Shown: positions 1 to 64,000, numbered from the stretch's first letter. The stretch: 64,000 nucleotides of DNA from Nitrospirota bacterium (GCA_963737155.1 CAVTRN010000002.1:384001-448000), one strand, 5' to 3'. The notes: generated from the sequence alone by a model not told the origin. A program made the numbers and translations.

Positions 1-627
1 ACCTGTGCCCGGGTGACGGTGACGCACGACCGTATAAGCGCACCGCACGCGGTGACAGGGTTCATCTTTGTCTTCTGTTGCAAATACTACAAAAGTGCAT
101 TATGAGCGATTTTGAAAGCATTCCGAAACTTATGAGCTACTACAGTTTTGTCATGACCGCAGACGCGCATCCGATGTCCTTAAGGCTCAAAATCTCATGG
201 CCCGCAATCGTTCCCTTCCAGCAGGCAAAGGTGTTGTGCCTATCCAGTCTCAGGCGGTACTCGACGGCATTGGCACCGTCGCGGAATTTAGGAGATGCCG
301 CCAAAATCGCTGCCACCTTCTCGCGATCTATGCACCTGGGCGGACTACGAAAAATACATTTTCCGCAAAAAGCCCTACCTGACCACTGCAGGGGTGTTGT
401 CTCCTAACTCCCGCAGTTTGCGTAGTGGATGTATGCGCTGCCTCTTAATAATTTCGGCCACTCTTTGCAAAGGGCTTATTACGGACATTTCCCTGTCGCC
501 TCCAACTTTGATCGCCTATGCCTTGAGCACCGCGAGCAGATCCGCATTGCCCAACCCAAGTGCCACTCCTCACTCCACATATCTGAGGCGAAAGCCTGCA
601 TGGCCCTCGCGGATATCTGGTCGGGTT

Positions 628-1140
628 TCAATTGCCTCCACCTCTCGCACTTGCAGCAACCTCTAGCAGAGCCTCAATTTTAGAATCCAGATCGCGAGCT
701 ACTTTCAGTGCTTCGGAGTTTCCGTACGGAGCAAGAGAACTTGCTATCCTGTCATAAGAGAGGTGAACTCCATCTTGACGCTCATCGATCAGAATCGTCA
801 CTGGTGCGTACGAGCCAGCATCTGGCACGCGCTCAACCATCTGGCTCATGATAAGCGGGTTTCCCAGGATGAGACGCAGACTCTGTTGTGTCTCCGGTCC
901 ATTTCGCTTGCACAGGACTTCGCCGAGGTCAAAACGTATGAACTCCATCAATTCGGACGGTCCAATTGCTGCATGAACGATCTTTTCCAGTTCGTCGTAC
1001 GTTTTTGCGTCGGCGACATTCTCTCGAAACGCCTTTATGTCAGGATGGCCCACAGCCATATCGAAAACTCTTACCACATCTTGAAATGACTTGGAAGAAG
1101 TCACGCTGAATCGCTCTACATTGACTTGCTTAATTGTCAT
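628..1140 (-). CDS. DUF302 domain protein
   Basis: Motifs LILGNPLIMSQM, AGSYAPVTILIDE and VHLSYD are typical of DUF302; ATG at 1140 preferred over upstream start. Confidence 0.8.
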   Translation of the reverse strand: MTIKQVNVERFSVTSSKSFQDVVRVFDMAVGHPDIKAFRENVADAKTYDELEKIVHAAIGPSELMEFIRFDLGEVLCKRNGPETQQSLRLILGNPLIMSQMVERVPDAGSYAPVTILIDERQDGVHLSYDRIASSLAPYGNSEALKVARDLDSKIEALLEVAASARGGGN

Positions 1141-1234
1141 GCTCCGTATCCTCTCGTATTTATTGGCGACCCGGGACGCAACGCAAAGTACCAACACTTT
1201 CCCTCTGAAGTAACAAGCGGAGTTGGTACGGCAA

Positions 1235-2101
1235 CTAGGCAGCGAACTTCCGCCGGGTCTCTGCCTTCTTCTCTCTGAGAAAGCCCAAAAGCTCGCGGTT
1301 GACTTCCTCGGCGTGCGTCCAGATGAGGCCGTGCGGTCCGCCCTTCACCACCACCAGCCGACTTCCCTTGACTAACTCAGATGTGCGCTTTCCAGTTGCT
1401 GTGAAAGGAAGTATCCGGTCATTGTCACCGTGAATGACCAGCGTGGGCACGTCGATGCGTTTAAGGTCCTCCCGGAAGTCGGTTAACCACGCCTGCACGC
1501 AGTCCAGCGTGCCGATTGGAGAGGCCCCGGCTGCGACATTCCAACTGAGCCGGACGATCTCGTCGCTGATCTTTTTCCCTCTGAGGATGTCAACGTTGTA
1601 GAAGTTTGAGAGAAATGCCGAGATGAATGCTGGACGATCTGCGGCTATGGCGCTCTTGATCCCGTCGAAGATACTTCCGTCCACGCCTTCAGGGTTGTCG
1701 GGTGTCTTCAGAAGGAATGGCGGAATCGCAGACATAAAGACCGCCTTGCTTACGCGGTTGGTTCCGTAAGTGCCGATATAGCGGGCAACTTCACCGCCTC
1801 CCATCGAAAAGCCTACCAATGAAGCATCGAGAATGTTAAGCTTTATCAGCAGTTTGTCTAAGTCCGCTGCGAAGGTATCGTAGTCATAGCCCGACGTCGG
1901 CTTGCTCGAGCTTCCAAACCCTCTCCGGTCGTAGATTATGACCCGGTAGCCGGCATTCAGCAAAACCGGCACCTGTTTCTCCCAAGAGCCGCTGCTCAAC
2001 GGCCAACCGTGGATCAGCACGACCGCCTTACCAGAACCGTGGTCCTCGTAATAGAGGTCGATGTCTGTTGAGTTCTCTTTTCCGACATTGATGTAATTCA
2101 T
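1235..2101 (-). CDS. Non-heme chloro/bromoperoxidase (alpha/beta hydrolase, BPO-A2/CPO family)
   Basis: LIHGWPLS, YDRRGFG, nucleophile GFSMGG, HGDNDRILP, GGPHG; AGGAG RBS before ATG 2101. Confidence 0.92.
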   Translation of the reverse strand: MNYINVGKENSTDIDLYYEDHGSGKAVVLIHGWPLSSGSWEKQVPVLLNAGYRVIIYDRRGFGSSSKPTSGYDYDTFAADLDKLLIKLNILDASLVGFSMGGGEVARYIGTYGTNRVSKAVFMSAIPPFLLKTPDNPEGVDGSIFDGIKSAIAADRPAFISAFLSNFYNVDILRGKKISDEIVRLSWNVAAGASPIGTLDCVQAWLTDFREDLKRIDVPTLVIHGDNDRILPFTATGKRTSELVKGSRLVVVKGGPHGLIWTHAEEVNRELLGFLREKKAETRRKFAA

Positions 2102-2488
2102 AGGAAGTCTCCTTTCCTCTGTTCTCTCCACGATGAAATTGAGGCACTTTCCTTCTGATGGGGGCATGAGGCATCAAAAAAAGGAACCCTCACCCTTCGC
2201 AAAATGAGGCATAAAAAACACTCTTTCCCCGGGATCATTCAAAAGCCGTGGATAGAACACGTTTATGGTCTTCATTTCTCGATCCATGATACATATTTTA
2301 TTTAAGAATAAGAAAAGACCACTACTATAAAAAAAGCGCAATTTGAGACTAATGTCAATTCGATGAAAGTATTAATCTCGGGTCCGGAAAGATTGGGCGG
2401 CTAGGATAAAAGAGAGCTGTGAGGTAAGGGCACTTTATTTCTGCGGGGAAAGATTAGGATCAAACCGGTAGCTTAGGGTCTAGAACCC

Positions 2489-4393
2489 TCACCAGGGATA
2501 TGGGTAACCCTTCGCAAGTACCTTCTCCAGGGCGGCGTCGTGCCCGTAGATGTCATCGTAGAAGTGAACCACTCCATCATCCAGCACCATAACTGTTGCA
2601 TAGAAGATCAAGACCGGAATCGGATGCGCGAGATTCACCTGCTGGGTCGTTGTGCCGTTCATCACCGCGCGAATTTGTTCCGGGGTCCAACCAGGATTGT
2701 CGCGCAGGACCCACGCAGCCAGATCGGCGGGCCTCTCCAGCCTGATGCAGCCGTGACTGAAATCTCGCCGGGACTTCGCGAAGAATTCTATAGTCGGAGT
2801 GTCGTGCATGTATACGCTGTAGCTGTTTGGAAAGACAAATTTCACGAGTCCAAGGGCGTTCTTTGGACCCGGCTTTTGCCGGATGAAAAGTTTCCCGGCC
2901 CGGAGTTGGCCGAGCAATTCGTTCGTGACCGTCCCCACCGATACGACGTTCTGCCTGCTGTCCACAATCTCCAATCCTTTCTTTGCCAAGTAATCGGGAT
3001 CGCGAGCAATGTTTGGAATCATCTCATCTTTGGTTATAGAATAAGGCACCTCCCAATATGGGCGGAAAACGACGTACTGCATGGTGTCGTTAAAAACCGG
3101 GGTATCATGGTCGTACGCTTTGCCTACCACTACTTTCATCGTTACACCGATATCGAGGTTTCCGTCATAGGCGCGGAGACGAAACTCTGGGATATTGACA
3201 ACGATGGGCGCTTTATGATAGGTCTCCGGCAACCACCGCCATCGCTCAAGTGTTAGTTGCATTTGTCGAACTCGTCGGCTCAGAGGAACGTTCAAGTCAG
3301 CCAGGGTTTGAAAGTCAATTCGTCCGTTCGGAGTTCGGCCATGGCGGCTCTGAAAACTCTTTACAGCGTCCACCAGAGCACCTGCGTAAACGGTTTGATC
3401 AGCCGGCACATTGGCATCAGCGGGAAGGTCCCCGACCAAGCGGAGCAGTCGCGTGAGCCGTGCGATGCCGGGATAGGAATCGCCAGGTACAACCGTTTTT
3501 TTTGCGAGCGGGAGCTGTTCCCCATCATCTTTTTTCTCAAGCTCGAGATACGTTTGCAGGGCTTGAATCGTGCGCCGGTAACCGAGATAGGGCGGCTCCA
3601 CTTGAGCCAAGAGACCAGCAATGTCACCCCCATCGACAACGTGGTTTTTTAGAAATTCGGCCAAATCGTATTTTTTGGACTCATCGTCGTAAGCGAAGGC
3701 GAATTGCCTCGGATTTACCTTGCCAATGTGGAGGTCGGAGATATACCTCATAACGCAAACCGTGAGGGCGAGATCGAATTTCACGGCATCCGACTCGGTC
3801 GGCTGCCGTGTCGCAGGTTTGAGTTTTGCCAACCGATCGTTCCACCGAGATCCATCGTAATCTTCCGCGGAAAGCCCCTTTTGGTCAGCCTTGAGCAACA
3901 GCGCGATTATCTGTCGCGCCTGTGCGGTCGGCTCCATTCCCTTGACCCACCACAATGAATCACCGTTGAATTCGTAGAATTTCTTCACGTCCTTGCTGTG
4001 ATCGCTGAAATCTGGCCAACGCATATCGGAGAAACTACCACGGCTAATGGTGGCGCCCAGCCAGGCTTGATCTTCGGAACTAAGCTTCAGCAGACTCGCA
4101 CTTGCAGTAAAGGAAGTTGTAAGCTTAGTCTCAGGAGACCTCGCTGAGCCGCATCCCGATCCGCAAAACAGTGCGATCAACAGCAGGGGTGCTGAAAGAC
4201 GAGCGCCCCACCCCAAAATCGTTAGTTGTTTCCCTTGAAGAACCTTTGCCTGGTCGCTATTGGGTTCCGTAGAGGGAACAGGCTCTTGCGCATTCATTTG
4301 AGGCTGCTCCACCTCCAGTTCCAGATATCCGGACTGTCTTTGCTGTGCTTGTCTATGCACTTCTTGTGATCGTTCACTCCACATATCTACCAT
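2489..4393 (-). CDS. L,D-transpeptidase, YcbB/LdtD family (scaffold + PG-binding + YkuD domains)
   Basis: ERWRWLP, VVNIPEFRL, NALGLVKFVFPN, catalytic HDTP...FSHGCIRL; true start uncertain. Confidence 0.9.
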   Translation of the reverse strand: MVDMWSERSQEVHRQAQQRQSGYLELEVEQPQMNAQEPVPSTEPNSDQAKVLQGKQLTILGWGARLSAPLLLIALFCGSGCGSARSPETKLTTSFTASASLLKLSSEDQAWLGATISRGSFSDMRWPDFSDHSKDVKKFYEFNGDSLWWVKGMEPTAQARQIIALLLKADQKGLSAEDYDGSRWNDRLAKLKPATRQPTESDAVKFDLALTVCVMRYISDLHIGKVNPRQFAFAYDDESKKYDLAEFLKNHVVDGGDIAGLLAQVEPPYLGYRRTIQALQTYLELEKKDDGEQLPLAKKTVVPGDSYPGIARLTRLLRLVGDLPADANVPADQTVYAGALVDAVKSFQSRHGRTPNGRIDFQTLADLNVPLSRRVRQMQLTLERWRWLPETYHKAPIVVNIPEFRLRAYDGNLDIGVTMKVVVGKAYDHDTPVFNDTMQYVVFRPYWEVPYSITKDEMIPNIARDPDYLAKKGLEIVDSRQNVVSVGTVTNELLGQLRAGKLFIRQKPGPKNALGLVKFVFPNSYSVYMHDTPTIEFFAKSRRDFSHGCIRLERPADLAAWVLRDNPGWTPEQIRAVMNGTTTQQVNLAHPIPVLIFYATVMVLDDGVVHFYDDIYGHDAALEKVLAKGYPYPW

Positions 4394-4700
4394 ATGAGAT
4401 TACTCTCCAATTCATTCTGTGATCCTATTTCATCGACTTCACTGTTTCCCGAATCCCTTGACTGCATGAAGCTGTCTTGACGTTGATTAGTCTATCAAAT
4501 TCACTATTGCAAATAGATAACCTGAATCATTTTGATAAAATATCCCCGGTCTCTTTAGGACAATGCTATTAAAAAAGTCCAACCATTTGAACCATCCAGC
4601 TAGCTTACCGTAAGCAAGGAATGTGCTTTAGCACGTCAACTTCCGATCTATTAAAGTTTATTTAGTGGAATAAATCTTATAACGGAAAGGAAAAATCGTC

Positions 4701-4874
4701 GTGCTTAATTATAATTATAACAAGCTGTATGAGATACGTCAAAAGATAAAGATGACAACGTTGATTGTCGGGATATACATAGGGGATGATTTTAATGCGG
4801 TTGGGTTCATGAACAATGACGGGAATGTCCTGGGCCGCCTTCCAAAGCGCCGCATCTGCGATATGACGTGTTAG
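4701..4874 (+). mobile_element. IS110-family transposase 5' remnant
   Basis: Manual translation from GTG 4701: MLNYNYNKLYEIRQKIKMTTLIVGIYIGDDFNAVGFMNNDGNVLGRL..; resembles the IS110 N-terminus (LIVGIDIxK..NAV) with the first catalytic D changed to Y; stop after 57 aa. Confidence 0.6.
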
Positions 4875-4884
4875 CACCGGCGAG

Positions 4885-5355
4885 TGAACTCGCTTCTCTC
4901 TTGGAAAGCGGTAGGGTCGTGTGTCGAACCCAGCGCCAAGGATCACGAGCTGATCGATTCCGACGAGAAAGCGGTCCACCGCACCATCAAAGAAAGCTAC
5001 ACGGGCTGATCTCGTATAGAGCCGGGATATCGCCTTCAAACGGATACCGGAAGACCTTGGGCACGTAGCCGGTCACGCGGTGTGCGAACAGCGTGGGGAA
5101 GCTGGTGAGGCGGCTGGCCACGGGTGGGACACCGGGAAGCAGAGGCTTGAGCCTGTTGGCTGCCTCATCCTGCCTGGTTCCGAGGTTGTGCATTGCCCAG
5201 CGCGCGGAGAGGGGACCCTGCGCCGTGGCAGAAACACCCGAAGGATTCCCGGTGAGAAACCACTTGCCTACCCATATTACGTAGCCTGTCAGGGAGACTG
5301 GGAAGAGGAAGATGCTGATAGCGTAGAAGACGAAAGCGGCAACGGGCTTGGGCAT
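4885..5355 (-). pseudogene. Class I SAM methyltransferase (LCM/TIGR00027-like), frameshifted and 3'-truncated
   Basis: N-terminal part (ORF 4987..5370) switches frame near 5010 into SARVAFFD..QLVILGAGFDTRPYR; similarity ends ~4885 next to the IS110 remnant. Confidence 0.8.
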
Positions 5356-5814
5356 GCCGGCCTCCTGCACTCACTCATGGAGCTAGCCAATGATTAAGCG
5401 CCACACACATCTTTAAATATCTTTGTGTTACCTGATGTCGTACAACTTTCTCTTTCATTATGAATGGTGTGCGATTCTATTCCTGATTCTCTGCGATGTC
5501 GACAATACCGGTGTATTATTAGGGGCAACCATACAGAATGAAAATTGATGTTGTGCCAAGGGTTGGTAACTCCGATAGTACAGGAAGCAATTCTCGCTGC
5601 ATAACTATATCACAAGTCGATATTTCAAACATCACTTTTCTACATAGCCAGGTCGTTGTGTTTTGCGCCCGGGCGTGACGGAACTGTTTAACCACTCACC
5701 GACCTTCCCTGCTGTAACCTTGTATCCAAAGAAGTAGCACTATATTGAGTGTCATTTTAGGTCCGATTGTTGACACCTGCACTACCCAGTGCTATCGTTC
5801 AAATAGAGAATAGT

Positions 5815-7209
5815 TGATAACGTTCAGGACATCGTTCATAGAAATAATGGTCACGACATCGTTCAATCGCAACTCTGAAACTGTCTGGTAGTGCGATGCC
5901 GTGACCTCATCACCGGTCATCGTAATAGATATTTGTACTCTTCAACCTGGATTGTATCCAGGAACAGCTTTAGCTTTTGTTCTTTGACATCGATAGTAGC
6001 CACAACGTATTCATACTGGGTCTCTGGTGGAGCGGAGAACATTTCACCGAAGATGTTCAGTCGGCAGTCACTCCGGATGAATCTGACGAGATGATAACGG
6101 CCTTCCTCCGGTTTTTCTAAGGGGTGCCTTGGAGCATTGCTTTTACTCGGGAAGATCAATTTCTTCTCCATAGCGGCCAACGCCTTGAGCGGGGTTTTCC
6201 CTTTCATCTTGCTGTAGCGGTAAGTACTATTGTGCCTGTGCTCGAATGCCAGGGATTCCTGTCGGAGCTGCGGCATTGATGACATGGTGACCCTGCCGAG
6301 AAACTTCTGCTGGTAATGGTCGTTGAACTTCTCGACGACACCGTTCCACCATGGCTCGGAAGGTGGAATGAACCAGAGCTTGATCCCGTAGTGCAGGCAG
6401 AGACGGATAAGCGGTCCCATGCCTCTTGGGTAAATTGGACTACCGAAGAAGGCCATTTCGTTATCCACTTGAAGATTCTCAGGGATACCCATACGCAGCC
6501 AGATCGCATAAACAGCGTCCAAAACGCTTTGCGCTGCACGGGACGATATTGGCTCTATCCCGCACCGATTGATTGCTGTATCGACGGCATGCAGGCTATA
6601 GAACTTGATGGGACCACTAAGATAACAAGGGCCGACCATATCAACCTGATGGGTCTGGTTGGGCAAGAGCGCCGGAAGCTCAGGGTATTTTTTGCCCTTC
6701 GGTTTATATCTTCCGGTCCGCCGATGGGTCAATTCACGGCGGCGTAAGATACGGCCAATGGTGGTGAGGGATGGTATAGGCTGGACCTCCATGTCACTCA
6801 TTTCCCATTGGATGGCCTGATTGCCGCAGAAGAGCCCCTTGTTGTAAAGGTTTAGCCGTACTAGCTCCACGATCTTTTCGATCTCTGCTGGGGTTCGGTT
6901 GGGACTGGCAAGCGGTCGCCGAGATTGGTCGTTGCACCACGATGGATCATCCGAGGTATGCCGTGCTAGCCATTTGTACAGCCACCGAGTCGTTTTGCCC
7001 AGTGACTTGCAGATACTCTCCGGATTTTCTCCGGCAAGATATCGCTGTACTGCTAATACTCGTTGTTTTAGAATCTTCTTTTTCATGAACACCCCCTTAA
7101 AGGATTAGGTGTCCATGATAAAGCAAATTGTAGCTACTCGATTGTCAAAGAGCGTTTGTGAACGATGTCCTGAATGCTAATTTAGTGAACGATGTCCTGA
7201 ACGTTGTCA
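5815..7209 (-). mobile_element. Complete IS481-like insertion sequence (1395 bp)
   Basis: Terminal IRs TGATAACGTTCAGGACATCGTTCA / TGAACGATGTCCTGAACGTTGTCA (23/24 match), a second internal GACATCGTTCA copy at each end, 6-bp TSD AATAGT at 5809-5814 and 7210-7215. Confidence 0.92.
5917..7092 (-). CDS. IS481-like DDE transposase (HTH + integrase core)
   Basis: WLYKWLAR HTH, QVDMVG, QVDNEM, NGVVEKFN DDE triad; intact 391 aa ORF inside the IRs. Confidence 0.92.
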   Translation of the reverse strand: MFMKKKILKQRVLAVQRYLAGENPESICKSLGKTTRWLYKWLARHTSDDPSWCNDQSRRPLASPNRTPAEIEKIVELVRLNLYNKGLFCGNQAIQWEMSDMEVQPIPSLTTIGRILRRRELTHRRTGRYKPKGKKYPELPALLPNQTHQVDMVGPCYLSGPIKFYSLHAVDTAINRCGIEPISSRAAQSVLDAVYAIWLRMGIPENLQVDNEMAFFGSPIYPRGMGPLIRLCLHYGIKLWFIPPSEPWWNGVVEKFNDHYQQKFLGRVTMSSMPQLRQESLAFEHRHNSTYRYSKMKGKTPLKALAAMEKKLIFPSKSNAPRHPLEKPEEGRYHLVRFIRSDCRLNIFGEMFSAPPETQYEYVVATIDVKEQKLKLFLDTIQVEEYKYLLR

Positions 7210-7358
7210 AATAGTAATTATCATTTATCTCATGCAGTGGAACGTACAATATCAATCTGACCCTCATCCAGAATAGATTCCAAAAGGGTTGGCGGCATAT
7301 TTATGTAGAATTTGCCGACGAAGGAGATAGAAAATCATCATCAAAAAGGGGAAATAAT

Positions 7359-8267
7359 ATGCCAAAAGATAAATCCATGCAAAAAATCTCACCACATTTA
7401 TGGTTTGACAAGGAGGCTAAGGAGGCGGCACAGTTCTACACCTCGGTCTTCCCTGATTCAAAAATAACAAACATAACGACGCTGCACGACACCCCGTCGG
7501 GCGATTGCGATGTTGTTTCTTTCAAGCTTTCGGGGCAGTCATTCATGGCCATAAGTGCCGGCCCGTTTTTCAGATTCACTCCGGCCGTTTCATTTCTCGT
7601 CGCTTGCAAGACGAAGGACGAAGTCGGGTCATTATGGACGAAGCTCTCCGAAGGAGGTTCGGCGCTCATGGAGCTTGGAGCTTATCCCTTCAGCGAAAAG
7701 TATGGATGGTTACAGGACAAGTATAGCCTTTCGTGGCAGGTGATGTTCATGGGCGACCGTAAAATAAAGCAGAAAATTACCCCGACCCTTATGTTTGTCG
7801 GCGATGTGTGCGGCAAAGCGGAAGAGGCAATCAATTTTTACGCCTCGGTGTTTAAAGATGCAAAAGTTCACAACGTCTTCCGCTATGGCAAAGGTGAGGA
7901 ACACGACAAAGAAGGAACAATAAAGCATGGCGTTTTCACGCTTGAAGGGCAGGATTTTGCAGCAATGGACAGCGCTCGTAAACACAACTTTACTTTCAAT
8001 GAAGCGATTTCGCTCATGGTGCGCTGCGATACCCAGAAAGATTTAGATTACTACTGGGGAAAGCTCTCCGCAGTTCCTGAGGCCGAACAGTGCGGATGGC
8101 TCAAGGACAAGTACGGGGTCTCTTGGCAGATTGTTCCCACAGCAATGGATGAGATGATGCGCAAGGGCACGCGCGAGCAGATTGATCGCGTAACGCAGGC
8201 GTTCTTGCCGATGAAAAAGTTCGACATAGCAAGGCTAAAACAGGCATACGAAGGCATAAAATTATGA
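7359..8267 (+). CDS. VOC family protein, tandem PhnB/3-dmu-9_3-mt domains
   Basis: Two repeats of KI(S/T)PxLxF..AxEAxxFYxSVF..GWLxDKYxxSWQ. Confidence 0.9.
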   Translation: MPKDKSMQKISPHLWFDKEAKEAAQFYTSVFPDSKITNITTLHDTPSGDCDVVSFKLSGQSFMAISAGPFFRFTPAVSFLVACKTKDEVGSLWTKLSEGGSALMELGAYPFSEKYGWLQDKYSLSWQVMFMGDRKIKQKITPTLMFVGDVCGKAEEAINFYASVFKDAKVHNVFRYGKGEEHDKEGTIKHGVFTLEGQDFAAMDSARKHNFTFNEAISLMVRCDTQKDLDYYWGKLSAVPEAEQCGWLKDKYGVSWQIVPTAMDEMMRKGTREQIDRVTQAFLPMKKFDIARLKQAYEGIKL

Positions 8268-8350
8268 GCAAAAAAGACATAGCCGAATCATTCCTGAAAC
8301 TTGCCTCCTCCGGCAAGGTGCGCGAGGCATATGCTAAATATGTAAGGTGA
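8264..8350 (+). pseudogene. 5' fragment of a SnoaL/NTF2-like protein
   Basis: ATGA overlap with the VOC stop; MSKKDIAESFLKLASSGKVREAYAKYV then premature stop. Confidence 0.55.
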
Positions 8351-8676
8351 GTGTAGGCAAGTGATTGCCCAGTGCCTGCCCGTCTGCGACCCACCATGGA
8401 TGTAGAAGAAAGGAAAACGGGTAGTTATTGATAGAAAAATACAAGTCGAAAATCACATCGTTTTGCAAAAAAAGGAAACTCCACGAATATAGGAAGGACT
8501 TGCTGACAGAAAACGTTCTGACGAATGCAATGATACAAAATGAATCCTTCACGTTTACTAATATTATATGAAACTTGACTTAACCACAATTGTGTAGCTC
8601 TCATTGCTTAAAACATCAAAATATTTAGGGTTAAATGTTTCACGTACGAAATGAGTGGAAGAAGGGCGATTACTCC

Positions 8677-11673
8677 TCAATCTTTGTCAAGCATTTCCCT
8701 GACCTTGTTCAGCAGGTCCGAGGGATTCAATGGCTTCGGGAGGAACTCCGTACCAATCGGGATGCCCTTCTGTGCGAATACGTCTCCCGAATAGCCGCTC
8801 ATGAAAATACAGGGGATGTTTGGGTTGAGGGCGCTGATCGCCTGATACGCCTCCAAGCCGTTCATTTTAGGCATGATACCGTCAAGTATCAAGAGATTGA
8901 TTGCGGCACGGTTCTCATTGAACCGGGCAACCGTGCTGTTCCCGTCCTCCGCCTCGATCACCGTGTAGCCCATGTCCCGGAGAACGACCGACGTCAAATT
9001 GCGGAGATACACGTCGTCCTCAGCAAGCAGGATTGTTTCACTGCCGTCCTTGAGCGGGACAGCATACTGCTCCGCAGGTTCAGGCACGGCATTCGTTGTG
9101 CGGGCTAAGGGGAAATAAACGTGGAAAACGCTCCCGTTCCCCAGCTCGGAATAAACATTGACGAATCCATTGTGAGCTTTCACGATTCCATACACCGTGG
9201 CTAGTCCGAGACCGGTCCCTTTTCCCATTTCCTTAGTCGTGAAGAACGGTTCGAAGATTCTCTTCTTGGTCTCTTCGCTCATTCCAAGGCCAGTGTCCGA
9301 CACCGACAGCATGGCATACTCTCCCACCTTGCCGTAACCATGGGCCCGTATGAACGCTTCGTCAATGGCACTGACCCTCGTATCGATGGTCAATTTCCCC
9401 TTGTCCGGCATGGCATCACGCGCGTTCGTGACGAGATTCATGATCACCTGCTCAACTTGTCCTCGGTCCGCCATGATCATTGGCTGTTCGGCCGAGTACC
9501 GGATCTGCATTTCGATGTCTTCGCGTAACAGGCGGTGCAGGAATTTCTCGAAATTTCTGATCACGACGTTCAATTCGTGAAGCCCTATTTTCACAGGCTG
9601 CTTTCTGCTAAATGCAAGCAGGCTCTGCGTCAAAGCGGCTGCACGCTCAGAAGACTGTAGGATCTGGTCGATATAGTGCCTTACCGGATCGTCGTCCTGC
9701 AGTTTCATCAGGGAAAGGTGGACATAGCCAACAATTGCCGACAGGATGTTGTTGAAATCGTGCGCCACGCCGCCGGCAAGCTGGCCAATTGCCTCCATTT
9801 TCTGCGCTTGGCGGTACTGGTCTTCCAGTTTTTTCTTCTCGGTGATATCAACGCTGACCTCGATCGCGGAGGTCACATTGCCTGCTGAGTCCCGCATGGC
9901 ATACGACTTTGTATCAATGTAGAGGGGGTTTCCTGTTTCATCGTGATGTGTATGCAAAAAAGTAGACTGTTCTCCAGTTTCGAAGGTGCGCTTCACGGCA
10001 CACTGATTGCCGGCTTCAAAACATGGCGTCATGCTACGATGGAATACTTCATAGCAGTATCTGCCGATTGCATTTTCCATAGTCGTCCCAGCCGCATCGC
10101 AAAAAGCCTTGTTCGCAGTGATAATCCGGTAATCCCTGCCTACGACAACGATCCCCTCATCTACACTTTCAAGAACGCTCCTTATGAAGATTTCGTTCTG
10201 CTTTATCATCTCCTCTGTCTTTTTGCGTTCGGTAATGTCGTTGTGTATACCGACAAGGCCGACAACCTTACCCTCTTTGTTATTAATAGAATATGCCCGG
10301 AGATAAATATCCCTTTCTTTTCTCTCCTTATCTAACATTTTCACTTCGCCTACAAAAGAACCACCCTTCATAATTATGTCGAAAACCTTTCGTCCTACTT
10401 TTTCATCAGCGTATACGGTTGCAGGCGGCCCTGAACCGCCATCTACTTCACTAACAGATAATCCAAACAACTTGGTGTAAGCTTCATTTTGATAATAATG
10501 CCTTCCAGCAGGTGTAGACATACCAATCGCATCTGTGGAACTACCCACAGCCATTTGGAAATAAAGAAGCGCTTCTTCCGCCCGCTTGCGATCTGTGATG
10601 TCGCGCATAAAACAAAAAAACTTTGCAGGTTTCTCTGATAGATAATTAACACTGGCTTCAATATCGATAACTCTGCCATCTTTGCGCTTATGTTTGGTCT
10701 CGAAGCGGGCGTAACCGATCCCTAAAATTAGTTGAAGTCGCTTTTCAATTAATTCTTGCGTATCTAGTACTTCAACGTCTTTTACGCTCATTTTAAGAAG
10801 TTCCTCGTTGCTATAACCTATCATCGAGCAATAAGAATCATTAGTTTCTAATATTCTACCTTCCATATCGACAAGATAAAAACCATCCATTGCCATGCGA
10901 AGAATTGTCTTAATCCGATTTTCCTCTCGCTTCTGCGCAGTGATGTCTTCAGCAGTTGAAAAAAGCCTGTCACCCTCCGTTGTTTTGATAATCTCTCCCG
11001 CAAATCTGCAGATTACTCTCGTCTGGTACTTGCTTCGAAGAGATAGTTCCAGACCAATGACCCGTCCATTCTGTTTCAGTCCATGCATCAAACGAGCGTG
11101 CTCTAGCCCGCTGATCCATCCCAGCTCGACGGCTGTCTTGCCGACTGCATCCTCCCTACTAAATCCGGATACCGTGCTGAAACTGTCATTTACGTCGAGA
11201 TATTTCCCAGTTGTCATATCGCTGATCGTCATCAATAGAGGACTTTTGTTGAACGCGCTGGATAAAAGAGACTTGCTTATTTGTAGTTCTATTTCCGACC
11301 GCTTGCGCTCGGTGATGTCGCGAATAACACTGCAGCAGTATTTGCGGCCCTCAATTACGATTAGTTTGACCTGTGTCTCCGTAGAGAAAACCGACCTGTC
11401 TTTTCGCATATGAGTGGATTCGAAACGCAGTTCTCCCGTTTTTAATAACTCACTTATTCTATGAGAGAAGAGCATGTTCTGCTCAGGAATTATAATTTTC
11501 GATAACTTCATCCCGATCATTTCTTCCCTCGTATACCCTCGGGATTCATAAGCCGACTTGTTGGCAAAGATTATATTGCCATCTAGATCGTGAATTAGGA
11601 CCGAATCAGCAGACAAGTCTAAAATAAAGGATTGTCGTTGCAAAGAAGCTAATGTTAAGTTTTCTGGGAACAT
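8677..11673 (-). CDS. Multi-PAS hybrid histidine kinase (5 PAS-HisKA-HATPase-REC)
   Basis: Repeated DITERK-type linkers, H-box [25 protein letters not shown]-terminal REC. Confidence 0.95.
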
Positions 11674-12126
11674 AAAAAAGTATCCTCGAATAGCCTAGAA
11701 ATAAAGCTAAAAATATTGGTATATTATTACAAAGAAGCCTCGGCAAGTCAAGGATTTGCTGGACGTGTTTTACGGAAATATATTATACAGCGAGGTGGTT
11801 TTGTTTTAGAGCATACGGTAATAAATTTCGGAATGAAGTATTGGGTGTTATTGCGATTGGAAACTACAAAGCTTCGGGAAGTTCTTGTTGCCAGAAAAAC
11901 CATATCATAATATCCATAATTCAACCAAAATCATTCACCTTCCTAATAAATCTGGCCATCCGACCTGCACCTACGAGGTTGGGATGTCATTACTGCGACA
12001 AGGGCGAAGAAAACTGATTATAACATTCACACGAATGACGAAGTGATATCCTCGGATATTTTCATGCCCTTACGCGCCGCGGGTTATGACTCCAGCACCG
12101 AACTACTCGCTATGTCTAGCATCACG

Positions 12127-12879
12127 CTATTCGTCTCGGCCGGGTTGGTCGAGAGGGACGCAGCTCTGCTTTGCTTCATTGATAAAAGTCTGCAGATCGT
12201 TTATCTTCTGTAAATCCATCTCCAAAAATTTAATCGCTATTTTAATGTTTTCCGAATTGGGAAAGGCCTCTGCCGCCTGTATTCTAATCACAAAGCCAGC
12301 GATTCCTCTGACGTGTTTTATCCCGGTCTTCTCCAAGTCTATGCTTGCTTTATCTAGAATCTGAGGGATGCCAGAGTTTTTTGAAAATATGGCTAGTAGA
12401 CCACCGCCACTGATGTCCAACAATTTGCCGTTGATCGACTGTTCCCCGTAATTTAGTACGATACCATCATCCACGTTTACTCGTTCATATTTTCTTCGAC
12501 TGAAGCGGTCGTCCACCTCCATCATTTTCAGGAGAAGTTTATCGATGGTGAATGGTTTCACCAGGTAACCGTCTACCCCCATCTGCAGTGCCTGAAGCAC
12601 GCTTCCCCGATCTGTTCTGGCGGTTATCATGATGAACTTGATGTCCTTTAAGGTGTTGCGGCCCCGGACCCATCTCAGCAATTCATCTCCTGTCATAACA
12701 GGCATTTCCCAATCGCTCAGAATGAGGTCGAACAGCTCTAATTCAAGCTTTGCCTTGGCCTCCTTTCCGTTATTCACCTCAATTACTTGAATATCCTTAT
12801 GGTTTTCTTCAAGACCAGATTTAATGAAATGTCTGGCAACGCGCATGTCCTCGACAACCAGAATTTTGAGCTTATTCAT
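12127..12879 (-). CDS. Response regulator with C-terminal PilZ domain
   Basis: REC (LILSDWEMP, YLVKPF) plus RRKYER (RxxxR) and DISGGG (DxSxxG). Confidence 0.88.
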   Translation of the reverse strand: MNKLKILVVEDMRVARHFIKSGLEENHKDIQVIEVNNGKEAKAKLELELFDLILSDWEMPVMTGDELLRWVRGRNTLKDIKFIMITARTDRGSVLQALQMGVDGYLVKPFTIDKLLLKMMEVDDRFSRRKYERVNVDDGIVLNYGEQSINGKLLDISGGGLLAIFSKNSGIPQILDKASIDLEKTGIKHVRGIAGFVIRIQAAEAFPNSENIKIAIKFLEMDLQKINDLQTFINEAKQSCVPLDQPGRDE

Positions 12880-13508
12880 TCTTCAATCCTTTCACAGAAA
12901 ATAAATACGTTTCGTAGTAATCATCTGAGCATAGCGGCTACAGAAGAATATCTGTCAGAACCGAAATTGTTTTAAGGAAGGCGAGATTGGGTATGATCAT
13001 TTATTATTCTTAACCTTGGCGATAGTAGCAATGAATTACGACACCATTCAAAAGTATCAATGAAGAAATCAGCATAAAACATGAAGTCAAGAGTCCAGGT
13101 CTCTTTAGAGTATTAATCGGCTTTTCCTCAGAAGGTTAATTGCAAAACCAAGTACCCGCTTACATTGAACCGTAAACAGGTCAAAGGTCACCTGCCAGCT
13201 GCAACGTTAATAGGGCCATCTGTCTTTTTCCATGAGTTCTACACGGACCATATACTCCTACGCTGCCTTTGTGACTTTGATGACTTCGTCGGTCTAATCT
13301 TGGGCTTCCTCTTCCTGGACGGTTGGCTTTAAAGAAAAAACAGGATGAAAGGTGTACAAATCTAACACAGTGAATGAGGGATGTAAAATGGTATTTGAAA
13401 CGTAGGTGATTACGATTTGAGGGTGGCTTAGAGTGCGAGTTATTGCATCTTCTTTCCCATCTGGCCAATGACCCGGGCAGGACGCTTGATCACAACTCGA
13501 AAAGTCGT

Positions 13509-14238
13509 TCATAATTTATTGAGCACATTGCACATCGCATGTAAATCATAGGGTTTCGCTATTGCGTTCACAAAACCATGAGTCCGAAAATCCTTCAATA
13601 TGGGGTCTTCAGAATAACCGCTTGAAACGATCCCTTTTACATCCGGATTGATCTTCAGATGCTTCCTCATCGTTGTTTCTCCCCCCATGCCTCCCGGCAC
13701 AACCAAATCGAGGATAACGGTATCAAAGCACCGGCCCGTTGCCATTGCCTGCCTGTATAAGGTAACCGCTTCCTCGCCGTTTTCCGCAGTCACAACGTCG
13801 ACCCCCAGATGCTTCAGCATTTCCGTTGCGACGCTCCTTATCCGTGCATCATCGTCCATAAGCGGCAATGTTTTTACTTTCGTTCCTGAAGACGAAGGAA
13901 TGCGGAACCCTGCTTTAACGTACCGGCCGCCCGCTCCAGGAAGGTAAATGGTCGCGGTTGTCCCTTTGCCAGGTTGTGACTCGATGGTTATTGACCCATC
14001 ATGTTTGCGGACAATGGAATAACAAATGGATAAACCAAGCCCAATACCTTTATTGCTTCCCATGTCCTTTGTCGTGAAATAAGGGTCAAAAATTTTCGAG
14101 AGGTGCTCTTTGGGAATTCCCGCACCTTGATCGATTATTGACATCTTCACGTATGTGCCGGATTTTAATGATAGTGCTTCCTCACCGGTCAGCGCGATAC
14201 TTTCCCCCGTGATTCGCAGCAGTCCTCCTGACGGCATA
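13509..14238 (-). pseudogene. 3' remnant of hybrid histidine kinase (HATPase + REC only)
   Basis: MPSGG..IFDPYFTTK..GLGLSICYSI + REC; no H-box or sensor upstream. Confidence 0.75.
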
Positions 14239-14703
14239 GGGAGATACACTACTTCATGATATTGGGAAAAAGCCTTGCACGATTGCAAGGCCTTTTCTTT
14301 TCGGAGGGCCCTGTATTGTCAAAAACCTAGAGTCGGGAGACTTTACCCTTCATCCCTAACAAAGATTACTGCATCCGCCCTCCAGACAGATGCCTCTACC
14401 GAAACAGCCGCATCGTCAGGGTTGTATGAAATAATAAGCTGGTTTATCAGGCCTAGAAATTATATTTTGCTAAAGTTTATTTGTTTTCTACCGATAAAAT
14501 ACGTAGAAACTCAAGATGTTGACGAACAACAGCGAACGGTCGTGTCATATATTTAGACGATACTATTTATGGCATGCCTCAAATCAGGTTTGGCGTCAGG
14601 TTAAGAATACCGCACTCATCTTTAATCCGGCCGGCGTGGTCAAGGGGCCGGTCCGTGCCGTTGGTGTCCCGCTTTTTATTTGCTTCGCCGAAGGGAATAT
14701 AAC

Positions 14704-17700
14704 ATGAGCATGAGCAGTCTAAAAAGCAAAATGGTCTTCACGATCACGCTGTTGACCGCGGGCATCCTGTTCTCCGCTGCTATTCTCGCCTTCACATATT
14801 TTAAAAATCAATTCAAATACCTGATCTCCGACGAGCAGTTTAGTCTCCTTGCCGCCCAGGCACACGACGTAGACAACAAGATTGAAAATTCCCAGGCCAT
14901 GCTCGTTGCCGTTTCCAAAGTCATGCCGCTCAATGCGATGAGAAGCGGTGACAGGGCTCAACAGTGGCTTACCGACAGAACGGGAATCCGATCGATTTTT
15001 GACAATGGATTATTTATTTTTTCCAAGCAAGGCCTTCTGATCGCCGAATCGCCGTTGCTTCCCGGCTACCGGAGCATAGATTTCTCACACGCTGAATATA
15101 TCAGGGAAACCCTGTCGACCGGGAAGCCGGTGATTTCGCTGTCTCATTTATCACGTACAGCGCATCATCACCCGATCATAGCTATGACTGCGCCCGTCCT
15201 GGACAAACACGGAGCGGTGGCTGGGACCCTTGTGGGAATCTTCGACTTGACGAGGGAAAATTTCTTTAGCAATATCGGTCGGATCGAGATCGGCAAGGCC
15301 GGACATGTCTATCTCTTAAGCCAGGACGGTACGATCATCGTTCCTCCAGACGAGAACAGTGTCCAGAAACTCGACCTTCCCGTCGGGGCGAATATGCAGT
15401 TCGTTATGGCAGCGGCCGGTGCCGCGGGGACGGAGGAAATGGTGACGTCCCGGGGAACGCATGTTCTCATGTCGTTCAAACAATTGGGGTCAAAAAACTG
15501 GAGACTTGCCGCATTTTATCCAATGGACAAAGCGTATGCGCCGATCAGCGACGCGAAGCGGTATTTTCTGCTTGTCCTGGTGGTGGCGGTCGCTTTTGCC
15601 CTCATCACTGTTTGGCTGACCATGAGCCGTCTTACAGCGCCGCTCCTTGCCTTTGCAGAACATGTGGAAGGGCTGCCAACAAAGTCGGGTGCAGAAAGAA
15701 TGTTCCTACTCGACAGTGGTGACGAAATCCGGAAGCTTGCTCTTGCCTTCAACGGCATGATCGACAAACTGGACTGCCAGCATGAAGCGCTCAGTGCGAG
15801 CGAGGAGCGTCATCGCATGTTCATCGAAACGAGCCTCGACGGCGTCTATTTTGCTGACAAGGAGGGCGTCTTCCGGCGGATGAATCAGGCGGGTGCGGCT
15901 CTTCTCGGGCACTTATCGCCGGATCAGGTGATCGGCAAACCCGTCAACGACTATTGGGTCGACCCGGCGGAAAGGGTCGTTTTTGTTGCCGAGCTCAGGA
16001 AAAGTAAATCCGTCAAATCGTACCTCCTGCGCGGACGACGGGTGGATGGAACGGAGATATTCCTCGAGGCCAGCAGCAGGCTGCTCGAAGATGAGCATGG
16101 AGATTTCATCGGCATCGAGGGGACCCTTCGGGATTGTACCGACCGGGTCCGAGCGGAACGACGGCTTGAAGAGAAGAACGGCGAACTCCAGTCAGCATAC
16201 AAGGAGCTGACGGCTTCCAAGGAAGAACTGAGGAAACTCTTCGAAAAGGTTGCCTCTGCAAAGAGTGATTGGGAAAACACCATCGATGCAACGCGCGACA
16301 TACTCGTGCTGCTGGATGATCAGGGGAAAATCAAACGATGCAACCGGACCTTCCGGGACCTTATCGGAATAACCTACGATGGGTTGCTCGGTCAATCCTG
16401 GAGCCAGATTACCGCGGTCCATGGCCTGACCGATAAAACCGCACACGGAGAAACGGCCGAGATATTTCATAAGGTTAGCAACAGGTGGTTTCAATCAGCT
16501 GCTTATCGGTTCAGGGACGCAACCAACCGTGAAAAGACGGTTATCGCAATTCATGACATAACAGCAGTGAAGAACATGGCCCTGGTCCTTGAACGGTCCA
16601 ATGCGGAGATCGACAGCGGCAGGTCCAGGCTACAGCGGGCACTGGAACAGTTATCCAGTTTGATCCAGGAAGTGACGCAGAAAAAGGATTTCAGCGTCAG
16701 GTTCTCGAACCCGCATCTGCGAAATTGCCGCGAGGTCAAGGACTGCACGAAACAGGACTGTCCCTGCTATGACGGCGCCGATAGACGCTGTTGGCAGATA
16801 GCAGGAACCTTTTGCGGGGGAAAAGTGCAGGGCGTCTTTGCGGAAAAGTTCAAGAATTGCTCCGAGTGCACCACGTTCAAGCATGCAACATCCGACCCGA
16901 TCTATCAGATCGGCGAGAACTTCAACAATATGATGCACATTCTGGATCTTCAGCACCACGACCTGGAGCAGGCTTACCATGAACTCCAGGAAGCGCAGGC
17001 CCATCTTGTGCAGCAGGAAAAGATGGCATCTATCGGCCAGCTTGCCGCCGGCGTTGCTCATGAGATCAACAATCCCACGGGTTTCATCATGAGCAACCTG
17101 GGATCTCTCCGGAAATATGTGGATAGGCTGACCCAATTCATCGCAGAACAGGACCGCGCGATCGGGGAATTGCCCGAGATTCGGATCGGAGAAATTGCGA
17201 AGCAGCGGAAAGCCCTGAAGGTAGATTTCATCACCGATGACCTCCGGAACCTGATAAGCGAGTCCCTGGACGGCGCGGAGAGGATCAAGAAGATCGTCCA
17301 GGACCTGAAAGGCTTCTCGCGGCTGGACGAGGCCGAACTGAAACTAGCCGACATCAACGCGGGCCTGGAGAGCACGATCAACATCGTCTGGAACGAGCTG
17401 AAATACAAGGCCGAGGTGAAGAAGGATTACGGCGACCTCCCGCAGACACAATGCAACCCGGGGCAATTGAACCAGGTATTCATGAACCTGCTGGTGAACG
17501 CGGCGCATGCCATCGAGAATCGTGGGGAGATCGGTATCAGGACCTGGGCCGACGACGGCGCCATCAACGTTTCGATCTCGGACACGGGCTGCGGGATCCC
17601 CGAAGACAACATAAAGCGGATATTCGAGCCTTTTTTCACCACGAAAGAAGTGGGCAAAGGTACCGGGCTCGGCCTGAGCATTGCTTATGACATCGTAAAA

Positions 17701-17784
17701 AAACACAACGGCTCTATTGATGTGCAAAGCGTAATCGGGAAAGGCACCACCTTCACGATTACGATGCCGGTGGTTGCGGGTTGA
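14704..17784 (+). CDS. Sensor histidine kinase: TM-dCache-TM-HAMP-PAS-PAS-Cys-rich (two-CW-like) domain-HisKA-HATPase
   Basis: Two TM segments, HAMP (DEIRKLALAFNGM), PAS linkers, CREVKDC..CPC..CWQIAGTFC..CSEC, H-box AHEINNP. Confidence 0.93.
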   Translation: MSMSSLKSKMVFTITLLTAGILFSAAILAFTYFKNQFKYLISDEQFSLLAAQAHDVDNKIENSQAMLVAVSKVMPLNAMRSGDRAQQWLTDRTGIRSIFDNGLFIFSKQGLLIAESPLLPGYRSIDFSHAEYIRETLSTGKPVISLSHLSRTAHHHPIIAMTAPVLDKHGAVAGTLVGIFDLTRENFFSNIGRIEIGKAGHVYLLSQDGTIIVPPDENSVQKLDLPVGANMQFVMAAAGAAGTEEMVTSRGTHVLMSFKQLGSKNWRLAAFYPMDKAYAPISDAKRYFLLVLVVAVAFALITVWLTMSRLTAPLLAFAEHVEGLPTKSGAERMFLLDSGDEIRKLALAFNGMIDKLDCQHEALSASEERHRMFIETSLDGVYFADKEGVFRRMNQAGAALLGHLSPDQVIGKPVNDYWVDPAERVVFVAELRKSKSVKSYLLRGRRVDGTEIFLEASSRLLEDEHGDFIGIEGTLRDCTDRVRAERRLEEKNGELQSAYKELTASKEELRKLFEKVASAKSDWENTIDATRDILVLLDDQGKIKRCNRTFRDLIGITYDGLLGQSWSQITAVHGLTDKTAHGETAEIFHKVSNRWFQSAAYRFRDATNREKTVIAIHDITAVKNMALVLERSNAEIDSGRSRLQRALEQLSSLIQEVTQKKDFSVRFSNPHLRNCREVKDCTKQDCPCYDGADRRCWQIAGTFCGGKVQGVFAEKFKNCSECTTFKHATSDPIYQIGENFNNMMHILDLQHHDLEQAYHELQEAQAHLVQQEKMASIGQLAAGVAHEINNPTGFIMSNLGSLRKYVDRLTQFIAEQDRAIGELPEIRIGEIAKQRKALKVDFITDDLRNLISESLDGAERIKKIVQDLKGFSRLDEAELKLADINAGLESTINIVWNELKYKAEVKKDYGDLPQTQCNPGQLNQVFMNLLVNAAHAIENRGEIGIRTWADDGAINVSISDTGCGIPEDNIKRIFEPFFTTKEVGKGTGLGLSIAYDIVKKHNGSIDVQSVIGKGTTFTITMPVVAG

Positions 17785-17786
17785 TT

Positions 17787-18731
17787 ATGAACACCAGAAT
17801 ATTGTTCGTTGACGACGAGATCCATATCCTTCAGTCCGTAAAGAGGCTTTTTATGGAAGAGGACCTGTCCGTCCTCACCGCCGAAAGCGGTCAGGCTGCG
17901 CTCGAAATCATGAACAATGATCCAGTCGCCGTGATCGTTTCGGACAACAGGATGCCGCGCATGAGCGGCATTGAATTCCTCGAGCGTTCACGGCAGCTTG
18001 CGCCTCACAGCATTCGCATCATGATGACTGGCCATGCCGATCTGCAGGCCGCCATTCATGCTATCAACAGAAGCGGCGTATCCCACTTTATCACCAAGCC
18101 CTGGGATGACCGAGAGCTGAAAGAAGCGGTAGTGGGGGCAGTGGAGCGCTTCAATATGGTCGAGTCAATGAAATCGGCAGACGAGGCGACCCTGCTGTCG
18201 CTTGCCCAGACCATCGAGCTTAAGGACCCCTACACGCGGGGGCATTGCGACCGCGTCGCGCAATATGCCATTCGTACCGCTGAACGCCTCGGACTCTCTG
18301 AGGGCGATACAAAGCATATTAGGCAGGGGTGCTGGCTTCACGATTGCGGCAAGATCGGCGTACCCGAAGCAATTCTCGGCTTCAATGGTCCGCTGTCCCC
18401 TGATCAGATGGACGTCGTAAAAAACCATCCGCGGTGGGGCGCGGAGGTCGCACGGATTGCTAACCTTCCCGAGGCCGTGATTTCCATCATCTTGCATCAT
18501 CACGAACGGTTCGACGGGGCGGGCTACCCTGTCGGCCTCAAAGGGAAGGAGATCCCTTACCTGGCGCGGCTCGTAGCCATCGCGGACTTTTACGATGCAC
18601 TGGTCTCGGATCGGCCGTACCGCAAGGCCATGCCCCACGAGCAGGCGATCGAACTACTCGATCGCGCACGGGAAACCTTTTTTGATCCGGAGATTCTGGA
18701 TGTGTTCATTTCGACATTAAGGGAGAACTGA
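17787..18731 (+). CDS. REC-HD-GYP response regulator (c-di-GMP phosphodiesterase)
   Basis: REC + ELKDPYTRGH, HDCGK, HHERFDGAGYP, DRPYR. Confidence 0.93.
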   Translation: MNTRILFVDDEIHILQSVKRLFMEEDLSVLTAESGQAALEIMNNDPVAVIVSDNRMPRMSGIEFLERSRQLAPHSIRIMMTGHADLQAAIHAINRSGVSHFITKPWDDRELKEAVVGAVERFNMVESMKSADEATLLSLAQTIELKDPYTRGHCDRVAQYAIRTAERLGLSEGDTKHIRQGCWLHDCGKIGVPEAILGFNGPLSPDQMDVVKNHPRWGAEVARIANLPEAVISIILHHHERFDGAGYPVGLKGKEIPYLARLVAIADFYDALVSDRPYRKAMPHEQAIELLDRARETFFDPEILDVFISTLREN

Positions 18732-18732
18732 C

Positions 18733-20079
18733 ATGGAGCAAAATGGTGATACTGATATGCCGAACATCCTCTTTGTTGACGATGAGGAGAATGTGCTCAA
18801 GTCGCTAAAGCGAGTCTTCATGGATGAGCCCTATGGCCTGGTGACTGCATTATCAGGTAAGGAGGCCCTTGAAATTCTCGGCAAAATAAATTTCGCTGTC
18901 ATCGTCTCGGACCAGCGCATGCCCGGGATGAGCGGCTCGGAGTTCCTCGGCAAGGCGAGGACGATCCAGCCGGACGCTTTGAGGGTCGTGCTGACAGGGT
19001 ACGCCGATGTGCAGGCTGCCGTCAACGCAATCAATGAGGGAGGCGCATATCGGTACATTGCCAAGCCCTGGAATGATACGGACCTCATGCTAGTGATCCG
19101 CGACGCGGTTGCGACGTACGGTCTCAAGGAGGAAAACGCTCGGCTCACAACGCTCACGAAAAAACAAAATGATGAGTTGAAAAAATGGAATACCGAGCTC
19201 GAAGTACTGGTTCAAGAGCAGACCATTGACATTCAGAATAAGAACAAGGAGTTGGAAAAACTCAACGAGCAACTCCGAAAAAATTTCAGGAAGTCCATCG
19301 AGGCATTCTCCGGACTTATCGAGATGCGCGAGAAGTCCGTGTCGAGCCATTCGAAGAATGTTGCCTCTCTTTCTCGCCAGATCGCGGCGAACATGAACCT
19401 GCCGAACCAGGAGACAAGCAATATCCTCGTGGCGGCGCTGCTCCACGACATCGGGAAGATCGGTATTACCGATGCTGTCCTGATGAAGCGGCCCGATGAT
19501 ATGACCAGTGAGGAACTCGAGGAGTACCGGAAACACGCCGTGCGGGGGCAGGTGGCGGTCGATGCGATTGACGGGTTCAGCGATATAGGCCTGCTGATCA
19601 GGCACCACCATGAGCACATAGACGGATCCGGCCATCCCGATGGGCTGACAGGCTCATCGATTCCGATTGGAAGCCGCATTATCGCGATCGCCGATGTCTT
19701 TGACCGCATGACAAACATCGGCAAGCCTTCTGCAGAGGGATTACTGAAAGCGCTGAGGAACATCGAATATTATTTGGAAACTCATTTTGACCGATCGATA
19801 TACCAGCATCTCTCGCATATTGTCGAGAAGAAGATCGAGGATCTGGAAAAACAGGGCGATGTACGCTTGGAGGAAGTCGAAATACTGCCCCATCATTTAA
19901 CCGCGGGCATGGTGCTGACGCGGGATGTGAGAAGCGGAAGCGGGCTTCTCATTCTGGCGCGAGGCACTCTCCTAGATCCTACGCTTATCGGAGCGCTTCA
20001 ACGGTACCATCAGATGGATCCTTCCCGGGTGGGGATCTTTGTGAAAAAAGTGGAAATTCGGCGGAAAGTTCCAGCTTGA
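18733..20079 (+). CDS. REC-HD-GYP-like response regulator (variant motifs)
   Basis: REC, coiled coil, HDIGK, HHEHIDGSGHP, C-terminal LTAGMVLTRDV tail. Confidence 0.88.
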   Translation: MEQNGDTDMPNILFVDDEENVLKSLKRVFMDEPYGLVTALSGKEALEILGKINFAVIVSDQRMPGMSGSEFLGKARTIQPDALRVVLTGYADVQAAVNAINEGGAYRYIAKPWNDTDLMLVIRDAVATYGLKEENARLTTLTKKQNDELKKWNTELEVLVQEQTIDIQNKNKELEKLNEQLRKNFRKSIEAFSGLIEMREKSVSSHSKNVASLSRQIAANMNLPNQETSNILVAALLHDIGKIGITDAVLMKRPDDMTSEELEEYRKHAVRGQVAVDAIDGFSDIGLLIRHHHEHIDGSGHPDGLTGSSIPIGSRIIAIADVFDRMTNIGKPSAEGLLKALRNIEYYLETHFDRSIYQHLSHIVEKKIEDLEKQGDVRLEEVEILPHHLTAGMVLTRDVRSGSGLLILARGTLLDPTLIGALQRYHQMDPSRVGIFVKKVEIRRKVPA

Positions 20080-20116
20080 ACCTTATGGGGAACTTTCCCG
20101 GATATCAGCCCGAATA

Positions 20117-20225
20117 ATGCCAGAGGGGATAAACATACTGTGCGTCGATGATGAGCCGAATGTCCTGAGTTCCGCGCGATGGGCGCTGGTTGATAATGGC
20201 TGGCAGATCCACACGGCTGGCTCGG
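20117..20225 (+). pseudogene. Response regulator 5' fragment
   Basis: INILCVDDEPNVLSS..WQIHTAGS then similarity is lost. Confidence 0.6.
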
Positions 20226-20414
20226 TTGGTGTTCAACCGCGACTAAGAGAGGCGCAGAACAATCTGTTGCTCCATCCCTACTCATCCGGCACCTCTTTTT
20301 GTACCAAGGGTGTCCTCGGTCCCGGTTCTCCGGGTCACACTTACAAGTGTGGAATTTGAATAGAGCGAAACAATTTAGCAAATTCCGGTTGAAAACAGGT
20401 AAATCGTATTTATA

Positions 20415-20834
20415 TTACTGGTGAGGCACATTCGTACCTAACCAGCGGTCTAATATGCACTCTATATCCTTTTTGAACTGATTGAGGTCTGTTGCCTTTT
20501 GCAGAAAACTATCTGCACCCGCCTTGAAAGCTGCCTGTTGGTCCGATTCAAGACTTGAGTTCGTGACTATGACCACTCGAATACCGTGCAGGATCTTGTC
20601 GTCACGTATCTTGCGCAGGACCTCAATGCCGTCCATCTGGGGCATTTTCAGATCGAGCAGGATCAGCTTCGGTGGCGTTTTTTTCTCCCGAATGAGCGCG
20701 AGGCCATCTTCTCCACACGAGACAACTTCCATCATTAAATCCCGGCCGGTCCTCGTTAGCACCGATTTCGTTAGTAAGACGTCGTCCTCGCTGTCATCGA
20801 TGATGAGGATTGTCGGTTGCATTACATTATCCAC
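20415..20834 (-). CDS. Single-domain response regulator (Rcp1-like)
   Basis: ILIIDDSEDD, LILLDLKMPQMDG, GADSFLQK. Confidence 0.9.
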   Translation of the reverse strand: MDNVMQPTILIIDDSEDDVLLTKSVLTRTGRDLMMEVVSCGEDGLALIREKKTPPKLILLDLKMPQMDGIEVLRKIRDDKILHGIRVVIVTNSSLESDQQAAFKAGADSFLQKATDLNQFKKDIECILDRWLGTNVPHQ

Positions 20835-20873
20835 TTTCTCTGAGTTAAAAATCTGGATTCGAAAAAAACGGTT

Positions 20874-21296
20874 CTAAACGCCGGAATTGGGCATAACTCC
20901 GCGTTGAAAATATGCAGCCATGGTTTTGTCTGTCTGAAGGATGTGATTCACGAGCCATTCACCCGAAGACCGAATGGTCATCACAAAGACCTGCATATTC
21001 ACACCATGTACCTTATAGCCCTCGTAGATCTGATTAATCTGTCTTTTGAATATCTCGTGTTCAACTTTATGTTCGGCAAAGCGAGGATACTTGCGATTAG
21101 TCATTTCCTGTTCTTCCGCCTCAAAATGGAAAATTGTATATTCAAGAAGAAAGTTGAGGTAATTTCCGATTGCGTCTGTTTCCTGGGTTGTACTGCATGC
21201 TTGCAGCAATGCATTGTATCGGGCGAATAGTTCTTTGTGCTGGCTGTCTATTTGGCTGAATCCCGTGTTTAGGTCATCGTTCCACTCAAAACTCAT
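20874..21296 (-). CDS. Bacteriohemerythrin
   Basis: W..L.TG..ID.QH, HFEAEE, HKVEH, WLVNHILQTD: full di-iron ligand set. Confidence 0.93.
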   Translation of the reverse strand: MSFEWNDDLNTGFSQIDSQHKELFARYNALLQACSTTQETDAIGNYLNFLLEYTIFHFEAEEQEMTNRKYPRFAEHKVEHEIFKRQINQIYEGYKVHGVNMQVFVMTIRSSGEWLVNHILQTDKTMAAYFQRGVMPNSGV

Positions 21297-21327
21297 AAGT
21301 ACGTCCTTTTAACTATAAGTCTATTCC

Positions 21328-21573
21328 CTAATGGAAACCTTCTCCAAAGATCTGCTCTGGTTTCCAAATTGAATCTTTCTTTTCATCCACTTTGATGCCC
21401 GGTATTTTTAAAGAATGTTCTTTTACAAGTGCCATATGTACAGTAATTTTATTGGCTTCTCGTATAGACACGTTGTTGACACCTGCCGCTAAATCAGGAT
21501 TACTGAACTCTAGATGATCCTCCCCATGACTGTCGGACAAATACAGTAGGTGCCAGGAGGGTTCTCCTCCCAT
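21328..21573 (-). CDS. Hypothetical protein
   Basis: 81-aa ORF co-oriented upstream of the hemerythrin; no recognised motif. Confidence 0.3.
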   Translation of the reverse strand: MGGEPSWHLLYLSDSHGEDHLEFSNPDLAAGVNNVSIREANKITVHMALVKEHSLKIPGIKVDEKKDSIWKPEQIFGEGFH

Positions 21574-21933
21574 GTTTTATAACGATAGCATTGGGCAGAC
21601 AACCTTTATATCTACCTCCCCAATGATGTTCAAATATGTTACCAATTCAGAACTTCTATAACTATAATTGTAGCAATCGCGATACCATTGTGTGTAAAAT
21701 TAATTGTCACAATAAATCAGTAGGTTGCGGTAGATTTAAACGAAATATCGTCACATTGGATGGTTCATTTTGGGCAGAGGTCTATTTTAAATGTGTTTTA
21801 ATATTCACGGCACTACACTATTCGGCCAGCTGAAAGCCCTTTTAACGACACTACTTCACAGCTTATTCTTTTTCACCATAGGCAAGCGTCAATTGTCCCC
21901 AATCCGGTCTGCACATTTCTCCGGACGTATTGT

Positions 21934-22297
21934 TTACAACCAACGGTAAAGTGTTGGCTGTTTCACGGCCTCGACCAATTCGGCAACCTGCGCCGGTTTT
22001 CGAATGTAACGGTTCGCGCCCAGTTGGTTGCTCTCCATACGGTCTATATCCTCTTTTGATGAGGCCAGAACAACGACCGGCTGGTGTCTCATTCTGTGGT
22101 CTGCGCATATGCGTTGCATCACTTCTATTCCGTCCATTTTGAGCATTTTGGGATCGGGCAGAATAAGCTTCGTATTCTGATTGTTACTCTCGGCGCAAAT
22201 GAGGCCACCGCAGCGCTGGATTATTCGCTGTACCGTGGCAAGGCCGATGCCAAGACCAGGGAATTCGGATTCTGTATGGAATCTTTGGAACGGAGGT
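21934..22297 (-). pseudogene. Deletion relic fusing Cph1-type kinase C-terminus to Rcp1-type regulator
   Basis: One frame reads [36 protein letters not shown] directly into [27 protein letters not shown]; conserved residues are decayed. Confidence 0.7.
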
Positions 22298-22313
22298 GGA
22301 AGTCGTCCGCAGT

Positions 22314-23897
22314 TCAGCGGTCGGGCCGGGGATCACTATAATACTGGTAGCCACCTCTTCCGCTTTCCTTGACGCGATACATGGCAGTGTCGGCCTTTGA
22401 AACGAGCGATTCAACATCGTTGCCGTCCTTGGGGTACATGCTGATGCCGATGCTGACTCCTATGGAACATTCATTACCCTGAATGAAAAAGGGCTCCGAA
22501 AGGATTTGTATAATTTTTTCGGCAACTGTAGCCGCATCCCCGGGCACCGTAATAAAACTGCAAACCCCTATGAATTCATCCCCGCCCAACCGTGCGACCG
22601 TATCCGAGCTGCGGAAAGAGGCCTTTATCCTTTGCGACACCAAGGATAACACCGCGTCGCCAGCTTCATGCCCCAGCGCGTCGTTGATGGCCTTGAACCG
22701 GTCCAGATCCATATAAAGAACCGCGAGAATATTCCTATTCCGCTTCGCTAGAGCGAGAATCTGGCTCGTCCGCTCGAAGAATAGTAAACGATTAGGCAGA
22801 CCGGTGAGCGCATCATACAACGCAAGCTGTTCAAGTCGCTGCTCCGTTTGTTTTCTCTTCGTAATGTCGTGGGCGACGAATACGAACCCTAAACTAGCGT
22901 TGTCGCGAACGTCCGTAACGGAAGACGAGGAAACCTCGACGTCGAATTGCTTTCCGTTCCTGGCAGTCCAGACCATTTCGAGGGAACAGATATTTTCGTG
23001 GGTGCCACGTTTACCGTTTAAGGCGGTCTTGAAGTCTATCACTGAATTCAGGTCCTGGTTGAGAAGATCGGCTTTTTCGCGCCCGAGCAATTCCAGGGCA
23101 ACGCGGTTCACCACCCGGATTCTGTTATCCATGTCGACAACGATTACGGCGCCCTGCATCATTTCCAGGATCTGACTTGCGGCCGATTCGAGTGAAATAT
23201 CAACGAGATGGTAATGCGTAGTGACATAAGCCATGATCACGAGAAAAATGAACATCGGGATGTATCCGAAGGGATAGAATCCGATACCGAATGTGGGAAT
23301 GACATCGACGATGGCAAGCGTGCCGATGCTGAATGCGATAAATATTCCGCGGAATCTCTTCTTTTGCTTCTCGGTTTCACTCAGTCTGTATTCCTGCCAG
23401 TAGAGATTTAAAACATAGACCATGACGGTGAAAACGAACAGCAGCGTCACAAATCCCATGACACCATACTGGCCGTAGTATCCCCAGAAATAATGATTGA
23501 CCCGTTTCAGAAGTAAATTGGTGCGAAATATAGAAAGAACAAGAAGGAAAGAGAGAACGAAAACACTCGTTGTCAGATAACGATGACGATGGGTCAGCTG
23601 GAGGCGCGTTACGGTCAGGAAAAGAGCAGTACTGGGTATAAAGAGGAGACCGATATGTGCGATTTTAATCCAAAACATCGCTACTTGTGCATCGCGTGCG
23701 GAGTAATTGATCCCCATCCCAATCAGGTACAGGCTAACCGTCATGGAAAAAAGAAAATAAAACATTCCAATTCGCGATCGACGTTCGTGGACCGCGACAT
23801 AAAACCCCAAGACTGCAAGCGCTGTCCCCACGAGAAGGACAGGAAAGGCAAACAGACTGATTTGATAGGAGTCTTGGTTCAATACTAGCGATAACAT
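22314..23897 (-). CDS. Diguanylate cyclase with N-terminal 7TM (HisKA_7TM-like) and PAS domain
   Basis: ~7 hydrophobic segments, [14 protein letters not shown]-site [12 protein letters not shown]. Confidence 0.93.
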
Positions 23898-24132
23898 ACA
23901 CTCCCTCTCTTGCTGAGGGAACGAAAAACAGACCGCCGCGATCCGTAACCTTGCCAGGGGTCGTCTGGCACTCAGTACGAGACATGCTCATACAGAACGC
24001 CGGCTTCGCTGCTTTTGACCGGTCTTGAAAAAAGTTAGCCCTGTCCGTACTCGCACTTCGGTATTTTGATCTGCGCCATCTGCATTGGCGTTTCCTACAA
24101 CTCCTCAATTATTTCGATTTTCATATCATGAG

Positions 24133-24237
24133 CTAATACAAACGCACGGGATATTGTAACAATTTCTCAAAAGTAGCACTATGAAATCAACGAGTTGTCA
24201 TTTTTTATTGATACAATATGTTATGCGTTTGTATTAG
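24133..24237. repeat. 31-bp inverted repeat flanking an IHF consensus site
   Basis: Arms 24133-24163 and 24207-24237 match 26/31; the spacer contains AATCAAcgagTTG (24185-24197). Confidence 0.75.
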
Positions 24238-25104
24238 TAATTTAATCGTCCTGACGATCTGCTGGTTCTCTCCAACTAACCTGGGATGAGAGCTTTTTAA
24301 ATAGCTCCCGACTGAATCGCTTTAAAATCAGCTGCGCAATCCTTAGCTGCAGCGTTAATAGGGACTTAAATCGTTAAATGATTTTTTTACTAAACGATGT
24401 GCCAATCCCAACAGGGCCCATTAATGACGTCCTGTTTTATAAGCAAGACAAGGCTTGCATATATTTATCGGCTTTTTATGCCATAACCTTTAAGATATAC
24501 CGGTTACATTTTGAGAAAATAATTAAAATTAGGAAGGAGAATTTAGGTGGATAGTTTATTATCATTAATTTAAACACAGTTCCAGTTAACATTGTATTAT
24601 AGATCAGGTCATTTTAAAGCAGTGCAATAATTCTGCGGGTAACGCCCATGAATACAAATTTAAGATCAAAGTGTTTGAAGGAGTAAAAACTTTTACTGAT
24701 CCAGGAGGGAGATGTATTTTGACTATATTATGAAAAATGATGACTACAATTAAATCTGGCGATGCATGTTGCGACATGATATCCGCACGAGTATGGGTAG
24801 ATAATATTTTTTAAGAAAGCGGTACAGCATGATTGACTATCTCGATGACCCGGTTCCAGTGCACATAAATGAAGTCCTGACGCCGGGAGCGCACCCCAGC
24901 ACCTAGTATGCTTCACATCCGCGAGCGTCAGTGGACGCTTAGCGGCGGATTGTCGAAAGATATATCTGGCCGACCGACATAGTTCGCAGCGCGCCAATAA
25001 GCGTTGATTATTTAAAAGCAGTTCCGTTGACAATGGTTTATTCGTTACATTCTCAATGGTCAGTTTCTTTAGGTTGAATTAGCCCGCCCATGGAAAGTCC
25101 CGGA

Positions 25105-26565
25105 TTACAAGTACGGAGTCAGCAATCGAGCAATGCCGTCGCGCAAGCGGGCCGGCAGCAGGCGGCCATTGACCTCCTCCATCGACACAGAATGGGCGTC
25201 TTTCAGTTTCGTCTCGACCCACTGGTCAAGCCGCTGGGCAAGTTCAGTGTCGTAGCATTCCACGTTAAATTCAAAATTAAGGCGCAAGCTTCGCGGGTCC
25301 CAGTTGGCCGATCCCAGCAGAACCCAGCAGCCGTCCACCAACATGAGTTTTGAGTGATCGAATGGAGGCGGGGTTAGCCAAATATGGCATCCATGCTGGA
25401 GCACTTGCGCCCACATCGCCCGGGAGGCCCACAAGACGAACGGCAGGTTGATTTGTGAGGGCAAAATGATGTCGACCTGCACACCCCGCATGGATGCCAG
25501 ATTCAGGGCGGATATTACGGCGGGGTCGGGCAGAAAATAGGGAGTCATAATCCGGACAGAATAGCGGGCAATCGAGAGGGCTCCCAACAGCGTCCAGAGA
25601 AGCTTCTCGAAATTCTCATCCGGACCATCGGTCACGCCTCGCGCCAACACCTGCCCCATGATTTCGGCTTTGGGGAACCACGAATCGCCACGCAAAGATT
25701 CGCCGGTTGTGAACAACCAATCGTCAGCGAACACTTCTTGCAGTTGGGCCACCACAGGGCCCTGCACCCGGAAATGGATGTCCAGTACCGGGTTTTGCGG
25801 CTGGAGTTTAAGGCTGTGTCCCACTCGAATATTCATGCCACCTGTAAATCCCACGCGCCCATCCGCCACTAGGATCTTGCGGTGTATGTGCATGTTCAAC
25901 GACATTGGATGCCACAAAGCAAAGGGGAGAAACCGGGCATACTTCACCCCCTCTTGTCGCAGCGTGTGGAGAATGGTTGGCAAGGAATAGCGACTTCCCG
26001 TCGCATCAATCAGCACCCGCACTTCGACACCCCGGCGCGCTGCTTCGCCAAGCGCATGCGCAAAAGCCATCCCGACTTCGTCCCGATCAAAAATATAGGT
26101 CACGAAAGAGAGAGTCAAGCTTGCGTGTTGAATCGCCTCCAACATGGCAGGATATGCTTCATCACCGTTCACCAACGGATCGATACGATTGCCCGGCAGC
26201 AAGGGTCGCTCTACCATGCCCCCAACGACACGAGCCAGAATCTTGAGATGTCCTTCGCGGTCCGTCAGACGGCGCTGCAGCTCTTCCGGAAGACATTCGT
26301 GCTGTGCGGCCTGAGACCGGTATCGTTCAAGGTTCCTTCGTAGCAGAGAAGCCTTATGGCGAATGCGATTGACCCCGAAGATGAAGTACATGATAGCCCC
26401 GACAAGGGGAACGAGCCAAACGAAACCCACCCACGCGATGGCAGCGCGAGGATCACGCTTGTTGAGAACCACGTGCCCGGTCGCCAACACAGGGAGAACC
26501 AAGCCAAGACCAATGGCAGCAATGTGCCAGATGTCATGCACCAGATTATCAATGGCTATTGTCAT
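25105..26565 (-). CDS. cls: Cardiolipin synthase
   Basis: N-terminal PLDc_N TM hairpin, two HKD motifs HRKILVAD and HSKLMLVD, GSANWDPRS. Confidence 0.92.
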   Translation of the reverse strand: MTIAIDNLVHDIWHIAAIGLGLVLPVLATGHVVLNKRDPRAAIAWVGFVWLVPLVGAIMYFIFGVNRIRHKASLLRRNLERYRSQAAQHECLPEELQRRLTDREGHLKILARVVGGMVERPLLPGNRIDPLVNGDEAYPAMLEAIQHASLTLSFVTYIFDRDEVGMAFAHALGEAARRGVEVRVLIDATGSRYSLPTILHTLRQEGVKYARFLPFALWHPMSLNMHIHRKILVADGRVGFTGGMNIRVGHSLKLQPQNPVLDIHFRVQGPVVAQLQEVFADDWLFTTGESLRGDSWFPKAEIMGQVLARGVTDGPDENFEKLLWTLLGALSIARYSVRIMTPYFLPDPAVISALNLASMRGVQVDIILPSQINLPFVLWASRAMWAQVLQHGCHIWLTPPPFDHSKLMLVDGCWVLLGSANWDPRSLRLNFEFNVECYDTELAQRLDQWVETKLKDAHSVSMEEVNGRLLPARLRDGIARLLTPYL

Positions 26566-26879
26566 TGCGGTTTGTCCCCCGGGTTAGTTCCCTTCGCCTT
26601 CATGGCATATTTCCTTTTTACCCAGAAGTCCGAGAACGCGACAAACCGTCTCGACTATCCTGTGTTCTCGACCGTGCGCATGAGATGAGTTGCAGCAAAT
26701 GGAAACTACAGCAATAGAAAAGGAAGGTATTGACTGAAAATATAGCATAATAATGCATTATGCAAACAGTATTATGCGATCACCTGTAAAGGAGGTCCTC
26801 CCTGTACGGATCTGGCTGGAATAAGCGGTAGATTTGACCAAAATACGCGCAGATGCGACTGCTCATTCGTCGTGGAACT

Positions 26880-28016
26880 TCACTGCTTCATCTTCAATGC
26901 CACTTTTAGCAAAGTCTGTAATCGGCCCAACGCGCCCTTTTTGTTTCCCATGATCTCGTCATAGAGATTCTCCATGTTCGCGGGAGGCACCATTTCGGAG
27001 GTTTTCTGTTTTAGCCGGACTGCGTCAGACGGACAGGTTGGAACGCACAGACCGCAACCGATGCATCTGCTTAGATTGACCAGGGCCTCGCCGGAGGGGC
27101 CTGTGAGGGTGACCGCGTTGACCTGGCAGCGGGCGACACAGGTGCCGCAACGTGAACAGGCTTCCGCGCAGACTTCAGCATAAAAGTTACTCGACCAGAA
27201 GTCGTTCGGGTAGGGGAGAAACTTCTGGTAGGAGAGCATGCCGCAGCAGCAGCCGCAACAGGAGCAAACGAATTCCGGTTGCCGGGTATTGGCCGGCTGC
27301 AGAACGAGGCCGTCATCTTCGTTCTGCTGGAGGATTGTCAGTACTTCGTCCCGGGTCACTTCGCGACCGTGGTTACGGCCAAGGACCATGGCGGCCATGT
27401 CACCGAACCCGAGGCATGTTTCCTGGCGGGATGTCATTTTGCATGGCTTATTCCGCATCGCCTTGCTTCTGCGGCAGATGCATTTAAGCACGACAAACGG
27501 GCCGGTAGAATCCCGGACCACTGCACGGATGTGATCGTAGGTGGCTACGTTGTGTTCGACGGAAATGCTCTTGTTGATGGGAATAGTCCGCATCTGCGGG
27601 GGTTTGATCGCGAGAAAGGACATCCCGAAGCTCAGGGTTTTCATATATGCGTTAGCATCGTTCAGGAATTCTGGAGAGGGATCCCCATCTTGACCTTCGT
27701 ACATCCCGATCACAAGCGGCAGTAGGAACCAGTGGCTAATCCCGTTCGTCTCTTTCCGGCCGATGGAACCTTTCACGAACATGCTGTCGAGCATGCGCCC
27801 GGTCTGCTCTGCCGAAAATCGAAGGGCCGTGCGTTCGGTGATATACCCCGCAGGGGCCGGTTTGTAGGAAAGATGCAGTGCGACCCTTGCCTCATCAATC
27901 GTAAAAAGCCTTTTGAGTAGGTGGATATCGGCGCCCAGGACGGTCGCCGGGAACCCGACCGCTTGTTTGTCAAAATGCTGCTGTAAAAGACGGTAAACTC
28001 TGTTGCAATTGCTCAT
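26880..28016 (-). CDS. Cys-rich 4Fe-4S binding protein
   Basis: CICR..C..C, CSCCGCCCG, two ferredoxin motifs CSRCGTCVARC and CIGCGLCVPTCP. Confidence 0.88.
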   Translation of the reverse strand: MSNCNRVYRLLQQHFDKQAVGFPATVLGADIHLLKRLFTIDEARVALHLSYKPAPAGYITERTALRFSAEQTGRMLDSMFVKGSIGRKETNGISHWFLLPLVIGMYEGQDGDPSPEFLNDANAYMKTLSFGMSFLAIKPPQMRTIPINKSISVEHNVATYDHIRAVVRDSTGPFVVLKCICRRSKAMRNKPCKMTSRQETCLGFGDMAAMVLGRNHGREVTRDEVLTILQQNEDDGLVLQPANTRQPEFVCSCCGCCCGMLSYQKFLPYPNDFWSSNFYAEVCAEACSRCGTCVARCQVNAVTLTGPSGEALVNLSRCIGCGLCVPTCPSDAVRLKQKTSEMVPPANMENLYDEIMGNKKGALGRLQTLLKVALKMKQ

Positions 28017-28502
28017 TCGGTCATTCCTGCTCCGGCAACAAACAGGTGCTCGCGCCTACGATCAGTTTACAAGCGATTTTTTTCTTAAGCCGTCCAAGTG
28101 CGCCCTTGACACTGTCGGCCGGTGACGCTTTGGAAAGGCTCCTGTTTGTGAATAACGATAAAATAATCCTGAAATGATGTAATTCCGTGGCCACGCCCTC
28201 CGTAATTTGACAAAGGATAGCACCGGCTTAGATGGGAGTCAAACGGTAAATGGAGGCAATACTAAAAGACGCCAACGGCATGTGCAAGTGGCACTTGAGC
28301 AGAGCAGGTTATTAAGTAATGGAAGCCAGGGAGATGAGCGGCAGGATGTCAGAATGAGAAAACGGGCCATGTTTTTTCTCGTGGAATTGTCAGTCCTGGA
28401 AGACGCGGCGGCATTTATACGATCGCCTCTCGGCAAATATCCTGTAGCAATCATGGGACTGGCTGGAGGCTGCACCTTCTCGTATTTGCCGATATAGAAT
28501 AA

Positions 28503-29237
28503 TTATTCCACGGACTGCAGCAATCTCTCCCGTGTGTTAACGAGTTGCTCTACTTCCTTTGATGCGGGATTGGTGAATACTTCCTTCGGCGTGCCCGATT
28601 GTGCTACACTGCCGTTAACATATATAATAATTTTGTCCGCCATGGAGTACGCTTCGAACACATCATGCGTCACAAAGACGATAGGGATTGGGAACTCCCG
28701 GCGGATCTCTTTAAGAAAATGCTGCATCTCCGCCCGGAGTGGATTGTCGAGCGCGGAAAAGGGTTCATCAAGAAGCAATGCGTCCGGCCTTCTGATGAGT
28801 GCCCGAGCGAGCGCAACGCGCTGTTTTTGTCCGCCCGAAATTTCCGAAGGATATTTATCTTCGAGTCCTGCAATTCTGAACTTATCGATCATGTTTGCAG
28901 CTTGTTGCTTACGTTCGGCCTTGGACAGTCCATGTGCCCCATACATGATGTTCTCTCGAATCGTCATATGTGGGAACAGCGCCAGATCCTGGAAGACGTA
29001 GCCACAAGATCGTTGCTGGGGCGGCAGGTCTTTGCCAGATGCACGGTCAAAAAATGTTCTTTCGTTTAGATGGATAGAACCATGGTCCGGCGAAAGGAGA
29101 CCTGCGATCATCTGAAGGGTCAGGGATTTGCCGGCGCCGGAATAGCCGAAGAGTACAGCAAGCTCATTGCCGATTGTCCATTCGGCGTCGAGAGAAAAAC
29201 CGTTCACGAGCTTATTTACTTTAACTGATAACCCCAC
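28503..29237 (-). CDS. modC: Molybdate ABC transporter ATPase (no C-terminal TOBE)
   Basis: GYSGAGKS, ISGGQKQR, LLLDEPF; operon with modA/modB. Confidence 0.88.
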   Translation of the reverse strand: MGLSVKVNKLVNGFSLDAEWTIGNELAVLFGYSGAGKSLTLQMIAGLLSPDHGSIHLNERTFFDRASGKDLPPQQRSCGYVFQDLALFPHMTIRENIMYGAHGLSKAERKQQAANMIDKFRIAGLEDKYPSEISGGQKQRVALARALIRRPDALLLDEPFSALDNPLRAEMQHFLKEIRREFPIPIVFVTHDVFEAYSMADKIIIYVNGSVAQSGTPKEVFTNPASKEVEQLVNTRERLLQSVE

Positions 29238-29903
29238 CTACAATATCCTCCTGCTCAGTTTGTTTGCAAAGTACAGGAAGAGTCCTGAAAACAAAGTAAA
29301 TACTATGACCATGATAGTCGCCTGAGTTTGGTCGCCGCTTCCTGCCGCAGAATATATTGCCAACGGCATGGTGTTCGTCCTTCCAGGAATGTTCCCGGCA
29401 ATCATCAAGGTCGCGCCAAACTCGCCAATAGCACGTGCAAACGAAAGGATAGTGCCGGCAATGATGCCCTTCCTTGACAGCGGCAGAATGACTTTGAGGG
29501 CGGTCCAGTATTCGGAATGTCCAAGCGTGTATGAAGCACGGACGAGGTTTTCATCCACGGATTCGATGGCGGCTCGTGCCGTTTTCACCAACAGCGGCAG
29601 CGCCACAAAAAACGACGCAAGTACCGCTGCGTACCAGGTGAACATGATACTCCAACCGGTCCAAGCGTACAAATGTCGGCCCAGAAGACCGTTCCTGCCG
29701 AAGAGGACAATGAGGTAGTAACCCGTGACCGTCGGCGGCAACACGAGCGGCAGCGTAAGAAGTATATCGAGCAGTTCCTTGCCGGGAAAGTTTTTACGGG
29801 CAAGAAGATAAGCGGAAGAAAGACCGACGATCACGACAAACAACGTCGCGACCATCGCCACCTGCACAGATAGTTTCAGGGAGAACAACAGGGAATCATC
29901 CAT
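29238..29903 (-). CDS. modB: Molybdate ABC transporter permease
   Basis: LPLVLPPTVTGY, FARAIGEFGAT, GNIPGRT. Confidence 0.93.
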   Translation of the reverse strand: MDDSLLFSLKLSVQVAMVATLFVVIVGLSSAYLLARKNFPGKELLDILLTLPLVLPPTVTGYYLIVLFGRNGLLGRHLYAWTGWSIMFTWYAAVLASFFVALPLLVKTARAAIESVDENLVRASYTLGHSEYWTALKVILPLSRKGIIAGTILSFARAIGEFGATLMIAGNIPGRTNTMPLAIYSAAGSGDQTQATIMVIVFTLFSGLFLYFANKLSRRIL

Positions 29904-29936
29904 TATGTAGCTCCTGTTCTCTCCATAATCAGGGGA

Positions 29937-30725
29937 TTACCGTGCTGAAGCTATCGGCTTAAACCCGTATTTGGAGAGAATTTTTTGACCTTCTGCAGAG
30001 GTAACGAGGGCAATGAAGCTCTTTGCTGCTTTCTCGTTTTCCGACCCTTTAACAACGGCAATGGGGTAAATGATGGGTTTATGGCTCGCTTCGGGCGCGG
30101 TCAAAATAATTCTGACCTCCTGTTGTCTCGCTATCGCGTCAGTTGAATAGACGACGCCAGCATCCACTTCACCCCGGGCAACGTAATCAAGCACTTGTCT
30201 CACATTCTCAGTAAAAATCAGCTTGGTTTGTATCATATCAGATATCTTGTAATATTGGAATGTTTCGGCCGCATATCTTCCGGCCGGAACGGTCTTCGGG
30301 TTTCCAGCGGCGATTTTCTTTATCTCCGGCTTTCCCAGGTCTTCAAATGAAGTAATTGTTAGCTTCGAGGACGAAGGAACGATAAGAACTACAGAATTCG
30401 CGACAAAGTTTGTTCTTGTATCCTTCACCACAAAACCCGCATTGTCGAGTTCATCCATGTCCTTGAGGGCGGCAGAAGCAAACACGTCGACAGGAGCACC
30501 GCCCTTGATTTGCACCATCAGATCACCTGATGCGCCGAGGTTGAGCAGGACCTTGGTGTTCTTGTTTTGTGACTCGTAAAGCTTTCCGATTTCCTCGAAG
30601 ACGTTTTTCAGGCTGATTGCTGCTGACACTGTTATTTCCGTAGTTGACTCAGCAAGAGCTTTTCCGACGGGGTAAACACCGACAAATAAAGCAATAAACA
30701 TCAAAAGGACTATTTTTTTTACCAT
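29937..30725 (-). CDS. modA: Molybdate ABC transporter substrate-binding protein
   Basis: Signal peptide, SAAISL, GASGDL..GAPVDVFASA, VPAGRYA, NVRQVL, GVVYSTD. Confidence 0.93.
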   Translation of the reverse strand: MVKKIVLLMFIALFVGVYPVGKALAESTTEITVSAAISLKNVFEEIGKLYESQNKNTKVLLNLGASGDLMVQIKGGAPVDVFASAALKDMDELDNAGFVVKDTRTNFVANSVVLIVPSSSKLTITSFEDLGKPEIKKIAAGNPKTVPAGRYAAETFQYYKISDMIQTKLIFTENVRQVLDYVARGEVDAGVVYSTDAIARQQEVRIILTAPEASHKPIIYPIAVVKGSENEKAAKSFIALVTSAEGQKILSKYGFKPIASAR

Positions 30726-30957
30726 GATTTCCTCTCTTTTATTCATCGACGCTGATATTATCGAGTAACACTACAGGGCTTGGAACAAACTAGCCAACAA
30801 TGGTTACTGCGCAGTTCAAGAATCGATGACCAGACTGCTCCAAAATTCTGCCTATACCAGTTAACCGTGTCTTCACCTAAACCCGTCAGCCGGGCATTAT
30901 CAGGGTTTATGCCGTACTCTACCAGTGGTTTCCGCTGGTTTGCAATAAAGAAGAAAA

Positions 30958-31380
30958 CTATACGCCAATCATAACGCTTGTAGCCTTGAAGATTGCAAAA
31001 GCTTCATCGTGCTCACGCAACGCGAGCCGCTTCACGCTATCATCGGAAATTGTGGCCGTGATTATGTTGCCGTCGCCCATATCAAGAGTGATTTCAGCCA
31101 TAACCATGCCTTCTTTGATCTTTTTGACTTTTCCCTTTAGTATGTTTCTGGCGCTTATATGCAAATCGGCATTTCCCTTGCCGATCATTACGGAACTAGC
31201 TTTGATGATTGCTGTTGCGTCTTTGCCTGTACTTAAACCAAGATTGTCAGAGCTTTCGTTCGTAATAATCGAGGTTACGGTAGCGCCTGAGCTTAAAGCA
31301 AGTTTAATCACCGCCATAACCTGCCCCTTTTTGACTTCTGTTATCTTCCCCGACAACATGTTTCGTGCACTGATCTTCAT
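30958..31380 (-). CDS. Tandem TOBE molbindin (Mop/ModG-like)
   Basis: Two ISARN..GK....KG..MA..S.IT...L.L...A.AI.KA repeats. Confidence 0.9.
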   Translation of the reverse strand: MKISARNMLSGKITEVKKGQVMAVIKLALSSGATVTSIITNESSDNLGLSTGKDATAIIKASSVMIGKGNADLHISARNILKGKVKKIKEGMVMAEITLDMGDGNIITATISDDSVKRLALREHDEAFAIFKATSVMIGV

Positions 31381-32079
31381 ATGCTGCCCTCCCATTATTT
31401 TGAATATTGTTGTTCTGACTGATTGCAGCTTAAACCGTCACCCTGGGATGCAACCACTTTTCCAATACTGCTCATTCTTGCAGTATTATCCTTATGCTGG
31501 TTCCGTTCATCGACGATCGATTCTTCTGGAGCGATCTCGACATAATAAATGGCCCCCGCAAAAAGGAAGCCACAGGAGCGCGATATACGTGGCGAGCTTA
31601 CTTCGTTCCATGATGCCGGACTAACTAATGCCTTAAAAAATGACGAACATTACTATAAGCAAAGATCCCGATAATTATACCATATTCAACTTCTACCGTT
31701 CCAATCTGCAATGTTCCTACCAAAAGCAGTTACTTATAAAAGCTAGGAATTGATTCTGTACGCAAAGCATACCTATGTTTCTTATCTGAACACCTGCACT
31801 TTTTGAAGGCAATCCTTTGCCGCTATTCCCCGAAGGGGCGCACCTCCTGGCAAACATCGCTTTCACGCAAAGCCCGCTGCAGGGAGTATAGACTTGGCAT
31901 AGGGGAGGGGGGACAGAAGCAACAAGAAACGACTACCAAGGGGGTAATGAAGTTTTTGACAAGTATTCGTCGATTAAATCCGATAGTCTTTTTATAAATC
32001 GATCATTTTTACAGTTTATTTCTCAGGCTGTGCCGATTCGCAAATTACAAAATCAAAACGACTTCGCGATGGAGTTTCT

Positions 32080-32991
32080 TTACAGCTGCTCCACCTGATA
32101 CCCCTTTTGCCTCAGCGATGAAAGAATGCCGTCCTTGCCCACGAGGTGCGCTGCACCGAGGATGATCATGGCGTTTTCTTTTTGGCCGATGAGGGATTCT
32201 ATCTTGGGCATCCAGTTTTTGTTTCTGTCAGTGATGAGTTTCTGATACACATCGGGGCGGTCCTGGAAACTTTTTAGCAAGACCGTTTCGAGCGCCTCCG
32301 CGTTTCCTGACTTCCAGGCCTCGATGATTACGTTGACATCCTTCTGCACATTATCGATGTCATCCATGATCTCGAGCAGAATCGCCTCTTGCATCCCGGC
32401 AGGCATATCTCCCAGGAGGCTCAGTTGATACTCCGCGGTTTCAAAACCGCCGATCTTCTTCTTGTCTTTTTTGGCTTTTTTATAAAAATAATTGTCAACG
32501 CCCTTACTCTGATCAAAACCAAGCCGTTGCAGTTCGATTACCTCGATGGACATCGCCAGGAGCCACGGCTTGAACTGATCGAATTTCTCGATATTGAGAC
32601 CCTGATCCGTCAGTCGTTTCTTTACTAATTCGTAAGTCTGCTTGGAAAGATCATCTTTGAGCGTCCGGCCGTCATGGTAGGCGCCCTTGGCGACCGTAAG
32701 TTGTTGGAGTTTCTGGGCGTTCTCCTGGTCGAAGTTTATTTCGAAGAACAGCCGAGGAGAGTTTTCGTAGGCTTTTTCGATGCTCTCGTCGAGGGGATAG
32801 GCGTCCTGCTTGAGCACATGAACGGACCCGAGGAGGTAGACTGTGTTGTTCTTTGAACTTATCTTCCAGAGAGGATGTTTCCGATCATGTCCCTTCGACT
32901 GCTGCGCGAATACGTTTATGCAAAGGAGAAACAGAAGAATTGCTGACAGGACCGAGATTGTTTTATGGAAGGCGCGATTGGGCATGGCCAT
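32080..32991 (-). CDS. TraB/GumN family protein
   Basis: Signal peptide, LWKIS..YLLGSVH, GFETAEYQ, DRNKNW, GAAHLVG. Confidence 0.9.
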   Translation of the reverse strand: MAMPNRAFHKTISVLSAILLFLLCINVFAQQSKGHDRKHPLWKISSKNNTVYLLGSVHVLKQDAYPLDESIEKAYENSPRLFFEINFDQENAQKLQQLTVAKGAYHDGRTLKDDLSKQTYELVKKRLTDQGLNIEKFDQFKPWLLAMSIEVIELQRLGFDQSKGVDNYFYKKAKKDKKKIGGFETAEYQLSLLGDMPAGMQEAILLEIMDDIDNVQKDVNVIIEAWKSGNAEALETVLLKSFQDRPDVYQKLITDRNKNWMPKIESLIGQKENAMIILGAAHLVGKDGILSSLRQKGYQVEQL

Positions 32992-33156
32992 CTCCCTTGT
33001 TTAAGTCTAGCGGCATAAGCAATGAATACACCACACCATTCAAAAATATCTCGTGAGAATATATGCCTGATCTGTGATGATGTCAACGAAAGCGGTGAAA
33101 GCGATGAGGTCTTTAATAGTTGTATATAACGGCCACACGTGTCAGCTTTTATTGAC

Positions 33157-33224
33157 TGTATAAATTTGATACATATTGTATAAACAATTGCATCACAATA
33201 ATAATGTTGTATCAAATAGATACA
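33157..33224. promoter_or_regulatory. Two palindromic TGTAT-N7-ATACA sites (candidate enhancer UAS)
   Basis: TGTATAAATTTGATACA 33157-33173 and TGTATCAAATAGATACA 33208-33224, 51 bp apart. Confidence 0.5.
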
Positions 33225-33477
33225 TCATGATATCGTATTTGAAAATTAAATAGAACCTGATTTATCGTTGTATACTTTCTGGCCACTTATTGCAAAAATT
33301 TGACAACTACTTAAGTATCATTGTCCGCGACATGGGAAATTGGAGGTCAAAAGTGAATTTTACTATCTCATAGCATGTTCCAAAAATAATGACGATGAGC
33401 CAATAACTTATTGAAAGTATGAGAAATAAATGTATTAAGGGAATTTCATCATCTTTTGGCATTCTCCTGCATTCATT

Positions 33478-33493
33478 CGGCATCTTTCTTGCT
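33478..33493 (+). promoter_or_regulatory. Candidate sigma54 -24/-12 promoter of glmS
   Basis: CGGCATCTTTCTTGCT, GG-N10-GC spacing, 80 bp before the ATG. Confidence 0.5.
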
Positions 33494-33573
33494 TCATAAT
33501 AAAATGTGTTTCAGGTTGAGGATAGAAATGCCGTTGTCGACATTTTGAGAACCGGCAGTTCGGGGGCGAAATC

Positions 33574-35646
33574 ATGTGCGGTATCGTAGGATATGTTGGG
33601 AAAAAAGATTCTTTGCAAGTACTCTTTGATGGTCTTACCCGTTTGGAGTACCGTGGTTACGATTCGTCAGGAATTGCATTTAAGAACGGATCGGGAATCG
33701 AGGTTTACAAGACTCCAGGCAGGCTGAAAGACCTTCAGAAGATGCTGCCGGTCCCATTACCAGCCATTACGATCGGTCTCGGACACACGCGATGGGCCAC
33801 CCACGGGGCACCGTCGGCAGCCAATGCCCATCCGCACACCGCGAAAGGCGTCTCCGTGGTACACAACGGCATCATTGAAAATTACCGCGAGTTAAGGACC
33901 GAATTGGCGTCTGCAGGACATGTTTTTACATCCCAGACGGACACGGAAGTGGTACCTCACCTCATATCCCGCTACCTTGACAGCGGTTTTTCTATCGAGG
34001 AGTCGATCCGACGGGCGATCGCGCACCTTCGCGGGGCTTACGCCCTGGGGATCATGCACGAAGACACGCCAGATACGCTGTTCGCGATCCGCAACGGCAG
34101 CCCGCTCGTCATTGGAATGGGCACGGATGCACAGTACATCGCATCCGATGTTCCCGCGCTCCTGCCCTATACGAAAAACTTCATTTATCTCGAAGATCTG
34201 CACATGGCCATACTCCGGAGTGGCGGGGTCGAGCTGAAACATATCGAATCCCTGGAGAATCTGGAGCTTGAAGGGAAAATCGTAACGGTTAACTGGACGC
34301 CTGCAATGGCTGAGAAGCAGGGATACGACCATTTCATGCTCAAGGAGATATACGAGCAACCCCAGGGGGTCATGGATACCCTGAGGGAGTGGATCGATGA
34401 CACGAACAAGCTCATGGATGAGATGGGCATCTCGGGCACCATCAAGGATCTCAGGCGGCTCCATATCGCAGCCTGCGGTACGTCGTACCATGCCGGTCTG
34501 GTTGGCCGGTACATGATCGAGAAGTTCGTGCGCATTCCCGTGGCCGTGGACACCGCCTCGGAGTTCCGGGACATGTCTCCGGTCATCCCGAAAGGAACGG
34601 TACTCATCACCATTACGCAGTCAGGAGAAACAGCCGATACCCTTGCAGCACAACGCGAAGCGAAGGAAAAAGGAGCGAGGACCCTGACGATCTGCAATGT
34701 CGTCGGCAGCACGACCACGCGCGAGGCTGATTCGGTCTTCTACACGCGTGCGGGGATTGAGATTGGCGTGGTATCCACCAAGGCCTTTACCGCTCAGCTC
34801 GCAGCCCTGAGTCTCCTGGGTATTGCCCTGGGTACTAAGAAAGGCAAGCTCAGCGACCTCGAGATTCAGACGCTCAAACCATTCATGCTCGATCTGCCGA
34901 GGCTCATTCGGCTGGCGCTCCGGACCGATGGAGCGGTCAAGGAAATCGCAAAGACCCTGGTGGGCGCGAAGAGCATGCTGTACGTTGGCCGGGGGATCAA
35001 CTACCCCGTTGCGCTCGAAGGCGCGCTCAAAATGAAGGAGCTCGCCTACATTCACGCAGATGGATATCCGGCGGGAGAAATGAAACATGGCCCCATCGCG
35101 CTGATTGAGGACGGAGTCCCTGTCGTATTTCTGGCAACGATCGACGGCATGCACGATAAGATCCTATCGAACATCGAGGAGGTGAAGGCGCGGGGAGGGA
35201 GGATCATCGTGGTTACGGATTCACCCGCCGCCTTCCGCGACAAGGCGGACGACATGATCGTGGTGCCGTCGACACACCCTGCGCTCGTTCCTTTTGTGAC
35301 CATTGTGCCGCTGCAGCTCCTTGCATATCACGTCGCCGTGATCAAAGGCTGTAATGTAGACCAGCCGAGGAATTTGTCTAAAAGCGTGACCGCCGATAAT
35401 GACAAGTGTCATAGTCCCGGGTGCAGCTATTCGAAATTCTGCCGGAAAAGCGCAGCATGCGAGGCCATCACGCCGGATGAGAAAAAAAACATCGCCCACA
35501 CGGTGGTCAGGCTTATGAAAGTCAGTGATTGGCAGCAATTTTCTGCTTCCAGCCTGCTTGAATCCAGCGGGCAAGAACTGCATAAAGCAGTGCATAGGGA
35601 ACAGGCGTCGAAGGGGTTAAGTACCTGCTTCGAGTCTCCCTACTAG
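33574..35646 (+). CDS. glmS: Glutamine--fructose-6-phosphate transaminase with C-terminal extension
   Basis: MCGIVG, LEYRGYDS, HTRWATHG, HNGIIEN, QSGETADT, EGALKMKE, PRNLSKSVT then 84 further residues. Confidence 0.93.
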   Translation: MCGIVGYVGKKDSLQVLFDGLTRLEYRGYDSSGIAFKNGSGIEVYKTPGRLKDLQKMLPVPLPAITIGLGHTRWATHGAPSAANAHPHTAKGVSVVHNGIIENYRELRTELASAGHVFTSQTDTEVVPHLISRYLDSGFSIEESIRRAIAHLRGAYALGIMHEDTPDTLFAIRNGSPLVIGMGTDAQYIASDVPALLPYTKNFIYLEDLHMAILRSGGVELKHIESLENLELEGKIVTVNWTPAMAEKQGYDHFMLKEIYEQPQGVMDTLREWIDDTNKLMDEMGISGTIKDLRRLHIAACGTSYHAGLVGRYMIEKFVRIPVAVDTASEFRDMSPVIPKGTVLITITQSGETADTLAAQREAKEKGARTLTICNVVGSTTTREADSVFYTRAGIEIGVVSTKAFTAQLAALSLLGIALGTKKGKLSDLEIQTLKPFMLDLPRLIRLALRTDGAVKEIAKTLVGAKSMLYVGRGINYPVALEGALKMKELAYIHADGYPAGEMKHGPIALIEDGVPVVFLATIDGMHDKILSNIEEVKARGGRIIVVTDSPAAFRDKADDMIVVPSTHPALVPFVTIVPLQLLAYHVAVIKGCNVDQPRNLSKSVTADNDKCHSPGCSYSKFCRKSAACEAITPDEKKNIAHTVVRLMKVSDWQQFSASSLLESSGQELHKAVHREQASKGLSTCFESPY

Positions 35647-35971
35647 TCTTTTCCCGTGGGGAACTAATTACGTCCTTTTTTGTTGGTATGCGTTCCCACT
35701 CATGATGGGTATTCCCACGTAAAAAAGGCCGGCTGGACTTATTCCTATCGGCCTTCAGCGGGTATCAGGATGCTCAATCTGTCTCTTTCGTATCTCCCCG
35801 GGTGCGATCTCCGCTTCAAGTACACAGTCTCAAACTGCAGCTCTCCGCCTATCTTGTAGCCGTCATGCAGCCCAGCCAGGTAATTTTTTTTACAAGCATA
35901 ACCTTCGAGTGATCCGATGATGTCCAAAGGACAGAGCCGAGGCGAGATCCTCAGGCTAAGAACGCCAGGTA

Positions 35972-36011
35972 AAGGAAAAGGCCAGGAGATATTCCTCCAC
36001 ACCTTTTCCTT
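35972..36011 (-). terminator. Terminator-like hairpin just 3' of the tRNA fragment
   Basis: AAGGAAAAGG..GGAG-loop-CTCC..CCTTTTCCTT inverted repeat. Confidence 0.5.
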
Positions 36012-36014
36012 ATT

Positions 36015-36052
36015 TGGCAGCGGGGCCTGATTTGAACCAATGACCTTCGGGT
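36015..36052 (-). pseudogene. Degenerate 3' half of tRNA-fMet (att-like relic)
   Basis: Minus strand ACCCGAAGGTCATTGGTTCAAATCAGGCCCCGCTGCCA versus canonical initiator tRNA ACCCGAAGGTCGTCGGTTCAAATCCGGCCCCCGCAACCA; no anticodon or 5' half. Confidence 0.75.
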
Positions 36053-36704
36053 CAGTCACCCCAAGGATTCTTTAACACTCCCGCTGCTCCATATCATCAA
36101 ACTGTCATTCGTTTGAAGCGGAACCGGCAAATACTCGCTGAGTGATATTGAGAACAGCTAGATGTTTTATGGTTCAACCGGACGATTAAGCTCCATACAT
36201 TTTTGATATAATGTCCTTCTAGCGGTACCTTGGGTTTCAAGCCAGGAGATGTCAGCCGCACCGGCTGACATCTCCTGAACTTTGCAAGTCCGTGCGCTGT
36301 TCACAAACGATTTCGTTGTAGGACACGCTATTTGCCCAACCAGTATTTTTAGGCAGTTTTTACCATCAGTCTCGCCAAGCCGGAGTTCTTGCGCTGGCCC
36401 TTCCCGAGATGCCACGGCACTCCATCCACGACAAAGACCAACCTGCATGTCCTGCCGTCCCACCGGTCATCCGGTTATGTTCATGCAAGTATTGCGAGCG
36501 AAGCGAAACAATGGAGATGTTTGTAAGCCATTGTAAAATTAAAATTATTATTCTGGCAATGGCAGATCATAAAGAAGTTATAGTTCGTACCAACCCGGAG
36601 CCATGGAGAATTTGTTGGTATAATTAATAAACGTGGGTTGTGTTCATTTTTAGTAGATCATGAACGTGTTAGCAGCATTTCCGAAAAAACAGTCTCATCG
36701 CTGA

Positions 36705-39011
36705 ATGTATCGCATGGATGGTGACATCATGGACCCTCAAACAGAAACGACTTACGGTGCGCTTCTGGACAATGCATTGGATGCGGTGCTCCTTGCCAAC
36801 CCGGAGGGAACAATCCTCTACGCAAACCCGGCCGCTTGCGCATTGTTCGGTTACACGCTGGATGAGTTTCGCGCTTTGGGACGTGGTGCGGTCGTGGACC
36901 CCACAGACCCCGGACTCGTCGAAGCTCTGGAACAGCGTCGCCGGACCGGTAGATTTTCCGGTACCTTAAGAATGTTGCGGAAGGATCGAAGTCCCTGTAC
37001 GGTTGAGATGTCTTCGGCAGTGTTCACGGACGCCAACGGGGAGATACGCACAAGCATCTTTGTTCGGGACATCACCGAGCGCAAGCAGTCCGAGGATGCG
37101 CTAAGGCGAAGTGAAGCGAAATTTCGGGCAGTGGTCCAGAACAGCAATGACGGCATCATTTTTTGCGATGCAAATGCCTTGATTTCTTATCGGAGCCCGT
37201 CTTATAGCCGAATTAACGGTTATACGGAGGATGAACGGGTGGGACATAACGGATTTGAGATCGTGCATCCCGATGATCGAGACGCGCTACGCCGGTCTTG
37301 GGCCCAAATTGTGCAGCATCCGGAAATGCTGCTTAAGGCAGAGTATCGAATTCGGCACAAAAACGGAACGTGGCGATGGGTCGAAACAACGGTGCAAAAC
37401 CTGTTGGCCAACCCGGATATCCAGGAGATTGTCGTCACCAGTCATGACATCACCGAGCGTAAACAGTCTGAATTGGCCCTGAAACAAAGCGAAGCGAAAT
37501 ACCAGCGTCTCTATAATCAAACGCCTGTCCTGCTCCACTCCGTGGATCGGGATGCGCGATTGGTGGAAGTAAATGACTATTGGCTCAAGACAATGGGCTA
37601 TGAGCGAAATGAAGTGATCGGCAGAAAAGTGACTGATTTCTATACGGAGGCGTCGCGAAAGTACGCCCAGGAAGCCGCCCAGCCGGCTTTCTTTCGGGAT
37701 GGTCTCGTTAAAGATTTATACTATCAGCTCGTAAAAAAGAATGGCGAGGTGGTGGATGTGCATCTTTCGGCGACTGCCGAACGAGATGCTTCCGGCAATG
37801 TTGTCCGTTCCCAGGCGGTGATCGAGGATATAACCGAGCGCAAGAGAGCAGAAGATGCGCTGCGGGAAAGCGAAATTAAATTTCGCGCGGTGTTCGAAAA
37901 CTCCAGGGATGCTATCGGTATTTCAAAAAATGGTGTGCATTATTTTGCCAATCCCGCATATCTCAAATTATTTGGGCATGAGAGTAATGAAAAAATCGCA
38001 GGGACTTCGATACTTGACAACATTGCACCGAGCCATCATCAACAGATGATACAAAACATACGGCACAGAACTGCCGGAGAGCCGGTCCCATCACTCTACG
38101 TAACACGTGGCAGGAAAACGGATGGTACTGAGTTTTACATGGAGGTCAGCGCTGCCGCATTCGAGATGCAAGGTGAGACATATTCAGTAGCGAGCGTCCG
38201 GGATATCACGGAGCGCAAAAGGGTAGAGCAGGAACTCTCCGTCTACCACGACCACCTGGAGGAGCTGGTTAAGACACGAACTGCCGAACTGGCCGTCGCC
38301 AAGGAGCGGGCGGAGTCGGCGGACCGGTTGAAGTCTGCTTTTCTTGCTACGATGTCTCATGAGCTTAGGACCCCGCTCAACTCGATCATAGGATTCACGG
38401 GCATTCTTCTCCAGGGGTTGGCAGGCCCGCTGAATGAGGAACAGAATAAACAGCTGGGCATGGTGCGCGAAAGCTCCACCCATCTGCTCGAACTGATCAA
38501 TGACGTTTTGGACATCTCAAAGATTGAAGCCGGACAGCTGCAGGTCACCAAGGAGCTCTTTGATCCGCGCGCGGTGATCGAACGGGCCGCGCAGACCGTG
38601 AAACCCATGGTCGGGAAAAAAGGCCTTGCCCTGGAAGTAGTCATTGCACCGGAAGTTGGCATGATAACAAGTGATAGAAGGCGGGTGGAACAGGCCCTCC
38701 TGAACCTGCTCAGCAATGCCGTCAAATTTACCGACAAGGGTGGCATCAGCATTGCCTGCGAGACAAGCGGCACGGAGCTGATCATCAGAGTCAAGGACAC
38801 AGGCATCGGCATCAAGCACGAAGAGATGGACAGGCTTTTCGAACCGTTTCGGCAGCTCCAAAGTGGGATCGCGCGGCAGTATGAAGGAACCGGCCTGGGC
38901 CTTTGTATCAGCAAGAGGCTCCTCGAGCTTTTAGGCGGTACGATAAGCGTGAAAAGCATGTGGGGACAGGGCAGCACTTTCGTTTTAACCCTGCCAGTAT
39001 CTGTGCTATAG
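36705..39011 (+). CDS. Multi-PAS histidine kinase (4 PAS)
   Basis: Four DITERK linkers, FLATMSHELRTPL, NAVKFT, GTGLGL. Confidence 0.95.
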   Translation: MYRMDGDIMDPQTETTYGALLDNALDAVLLANPEGTILYANPAACALFGYTLDEFRALGRGAVVDPTDPGLVEALEQRRRTGRFSGTLRMLRKDRSPCTVEMSSAVFTDANGEIRTSIFVRDITERKQSEDALRRSEAKFRAVVQNSNDGIIFCDANALISYRSPSYSRINGYTEDERVGHNGFEIVHPDDRDALRRSWAQIVQHPEMLLKAEYRIRHKNGTWRWVETTVQNLLANPDIQEIVVTSHDITERKQSELALKQSEAKYQRLYNQTPVLLHSVDRDARLVEVNDYWLKTMGYERNEVIGRKVTDFYTEASRKYAQEAAQPAFFRDGLVKDLYYQLVKKNGEVVDVHLSATAERDASGNVVRSQAVIEDITERKRAEDALRESEIKFRAVFENSRDAIGISKNGVHYFANPAYLKLFGHESNEKIAGTSILDNIAPSHHQQMIQNIRHRTAGEPVPSLYVTRGRKTDGTEFYMEVSAAAFEMQGETYSVASVRDITERKRVEQELSVYHDHLEELVKTRTAELAVAKERAESADRLKSAFLATMSHELRTPLNSIIGFTGILLQGLAGPLNEEQNKQLGMVRESSTHLLELINDVLDISKIEAGQLQVTKELFDPRAVIERAAQTVKPMVGKKGLALEVVIAPEVGMITSDRRRVEQALLNLLSNAVKFTDKGGISIACETSGTELIIRVKDTGIGIKHEEMDRLFEPFRQLQSGIARQYEGTGLGLCISKRLLELLGGTISVKSMWGQGSTFVLTLPVSVL

Positions 39012-39024
39012 TTGTAAATATTAT

Positions 39025-39396
39025 ATGGCTCCACAGAAAAAAATTCTCTATATTGAGGATAATGAACAGAACCTCTACCTCGTTACGTTCTTACTCACCA
39101 AGCATGGTTACGAGGTAATCTCTGCACGGGATGGTCTGGCGGGCATCTCGGCAGCCGCGCACAATAAGCCGGATCTCATCCTCCTGGACATACAGCTGCC
39201 GTCCATGGACGGATACGCCGTTGCACGGTCACTCAGGGGCAATCGGGTCCTGTCACAGGTCCCTATAGTCGCTCTTACGTCCTATGCCATGACCGGCGAC
39301 CGCGAAAAAGCCTTGGAGTCTGGATGCACCGGCTATATCGAAAAACCAATCGATCCCGACACCTTCGTGGCGCAGGTCGGGCATTACCTGTCATGA
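39025..39396 (+). CDS. Single-domain response regulator (DivK-like)
   Basis: ILYIEDNEQN, LILLDIQLP, GCTGYIEKPI. Confidence 0.93.
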   Translation: MAPQKKILYIEDNEQNLYLVTFLLTKHGYEVISARDGLAGISAAAHNKPDLILLDIQLPSMDGYAVARSLRGNRVLSQVPIVALTSYAMTGDREKALESGCTGYIEKPIDPDTFVAQVGHYLS

Positions 39397-39420
39397 AGCA
39401 GGGCTAACGAGGGAAAACCG

Positions 39421-41460
39421 ATGACGACGATCCTGCTCGTTGACGACAATGAGCAAAACCGCTATATGCTGGAAGTACTTCTGAAGGCGCAGGGGTATGA
39501 GGTAGTGCTGGCCAACAATGGGGCCCAGGCGCTCGCTTTGGCCGTAATACATCCTCCCGATCTGATCATAACGGACATTTTGATGCCGGTTATAGATGGT
39601 TTTGCCCTGTGCCGGAAGTGGAAGGCGGATGATCGTCTCAAGGCCATTCCCTTCGTTTTCTATACAGCCACCTATACCAACCCCGAAGACGAGCGATTCG
39701 CCCTCAGCCTTGGCGCAGAACGGTTCATTATCAAACCGCAGCAGCCAGAAGTATTGGCTCAGATCGTGCGGGAGCTCCTGCACGATTTTCAAAAGGGAAC
39801 GCTGATCTCGACCGAGAAGCCCCTTGGCGAGGATATGGAGTTCTTCCGCCGGTACAATGAGGCTCTGTTCAACAAACTTGAGCAAAAGGTGATACAGATT
39901 GAAAATGCCAACCGAAAGCTGGAGCATGACGTTGCCGAGCGCTTGCGGGCGGAGGAGGCCCACCGCAGGGAGAAAGCATTTACCGATCTGGTCATCGACA
40001 GCCTTCCCGGCGTCTTCTACATTTGCGATGAAGACGGACGGCTGGTGCGTTGGAACAACAATGAAAAAGAGGTGACTGGCTATTCCCTCGAGGAACTCAT
40101 GCAGAAAAACGTACTGGAACTGTTCCAGGAGGACCGCGACCTTGTGGCAAGCAAGATACGCGAAGTTCTGGAGACTGGCCGGACCACCGTAGAGGCTTCC
40201 ATCGTGACAAAAAGCGGGATTCCCATCCCTTTTCTGCTCACGGGTTTGAGGATGGACACGGATGGCAAGAGATTTATCGTCGGTATGGGCATCGATATAT
40301 CGGAGCGAAAACACCTGGAGCAGCAGCTCCGCCAGGCGCACAAGATGGAAGCAGTGGGGCTGCTTGCGGGGGGGGTGGCCCATGATTTTAACAACATCCT
40401 CACGGCCATCATCGGCTACGGAAACCTTGTTAAGATGAAACTCTCCGGCGATGATCCGGTTCTCCATTATATCGACCAGATCCTCCTTGCTTCGGAGCGC
40501 GCCGCAAATCTCACGAACAGTCTCCTCGCCTTCAGCAGAAAGCAGATTATCAATCCCGTGCCCGTGAATGTGAACGAAATCATTTTCAGGATCGGCAAGC
40601 TGCTAACGCGGCTGATCGGCGAAGATATCGAGTTGAAAATGGATTTCGAAGGCCGCGACCTGATCATTCTGGCGGACGTTGGCCAGATCGAACAAATACT
40701 CATGAACCTTGCCACCAATGCCAGAGACGCCATCGTCGCGGGGGGTACACTGACCATTAAAACAGAGCAGTTCAATCTGGACGAGGAGTTCATCAACCTG
40801 CACGCGTATGGCAAAAAGGGAAGATACGCGCTGATCTCGGCGACGGACACCGGCGTCGGCATGAATGAAATGACGCGAACAAGGATCTTTCAGCCTTTTT
40901 TCACGACGAAAGAGGTCGGGAAGGGCACGGGGCTTGGCCTTTCGATGGTCTATGGCATCGTCAAGCAGCACGAAGGATTTATCACGGTCACGAGTGAACC
41001 GGGCATCGGCACCACCTTCAAGATATATCTTCCCCTGGTGCAATCACAGGCCCAGGAGATCGAGGTTGCGAGGCCTGTCGAACGGCGCACAGGCACCGAG
41101 ACGGTGCTCGTGGCTGAGGATGACGATACGGTGAGAAATTTGGTCATTACTCTTCTTGCGGAATCCGGTTATACGGTCATCAGCTCATCGGACGGTGAGC
41201 AGGCGGTGGAAGCCTTTCTGAAAAACAAGGATCGCATCCGTTTGCTCATTCTGGACCTGATCATGCCGAAGAAGAACGGCAAAGAGGTTTTAGATGCGAT
41301 CAGGGAAATTCAGCCGGACATAAAGGTGCTCTTTATGAGCGGCTATGCCGCAGACATTTTCGAGAAAAAGAATATCCCCGGGGAGGGATTGAACCTGTTG
41401 ACAAAGCCCATCTCACCCACCACGTTTCTCCAGAAAGTAAGAGAAACGCTGGATACGTGA
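39421..41460 (+). CDS. Hybrid histidine kinase REC-PAS-HisKA-HATPase-REC
   Basis: N- and C-terminal [21 protein letters not shown]. Confidence 0.95.
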   Translation: MTTILLVDDNEQNRYMLEVLLKAQGYEVVLANNGAQALALAVIHPPDLIITDILMPVIDGFALCRKWKADDRLKAIPFVFYTATYTNPEDERFALSLGAERFIIKPQQPEVLAQIVRELLHDFQKGTLISTEKPLGEDMEFFRRYNEALFNKLEQKVIQIENANRKLEHDVAERLRAEEAHRREKAFTDLVIDSLPGVFYICDEDGRLVRWNNNEKEVTGYSLEELMQKNVLELFQEDRDLVASKIREVLETGRTTVEASIVTKSGIPIPFLLTGLRMDTDGKRFIVGMGIDISERKHLEQQLRQAHKMEAVGLLAGGVAHDFNNILTAIIGYGNLVKMKLSGDDPVLHYIDQILLASERAANLTNSLLAFSRKQIINPVPVNVNEIIFRIGKLLTRLIGEDIELKMDFEGRDLIILADVGQIEQILMNLATNARDAIVAGGTLTIKTEQFNLDEEFINLHAYGKKGRYALISATDTGVGMNEMTRTRIFQPFFTTKEVGKGTGLGLSMVYGIVKQHEGFITVTSEPGIGTTFKIYLPLVQSQAQEIEVARPVERRTGTETVLVAEDDDTVRNLVITLLAESGYTVISSSDGEQAVEAFLKNKDRIRLLILDLIMPKKNGKEVLDAIREIQPDIKVLFMSGYAADIFEKKNIPGEGLNLLTKPISPTTFLQKVRETLDT

Positions 41461-41926
41461 GATATCCGGGCAAGACTGTCAGACGTTATTGCTTTTCCCA
41501 GGTTTCGTCGAAGCGCACGCTGGCAAGCTAGTATCCATAATCTATATGATTGTTTTAACTTCAGCGGCTGGTTATTTTCACTGGGGAGGTGCATGATACC
41601 AGCAAAGATGTGCATCACGATATCGTAGAAATGAGTGTACTAAGGAGCTGACCGGAGATCGCCCGACACGAGCCACTGTTGCGCTGATGACGGGTTGCGA
41701 AGCCTCATGGAAAACGTACCGAGTTGAGTCGAAATGGCGACAGGCCCCCTGGGAAATCCTCTCCCGACAGGGCATTATGGACAGAGTGCGATAGTGTTTT
41801 TGGGTAACTACTTGAGGCTGAAGAACAATTGCCTTCCGGCAGCGAGCCGTGCTCCCTGCATTTGGTGTATTGGTGGAAGTTTCAATTTAACCTTATGACG
41901 TTAGAACGAAGAGGGCGATATATATT

Positions 41927-42442
41927 TCATTTTACAGAAATTTCTTCCATCTGTTTATACATTGAGTAATATGCTGTAAATTCTTTTCTATACTTCGCAC
42001 TGATATTATTTCTAAAAAATTCTTTTTCACCTGAATTATACATTGACGCTATATCCTCGAGGGAAGCTTTTTTGTGTTTATCGAGAAGATACTTTATGAA
42101 TATGACAGAAGCTTTTATGTTTTTTTCCGGGTCGTACAAATCTTTTATAGTTTTTACTGCGGGATTAAAAAACCTTCCTGTGGTTAATGTCAATTGCATT
42201 ACACCGTGACTCTCTCTGCTAATCTTTTTCATGTTTTTCTTTTGTATATTTTTATTAAATGCTTTTGTTCGAAATCCGCTTTCTATTGCTGCAATTGTTA
42301 AAGAAATAGAAGGGTCGACATTATACATTATCGAATATTTTATTATCAGATTAATATTTAAAATTTTGTCAGCAGAGACCTTCGGGCAAAGAGAAAACAA
42401 TAAAATAATGCTTATCGTCAGAATGTAATTGGTTTTTTTCAT
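41927..42442 (-). CDS. Lytic transglycosylase (SLT domain), low GC
   Basis: Signal peptide, AAIESGF (catalytic E), GVMQL, LYDPEKNI, YNSG. Confidence 0.85.
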   Translation of the reverse strand: MKKTNYILTISIILLFSLCPKVSADKILNINLIIKYSIMYNVDPSISLTIAAIESGFRTKAFNKNIQKKNMKKISRESHGVMQLTLTTGRFFNPAVKTIKDLYDPEKNIKASVIFIKYLLDKHKKASLEDIASMYNSGEKEFFRNNISAKYRKEFTAYYSMYKQMEEISVK

Positions 42443-43851
42443 CTAATTCCACCTCTCACTTTAAATTTAAGTTCAAGGTAATCAATTAGAGACTTGGTAT
42501 AAGCAATAGAATAATCTATGCCGTCAAGTTCTGGCACCTCTCGATTCTTTTTTGATGCTGTTGAATGAGCCTTCATTATATTGGTAAATAATTCTTCCCT
42601 TACTCATAGTAATAAAAAACCCTTTTACAAGGTAATAAAAAGTAATCTTGAACAAGGCCACAACCCCGTCGATAGTTCATTAATCGATTATAATTTAAAT
42701 AAGCTATGCAATAAGCACTCCATCTTTTTTACATCCCAAATTAAATGCAGGATACGGCAAGATACGAACGATATATGCCTTCATAAACAAAGTGATAAGC
42801 ATGCCGTTATCACCAAAAAAATTATTTAATAACATTATAATTATATATTTGCCTATAACCAAAATAATATTTCCTAAATAATATGGTTGGTGAAATAGCC
42901 ATGAATTTGGGGATATCACCGTTCTTTAAATTACCCCATCAAGACGGCTATTTCCGCCAGAATCGATGGTTTCGAATATGTTTTCTCCGAGTTGTGCGTT
43001 TCCCCGACTTTAATGAGATAGACCAGGGAGGGAAATCAGCTGGTAGTCTGAAAGAGGATTTATTAAATATAATGCGGCGCAGAAGCGATGGACGTGCGGA
43101 TACCGCTGTGAATTACAACTGCTTGCGAAGTATTGAAGAAGGAGCCTTCACTGCATACTATAATTGGTTATAATACGGGTAATGAGGCGAAATGGGCATT
43201 AAAAGCGTGTAAAATATAACGTTGGAGATGCCGGGATGAGGGGAATTCCGCAGGGAAGAGGGCGAAGGAGTGTCGATAGGTAGCGGTAAAACTGGTCACT
43301 GAAGGGAAATATCGATACCGACAGCAGCGCAAAGGTTGTAGTTGACGCCATCGCTGTTAGCTAACTGTTTAGGGGAGAAAAATTTATATTCGAGGAATAG
43401 GTTGACAGCGAAATAGATCTTTGTAATCTCAATGGATTCATTATCAAGTTACAGAGCGATCAACGAGCAGTTGATGCTGGATTGAAGCTATTCTATTGTG
43501 CAGGACATGAGCGGTCATCATTTGAGTTGCGCGGCAGTGGGCCCAGATACAATGTGATTGAATATAGCGGACAAAACTCGGTGTATATCCTGAATGAGCG
43601 ATTCGTTGACTATGATAGGCAGAAATGGTAATTTATTTCAAGAATTTGATTCTCGATGTCAATTCCTCACGCCGGGCGTGAAATGTCACGTGCGGCGGCG
43701 GACAATCGTTGGTTGATGCTGCATGCAACACGGTCTTTCTGTGATTTAGGATTTAGCTGGCCGGTGAAAACCGTATCTGCGAGATAAACGATAATATGAT
43801 ATTCCACTTCTGGATAATTAGCTTATCATCATCGGGATCAGGATTGCTTAT

Positions 43852-44538
43852 ATGAGCGTGCGTTGTTTGATCATAGAGGACGAAGCGGATACTGCTCGCT
43901 TTGTCTGCAATGGCCTCAGGGAATCGGGCTACACCGTAACGTGGTGCAGGAAGAGCGCAACGGGACTCGATATTGCCACCAGTGAACAATGGGACGTCAT
44001 AATTCTTGACCGAATGTTGCCAGGAAATACAGATGGACTCTCGATTGTCAAAACACTGAGGGAACTCGGGAAATCGACCCCGGTTCTGATTGTAAGCGCC
44101 CTGGCAAGTCTGGACGAACGTGTGCGCGGGCTGCGGGAGGGTGGCGATGACTATCTCACCAAACCCTTTGCCTTTTCCGAGTTGCTCGCACGGGTAGAGG
44201 CCCTGACTCGCCGATCCAAGCTGTCGGAGGATGTTGGGGAGTTGCGGATAGCCGATCTGAAGCTTGATCTGCGTGCGCGCAGGGTCGAACGCGCGGGAAA
44301 AGCGATTCTCCTGCAGCCCCGGGAATTTCGTTTGCTCGAATACCTGGTTAGGCACCAGAACCAAATGGTCACGCGCACGATGCTGCTGGAGTCTGTATGG
44401 GACTATCACTTCGACCCCCAGACAAATGTGATTGATGTCCAGATAAGTCGTCTGCGGAGCAAGATTGACAAGGGATTCTCGCCGCCGCTTCTCCATACGG
44501 TGCGTGGTGCCGGCTATATGGTGAGCGCCCATGACTAA
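43852..44538 (+). CDS. OmpR-family response regulator (CusR/CzcR-like)
   Basis: ILDRMLP, GGDDYLTKPF, winged helix TNVIDVQISRLR..TVRGAGY. Confidence 0.93.
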   Translation: MSVRCLIIEDEADTARFVCNGLRESGYTVTWCRKSATGLDIATSEQWDVIILDRMLPGNTDGLSIVKTLRELGKSTPVLIVSALASLDERVRGLREGGDDYLTKPFAFSELLARVEALTRRSKLSEDVGELRIADLKLDLRARRVERAGKAILLQPREFRLLEYLVRHQNQMVTRTMLLESVWDYHFDPQTNVIDVQISRLRSKIDKGFSPPLLHTVRGAGYMVSAHD

Positions 44539-45892
44539 GCTCTGGAGATCAGTCGCATTTCGCCTGGCTCTCTTTTGCGGCATGCTCGTCATCGGTTCAA
44601 CTGCTGTTTTTTCGGTTATTTTTTATTTCGGGACCATCAGAAAACTGGACCAGGAGGTCGACCAAAAAATAGTTACCATCTCAGAACGGCTTGCAAACAA
44701 TTTTGAAGATAAGGGGTTTGAGGCTCTGCAGAGGGAAATACAAGCTCTCCTGACCGATAAGTTCGATGTCGATACAGAGATCTATTTTCTCGGTGGGCCC
44801 GATGGACAGAAGGTCGTAGGCAATTTGTCGGGCTGGAAAGAGATTACGGCACCGTTCGACCATCCGATCAATCGGGATGTCATTCGAGACGGATTCCCTT
44901 CATCGGCCCGCCTGGTGTTGCACAAATTGCCGAATGGCGCCGTCCTCGTAGTCGGTCGCGACATGAAGGACCTGAACGGTATCGCGAAGCTGATATGGCG
45001 CACCATTGGTATCGGCGGCGTCATTGCCCTGGTGCTCGCTATTGGCGGCACAATCCTCTTTCGTTATCTGCTGGAACGCCGTGTCAGTGCGATCCGCCAG
45101 ACTGTCGGGGAAGTCGAGGCAGGAAATCTGGCCAAACGAATACCTGTTTCCGGCGTCGAGGACGAATTTGCCCGCCTGAGCGACGACATGAATCAAATGC
45201 TCGACAGGATCGAGCATTTGATGGATGGTGTTAGGCACGTTTCCAACACGATTGCGCACAACGTGAGAACTCCTCTCAGTCAAATCCGCGGACATCTCGA
45301 TGAGTCACTTCGTGCAGGTGCCAATGCGTTACGGCTAACCGAGGCGGCTGAATTCTCTATAGCGCAGGTCGATGATCTGATCATTGTTCTCGATAAGCTT
45401 CTGCAGATTGCTGAATCTGAATCCGGTACGCGGCGCCAGCCTTTCAAACCCGTGGTGTTGCGCGAAGTGGTCACCACTGTCGTCGAACTCTATGATGCCA
45501 TTGCAGAGGCCCAAGGCATCGTTCTGACCACGAACATCGAGGGTGACCCGAAGACATTCGGCGACAAGGACCTCCTGGCGAGCGCGCTTGCCAACCTGCT
45601 CGATAATGCGCTCAAATACGGGGGACGTTCTGTGACCGTCTGTGTGCGCGAGACACCGGAGGCGGAAACCGTTTCTCTGGCGGTTCAGGACAATGGGCCT
45701 GGGATTCCGTCTGAGGAGCGGCCCAGGGTGATCCAGCGCTTCTACCGTCTTGATCAGAGAGTACCCGGCACGGGCCTCGGTCTCTCGATCGTGGCCTCCA
45801 TTGCTCATCTTCATGAAGCAGCGCTCCATCTGGACGACGCTGGTCCGGGACTTCTAGCCCGCATAGTCCTGCCGCTCTGTGTCTCTATCTGA
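44531..45892 (+). CDS. HAMP sensor histidine kinase
   Basis: Two TM, HAMP, IAHNVRTPL, NLLDNALKY, GTGLGL. Confidence 0.93.
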   Translation: MTKLWRSVAFRLALFCGMLVIGSTAVFSVIFYFGTIRKLDQEVDQKIVTISERLANNFEDKGFEALQREIQALLTDKFDVDTEIYFLGGPDGQKVVGNLSGWKEITAPFDHPINRDVIRDGFPSSARLVLHKLPNGAVLVVGRDMKDLNGIAKLIWRTIGIGGVIALVLAIGGTILFRYLLERRVSAIRQTVGEVEAGNLAKRIPVSGVEDEFARLSDDMNQMLDRIEHLMDGVRHVSNTIAHNVRTPLSQIRGHLDESLRAGANALRLTEAAEFSIAQVDDLIIVLDKLLQIAESESGTRRQPFKPVVLREVVTTVVELYDAIAEAQGIVLTTNIEGDPKTFGDKDLLASALANLLDNALKYGGRSVTVCVRETPEAETVSLAVQDNGPGIPSEERPRVIQRFYRLDQRVPGTGLGLSIVASIAHLHEAALHLDDAGPGLLARIVLPLCVSI

Positions 45893-46285
45893 ATTTACAA
45901 GCGCACCTATTCTGTCCAGTCCGTGGCTCTCCTCCAGCAGCCGTTCAGTCGATCCTCAAACCTTTCCAAATGGTAACCTAATGGAAATAATCCCGTAATA
46001 ATCGGATGGTATTATAATATCAGGTATTTTTGACACATTAGAACCGCAAAATAATGGCAATTTCACGAGATCAAGTGAAATTAAATCCGCGCCTCCTGAC
46101 ATCACGATGTCAGGTAGCCCGATTTTCTTAACCGGCCGGTATAATTGCATTGGCCCGAATGCCTTTGTGCCCGGTTCCTTCGCACGGGAAACCGTTGGAC
46201 TGATATTTGAGAAAGAAAAGTTATGGGTAGGTGAAGAATTATTTTCAAACTGGGAAATTAGTTAGGTCTATAGCGAGGTCTATCC

Positions 46286-47323
46286 ATGCGATTTAAGAGA
46301 CGTAATCTATTGGGCGTGGTTGCAGTTGCATTACTCGTCTTCTTTGCCGGCGCATTTTTCGTAAAAAATTCTGATATTCATCTGAAATCAGGGTTTAGCC
46401 CCGAACAGGCGAATGCCGCACAAGGACAGACGCCATCTGCTCCGTCATCGAGCAAGGCCCCCGATGATTCTCTCGCTCCACAAAGTGTAACACTGGATGA
46501 GACACAGCTTAAATCCATCAAGGTCGACCCGGTTGGAAAGCATCTCTTCGCGATTGAGCGGGAAGCGGTCGGCAGCATTGATTTCGACGAAGACCTTTCG
46601 GTTGTCCAGGCTGAATCAGCTTTAATCGGCGCTGCGGCGGCCTTCGAAGTGACCAGCAAAGAACTTGCGCGCGCCAAGGCCCTTTATGCGACCAACGTTG
46701 GCGTGTCGCAAAAGGAGTTGGATCAGGCTGTTTCCGACCAGCAAACCGCAGAGGGCGCCCTCAAAGCCGCACGCGATGCTGTCCGCGTCCTCGGCAAGAC
46801 AGAGGCCGAAATAGATCACATGATCGCCTCGGGCAGGATTGAGCCGACACTGGTTAGCCGGGTAGCCGATGCCTATGTCACCGAAAGCGACACGCCGCTC
46901 GTTCACTTGGGACAGCCGGTTACTGTCAAGGTCATGGCCTATCCTGACCGCGTGTTTGAAGGCAAAGTCACGAAGATATATGCGGTCGTTGATCCGGATA
47001 CCCATAGAACCAAGATCCGCGCCACAGTTGCTGATCGCAGGAATGAGCTGCGTCCTGGAATGCTGGCCAGCGTCATGATTCGCATTCAAAAACCCGTGGA
47101 AGCCATCGCGATACCGGTCAACGGCGCGGTCCGCGAAGGCGATGGTACGATGACGGTTTGGGTCACCATCGACCGCCATCGCTTCATACAAAGACCAGTC
47201 GAGCTTGGTCTGCAAAAAGACGGCTGGTATCAGATAGTCAAAGGTCTGCAGCCAGGCGAACTGGTTGTTACTGAAGGCGGCATATTCCTCAGCAACATGC
47301 TGGAAGCCCCGCCAACGGATTAG
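46286..47323 (+). CDS. RND efflux periplasmic adaptor (CzcB/CusB-like), apparently lacking the lipoyl domain
   Basis: N-terminal TM, alpha-hairpin, beta-barrel (GKVTKI..VDPDT..LRPGM), membrane-proximal domain (GLQPGELVVTEG). Confidence 0.88.
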   Translation: MRFKRRNLLGVVAVALLVFFAGAFFVKNSDIHLKSGFSPEQANAAQGQTPSAPSSSKAPDDSLAPQSVTLDETQLKSIKVDPVGKHLFAIEREAVGSIDFDEDLSVVQAESALIGAAAAFEVTSKELARAKALYATNVGVSQKELDQAVSDQQTAEGALKAARDAVRVLGKTEAEIDHMIASGRIEPTLVSRVADAYVTESDTPLVHLGQPVTVKVMAYPDRVFEGKVTKIYAVVDPDTHRTKIRATVADRRNELRPGMLASVMIRIQKPVEAIAIPVNGAVREGDGTMTVWVTIDRHRFIQRPVELGLQKDGWYQIVKGLQPGELVVTEGGIFLSNMLEAPPTD

Positions 47324-47325
47324 CC

Positions 47326-50300
47326 ATGTTTAAGTCTCTCATAGCATTTTGTCTGAGCCGCCGAGCGATTATTGTGGTTGCCCTGCTACTATTTGCAGGC
47401 GCAGCGTTTATCGCGTTTCAAAAGCTCAACATCGAGGCCTATCCAAATCCAGCACCGGTTATCCTGGAGATAACCGCGCAGGCGCCAGGTCTGTCGGCCG
47501 AGGAGATGGAGCGGTACTACACGCGCCCAATCGAAATTGGCCTCTACACGACTCCCGGCATCGCTGTCATCCGATCCACCTCGTTTTACGGCCTGTCTTT
47601 TGTCCGGGTCGTTTTTAAATATGGGGTAGAGTATCACTTCGCTTACAGCCAGGCGGCCATCTCGCTGCAACAAAATGTCAGTCTTCCCGGCAATCTGGTG
47701 CCCACTATTCAGCAGAACAGCGGAACCGGAGAAATCTATCGCTACCAGGTGGTGGGACCGAAGCATTTCGGAATAACCAACCTCCGGACTGTTCAGGATT
47801 GGATCGTAGCGCGCCGCCTGTTAACCATTCCCGGCATAGTTGCGGTCAACAGTTGGGGCGGACCGACAAAGCAATTCGAGGTAGAAGCTGATCCGCACAA
47901 ATTAGAAGCTTACAACGTAACGGTACCCCAAATCCTGGCTGCGCTGGGCAACGCCAACATCAACGTGGGCGGGCGGGAAATCCGCATTGGCCAGCAATCG
48001 ATCAATATTCGTGGCGTCGGCCTGATTGACGATGGCGGCAATGATGATTTGACCCAGGGCTTCAAAGTTGATGACATTGAAAACGTTGTCCTGACCCAAT
48101 CGAATGGAGTTCCTGTACAGATAAAGGATGTTGCAAAGGTGCATGTGGGATATAGGCCGAGGCTCGGAATCTGGGGCCATGATAGAGAGGACGATGGTGT
48201 AGCGGCGATTGTGGTCATGAGCCGCGTTGACCGCGCTCATGACATGCTGCCAAAGGTCAAAGCCGAGATTGACACCATGAATCAAGACGGGAGTCTGCCG
48301 CCGGGAGTCAAGCTCGTTCCCTTTTATGATCGAGGATCGCTGATCAACGTCACCACCCGCACCGTTTTGCACAACCTCATCTTTGGATGCCTGCTTGTCA
48401 TCCTCATTCAATGGATTTTTCTCGGCAATTTCCGCAGCGCGATCATCGTCGGGTTGAATATCCCGTTTGCCCTTTTTTTCGCAATCATTCTCCTCGTGAT
48501 TCAGGGCGAAAGCGCGAACCTGCTTTCGGTCGGCGCCGTTGATTTCGGCATCATCGTGGATTCAGCGGTTATACTTGTTGAAAATATTTTCCGCACCTCC
48601 CAGGGGCGCCCGGAAGAAAAAGAGGGGATGCTCCGTAATCTTGCCGAGGGCTTTTGGGGGCCGGACCCGACGAGGATCCCAATGCATGCCACTCCGTCCC
48701 GCGGATGGACGGATCGTTTGCGGCTTATTCTGATTAGCGCAATACAAGTGGACAAGGCGGTTTTTTTCTCAACCTTAATAACCGTGGCGGCTTTCGTGCC
48801 GCTTTTCACGATGCAGGGAGTTGAAGGCGCGATATTCGGCCCAATGGCGCGCACATACGGATACGCACTGGCGGGCGCCTTGATCGCAACATTCACCGTC
48901 ACGCCTGTCCTTGCGTCCCTGCTGCTCCCCGAGCATGTAAAGGGAACCGAGACAATTATCGTCCGCGCACTGCGCCGCCTTTATGATCCGGCACTGCGTT
49001 TCGCGCTGGCCCACCGCGCGATCATGGTGATGATCGGAATTGCTTTTATCGCCTTGGCCGGATTTCTGATACCGCGTCTCGGAAGCGAATTCCTGCCTCA
49101 CCTCGAAGAAGGCAATTTTTGGATACGCGCTTCCATGCCGATGACGCTTTCGCTGGAAGAAGGCGAGGCGGCGACGAGGAAAATGCGGACGATTCTCCTG
49201 AAATATCCAGAGGTCATTACCGTAACGTCCCAGCACGGCCGGCCGGATGACGGCAGCGACGCGGCGCCATTCTCCAACGTCGAACTGTTCGCGGTGCTCA
49301 AGCCGCCCGACCAATGGCGCACAGGCATGAATAAGGAAAAACTGACCGAACAGATTAACGCCGAGCTTGAGCGTGAGCTGCCCGGGGTCTTCTTCAACTT
49401 CTCGCAATATATCCAGGATAACATCGAGGAGGCCATTTCGGGCGTTAAAGCAGTTAATTCGGTCAAGATCGTTGGCCCCAACCTTGAAACATTGACCAGA
49501 CTGGCGGAGCAGGTGAGGGACGAGATGAGCAAGGTGCGCGGCATTGCCGACCTCGGAATCTTTCCAGTCCTAGGTCAGCCGAATCTGAATATCAAGGTGG
49601 ATCGCGCCAAAGCCGCGAGGTATGGTCTCAATACTGGCGACATCAACTCTGTCATCCAAGCAGCGCTTGGCGGTACGGTAGCGACATCGGTATTGGAGGG
49701 GGACCGCGAGTTCGACCTGGTTGTCCGCTATCCGCCCGGATACCGTGACAGCATAGAAAAAATCCGCAACGTGAAGGTGGCCTATCAAACAGGGAGCGGC
49801 ACAAACGCCTACCTTCCTTTGCGTGAACTGGCAACGATCAGCTTGGACACGGGAGCGGCCTGGATTTATCACGAAAGCATGCAGCGCTTCATCCCGGTCA
49901 AGTTCAGCGTGCGCGGTCGTGACCTCGGAGGCACCGTTGCCGAGGCGCAGGAGCGTATCGCGAAGAATTTAAAGCTTCCGAGCGGCTACCGGCTGATCTG
50001 GGCCGGTGAGTTCGGAGATCTGCAGAGCGCTAAAAAGCGCCTGGAAGTGATCGTGCCTATCAGCCTCGTGCTCATCCTGGGGTTGCTCTATGCCACGTTC
50101 AATTCGCTTCGTGACAGTCTGATGGCGCTCGCAGGAATCCCTTTCGCGGTTGCTGGCGGCATATTGGCACTCTATATCTCCGGTCTCAATTTCAGCATTT
50201 CCGCTGCCGTCGGTTTTGTCTCACTCTTTGGCGTATCTGTCATGAACGGCATCCTGATAATTACCTATTACAACCAAGGAAGGCTTCACGGCGGCAGGCC

Positions 50301-50550
50301 CCTAGAAGCGATGATCCACGCTGCCTCAACCCGTATGCGGCCGTTACTCATGACGAGTTTCTCCGCCTGCCTCGGCCTACTTCCCGCAGCGATTTCGACC
50401 GGGATCGGAAGCCAGGTGCAGCGGCCGCTTGCTACCGTGATCGTTGGCGGCATGTTCATTGGTCCAATCATTTTGCTGGTAGTTGTGCCGCCGCTCCAGA
50501 TGATGTTCTTGGAAGAGAAGAATGAAACGCAAAAAACAACTATCGACTAA
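47326..50550 (+). CDS. CusA/CzcA family heavy-metal RND efflux transporter
   Basis: APGLSAEEME, GAVDFGIIVDSAVILVENI, LGSEFLPHLEEG, RMRPLLMT, GSQVQRPLATV. Confidence 0.95.
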   Translation: MFKSLIAFCLSRRAIIVVALLLFAGAAFIAFQKLNIEAYPNPAPVILEITAQAPGLSAEEMERYYTRPIEIGLYTTPGIAVIRSTSFYGLSFVRVVFKYGVEYHFAYSQAAISLQQNVSLPGNLVPTIQQNSGTGEIYRYQVVGPKHFGITNLRTVQDWIVARRLLTIPGIVAVNSWGGPTKQFEVEADPHKLEAYNVTVPQILAALGNANINVGGREIRIGQQSINIRGVGLIDDGGNDDLTQGFKVDDIENVVLTQSNGVPVQIKDVAKVHVGYRPRLGIWGHDREDDGVAAIVVMSRVDRAHDMLPKVKAEIDTMNQDGSLPPGVKLVPFYDRGSLINVTTRTVLHNLIFGCLLVILIQWIFLGNFRSAIIVGLNIPFALFFAIILLVIQGESANLLSVGAVDFGIIVDSAVILVENIFRTSQGRPEEKEGMLRNLAEGFWGPDPTRIPMHATPSRGWTDRLRLILISAIQVDKAVFFSTLITVAAFVPLFTMQGVEGAIFGPMARTYGYALAGALIATFTVTPVLASLLLPEHVKGTETIIVRALRRLYDPALRFALAHRAIMVMIGIAFIALAGFLIPRLGSEFLPHLEEGNFWIRASMPMTLSLEEGEAATRKMRTILLKYPEVITVTSQHGRPDDGSDAAPFSNVELFAVLKPPDQWRTGMNKEKLTEQINAELERELPGVFFNFSQYIQDNIEEAISGVKAVNSVKIVGPNLETLTRLAEQVRDEMSKVRGIADLGIFPVLGQPNLNIKVDRAKAARYGLNTGDINSVIQAALGGTVATSVLEGDREFDLVVRYPPGYRDSIEKIRNVKVAYQTGSGTNAYLPLRELATISLDTGAAWIYHESMQRFIPVKFSVRGRDLGGTVAEAQERIAKNLKLPSGYRLIWAGEFGDLQSAKKRLEVIVPISLVLILGLLYATFNSLRDSLMALAGIPFAVAGGILALYISGLNFSISAAVGFVSLFGVSVMNGILIITYYNQGRLHGGRPLEAMIHAASTRMRPLLMTSFSACLGLLPAAISTGIGSQVQRPLATVIVGGMFIGPIILLVVVPPLQMMFLEEKNETQKTTID

Positions 50551-50560
50551 AGGAAGCACT

Positions 50561-50833
50561 ATGAAAGCATTGTTTTGTTAGATTTTAGTTTTAGCGATGG
50601 CTATCGGGCTATCGGCTACTCATGCGGCCTTTGCCAAACCAAATAACGTCGATAAGGCCGTTGCAACCCGAAAAACGGGTAAACGCTGGACGCAACTTCG
50701 GGAAAAATCGGGCGCAGGAATCAACAGGCTACATGTTGAAACACAAAAAAACCGCAAATCCGGACGCAACGACACGAGAACCAAAAAAAGCAGTTCATGC
50801 ATCAACGGAACAACGATTCATCGTAATCATTAG
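50561..50833 (+). pseudogene. Small basic exported protein with in-frame TAG at codon 7
   Basis: RBS AAGGAAG, MKALFC*ILVLAMAIGLSATHAAFA-KPNN.. signal-peptide-like, K/R-rich tail. Confidence 0.45.
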
Positions 50834-50853
50834 CGCTGTATTAAGGAAAGGCC

Positions 50854-52362
50854 ATGTTATCAAAACATTTCCACTGCATCGCTGCGACGTTGTCAATTGT
50901 TGGCCTCGTCTCAGGCTGCGCCGTGGGGCCGAACTTCCACCGTCCGGCACCGCCCGCGATTAACGGCTATACGGCTGAGCCGCTGACTGCGACGACTTCT
51001 ACCACCAACATAGCCGGCGGCGAAGAACAACGCTTTGTCATGGGGATGGATATTCCCAAACAGTGGTGGTCATTGTTCAAGTCGCCGCCGCTCAATGCAC
51101 TGGTCGAAAAATCGCTCAAGACCAACCCAACGATCGAAGCAGCGAAAGCAGCCTTGCGCCAGGCTCGGGAAAACGTTGCCGCCCAGATGGGCTTTTACTA
51201 TCCCACCGTCCAGGCCGGCTATTCAGCCAGCCGGACTAAGGACTCGAGCACCCTTTCTCCGGTGCTGGCTTCGGGTGCGGAGCCCTACACTCTCCATACT
51301 GCTCAGGTGAATGTGGGCTTTATGCCTGACGTGTTCGGCAGCAACCGGCGGCAGGTGGAATCCTTAAGGGCAGAAGCCAATTTTCAGCGCTTCCAGCTTG
51401 AGGCGACCTATCTCACGCTGACGTCGAACGTGGTAGCTGCGGCCATCCAGGAAGCTTCATTGCGCGCTCAGCTTTCCTCAACGCGAAGCATTATCAGGAT
51501 CGAGACTGAGATGCTCGACCAACTAAACCGACAGTTGGCAGTCGGCTATGCTGCCGGGCTGGACGTGGCTGCGCAGGAAGCGGCCTTTGCCCAGGTACAG
51601 CAAACCTTGCCGCCACTCCAGAAGCAACTGGCACAAACTCGCGATTTGCTTGTGGCCCTTGCCGGCCGTTTCCCAAACAAGGAGCTGGACGAGAAGTTCG
51701 AGATCGAGGCTCTCAGTCTTCCCGAGGAGCTGCCGGTCAGCCTCCCCTCCAAACTGGTGGAGCAGCGCCCAGACGTGCGCGCCGCCGAGGAACTATTGCA
51801 TTCCGCCAGCGCCCAGGTCGGCGTCGCCGTCGCCGCTATGCTGCCGAATATTACCCTGAGCGCAGATTTGGGCAGTAGCGCTACCGCGATCAGTCGGCTA
51901 TTTACGTCCGGAACCGGTTTCTGGAGCTTGGCTGGCAATCTCACGCAGCCCGTCTTCGAAGGGGGCACCTTGCTGCACAGGAAACGGGCTGCTGAAGCAG
52001 GTCTGGATCAGGCTGAGGCTGAGTATCGTAACACGGTTATCGCCGCATTCCAAAACGTGGCAGACACGCTGCATGCGATCCAATCCGATGCAGATGCTCT
52101 GAAAGCAGCGGCGGCGTTCCAACATGCCGCCCAACGAAGCCTCGATCTTGCGCAGAAGCAATTCGAAGTCGGCTACATTAATTATTTATCGTTGCTCTCT
52201 GCCGAGCAGGCGTATCATCAGGCAGTTATTAATCTCGTACAGGCTAAGGCCAACCGTTTTGCCGACACCGCAGCATTATTTATGGCGCTTGGCGGCGGCT
52301 GGTGGAACGGCCCGGACGACACTTCTGCGCCAACGACCTCAGAGGCCTCCTGGCAACGTTAA
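50854..52362 (+). CDS. RND outer membrane lipoprotein (NodT/OprM family)
   Basis: Lipobox VSGC-AVGPNF, QWWSLF, QRPDVRAAE, ALGGGW. Confidence 0.93.
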   Translation: MLSKHFHCIAATLSIVGLVSGCAVGPNFHRPAPPAINGYTAEPLTATTSTTNIAGGEEQRFVMGMDIPKQWWSLFKSPPLNALVEKSLKTNPTIEAAKAALRQARENVAAQMGFYYPTVQAGYSASRTKDSSTLSPVLASGAEPYTLHTAQVNVGFMPDVFGSNRRQVESLRAEANFQRFQLEATYLTLTSNVVAAAIQEASLRAQLSSTRSIIRIETEMLDQLNRQLAVGYAAGLDVAAQEAAFAQVQQTLPPLQKQLAQTRDLLVALAGRFPNKELDEKFEIEALSLPEELPVSLPSKLVEQRPDVRAAEELLHSASAQVGVAVAAMLPNITLSADLGSSATAISRLFTSGTGFWSLAGNLTQPVFEGGTLLHRKRAAEAGLDQAEAEYRNTVIAAFQNVADTLHAIQSDADALKAAAAFQHAAQRSLDLAQKQFEVGYINYLSLLSAEQAYHQAVINLVQAKANRFADTAALFMALGGGWWNGPDDTSAPTTSEASWQR

Positions 52363-52492
52363 CCTTGCCCAATTACACACTAGTGTGCGTCAATGACCTT
52401 GACTGGAATTGGAAAACAGATAAAATATATATTGAAACCTGTCGTGCGATGTCCAATTTGTTTCTGCTGTGGCTTCTTATTAAGGTGGATGG

Positions 52493-53188
52493 ATGATGGA
52501 GATAACCAATTTTGGAGCATCTCGAGAAACCAGCAGATTGTACGCATTTGCTTCCACCCTGGCGCTCATCACCATAGCCTACAATCTTGCCGAAGGGGTG
52601 GTCTCAGTTATTTTCGGACTTGAGGACGGGAGCATGGCGCTCTTCGGGTTTGGAGTGGACTCCTTCGTAGAGGTAGTTTCGGGTATTGGGATTTGGCACA
52701 TGGTGCAGAGGATCAGAAATAAGGGCAAAGAGAACCCTGATCATTTCGAGCAAACGGCTCTCAAAATCACGGGAACGGGATTCTACGTCCTGGTCATTGG
52801 ACTCTCGATTCCCGCCGCAATCGGTCTATATCGGGGGCATAGGCCTGTCACAACCTTCTGGGGCATTGTGGTTTCCGTCATCTCCATTGTCACAATGTGG
52901 CTATTGACCCATTACAAGGCAAAAGTCGGGAAACAGCTTAACTCCGAAGCTATCCTTGCCGATGCTGCATGTACGCGAGCCTGTTTACAGCTTTCTATCG
53001 TTCTGCTCATTGCCAGCGCCGGTTACGAAATCACCCATATCGGCGGGATTGACTCTGTCGGGACATTCGCGATAGCGTGGCTTTGCTACCGGGAAGGAAA
53101 GGAAGCGTTAGAAAAGGCAAAGGCCAAAAGTCTTGCGTGTACGTGCGGAGGGAATTGCCATACACAAGAGCCCCCTACCTCAGTCTGA
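52493..53188 (+). CDS. Short cation-efflux (CDF-like) membrane protein
   Basis: YNLAEG..ALFGFGVDSFVEV, LNSEAILADA, six TM, C-terminal CTCGGNCH. Confidence 0.8.
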   Translation: MMEITNFGASRETSRLYAFASTLALITIAYNLAEGVVSVIFGLEDGSMALFGFGVDSFVEVVSGIGIWHMVQRIRNKGKENPDHFEQTALKITGTGFYVLVIGLSIPAAIGLYRGHRPVTTFWGIVVSVISIVTMWLLTHYKAKVGKQLNSEAILADAACTRACLQLSIVLLIASAGYEITHIGGIDSVGTFAIAWLCYREGKEALEKAKAKSLACTCGGNCHTQEPPTSV

Positions 53189-53346
53189 GATTGCCGATCG
53201 GAGAACTCGCGGAATAAAATAAATCGGTATCCGTAAACATCGCTGCTTTGAACGGTTTTTCGCAGTTCGATTAAACTATATTTTCACTTCTCAGTACTGC
53301 AAAAATTACCACTACATGTTTCCTGCAAATTCATCGCTTTACCTTT

Positions 53347-53362
53347 TGGCACATAAGATGCA
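53347..53362 (+). promoter_or_regulatory. Candidate sigma54 promoter
   Basis: TGGCACATAAGATGCA, 65 bp before ATG 53428. Confidence 0.6.
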
Positions 53363-53427
53363 ATTATTAAGACATGACTTAACAGATTTTCGGATTAATC
53401 TTCAAAATAGTTATCGGAGGGCCGGCA

Positions 53428-53844
53428 ATGCCAATTGATATTAAAGTTCTGCATGACGGTATGGGCATACTGTACCATTGTCACGGAACAGTGACTGGCA
53501 AAGATTTCATAGAAGCCAACAAACGAATCCTCACTTTCGACGAACATTTAAAACAGGTGAGATATGGAATCGTAGATGAGACAACAACTGATGACATCCA
53601 GATGGCTGAGTCCGAAATGCTGATGATTGCTGCGCAGGATAAAAAGATAGCCAATCTCGTTCCATCGGGGGCTATTGTCGCTGTAATAGCCGACCGTAAT
53701 TTCGCTTTTGGACTTGCGCGTATCTGGGAATCATTCATTGAACAGACAGGATGGGAAACCATGATATTTAGGAATAGATGGAAGGCAGAAGGCTGGATTA
53801 AGGAAAAGGTTAAAGCGAACTGTGGAATTGATTTAATATTTTAA
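53428..53844 (+). CDS. Hypothetical protein, SpoIIAA/STAS-like
   Basis: RBS GGAGG; VAVIA...FGLARIW...IFR...AEGWI pattern. Confidence 0.7.
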   Translation: MPIDIKVLHDGMGILYHCHGTVTGKDFIEANKRILTFDEHLKQVRYGIVDETTTDDIQMAESEMLMIAAQDKKIANLVPSGAIVAVIADRNFAFGLARIWESFIEQTGWETMIFRNRWKAEGWIKEKVKANCGIDLIF

Positions 53845-54285
53845 TAATTAGCACAAAAGATGTCGAGTAGCGGTCCAGAATTGAAATTATAAAAAGTAAA
53901 AAATTCATTGAAACTTGTTGTGCGAAAGCCTTCCTGAACTTGTTTTAATTTTTAATCTTCTAAGCAGAGCATTTTCCAACCCGTAAATAATATCTCTTAC
54001 GCAGGACTCCCGCATTTCATGCGCTATCATTCGATCATCCTCATGTGGTGGGGGTGTCTTCCGGTAAAACAACCCCATGGTTGCAAATTCCATAAGCATG
54101 GTCTTTTTATAAGATTTATGATGCCCATGATGCAGAATGCCAGATAGGTAAGTAATGACTTCAGCACCGCCGTAATATTTTCTTGGTGCTATGATAATGA
54201 CAGAAATTATTTCGGTGGATAAATATAATAGTGCCTCAGTGTTATATCTATGTCTATGTTAGCTACAACAAAAGGAGGATATAAT

Positions 54286-54894
54286 ATGCCAGTAGAAGAA
54301 ATCGTAAGCGGCGCAACATCAACCAAACATATAGGTAAAGCAGGATTGACTGTTAAAGAGGGTGTCATAAGCAGCCTCAAGGGAATCAATGAGATCGAAG
54401 CAGAGATCGTCAGCCTTGTTCGGAATACCGTGTCCAACACGCTCCGAGCGACGGGCTTCGTGGGAAGCGAAACGATAATTGTTATAAAGGATGTCGTCAA
54501 GGGCGCGATTCAGGCGACGGAAGAGGTTGGCACGGGACTCATCCTGAGCACCAAGAGCGTCACGAAAGGCGTGGTCATGGGCGTAAGCGATGTTGGCGGT
54601 GATGTGCTCTCTGTTGCAGGTCCGACGATCAGAGGTGCAATTAAGGGCGCGGCTGAGGTTGGCGCAGATGTTGCCATGGTTGCACGGCGGGCCATCGATG
54701 GCGTGCTTGAAGCTACGAAAGAAATTGGCGGTAATGTCGAGGAAGTCGCAAAAGTAGCAGTTACGGGCGCCATTGATGCTGCGGCAGCGATTGGCAATAC
54801 TGCAGTTAAGGCAGTCAAGGATATGCTGGTCGGCGTCGTTGAAGGGGCAAAAGAGGTTGCAGTAAGCGTGCTTCCCAACGCAAAAGCGGCGTGA
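54286..54894 (+). CDS. Hypothetical A/G/V-rich protein with 22-aa helical repeats
   Basis: RBS AGGAGG before ATG 54286; periodic (K/R/D/T)G(A/V)(I/V/L) units. Confidence 0.8.
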   Translation: MPVEEIVSGATSTKHIGKAGLTVKEGVISSLKGINEIEAEIVSLVRNTVSNTLRATGFVGSETIIVIKDVVKGAIQATEEVGTGLILSTKSVTKGVVMGVSDVGGDVLSVAGPTIRGAIKGAAEVGADVAMVARRAIDGVLEATKEIGGNVEEVAKVAVTGAIDAAAAIGNTAVKAVKDMLVGVVEGAKEVAVSVLPNAKAA

Positions 54895-55208
54895 CCTGTC
54901 GGCATCTGGTCGATTGGTGTATCCAGAGAAGAAATGATTTGTGCCTGGACAATTCATTCTTCGGAACGGGGAAAGGGTATCCGCAAGGCACGGTTATAGT
55001 GCCGGTTTATGCAGTGATACCCTTTTTAAATGAATAGCGCGAAGATGATGCCGATGAATCCGGAGAGGGGGCTCCGTCTAAGCCAGCTTGTGCTAATGTC
55101 ACGATGAATCCGAAGTGACATCAGGAAGCCGCGCTCAAATGTTCCCCAGGAGCAGGAAAAAATTCTGCGATATTTACCGCGTAGCGCAAATTATTTAAGA
55201 GGGGATAT

Positions 55209-55340
55209 GTGCCTCGCTTCGAGGACGGGTTTTCTTTTGCCCCGCTGTCTTTGAAGGCATTTGTAGCTATGCTTATTATGATGGCATTGTACTATTTGGT
55301 CATTGATTTTATGAAGGTTTGGTATTACAGATTTATAAAT
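55209..55340 (+). pseudogene. C-terminal fragment of a P-type ATPase (MgtA/H+-ATPase-like)
   Basis: FSFAPLSLKAFVAMLIMMALYYLVIDFMKVWYYRF resembles the last TM helix of these ATPases. Confidence 0.4.
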
Positions 55341-55699
55341 CATGAATCGTGCCTCGATTTTAGTATATGGCACCCAGGGCATGTATGCATGATACGATCA
55401 GTATTTACTGACAGTGTCAAGTGCCTCCAATTGGACTAAAACCGCTTTGCAGCGGCTAAAATCTCAACGACACGCCGGACTTAAATCCTGTGCCATTCGT
55501 AAACTCGGTGCCACCCCTTTAAGGTCACCGAAGATCTGCAGTACAAAGGTGTCCTGATATGGACCTACTCTGCCGCGAAGCGCACTAGCATCTACGCTTT
55601 TAATACACACACCTCTCAAATTTATCTGTATAATTAGAGCAATAAATTTAATCTCCCTGTTTGGTGCCGGACCAGCTCGGCTGCGATAGTACTCCCTGC

Positions 55700-55989
55700 T
55701 GCAGATGCCCTGTTTGGTGCATGGCTGATTTTAACAGGACTTATCGTTTTGACCGATTTTAACTTCCATGTAAGCTCAACGATGATTGCCAGCGTGGCTC
55801 GTAGCGGGTGCACTTCTGATGCTAGCGGACCGAGTCGAGAATATTTCAACACACATCCCGGACTTCGTTCTCGGGCTATGGTTTGTTCTCATGTGCCTTG
55901 TTCCGCTCAACATCCACTTCAGTGGAAGCCACGCCATGCTTGAAGTGATCATGTTGCTGGCAGGAGTGCTGATAATCATCCGCCGGTAA
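55700..55989 (+). pseudogene. Frameshifted small membrane protein with duplicated helical-hairpin unit
   Basis: LFGAWLILTGLIVL..F..SSTMIA / LVAGALLMLADR and VLGLWFVLMCLVPL..FSGS..LLAGVLIIIRR, split over two frames near 55790. Confidence 0.45.
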
Positions 55990-56143
55990 GATGAACCAAT
56001 CCATATGCTGTCGCTCGTCAGAATCCTGCCACCGTTTCTGGGGGAGCGTTGCTGACGAATTCGGGGTCAATACTAGTGATTGTATTACGAGCGGCCCGGA
56101 GGCTCACCCAGAGAATATCCAGTCTCAAAGGAGGATGGAAATC

Positions 56144-56530
56144 ATGACTACATCGCAAGAAAGAGGGATCATTAGTCTTCCTTGCCGGAGGAGCGTCACT
56201 GAGACAACGCAACGGCTAGCGGGCATTATCGAGTCACGAGGGATGACAGTATTCTCACAAATCGATCAGCGTGTGGCGGCGAACACTGTCGGACTCGATA
56301 TGAAACCAATGGTTTTGCTCGTATTTGGTAATCCGAAGTCGGGAACACCTCTCATGCAGAAGTATCCTTTACTTGCGATCGATCTGCCTCTGAAAGCGCT
56401 CATATGGGAAGACGAGGCGGGACGTGTATGGGTCAGTTATAACACCCCTGAGTACTTGATGCAGCGGCACGGCTTAACTGAGAAACCATTTCAAGTTGTG
56501 GAAACGATAATTGCGCAGGCAGTGCAGTAG
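56144..56530 (+). CDS. DUF302 domain protein
   Basis: RBS AAGGAGG; GMTVFSQIDQ, LLVFGNPKSGTPLMQ, IDLPLKALIWED. Confidence 0.9.
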   Translation: MTTSQERGIISLPCRRSVTETTQRLAGIIESRGMTVFSQIDQRVAANTVGLDMKPMVLLVFGNPKSGTPLMQKYPLLAIDLPLKALIWEDEAGRVWVSYNTPEYLMQRHGLTEKPFQVVETIIAQAVQ

Positions 56531-56803
56531 CTCCGATGCGGTAAACGTCATGCAAATTCTTAAATCGAGGATTCTCGGTTTTTCAATCATATATGGAGCG
56601 GGCTTCGTGCTCGCGCCCGTTCGCAGCAATACGGCTTGTACGAGACTGTCGAGAATTCCTTGTCGTCAAAAAAATCGTTTTATCCGGCAAAAATAGACGG
56701 GAGATCTGGCATTAACGAAGACAATTCCCGAAAGTACAATGATCCTATCAGTGATTGTAGGTCTGCTTCGGATACAAATTCCGGCAAGAAAGGCCCATTC
56801 CTT

Positions 56804-57277
56804 ATGAAAAAAATGATCTATTATTTGGTTCTCAGCATGAATATGGTGTTGGCCGTTCTAACAGCAGTGTCTTCAGCCCAAGCCGCGCTTGGTGAGCCCG
56901 CAAATTCGGTTACGGCTGATCGAAAGGCCATCTTGTCCGCACGGAGCGCTACGACGATGACCCATGCAAACTACACTGTACAGCAATTTAAGTCTGATGC
57001 AGTTACTGTGAGGGAATATATTTCCCCAGCGGGCATCGTATTCGGAATCGCCTGGAACGGTTTGATGTACCCTGACCTGACGCAGTTGCTCGGTTCCTAC
57101 GCGAATGAATACCGGGAAGCTCAGCGTCGGATGCCCCGCATGCATGGCAAAAGGACCCAGCAGGTTAAAACTGACCGCGTTGTCGTGGAGAAATGGGGGC
57201 AAATGCGAAACCTGCAGGGCCGTGCTTACGCGCCTGCTTTGATCCCTCAAGGAGTAACGATAGGTGAAATCAAATAG
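56804..57277 (+). CDS. DUF2844 domain exported protein
   Basis: Signal peptide ending AQA-ALG; TVREYISPAGIVFGIAW.G..PDL.QLLGSY; G.MR..GRAY.P.LIP.GV. Confidence 0.88.
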   Translation: MKKMIYYLVLSMNMVLAVLTAVSSAQAALGEPANSVTADRKAILSARSATTMTHANYTVQQFKSDAVTVREYISPAGIVFGIAWNGLMYPDLTQLLGSYANEYREAQRRMPRMHGKRTQQVKTDRVVVEKWGQMRNLQGRAYAPALIPQGVTIGEIK

Positions 57278-60098
57278 AGTACCGCTTCTTTTGCTGATTG
57301 TTATACTGCTTGCCGGTTGTGGGAGTTCGGGCGGAGGGTTGAGTGCGCCTGCGCAAACCCTTGTATTCATTTCGGTGACGCCGACCAATCCAAGCATTGC
57401 CCTCGGCACAACGCGGCAATTTGTAGCCACGGGAACTTTCTCCGACAATACGACGCAAAACTTGACAGGGTCAGTGACGTGGAGTTCAACTTCCGCATCA
57501 GTGGCGACGATAAGCAATACGGCCGGCTCCAATGGCCTGGCAACGTCAGTCGGGACGGGGTCAACTACCATAACAGCTGCGTCGGGCGGGATTTTGGGCA
57601 CCACAGCTTTGACCATTACGGGGGCGACGCTTGTATCCATCTCGGTGACACCGACCAATCCAAGCATTGCCCTCGGCACGACGCGGCAATATACAGCCAC
57701 GGGAACCTTCTCTGACAATACGACGCAGAACTTGACAGGGTCAGTGACGTGGAGTTCAACTTCCGCGTCAGTGGCGACGATAAGCAATACGGCCGGCTCC
57801 AATGGCCTGGCAACGTCAGTAGGGACGGGTTCAACTACCATAACAGCCGCGTCAGGCAGGATATTGGGTTCCACAACTTTGACCATTACGGGGGCTACGC
57901 TTGTATCCATTTCGGTTACACCGACCAATCCAAGCATTGCCCTCGGCACAACGCAGCAATTTACAGCCACGGGGACTTACTCCGACAATACGACGCAGAA
58001 CTTGACGGAGTCAGTGACGTGGAGTTCAACTTCCGCATCAGTGGCGACGATAAGCAATACGGCCGGCTCCAATGGCCTGGCAACGGCAGTCGGGACGGGG
58101 TCAACTACCATAACAGCTGCGTCGGGCGGGATTTTGGGCACCACAGCTTTGACCATTACGGGGGCGACGCTTGTATCCATTTCGGTTACACCGACCAATC
58201 CAAGCATTGCCCTCGGCACAACGCAGCAATTTACAGCCACGGGGACTTACTCCGACAATACGACGCAGAACTTGACGGGGTCAGTGACGTGGAGTTCAAC
58301 GTCCGCATCAGTGGCGACGATAAGCAATACGGCCGGCTCCAATGGCCTGTCAACGTCAGTCGGGACTGGTTCAACTACCATAACAGCCGCGTCAGGCGGG
58401 ATATTGGGTTCCACAACTTTAACCATTACGGGGGCGACGCTTGTATCCATTTCGGTTACACCGACCAATCCAAGCATTGCCCTCGGCACAACGCAGCAAT
58501 TTACAGCCACGGGGACTTACTCCGACAATACGACACAAAATTTGACGACATCTGTAGCCTGGAGTTCGTTGTCCACGACGGTTGCCGGCATCAGCAATGC
58601 AGCGGATTCCAACGGTAAGGCGACGTCGGTAGCAATAGGCTCAACCACGATTACGGCCATTTCCGGCAGCATATCAGGTTCTACGACATTGGCGGTTACT
58701 CCTGCAGTACTTGTATCCATTTCGGTGACACCGACCAATCCGAGTATTACCCTCGGGACGACGCAGCAATTTACAGCCACGGGAACCTTCTCCGACAATA
58801 CGACGCAAAACGTGACAGGGTCAGTGACGTGGAGTTCAACGTCGGCGTCAGTGGCGACGATAAGCAATACGGCTGGCTTCAATGGACTGGCCACTTCGGT
58901 TTCCACAGGCGCCACGACGATTACAGCTGCATCAGGAAACGTAGCAGGAGTTACCATGCTGACTGTAATCAGCGGGACAGCTCCCGTCATTAATGTGATG
59001 TCCATCACCGTGAACGGCTCACTCTGCTCGTCCAGCACTTCCGCCGGATATCTTAACAAACCCTGCGTCAGTGTTACGATCTGTACACCTGGATCCACTA
59101 CTGCCTGCCAGACTATTAACGACATTCTTCTGGATACCGGAAGCTACGGGCTGCGGATCTTTCAGCAAGTGCTGACTGTGCCTCTGCAAACGATAGCAAG
59201 CGGTACCGGTTTGCTTACCAGCTGCGTTCAGTTCGCAGATGGCTCGTCCGACTGGGGGCCGGTAGAATTGGCGGGTGTGGTCCTGGGGAATGAGCCTGCA
59301 GTTAATGTCCCAATTCAGGTCATTGATGCTACGTTCGGCACTGTCCCTTCGTCATGCGGTACCCCTGAGCTGAGCCCGGCAGATGCGGGATTTAGCGGTA
59401 TCCTCGGCGTTGGCCTCTTCGACCAGGACTGCGGGCCGGTATGCGTAAGCAGCAACGCGGTCGGAATCTATTACACATGCAGTGGGTCGGTTTGCGATCC
59501 GACTACCGTGCCGCTTTCCAATCAAGTTTCAAATCCCGTAGTGAGCCTCCCTACAGACAGCAACGGTGTGATTGTCCAGCTGCCGGCCATTCCATCAAGT
59601 GGATCACTCTCGGTCAATGGCAGCCTTGTACTCGGGATCGACACACGTACAAACAATGCGTCCAGCGGCGCTACGATGTATAGTGTTAACGATGTAAATA
59701 ACGAAGACTACGGGGAAATCTTGACTGTCTTTGATGGCGTATCCTATGGCAGCGTCATAGATAGCGGCTCAAACGGCCTGTTTTTCACCGCGTCATCTAG
59801 CCAGATTCCGCAATGCAGAAATAATCCGGACTGGTTCTGTCCCGCGTCCACGACAACCCTTTCTGCTGAGAATACGGGGTATTTGGGAACACCGAGCAAC
59901 AATGTTTCCTTCCAAATCGGCAATTTTGACAGTCTCATAAATTCGTCCAACCAGGTGTTCTTTAATATCGGCGGTCCTGTACCTCCATCCACGGATTTTT
60001 TCGACTGGGGGCTCCCGTTCTATTTCGGACAGAGCATTTATGTGGGAATTGAAGGGCAAGAATCGAAACTGGGCACTGGGCCCTATTACGCCTACTGA
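57264..60098 (+). CDS. Lipoprotein with six Ig-like (Big_2) repeats and C-terminal DUF3443 (aspartic-protease-like) domain
   Basis: Lipobox LAGC, 90-aa repeats LVSISVTPTNPSIALGTTQQFTATGT, PCVSVTIC, LLDTGS, NPV, DSNG, IDSGSN, DWGLPFY. Confidence 0.92.
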   Translation: MKSNRVPLLLLIVILLAGCGSSGGGLSAPAQTLVFISVTPTNPSIALGTTRQFVATGTFSDNTTQNLTGSVTWSSTSASVATISNTAGSNGLATSVGTGSTTITAASGGILGTTALTITGATLVSISVTPTNPSIALGTTRQYTATGTFSDNTTQNLTGSVTWSSTSASVATISNTAGSNGLATSVGTGSTTITAASGRILGSTTLTITGATLVSISVTPTNPSIALGTTQQFTATGTYSDNTTQNLTESVTWSSTSASVATISNTAGSNGLATAVGTGSTTITAASGGILGTTALTITGATLVSISVTPTNPSIALGTTQQFTATGTYSDNTTQNLTGSVTWSSTSASVATISNTAGSNGLSTSVGTGSTTITAASGGILGSTTLTITGATLVSISVTPTNPSIALGTTQQFTATGTYSDNTTQNLTTSVAWSSLSTTVAGISNAADSNGKATSVAIGSTTITAISGSISGSTTLAVTPAVLVSISVTPTNPSITLGTTQQFTATGTFSDNTTQNVTGSVTWSSTSASVATISNTAGFNGLATSVSTGATTITAASGNVAGVTMLTVISGTAPVINVMSITVNGSLCSSSTSAGYLNKPCVSVTICTPGSTTACQTINDILLDTGSYGLRIFQQVLTVPLQTIASGTGLLTSCVQFADGSSDWGPVELAGVVLGNEPAVNVPIQVIDATFGTVPSSCGTPELSPADAGFSGILGVGLFDQDCGPVCVSSNAVGIYYTCSGSVCDPTTVPLSNQVSNPVVSLPTDSNGVIVQLPAIPSSGSLSVNGSLVLGIDTRTNNASSGATMYSVNDVNNEDYGEILTVFDGVSYGSVIDSGSNGLFFTASSSQIPQCRNNPDWFCPASTTTLSAENTGYLGTPSNNVSFQIGNFDSLINSSNQVFFNIGGPVPPSTDFFDWGLPFYFGQSIYVGIEGQESKLGTGPYYAY
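57361..58980 (+). repeat. Six tandem 270-bp intragenic repeats
   Basis: Units start at 57361, 57631, 57901, 58171, 58441 and 58711; units 1-4 near identical. Confidence 0.95.
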
Positions 60099-60249
60099 CC
60101 TGAAAAACTGTTATTGAACAATCCGCCATCACTACAGTTGCCCTTCGTGACATACGCAGACATAAACCCCAGTTTAAAAACCCGGGCTTTCTGGCATGTG
60201 TGATAAAAATGAAAACCTATATGGAGATCATTTTACAAGGCGGCACTTC

Positions 60250-60560
60250 ATGAAAAGAAGGTTGAGAGCATGACAGCGCTAAGGGCAGAATGCTGGCCAC
60301 TTGCGGCAGCAGTTCCGGCAGATTTGATTTTGGAAGTTTTAGTGGCAGTGTAACACAAACATTCGTCCCGCTTTTATGTTCTTGGCGACCAACGGTGACA
60401 ACACAGTCTCTCAGTACGCGACCGGGACAGGTGGGGAGCCCACATCCATGTCCACCCCACGGTTGGATCGGGGGATGAATCCTGTGTCGGTCAACCACCT
60501 CAGGCAGATATTAATGGGCAGCGGCATGCTCCGGCGCCCTGCAGCACCGTAGCCACAATA
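60250..60560 (+). pseudogene. Decayed beta-propeller (lactonase-family) exported protein
   Basis: Fragments LATCGSSSG..FVP, TNGDNTVSQYATGTGGEPTSMSTP and GMNPVSV resemble lactonase-type propeller blades; stops and frameshifts. Confidence 0.5.
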
Positions 60561-60732
60561 CAAACTTCGGGATACTTGAGTGCAAAGCCTGCGCTTTTGT
60601 TGTAGGTTTTTCTTCAGCATGGGATATTGCTTCGGGTGAAGACCGCTATAGTATTTTTAAAAGAATTCTGTTCCCAGGTATGTGAATATTGAGTTGAGGG
60701 TCGAACGTTCGTTCCTCACTCTTTGCCCCTTG

Positions 60733-63579
60733 CTATGTTCGGTTAAGCACTTCCCTGACCTTGCTCAGCAGCTCCAGGGGCTTTACCGGCTTCGGCAGGA
60801 ACTCCGTACCGATCGGCAAGCCTTCCTGTGCGAAAACTTCTCCCGAATAACCGCTCATGAAAATACAGCGGATATTCGGGCTGGAAGTGCTGATCTTATG
60901 ATACGTTTCCAAGCCATTCATCTTTGGCATGATGCCGTCAAGAATTACGAGGTTAATTGTTGCGCGGTTTTCGTTGAACTGGATAACCGCCCTATTCCCG
61001 TCCTCTGCCTCGATCACCGTGTAGCCCATGTCCCGGAGGATGGCCGACGTCATATTGCGTAGTCTCGCGTCGTCTTCAGCCAGCAGGATCGTTTCGCTAC
61101 CACCACTGATCGGGACCGGAATTTGCTCCGCAGGTTCAGGCACGGCATTCGCCGTTCGGGCAATAGGGAAATAAACGTGAACGGCTGTCCCTTTCGCAGG
61201 CTCAGAATACACATTGATGAAACCATTGTGCGCTTTCACAATTCCATACACAGTGGCTAGTCCGAGACCGGTCCCTTTTCCCACTTCCTTGGTTGTGAAG
61301 AACGGCTCGAAAATCCTTTTTTTGGTCTCTTCGTTCATTCCAACGCCGGTGTCCGACACCGACAGCATGACATAGTCTCCCACCTTCCCGAAACCATGAA
61401 GCCGTATAAACGTCTGGTCCATGACACTGACCCTGGTATCAATACTCAGTTTCCCTCCTTTCGGCATGGCATCACGCGCATTCGTAACGAGATTCATGAC
61501 CACCTGCTCTATCTGTCCCCGATCTGACATGATCATGGGTTGCTCGGCCGAGTATCGGATCGCCATTTCGATGTCTTCGCGCAGCAGGCGGCGCAAGAAT
61601 TTCTCGAAATTCCTTATCATGGCGTTTAATTCATGAAGCTCTTTTTTCATGGGCTGTTTTCTGCTGAATGCGAGCAGGCTCTGAGTCAAAACGGCTGCGC
61701 GCTCCGAAGATTGCAGAATCTGGTCGATGTAGTGTCTCACCGGATTGTCGCCCTGCAGTTTCATCAGGGAAAGGTGGCCGTAGCCGATGATCGCGGACAG
61801 TATATTGTTGAAATCGTGTGCCACACCGCCGGCAAGCTGGCCGATCGCCTCCATTTTCTGCGCATGTCGGTATTGGTCTTCCAGTTTTTTCTTCTCGGTG
61901 ACATCGACACAGATCTCGATCACGGAAGTTATATTGCCCGCAGCGTCCCGCATGGCGTACGACTTTGTATCAACGAACATTGGGTTCCCGTGTTCATCGA
62001 ATTGCGTATGCAGAAATGCGACGTGTTTTCCGGTTTCGAAAGTATACTTCACAGAGCACTGTTCCCCGGCTTCAAAACAGGGGGTCGTGCGGTGGTGGGA
62101 TACTTCATAGCAGCATTTACCGATTGCGTTATCAATGGTTGTCCCGGCCTTGTCGCAAAAAGACTTGTTCGCAGAGATGATCCGGTAATCGCTGCCTACG
62201 ACGACAAAACCCTCATCCACGCTTTCAAGAATGCTTTTAATGAAAATTTCGTTCTGCTTTATCAACGATTCTGTCCGTTTGCGTTCGGTAGTATCACGGA
62301 AGATACCGACGAGGCACTGCTTTCCACCCACAGTCACCTGGGTGGCACTGATATCGGCATAAAAGACAGATCCGTCCTTTTTCAACATCGGGACCTCAGG
62401 CGCAAGAGAGATCTCGCCCCGCTGCTGTCTTTCAAAGATATCCCTAGCTGCGGGCAGGTCCTTTTCCGGATGAATATTGTCAATACTAAGGCCAACGATC
62501 TCATCGCGGGTATACCCAAACATGAGGCATATGGCTTTATTAGCTTCAATAATAATTTTGCTCTCTGTGTCGGCGATCATGATCCCATCCGTCGCCTGTT
62601 CGACTATTGACCGGAACTTGTCTTCGCTTTCCCGCAGGCTTTCTTCAGTCCGTTTACGTTCGTCGATAGTGTGGACCAGTTCTTTGTTAATTTTTAAAAT
62701 TGATCCATACCGCCAGTATGCCATGCCGCAGATGGCGATGAACAGGAATAATCCACTCGCAAAAAGTATTTTATTGGCCGTCCAGTACGGTGCAGGCGCG
62801 CCGTACCATCTGATATAGATCTGCTGATATGCGGGGCTTCCAATAAAACCTTTCAGGGCATTGTTTAACCGCTCCTGTAATTGCACATTGCTCTTGCCTA
62901 CTACCAAACATCTTTCCTGCTCGGAGAAGGACTTTCCGATTTTCTTGATGCGGTCTTCCAGGCCAGTTTCCCTTGCCTGTTTTTGAATCATTGATTCCTC
63001 GCCGGCGAATAAATCGATTTTCCCGGCGAGAAGGCTGAAAAATCCTTCTTGATAACTGCCTTCAGCCGAGAGTTTCGTCCCCGGCCGGTTTTCAAGTTGT
63101 TCGTAGCTTTGACTGCCCCTTATAACGCCTATGGTGTATCCCAGAGGCACCGTGGCGGGATTTACCCTGCTTTCAGACCGGGCAAAATAGGAAAGATTGG
63201 CTATGTCTATCGGGGAGCTGAACAGTAGTATCTTTTCGCGATCGTCGCTCTTGAGCAGGACACTGATCTCTGCCTCGCCGGTCTCTACCGAAGTTATCAT
63301 TTCCGGCCAACCTGGTTTACAAATATAGCTGACCTCCAACCCAGCACGCCTAGCTACGCTGTTGATAATATCCACGGCAAAGCCAGAAGGTTTGCCGGAA
63401 TTTTTGTCCCAAAAAGTGATTGGCGCGTAACTGCAGTGGACAACTGCAGTTACCTTTTTAGGAGCTATTTGTTTCTGAGAGGATTCGGCCCATGACGAAG
63501 CGACGCAGGCCAAGATTATGATCAAGGTAGCGATAAAGGGTCCGCAGACCTTTCTGATTTTGTGCTTGGAAGTAGTCAT
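60733..63579 (-). CDS. Hybrid histidine kinase with periplasmic SBP_bac_3 domain, 2 PAS and REC
   Basis: YAPITF..PSGFAVDI binding-protein domain, [18 protein letters not shown]. Confidence 0.95.
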   Translation of the reverse strand: MTTSKHKIRKVCGPFIATLIIILACVASSWAESSQKQIAPKKVTAVVHCSYAPITFWDKNSGKPSGFAVDIINSVARRAGLEVSYICKPGWPEMITSVETGEAEISVLLKSDDREKILLFSSPIDIANLSYFARSESRVNPATVPLGYTIGVIRGSQSYEQLENRPGTKLSAEGSYQEGFFSLLAGKIDLFAGEESMIQKQARETGLEDRIKKIGKSFSEQERCLVVGKSNVQLQERLNNALKGFIGSPAYQQIYIRWYGAPAPYWTANKILFASGLFLFIAICGMAYWRYGSILKINKELVHTIDERKRTEESLRESEDKFRSIVEQATDGIMIADTESKIIIEANKAICLMFGYTRDEIVGLSIDNIHPEKDLPAARDIFERQQRGEISLAPEVPMLKKDGSVFYADISATQVTVGGKQCLVGIFRDTTERKRTESLIKQNEIFIKSILESVDEGFVVVGSDYRIISANKSFCDKAGTTIDNAIGKCCYEVSHHRTTPCFEAGEQCSVKYTFETGKHVAFLHTQFDEHGNPMFVDTKSYAMRDAAGNITSVIEICVDVTEKKKLEDQYRHAQKMEAIGQLAGGVAHDFNNILSAIIGYGHLSLMKLQGDNPVRHYIDQILQSSERAAVLTQSLLAFSRKQPMKKELHELNAMIRNFEKFLRRLLREDIEMAIRYSAEQPMIMSDRGQIEQVVMNLVTNARDAMPKGGKLSIDTRVSVMDQTFIRLHGFGKVGDYVMLSVSDTGVGMNEETKKRIFEPFFTTKEVGKGTGLGLATVYGIVKAHNGFINVYSEPAKGTAVHVYFPIARTANAVPEPAEQIPVPISGGSETILLAEDDARLRNMTSAILRDMGYTVIEAEDGNRAVIQFNENRATINLVILDGIMPKMNGLETYHKISTSSPNIRCIFMSGYSGEVFAQEGLPIGTEFLPKPVKPLELLSKVREVLNRT

Positions 63580-63934
63580 TTCAGAATCTTGAAAGTATGC
63601 TCGACGACAAGATAAATTAGCGAACCGATGATACTGACGTGAAACAACCCTAACAAGAAGAGTCGGTCAAAGTCCCTTGGACTGCATGTTTTTTTGTCCG
63701 CAGTACGCTGGATCATGGTGCATTACTGTGCTTATTGACGATTTTATTTGTACTTCATCGTTCTTATCGGATTTATGGGAAAAAATCTTTAAGGAATAGC
63801 GCGCTTCAGTCGCGATATATTGAAAGCTTGGCCAAGGGAAACGAGTGTCGGATTATTGATTATGCACTTTGCCCTGTCATATTTACGACTCCGATAAATG
63901 CGAGGGTTCCCCATCATTTCAGGATATTACAGTA

Positions 63935-63950
63935 TGGCATACACTTTGCA
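63935..63950 (+). promoter_or_regulatory. Candidate sigma54 promoter for a gene beyond the window
   Basis: TGGCATACACTTTGCA, near consensus with exact spacing. Confidence 0.6.
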
Positions 63951-64000
63951 CTTAATATTACGGTTCATAGAATGCCGCGTGCTCCATCGCATGGCGAAGC

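Follow-up and report, generated by a model that had tools for sequence, protein, structure and literature searches.

We identified, on the + strand of a Nitrospirota genome, a two-gene cassette in which a gene for a small exported DUF2844 protein is followed by a gene for a 944-aa lipoprotein carrying a DUF3443 head. We lean, by a modest degree, towards reading the pair as a self-contained cassette for a latent, lipid-anchored aspartic endopeptidase that is provided with a plug or pro-segment in trans, on the strength of structural models of the head and of its complex with DUF2844, of conserved catalytic motifs, and of the pairing and opposite charges of the two proteins. The features are collected in Table 1; the window is the whole stretch of DNA analysed, 64,000 nucleotides long.

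Table 1. Features of the DUF2844/DUF3443 cassette, in window coordinates.
Feature	Position	Strand	Details
Sigma-70-like promoter match	56712..56740	+	~64 nt upstream of DUF2844 start; weak, consensus only
DUF2844 gene	56804..57277	+	157 aa; PF11005 match
Sec-type signal peptide of DUF2844	56804..56884	+	residues 1-27, ...AVSSAQA/ALGEP; read from sequence
DUF2844 loop RMHGKRTQQ	57137..57163	+	residues 112-120; predicted against head S262/N263/L266, beside D833
DUF2844 segment EKWGQMRNLQG	57188..57220	+	residues 129-139; predicted against head G52-S53-Y54 (after D624) and flap
Shine-Dalgarno AAGGAG of lipoprotein gene	57249..57254	+	within the end of the DUF2844 gene
Lipoprotein gene	57264..60098	+	944 aa; signal peptide/lipobox, six Big_2 repeats, DUF3443 head
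Lipoprotein signal peptide and lipobox L-A-G-C	57264..57320	+	Cys19 codon 57318-57320; +2 residue Gly
Stalk, six tandem Big_2 units	57360..58979	+	residues 33-572; 90 aa / 270 nt each
DUF3443 head	58986..60095	+	residues 575-944; predicted two-lobed pepsin-like fold; acidic; 12 Cys
N-lobe motif LLDTGS	59127..59144	+	D624 (codon 59133-59135) = head D50
Putative flap tip VQFADGS	59226..59246	+	head 81-87; F657 = head F83
N-lobe hydrophobic-hydrophobic-Gly in GILGVG	59397..59414	+	residues 712-717; I713-L714-G715
C-lobe motif VIDSGS	59754..59771	+	D833 (codon 59760-59762) = head D259
C-lobe motif DWGLPFY	60003..60023	+	residues 914-920; G916 invariant

The lipoprotein frame opens on a GTG codon, 9 nt 3′ of its Shine-Dalgarno sequence, and its start overlaps the end of the DUF2844 gene by 14 nt, so arranged that both proteins appear to come from the same, translationally coupled message. 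The promoter match (TTAACG-17-TACAAT) scores 9/12 in a sigma-70 consensus scan; the region contains eight such sites, four of them copies within the repeats, where shuffled sequence gives 3.2 ± 1.9. The lipoprotein begins with MKSNRVPLLLLIVILLAGC, where inspection and the pattern [LVI][ASTVI][GAS]C place the lipobox LAGC at Cys19, which would tether the protein to the membrane. A Cys-Gly column at this position is at least 90% conserved in the family alignment, and the crude lipobox pattern is present in 52/80 related loci. Behind the anchor, the Big_2 profile (PF02368) matches six stretches (216.5 bits, E 3.1e-65), which would form a spacer between anchor and head, and repeat finding gives a period of 270 nt with 5.7 copies and 86% matches. 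DNA identity is 91.5-95.6% among units 1-4 and 70-75% between unit 5 and the others; the counterpart of unit 6 is unit 2 of a paralogue. Four of the six units stem from a recent amplification. Lipobox, six Ig-like repeats, DUF3443 head at the tip and gene overlap had all been proposed in a sequence-only reading of this DNA, and all were recovered here; the surface display suggested there is a matter of interpretation, not an observed feature.

The head matches the DUF3443 profile (PF11925) nearly end to end (402.9 bits, E 1.5e-120, residues 576-944 to profile positions 4-367 of 367), well past the cut-off of 25 bits. Its AF2 model (pLDDT 96.5, pTM 0.94) has at least 500 matches in the PDB by Foldseek at E <= 0.001 (best E 6.5e-11), and all of the best 50 of these, the ones listed, are pepsin-family enzymes. 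By VIA-align, 570/998 chains reach Z >= 8 against the model, with Z 24.1 for 1wkr_A (rmsd 3.1 Å, 284 aligned residues, model range 1-370) and Z 21.8 for porcine pepsin 5pep (rmsd 3.0 Å, 270 aligned). The predicted head thus shares the two-lobed fold, over its whole length, with pepsin family A1 (1wkr polyporopepsin, 2apr rhizopuspepsin, endothiapepsin, 5pep, plasmepsins, BACE1 and renin; Z 21.6-24.1, rmsd 2.9-3.5 Å, 266-284 residues aligned), and in the model each lobe contributes a conserved D-T/S-G-S loop to a single cleft. The pepsin-like two-lobed fold that had been suggested from the sequence is therefore borne out at the level of a predicted model, as are the many cysteines of the head: 12 were counted, and in the family alignment 10 Cys columns reach a conservation of 90% or more.

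Sequence comparison places the head differently. Identity in the structural alignments to the pepsin family is 12-20%; neither phmmer nor the family profile found a pepsin among all PDB sequences, and in Pfam the window head matches DUF3443 only, and no protease family, at E <= 10. PF00026 is absent from the 25 families listed of the 31 matched by 96 relatives, the other 6 having at most one member each. Asp_protease_2 (PF13650, curated cut-off 24.3 bits) is matched at E <= 10 by 15/96 relatives, two of them above the cut-off: P0098 (29.7 bits), in which profile positions 1-87 span the N lobe with its LLDTGS-equivalent motif, and P0010 (27.0 bits). In P0052, the C-lobe motif falls on positions 3-23 of the same profile. 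The window head has no Asp_protease_2 match at E <= 10, and these sequence matches of relatives point to distant kinship of the family, not to membership of the window protein. PE-PGRS_C (PF20729) was found over the N lobe below threshold in 2/96 relatives (best 23.4 bits, cut-off 33), with no match in the window head. Since the DUF3443 head has no A1 sequence match, we regard it as a separate family with a pepsin fold; by sequence the lipoprotein lies outside MEROPS A1 and Pfam Asp, so that "pepsin-like" holds for fold and motifs only.

The upstream protein covers the DUF2844 profile (PF11005) completely (145.3 bits, E 1.2e-42, profile 1-130/130, curated cut-off 22.4 bits). In its mature form it has ~130 aa, is basic (pI 9.99) and contains no Cys. 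An alignment of 50 homologues has 32 invariant columns and a mean column identity of 60%; A27, L29 and G30 around the putative signal peptide cleavage site are invariant. Modelled alone, DUF2844 reaches moderate confidence (pLDDT 69.3), and this model has no recognisable fold, with a best Foldseek E of 0.048 and, against 48,161 chains by VIA-align, a best Z of only 5.0 (rmsd 4.1 Å, 96 aligned). Predicted together, head and DUF2844 form a complex with ipSAE 0.92 in all three runs, against 0.00 for the best of 3 controls. That mark is reached by 116/157 solved complexes and 2/215 mismatched pairs, a calibration that is only rough because own alignments were supplied, and ipSAE is the model's own confidence rather than a measurement. 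The three runs share at least 91% of their 131-141 contacts, with a partner pLDDT of at least 86.

On the head, the predicted interface comprises residues 52-54, 81-87, 257, 259, 261-264 and 332-340 (head numbering); on DUF2844, it comprises 112-120 and 129-139, which hold invariant residues of the protein (R112 and G115 in the first stretch, where R117 is at least 90% conserved; E129, W131, G132, M134, R135, L137 and G139 in the second; 50 homologues). Among the contact pairs, head 262 meets DUF2844 115, 116 and 117, and 266 meets 118; 52-54 meet 133/134, 82 meets 137 and 84/85 meet 130. D624 itself is absent from the listed contacts, its neighbours 52-54 being present. DUF2844 is thus predicted to plug the active-site cleft, its invariant loops lying against both catalytic loops and the flap. 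The charges of the two proteins are opposite: the head has a pI of 4.05, with 5 K+R and 27 D+E, and the pairing of a basic DUF2844 with an acidic head is family-wide (head pI median 4.28 in 96 relatives and 4.10 in 80 proteins from loci; mature DUF2844 pI median 9.39 in 50 homologues and 9.15 in 74 proteins from loci).

The two genes also travel together. Of 598 confirmed stretches, 80 loci were kept, 76 of them evaluable for the upstream gene; in 72/76, across several phyla, the gene immediately 5′ of the head gene and on its strand encodes DUF2844. Two loci (L023 and L029) have enough upstream DNA and no DUF2844, and keep both catalytic motifs. The junction overlaps in 39/50 measured loci, most commonly by 14 nt (16 loci) or 4 nt (14 loci). 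Among 151 genomes of the phylum, which are kin and not independent samples, 32 carry DUF3443 and 32 carry DUF2844; the two families are found together in 31 and are both missing from 118, so that they co-occur in 31/33 positive genomes. No third conserved gene was found among 145 flanking ORFs. Altogether, co-occurrence of the two families, as anticipated by the sequence-only reading, holds at the level of both genomes and loci, and the interaction that it postulated is supported by the predicted cleft contact and by the gap between complex and controls.

The DUF3443 family has 2314 representatives at 50% identity (E <= 0.001) and was seen in Nitrospirota, Desulfuromonadia/Geobacter, Myxococcota, Acidobacteriota, Bdellovibrionota and Burkholderiales. 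Record titles trace many of the related loci to peat, palsa, bog and forest-soil assemblies. With canonical pairs (Burkholderia/Paraburkholderia plasmids, Geobacter, Anaeromyxobacter, Acidobacteriota), the window cassette shares the two Pfam families, the gene order and the overlapping junction; in the plasmid records, the product is named a DUF3443 family or domain-containing protein in 7/8 and is unannotated in 1/8. Most canonical DUF3443 proteins are stalkless, whereas in the window protein the Big_2 array spans 540 residues; among the open frames of the 151-genome sample, this protein is the longest seen. In stalkless relatives the head follows immediately on the lipobox, from about residue 47; this is also the median head start of 133 full-length representatives, only 13 of which have it at residue 200 or beyond and 2 at residue 500 or beyond.

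The genome itself holds three cassettes, and an intact DUF2844 is found at the window cassette only, the other two having a broken DUF2844 next to an intact head gene. Strict one-to-one dependence is therefore unlikely, and the partner would not be needed in cis, perhaps not for every copy. From the model, DUF2844 may be an inhibitor, a pro-segment in trans, a chaperone/foldase or a substrate. Periplasmic inhibitors encoded beside secreted metalloproteases and lipase-specific foldases are precedents for a partner that serves only as a periplasmic transit guard or folding helper, binding during export and staying behind without a pH switch. Translational coupling, cleft binding in the model, and a cleavable signal peptide with no lipobox on DUF2844, so that it would meet the lipidated head in the periplasm, all suit such a role, while the loss of DUF2844 in two cassettes speaks against an indispensable per-copy foldase. 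We consider this reading unlikely, and it departs from our preferred one in the release mechanism only, which makes it a variant rather than a true alternative.

DUF2844 could instead be a substrate or precursor of an active head, an activating cofactor or a substrate-presenting adaptor, the cleft contact being productive binding. The basic, extended loop 112-120 is predicted to run along substrate-binding residues by D833, as a substrate would; the conservation of DUF2844 fits a functional product equally well, and the head genes beside broken partners show that a head can be kept without a partner in cis. Contacts spread over two loops and the flap, however, resemble a folded plug more than one threaded strand; the basic-acidic pairing seen throughout the family parallels that of pepsin and its pro-segment, and a dedicated one-to-one substrate with no other gene has no obvious use. 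We hold this second reading to be distinctly unlikely.

The two Asp motifs of the head argue for catalysis. LLDTGS, GILGVG, VIDSGS and DWGLPFY had been picked out in this order from the sequence, with conservation of the two Asp residues as a proposed check, and all are present in the right order. Across 234 DUF3443 homologues (counts over ungapped rows per column), D624 is kept in 224/225 and D833 in 227/229, a conservation that makes chance motifs untenable. The rest of LLDTGS is kept in 216/225 (T), 216/225 (G) and 220/226 (S), and that of VIDSGS in 229/229 (S/T), 228/229 (G) and 227/229 (S/T). An Asp-Thr/Ser-Gly-Ser/Thr/Ala motif in each lobe is a feature of A1, according to two sources (PMC4814920, PMC2761423). 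When the N lobe was aligned with the C lobe by hhalign, LLDTGS fell on VIDSGS (E 0.0018). In GILGVG, L is kept in 216/231 and G in 230/231; in DWGLPFY, G is kept in 223/223, P in 221/223 and F in 220/223. DWGLPFY is the likely counterpart of the second psi-loop Gly motif; it reads D-W-G, with one hydrophobic residue before the Gly and not hydrophobic-hydrophobic-Gly. The Asp-to-Gly-motif spacings of 91 and 83 residues are close to those of pepsin (~88 and 86). The model also has a hairpin as putative flap (strands E75-82 and E88-99), where F657 is the putative equivalent of pepsin Tyr75, a match made by position rather than by alignment; the residue is F in 162 and Y in 65 of 228 homologues. 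According to Rawlings and Bateman (2009, PMC2761423), no Phe75 homologue had been shown to be active, and Y75F weakens rhizopuspepsin.

A further reading makes the head a binding module with a pepsin fold and no catalysis, joined with DUF2844 in a receptor-ligand or adhesin complex. We find it quite improbable: some eukaryotic pepsin-fold proteins are silent, Big_2 stalks are typical of adhesins, and the Phe at the putative flap position, the non-canonical second Gly motif and the missing protease profile match would suit it, but both Asp residues persist in at least 99% of homologues from several phyla, a pattern not easily accounted for in a non-catalytic protein, the extreme acidity (5 basic residues only) is like that of acid proteases, and other homologues have Tyr at the flap position.

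Beyond the fold, the cassette has in common with A1 the D-T/S-G-S/T loop in each lobe, the N-lobe hydrophobic-hydrophobic-Gly, export, disulfide richness and the pairing of a very acidic enzyme with a basic blocking polypeptide, the blocking being predicted here. The head is unlike A1 in its lack of detectable sequence kinship, its ~40 extra residues, the Phe at the putative flap position and D-W-G. Secreted A1 zymogens typically carry an N-terminal pro-segment in the same chain, whereas in the lipoprotein, which has a lipid anchor and an Ig-like stalk, the Big_2 array directly precedes the head with no cis pro-segment, and the predicted blocking polypeptide comes as a protein in its own right, folded, 130 residues long and with its own gene. 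The basic pro-segment of pepsinogen fills the cleft of its acidic aspartic protease until low pH releases it; Ascaris PI-3, yeast IA3 and squash SQAPI are proteinaceous inhibitors of aspartic proteases. DUF2844 resembles all of these in concept only, being a separate, Sec-exported and conserved protein of ~130 residues whose gene is coupled upstream of the enzyme gene.

Among bacterial proteins, shewasins A and D are likewise two-lobed with two D-T/S-G motifs. They are active and pepstatin-sensitive according to Leal et al. (2016, PMC4814920), and two papers describe them as true A1 members by sequence, cytoplasmic and without signal peptides, with bacterial pepsin homologues reported from seven species only (PMC2761423, PMC4814920). 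The DUF3443 family differs from them in being exported and lipidated, in its partner gene and in its size. A further bacterial aspartic protease can be compared through PF20729, sub-threshold in two relatives and unmatched in the window head: PecA, a C-terminal domain that a PE_PGRS protein carries out through type VII secretion and that is not known to have a lipobox, an Ig-like stalk or a DUF2844-type partner. One report presents PecA (PE_PGRS35) as a surface-associated aspartic protease of mycobacteria and bacterial aspartic proteases as relatively rare (PMC6819658). Our literature search found no paper on the DUF3443/DUF2844 family, and no enzymatic, expression or localisation data for any DUF3443 member.

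In the latent-protease reading that we prefer, the head would be proteolytically active, with its optimum at acid or weakly acid pH, and DUF2844 the trans-supplied counterpart of the basic pepsinogen pro-segment. In the periplasm, at neutral pH, DUF2844 would both stabilise and block this acidic enzyme; it would leave or be cut once the enzyme has arrived where it works or the pH drops. How far the head stands from the membrane would be set by the stalk, whose length could change easily by repeat amplification, and the one intact DUF2844 probably serves a close paralogue whose partner gene has decayed. A bolder proposal, which we put forward tentatively and would not yet bet on, is that DUF3443 and DUF2844 form a "split zymogen", in which the pro-segment has become a separate, co-translated and exported protein released by acid. 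Were this so, pepsin-type proteolysis would be a widespread extracytoplasmic trait among bacteria of soil, peat and sediment rather than a rarity of the cytoplasm, and lineages would tune the reach of the enzyme by swapping and amplifying Ig-like spacers, the six-unit stalk of the window being an example.

If the preferred reading is true, thousands of exported, lipid-anchored pepsin-fold enzymes would be added to bacteria across the six lineages listed above, and two large DUF families would gain a testable function. The cassette would show in nature an aspartic protease under the control of a cleft-binding protein that has its own gene, and it bears on the evolution of the pepsin fold and of zymogen control. 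Should the enzymes be active at low pH, the family may also have a part in the turnover of protein in acidic soils, a link to habitat drawn from record titles only.

We examined the window's DUF2844/DUF3443 gene pair, two overlapping genes on the same strand. A sequence-only reading had described an exported DUF2844 protein whose gene overlaps that of a lipoprotein with six Ig-like repeats, and Pfam searches and inspection of the ORFs recovered every one of these elements. At its N-terminus the DUF2844 product has a signal sequence of typical, cleavable form (…AVSSAQA, followed by mature ALGEP), and 64 nt 5' of its gene is a weak site resembling a promoter. The GTG start of the lipoprotein gene lies 9 nt after AAGGAG, giving a 14-nt overlap with the DUF2844 stop. 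The N-terminus of its product, MKSNRVPLLLLIVILLAGC, is a lipoprotein signal with Cys19, followed by six Big_2 units (E 3.1e-65) and the DUF3443 domain (residues 576-944, E 1.5e-120), hereafter the head. NCBIfam holds no model for either protein.

Coordinates of the gene pair, its surroundings and related loci (G000, the window's own genome; L0xx, related genomic loci)
Feature	Position	Strand	Description
DUF2844 gene	window 56804-57277	+	157 residues; Pfam DUF2844 match end to end, E 1.2e-42
DUF3443 lipoprotein gene	window 57264-60098	+	944 aa; GTG start
DUF302 protein, cation-diffusion facilitator, RND/OEP efflux set	upstream of pair		flanking genes
Hybrid histidine kinase	downstream of pair	opposite to pair	flanking gene
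Response regulator, histidine kinase, RND-type efflux set, cation-diffusion facilitator	window 43852-53188	+	followed by DUF302 gene
ORF of 214 aa	window 54250-54894	+	no Pfam match
ORF of 138 aa	window 53428-53844	+	no Pfam match
Second cassette, split DUF2844	L007 7834-8326 = G000:C2, about 2815833-2816325	-	two overlapping frames
Third cassette	L008 5683-7760 and 3194-5438 = G000:C2, about 599193-603760	- and +	
L034, DUF3443 homologue	L034 3311-5134		C-lobe D-S-G-S alone found by pattern search
L036, broken and second copies	L036 193-1975 and 3077-5131		DUF2844 plus a DUF3443 that is broken into three frames, then a second, long-stalked DUF3443
L013, tandem genes	L013 3803-6267		one DUF2844, then two full DUF3443 genes in a row

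The head belongs to a large family, with 2314 relatives at E <= 0.001 and 1041 at E <= 1e-30 (phmmer, 1.84 billion cluster representatives). Modelled by AlphaFold2 with an alignment of 95 relatives, it gave a confident structure (pLDDT 96.5, pTM 0.94), for which Foldseek returned at least 500 PDB matches at E <= 0.001 (best E 6.5e-11). Among the matches listed, 50 of 50 were pepsin-family enzymes, including plasmepsins, rhizopuspepsin, penicillopepsin, endothiapepsin and BACE1. When Foldseek's top 998 chains were realigned with VIA-align, 570 reached Z >= 8; the head superposed on polyporopepsin (1wkr_A) with Z 24.1 and 3.1 A rmsd over 284 residues at 19% identity, and on porcine pepsin (5pep) with Z 21.8 and 3.0 A over 270 residues. 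Since the polyporopepsin alignment spans model residues 1-370, both lobes are covered, and the two-lobed pepsin-like fold first suggested by motif order is thus borne out in the predicted structure.

The four motifs lie exactly where they had been read, with D624 encoded at nt 59133 and D833 at nt 59760. To follow them across the family, 234 homologues (150 representatives and 84 ORFs from 80 genomic loci) were aligned to the family HMM. The first aspartate is conserved in 224 of 225 ungapped rows, followed by Thr (216), Gly (216) and Ser (220); the second is Asp in 227/229, followed by Ser/Thr (229/229), Gly (228/229) and Ser/Thr (227/229). The Gly of I-L-G is kept in 230/231 rows and that of D-W-G in 223/223. 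Judged from these alignments, the catalytic apparatus is under selection, as the proposal of an aspartic protease had presupposed for both Asp residues. The single homologue lacking the first Asp (1/225) may be the one in L034. Two features speak against an active enzyme: the window head has Phe as its putative flap residue (F in 162 and Y in 65 of 228 homologues), and the second Gly motif, D-W-G, is non-canonical.

We then asked how far kinship with known aspartic peptidases can be followed in sequence. An hhalign comparison of the N lobe with the C lobe aligned LLDTGS to VIDSGS (E 0.0018, probability 15%), faintly suggesting that the two lobes are related to one another. The likeness resembles that described for pepsin in a passage by Rawlings and Bateman (PMC2761423), in which inter-lobe similarity goes no further than the Asp motif plus another that reads hydrophobic-hydrophobic-Gly. 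Among 96 relatives, matches to aspartic peptidase profiles at E <= 10 comprised Asp_protease_2 (15), gag-asp_proteas (5) and PE-PGRS_C (2); one relative (P0098) passed the Asp_protease_2 cut-off, its N lobe aligning to profile positions 1-87, and another (P0052) placed its C-lobe motif on positions 3-23 of the same profile, a weak sequence contact between the family and known aspartic peptidase profiles. In Pfam, the window head matched DUF3443 solely, and searches of PDB sequences with the head, the 96-row family profile and P0098 gave chance-level matches only, with no pepsin; residue-level equivalence to the pepsin aspartates is therefore not derivable from sequence. The head is thus best described as pepsin-type by predicted fold and motifs, and as lying outside the MEROPS pepsin family A1 by sequence.

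We next looked at how tightly the DUF2844 gene is tied to DUF3443. One genome from each species was scanned by pattern, yielding 598 confirmed stretches, and the best 80 of these 598 were analysed, drawn from Nitrospirota, Geobacter/Oryzomonas, Anaeromyxobacter, Acidobacteriota, Vicinamibacteria, Bdellovibrionota, Burkholderiales and others. DUF2844 was present in 74/80 loci and lay directly upstream on the same strand in 72/80; one locus had it downstream (L034) and one beside a broken second copy (L036). In 4/80 the contig end was too near to judge, and 2/80 (L023 and L029) had sufficient upstream DNA and no DUF2844, both Asp motifs being retained in each. Among the 50 loci whose start was placed by a crude lipobox rule, 39 junctions overlapped, most commonly by 14 nt (16 loci, as in the window) or 4 nt (14 loci). 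Across 151 genomes of the window's phylum, DUF3443 occurred in 32 and DUF2844 in 32, with both in 31 and neither in 118, and the two genomes with one family only had weak matches (E 2.5e-7 and E 1.9e-5); since the sampled genomes are kin, these counts show linkage rather than independent events. The statement of the sequence-only reading that the two families co-occur thus stands, and extends to direct adjacency. In four genomes of one family within this phylum (G019, G075, G087 and G103), DUF2844 lies immediately 3' of DUF3443, the order inverted and the adjacency kept. A public cluster representative of 685 aa (P0004) carries DUF2844 (23-152) and DUF3443 (322-685) in a single ORF, either a natural fusion or an artefact of a frameshift or of gene calling where the two genes overlap. 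Tandem arrays of cassette genes are present in some relatives (L036, L013).

Linkage did not extend to other neighbours. A conserved third gene for secretion or regulation was rejected, as the largest homology group in an all-against-all comparison of 145 flanking ORFs had 3 members. A functional link to the metal-efflux, cation-diffusion facilitator and DUF302 genes was likewise rejected, since these are not kept beside the pair in other loci; nor is the hybrid histidine kinase. The efflux set itself comprises a membrane fusion protein, a 1074-aa pump and an OEP outer-membrane factor, and the region looks like a metal-efflux island. The two ORFs without a Pfam match lie in a low-GC stretch (0.40-0.42 vs about 0.50-0.55 around) with strong positive GC skew, and the larger product is repetitive and rich in Val, Ala, Gly, Lys and Glu.

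The two proteins are of complementary charge: mature DUF2844 has a pI of 9.99 (family medians 9.39 and 9.15), and the head a pI of 4.05 (family medians 4.28 and 4.10), with 5 Lys and Arg against 27 Asp and Glu. Alone, DUF2844 was modelled as a beta-sheet with helices at moderate confidence (pLDDT 69.3), and its fold matched nothing above background (best Foldseek E 0.048; best VIA-align Z 5.0, with 96 residues aligned at rmsd 4.1 A). When head and mature DUF2844 were predicted together, each chain with its own alignment, ipSAE was 0.92 in 3/3 runs, compared with 0.00 for the best of three controls. The mark used for this complex-prediction score is reached by 116/157 solved complexes and 2/215 mismatched pairs, a rough guide here because custom alignments were used. 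The runs shared at least 91% of contacts with partner pLDDT of at least 86, and the prediction supports the interaction proposed between the two proteins. On the head, the predicted interface comprises residues 52-54 (just past D624-T625), the hairpin tip 81-87, 257, 259 (D833), 261-264 and 332-340; on DUF2844 it comprises loops 112-120 and 129-139, which carry the invariant R112, G115, E129, W131, G132, M134, R135, L137 and G139. One compact DUF2844 surface thus contacts both catalytic loops and the flap in the model, indirect evidence that both Asp loops line one cleft, and DUF2844 is predicted to sit at the substrate position. No solved complex containing a protein like DUF2844 is known to us, and a prediction that simply reproduces a known structure therefore seems unlikely; pepsinogen-like geometry may still have guided the model.

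The genome itself holds three DUF3443 genes, all open and each with both motifs; an intact DUF2844 is found only in the window's cassette. In the second cassette, DUF2844 is split by a perfect 22-bp tandem duplication in the conserved GIVFGIAWNG region; the gene may be a pseudogene or be switched reversibly by slippage, or the assembly may be at fault. The downstream 590-aa DUF3443 gene is intact with two Big_2 units. In the third, an intact 585-aa DUF3443 gene, whose head is identical to the window's at 327/370 residues (88%), follows the decayed remains of a DUF2844 gene, which are spread over three frames, interrupted by stops and missing the 5' end. Just downstream is a pair of ORFs, an IS607-like serine recombinase and a TnpB-like one, and upstream is a gene for an MFS transporter. 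A sister genome likewise carries a stop-bearing DUF2844 remnant. Interface residues identical to the window head number 41/51 in the third head and 26/51 in the second, which makes the third head a plausible client of the window DUF2844 and the second a less clear one. One intact DUF2844 for three heads argues against a strict cis requirement, and the pattern would fit a trans-acting, diffusible periplasmic partner.

The stalk consists of six 270-nt units. Units 1-4 share 91.5-95.6% DNA identity, their counterpart being unit 1 of a two-unit paralogue (about 85%), and unit 6 corresponds to that paralogue's unit 2 (87.8%); unit 5, at 70-75% to the other five, is older. Recent tandem amplification has therefore enlarged the array. 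Long stalks are rare: the median start of the head among 133 full-length representatives is residue 47, only 24 having an extension of at least 110 residues before it and only 2 one of at least 500. The spacers of 25 scanned stalked relatives comprised Big_2, HYDIN/ASH-type Ig, CARDB, Flg_new_2, fn3, CarboxypepD_reg, PKD and SLH, and the head was C-terminal in every case; placing the working domain distally on a spacer is thus a design that recurs. At +2 the lipoprotein has Gly, not Asp, and under the E. coli +2 rule non-Asp residues favour the outer membrane. Judged by adhesin structures, six Ig-like domains would reach about 20 nm or more, which is long for the periplasm. By these analogies, the head is weakly suggested to be exposed on the cell surface rather than periplasmic.

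Known bacterial aspartic proteases are of other kinds. Shewasins, the bacterial pepsin homologues in print, are presented in passages of PMC2761423 and PMC4814920 as true A1 members that lack signal peptides and are cytoplasmic, with homologues of this type reported from seven species, and PecA of mycobacteria is presented in a passage of PMC6819658 as a surface-located aspartic protease that relies on type VII secretion for its export. Our literature search, which covered papers apart from their supplements, where a mention is possible, found none naming DUF3443 or DUF2844; under PF11925, PF11005, IPR021847 and IPR021267 it returned only Plasmodium gene identifiers, judged by titles. It likewise found no paper on a bacterial pepsin-like or aspartic lipoprotein with a domain of unknown function. 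Annotated plasmid records label the protein only as 'DUF3443 family/domain-containing protein'. Public structure-based superfamily assignments ('acid proteases') may already include some DUF3443 members.

Computation gives the fold, the conservation of the motifs, the linkage of the genes, the complementary charges and the predicted interface; anything said here of catalysis, dependence on pH, the direction in which regulation runs, location and substrates is inferred. In our proposal the head would be an aspartic endopeptidase mounted on a stalk and held by a lipid anchor, produced along with the basic, exported DUF2844. By filling the cleft at neutral pH, DUF2844 would hold the enzyme inactive and perhaps also stabilise it, until the complex is parted by acidification, by cleavage of DUF2844 or by transport. 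Catalytic activity of the head is the part we hold with most assurance and consider highly probable, and the binding of DUF2844 in the cleft is likely on the predicted complex. That DUF2844 is a latency factor we favour slightly over a role as substrate or cofactor, and a pH-driven release is a tentative suggestion. Altogether, the pair would be not a categorically new enzyme but a protease of pepsin fold whose control partner and way of anchoring are new.
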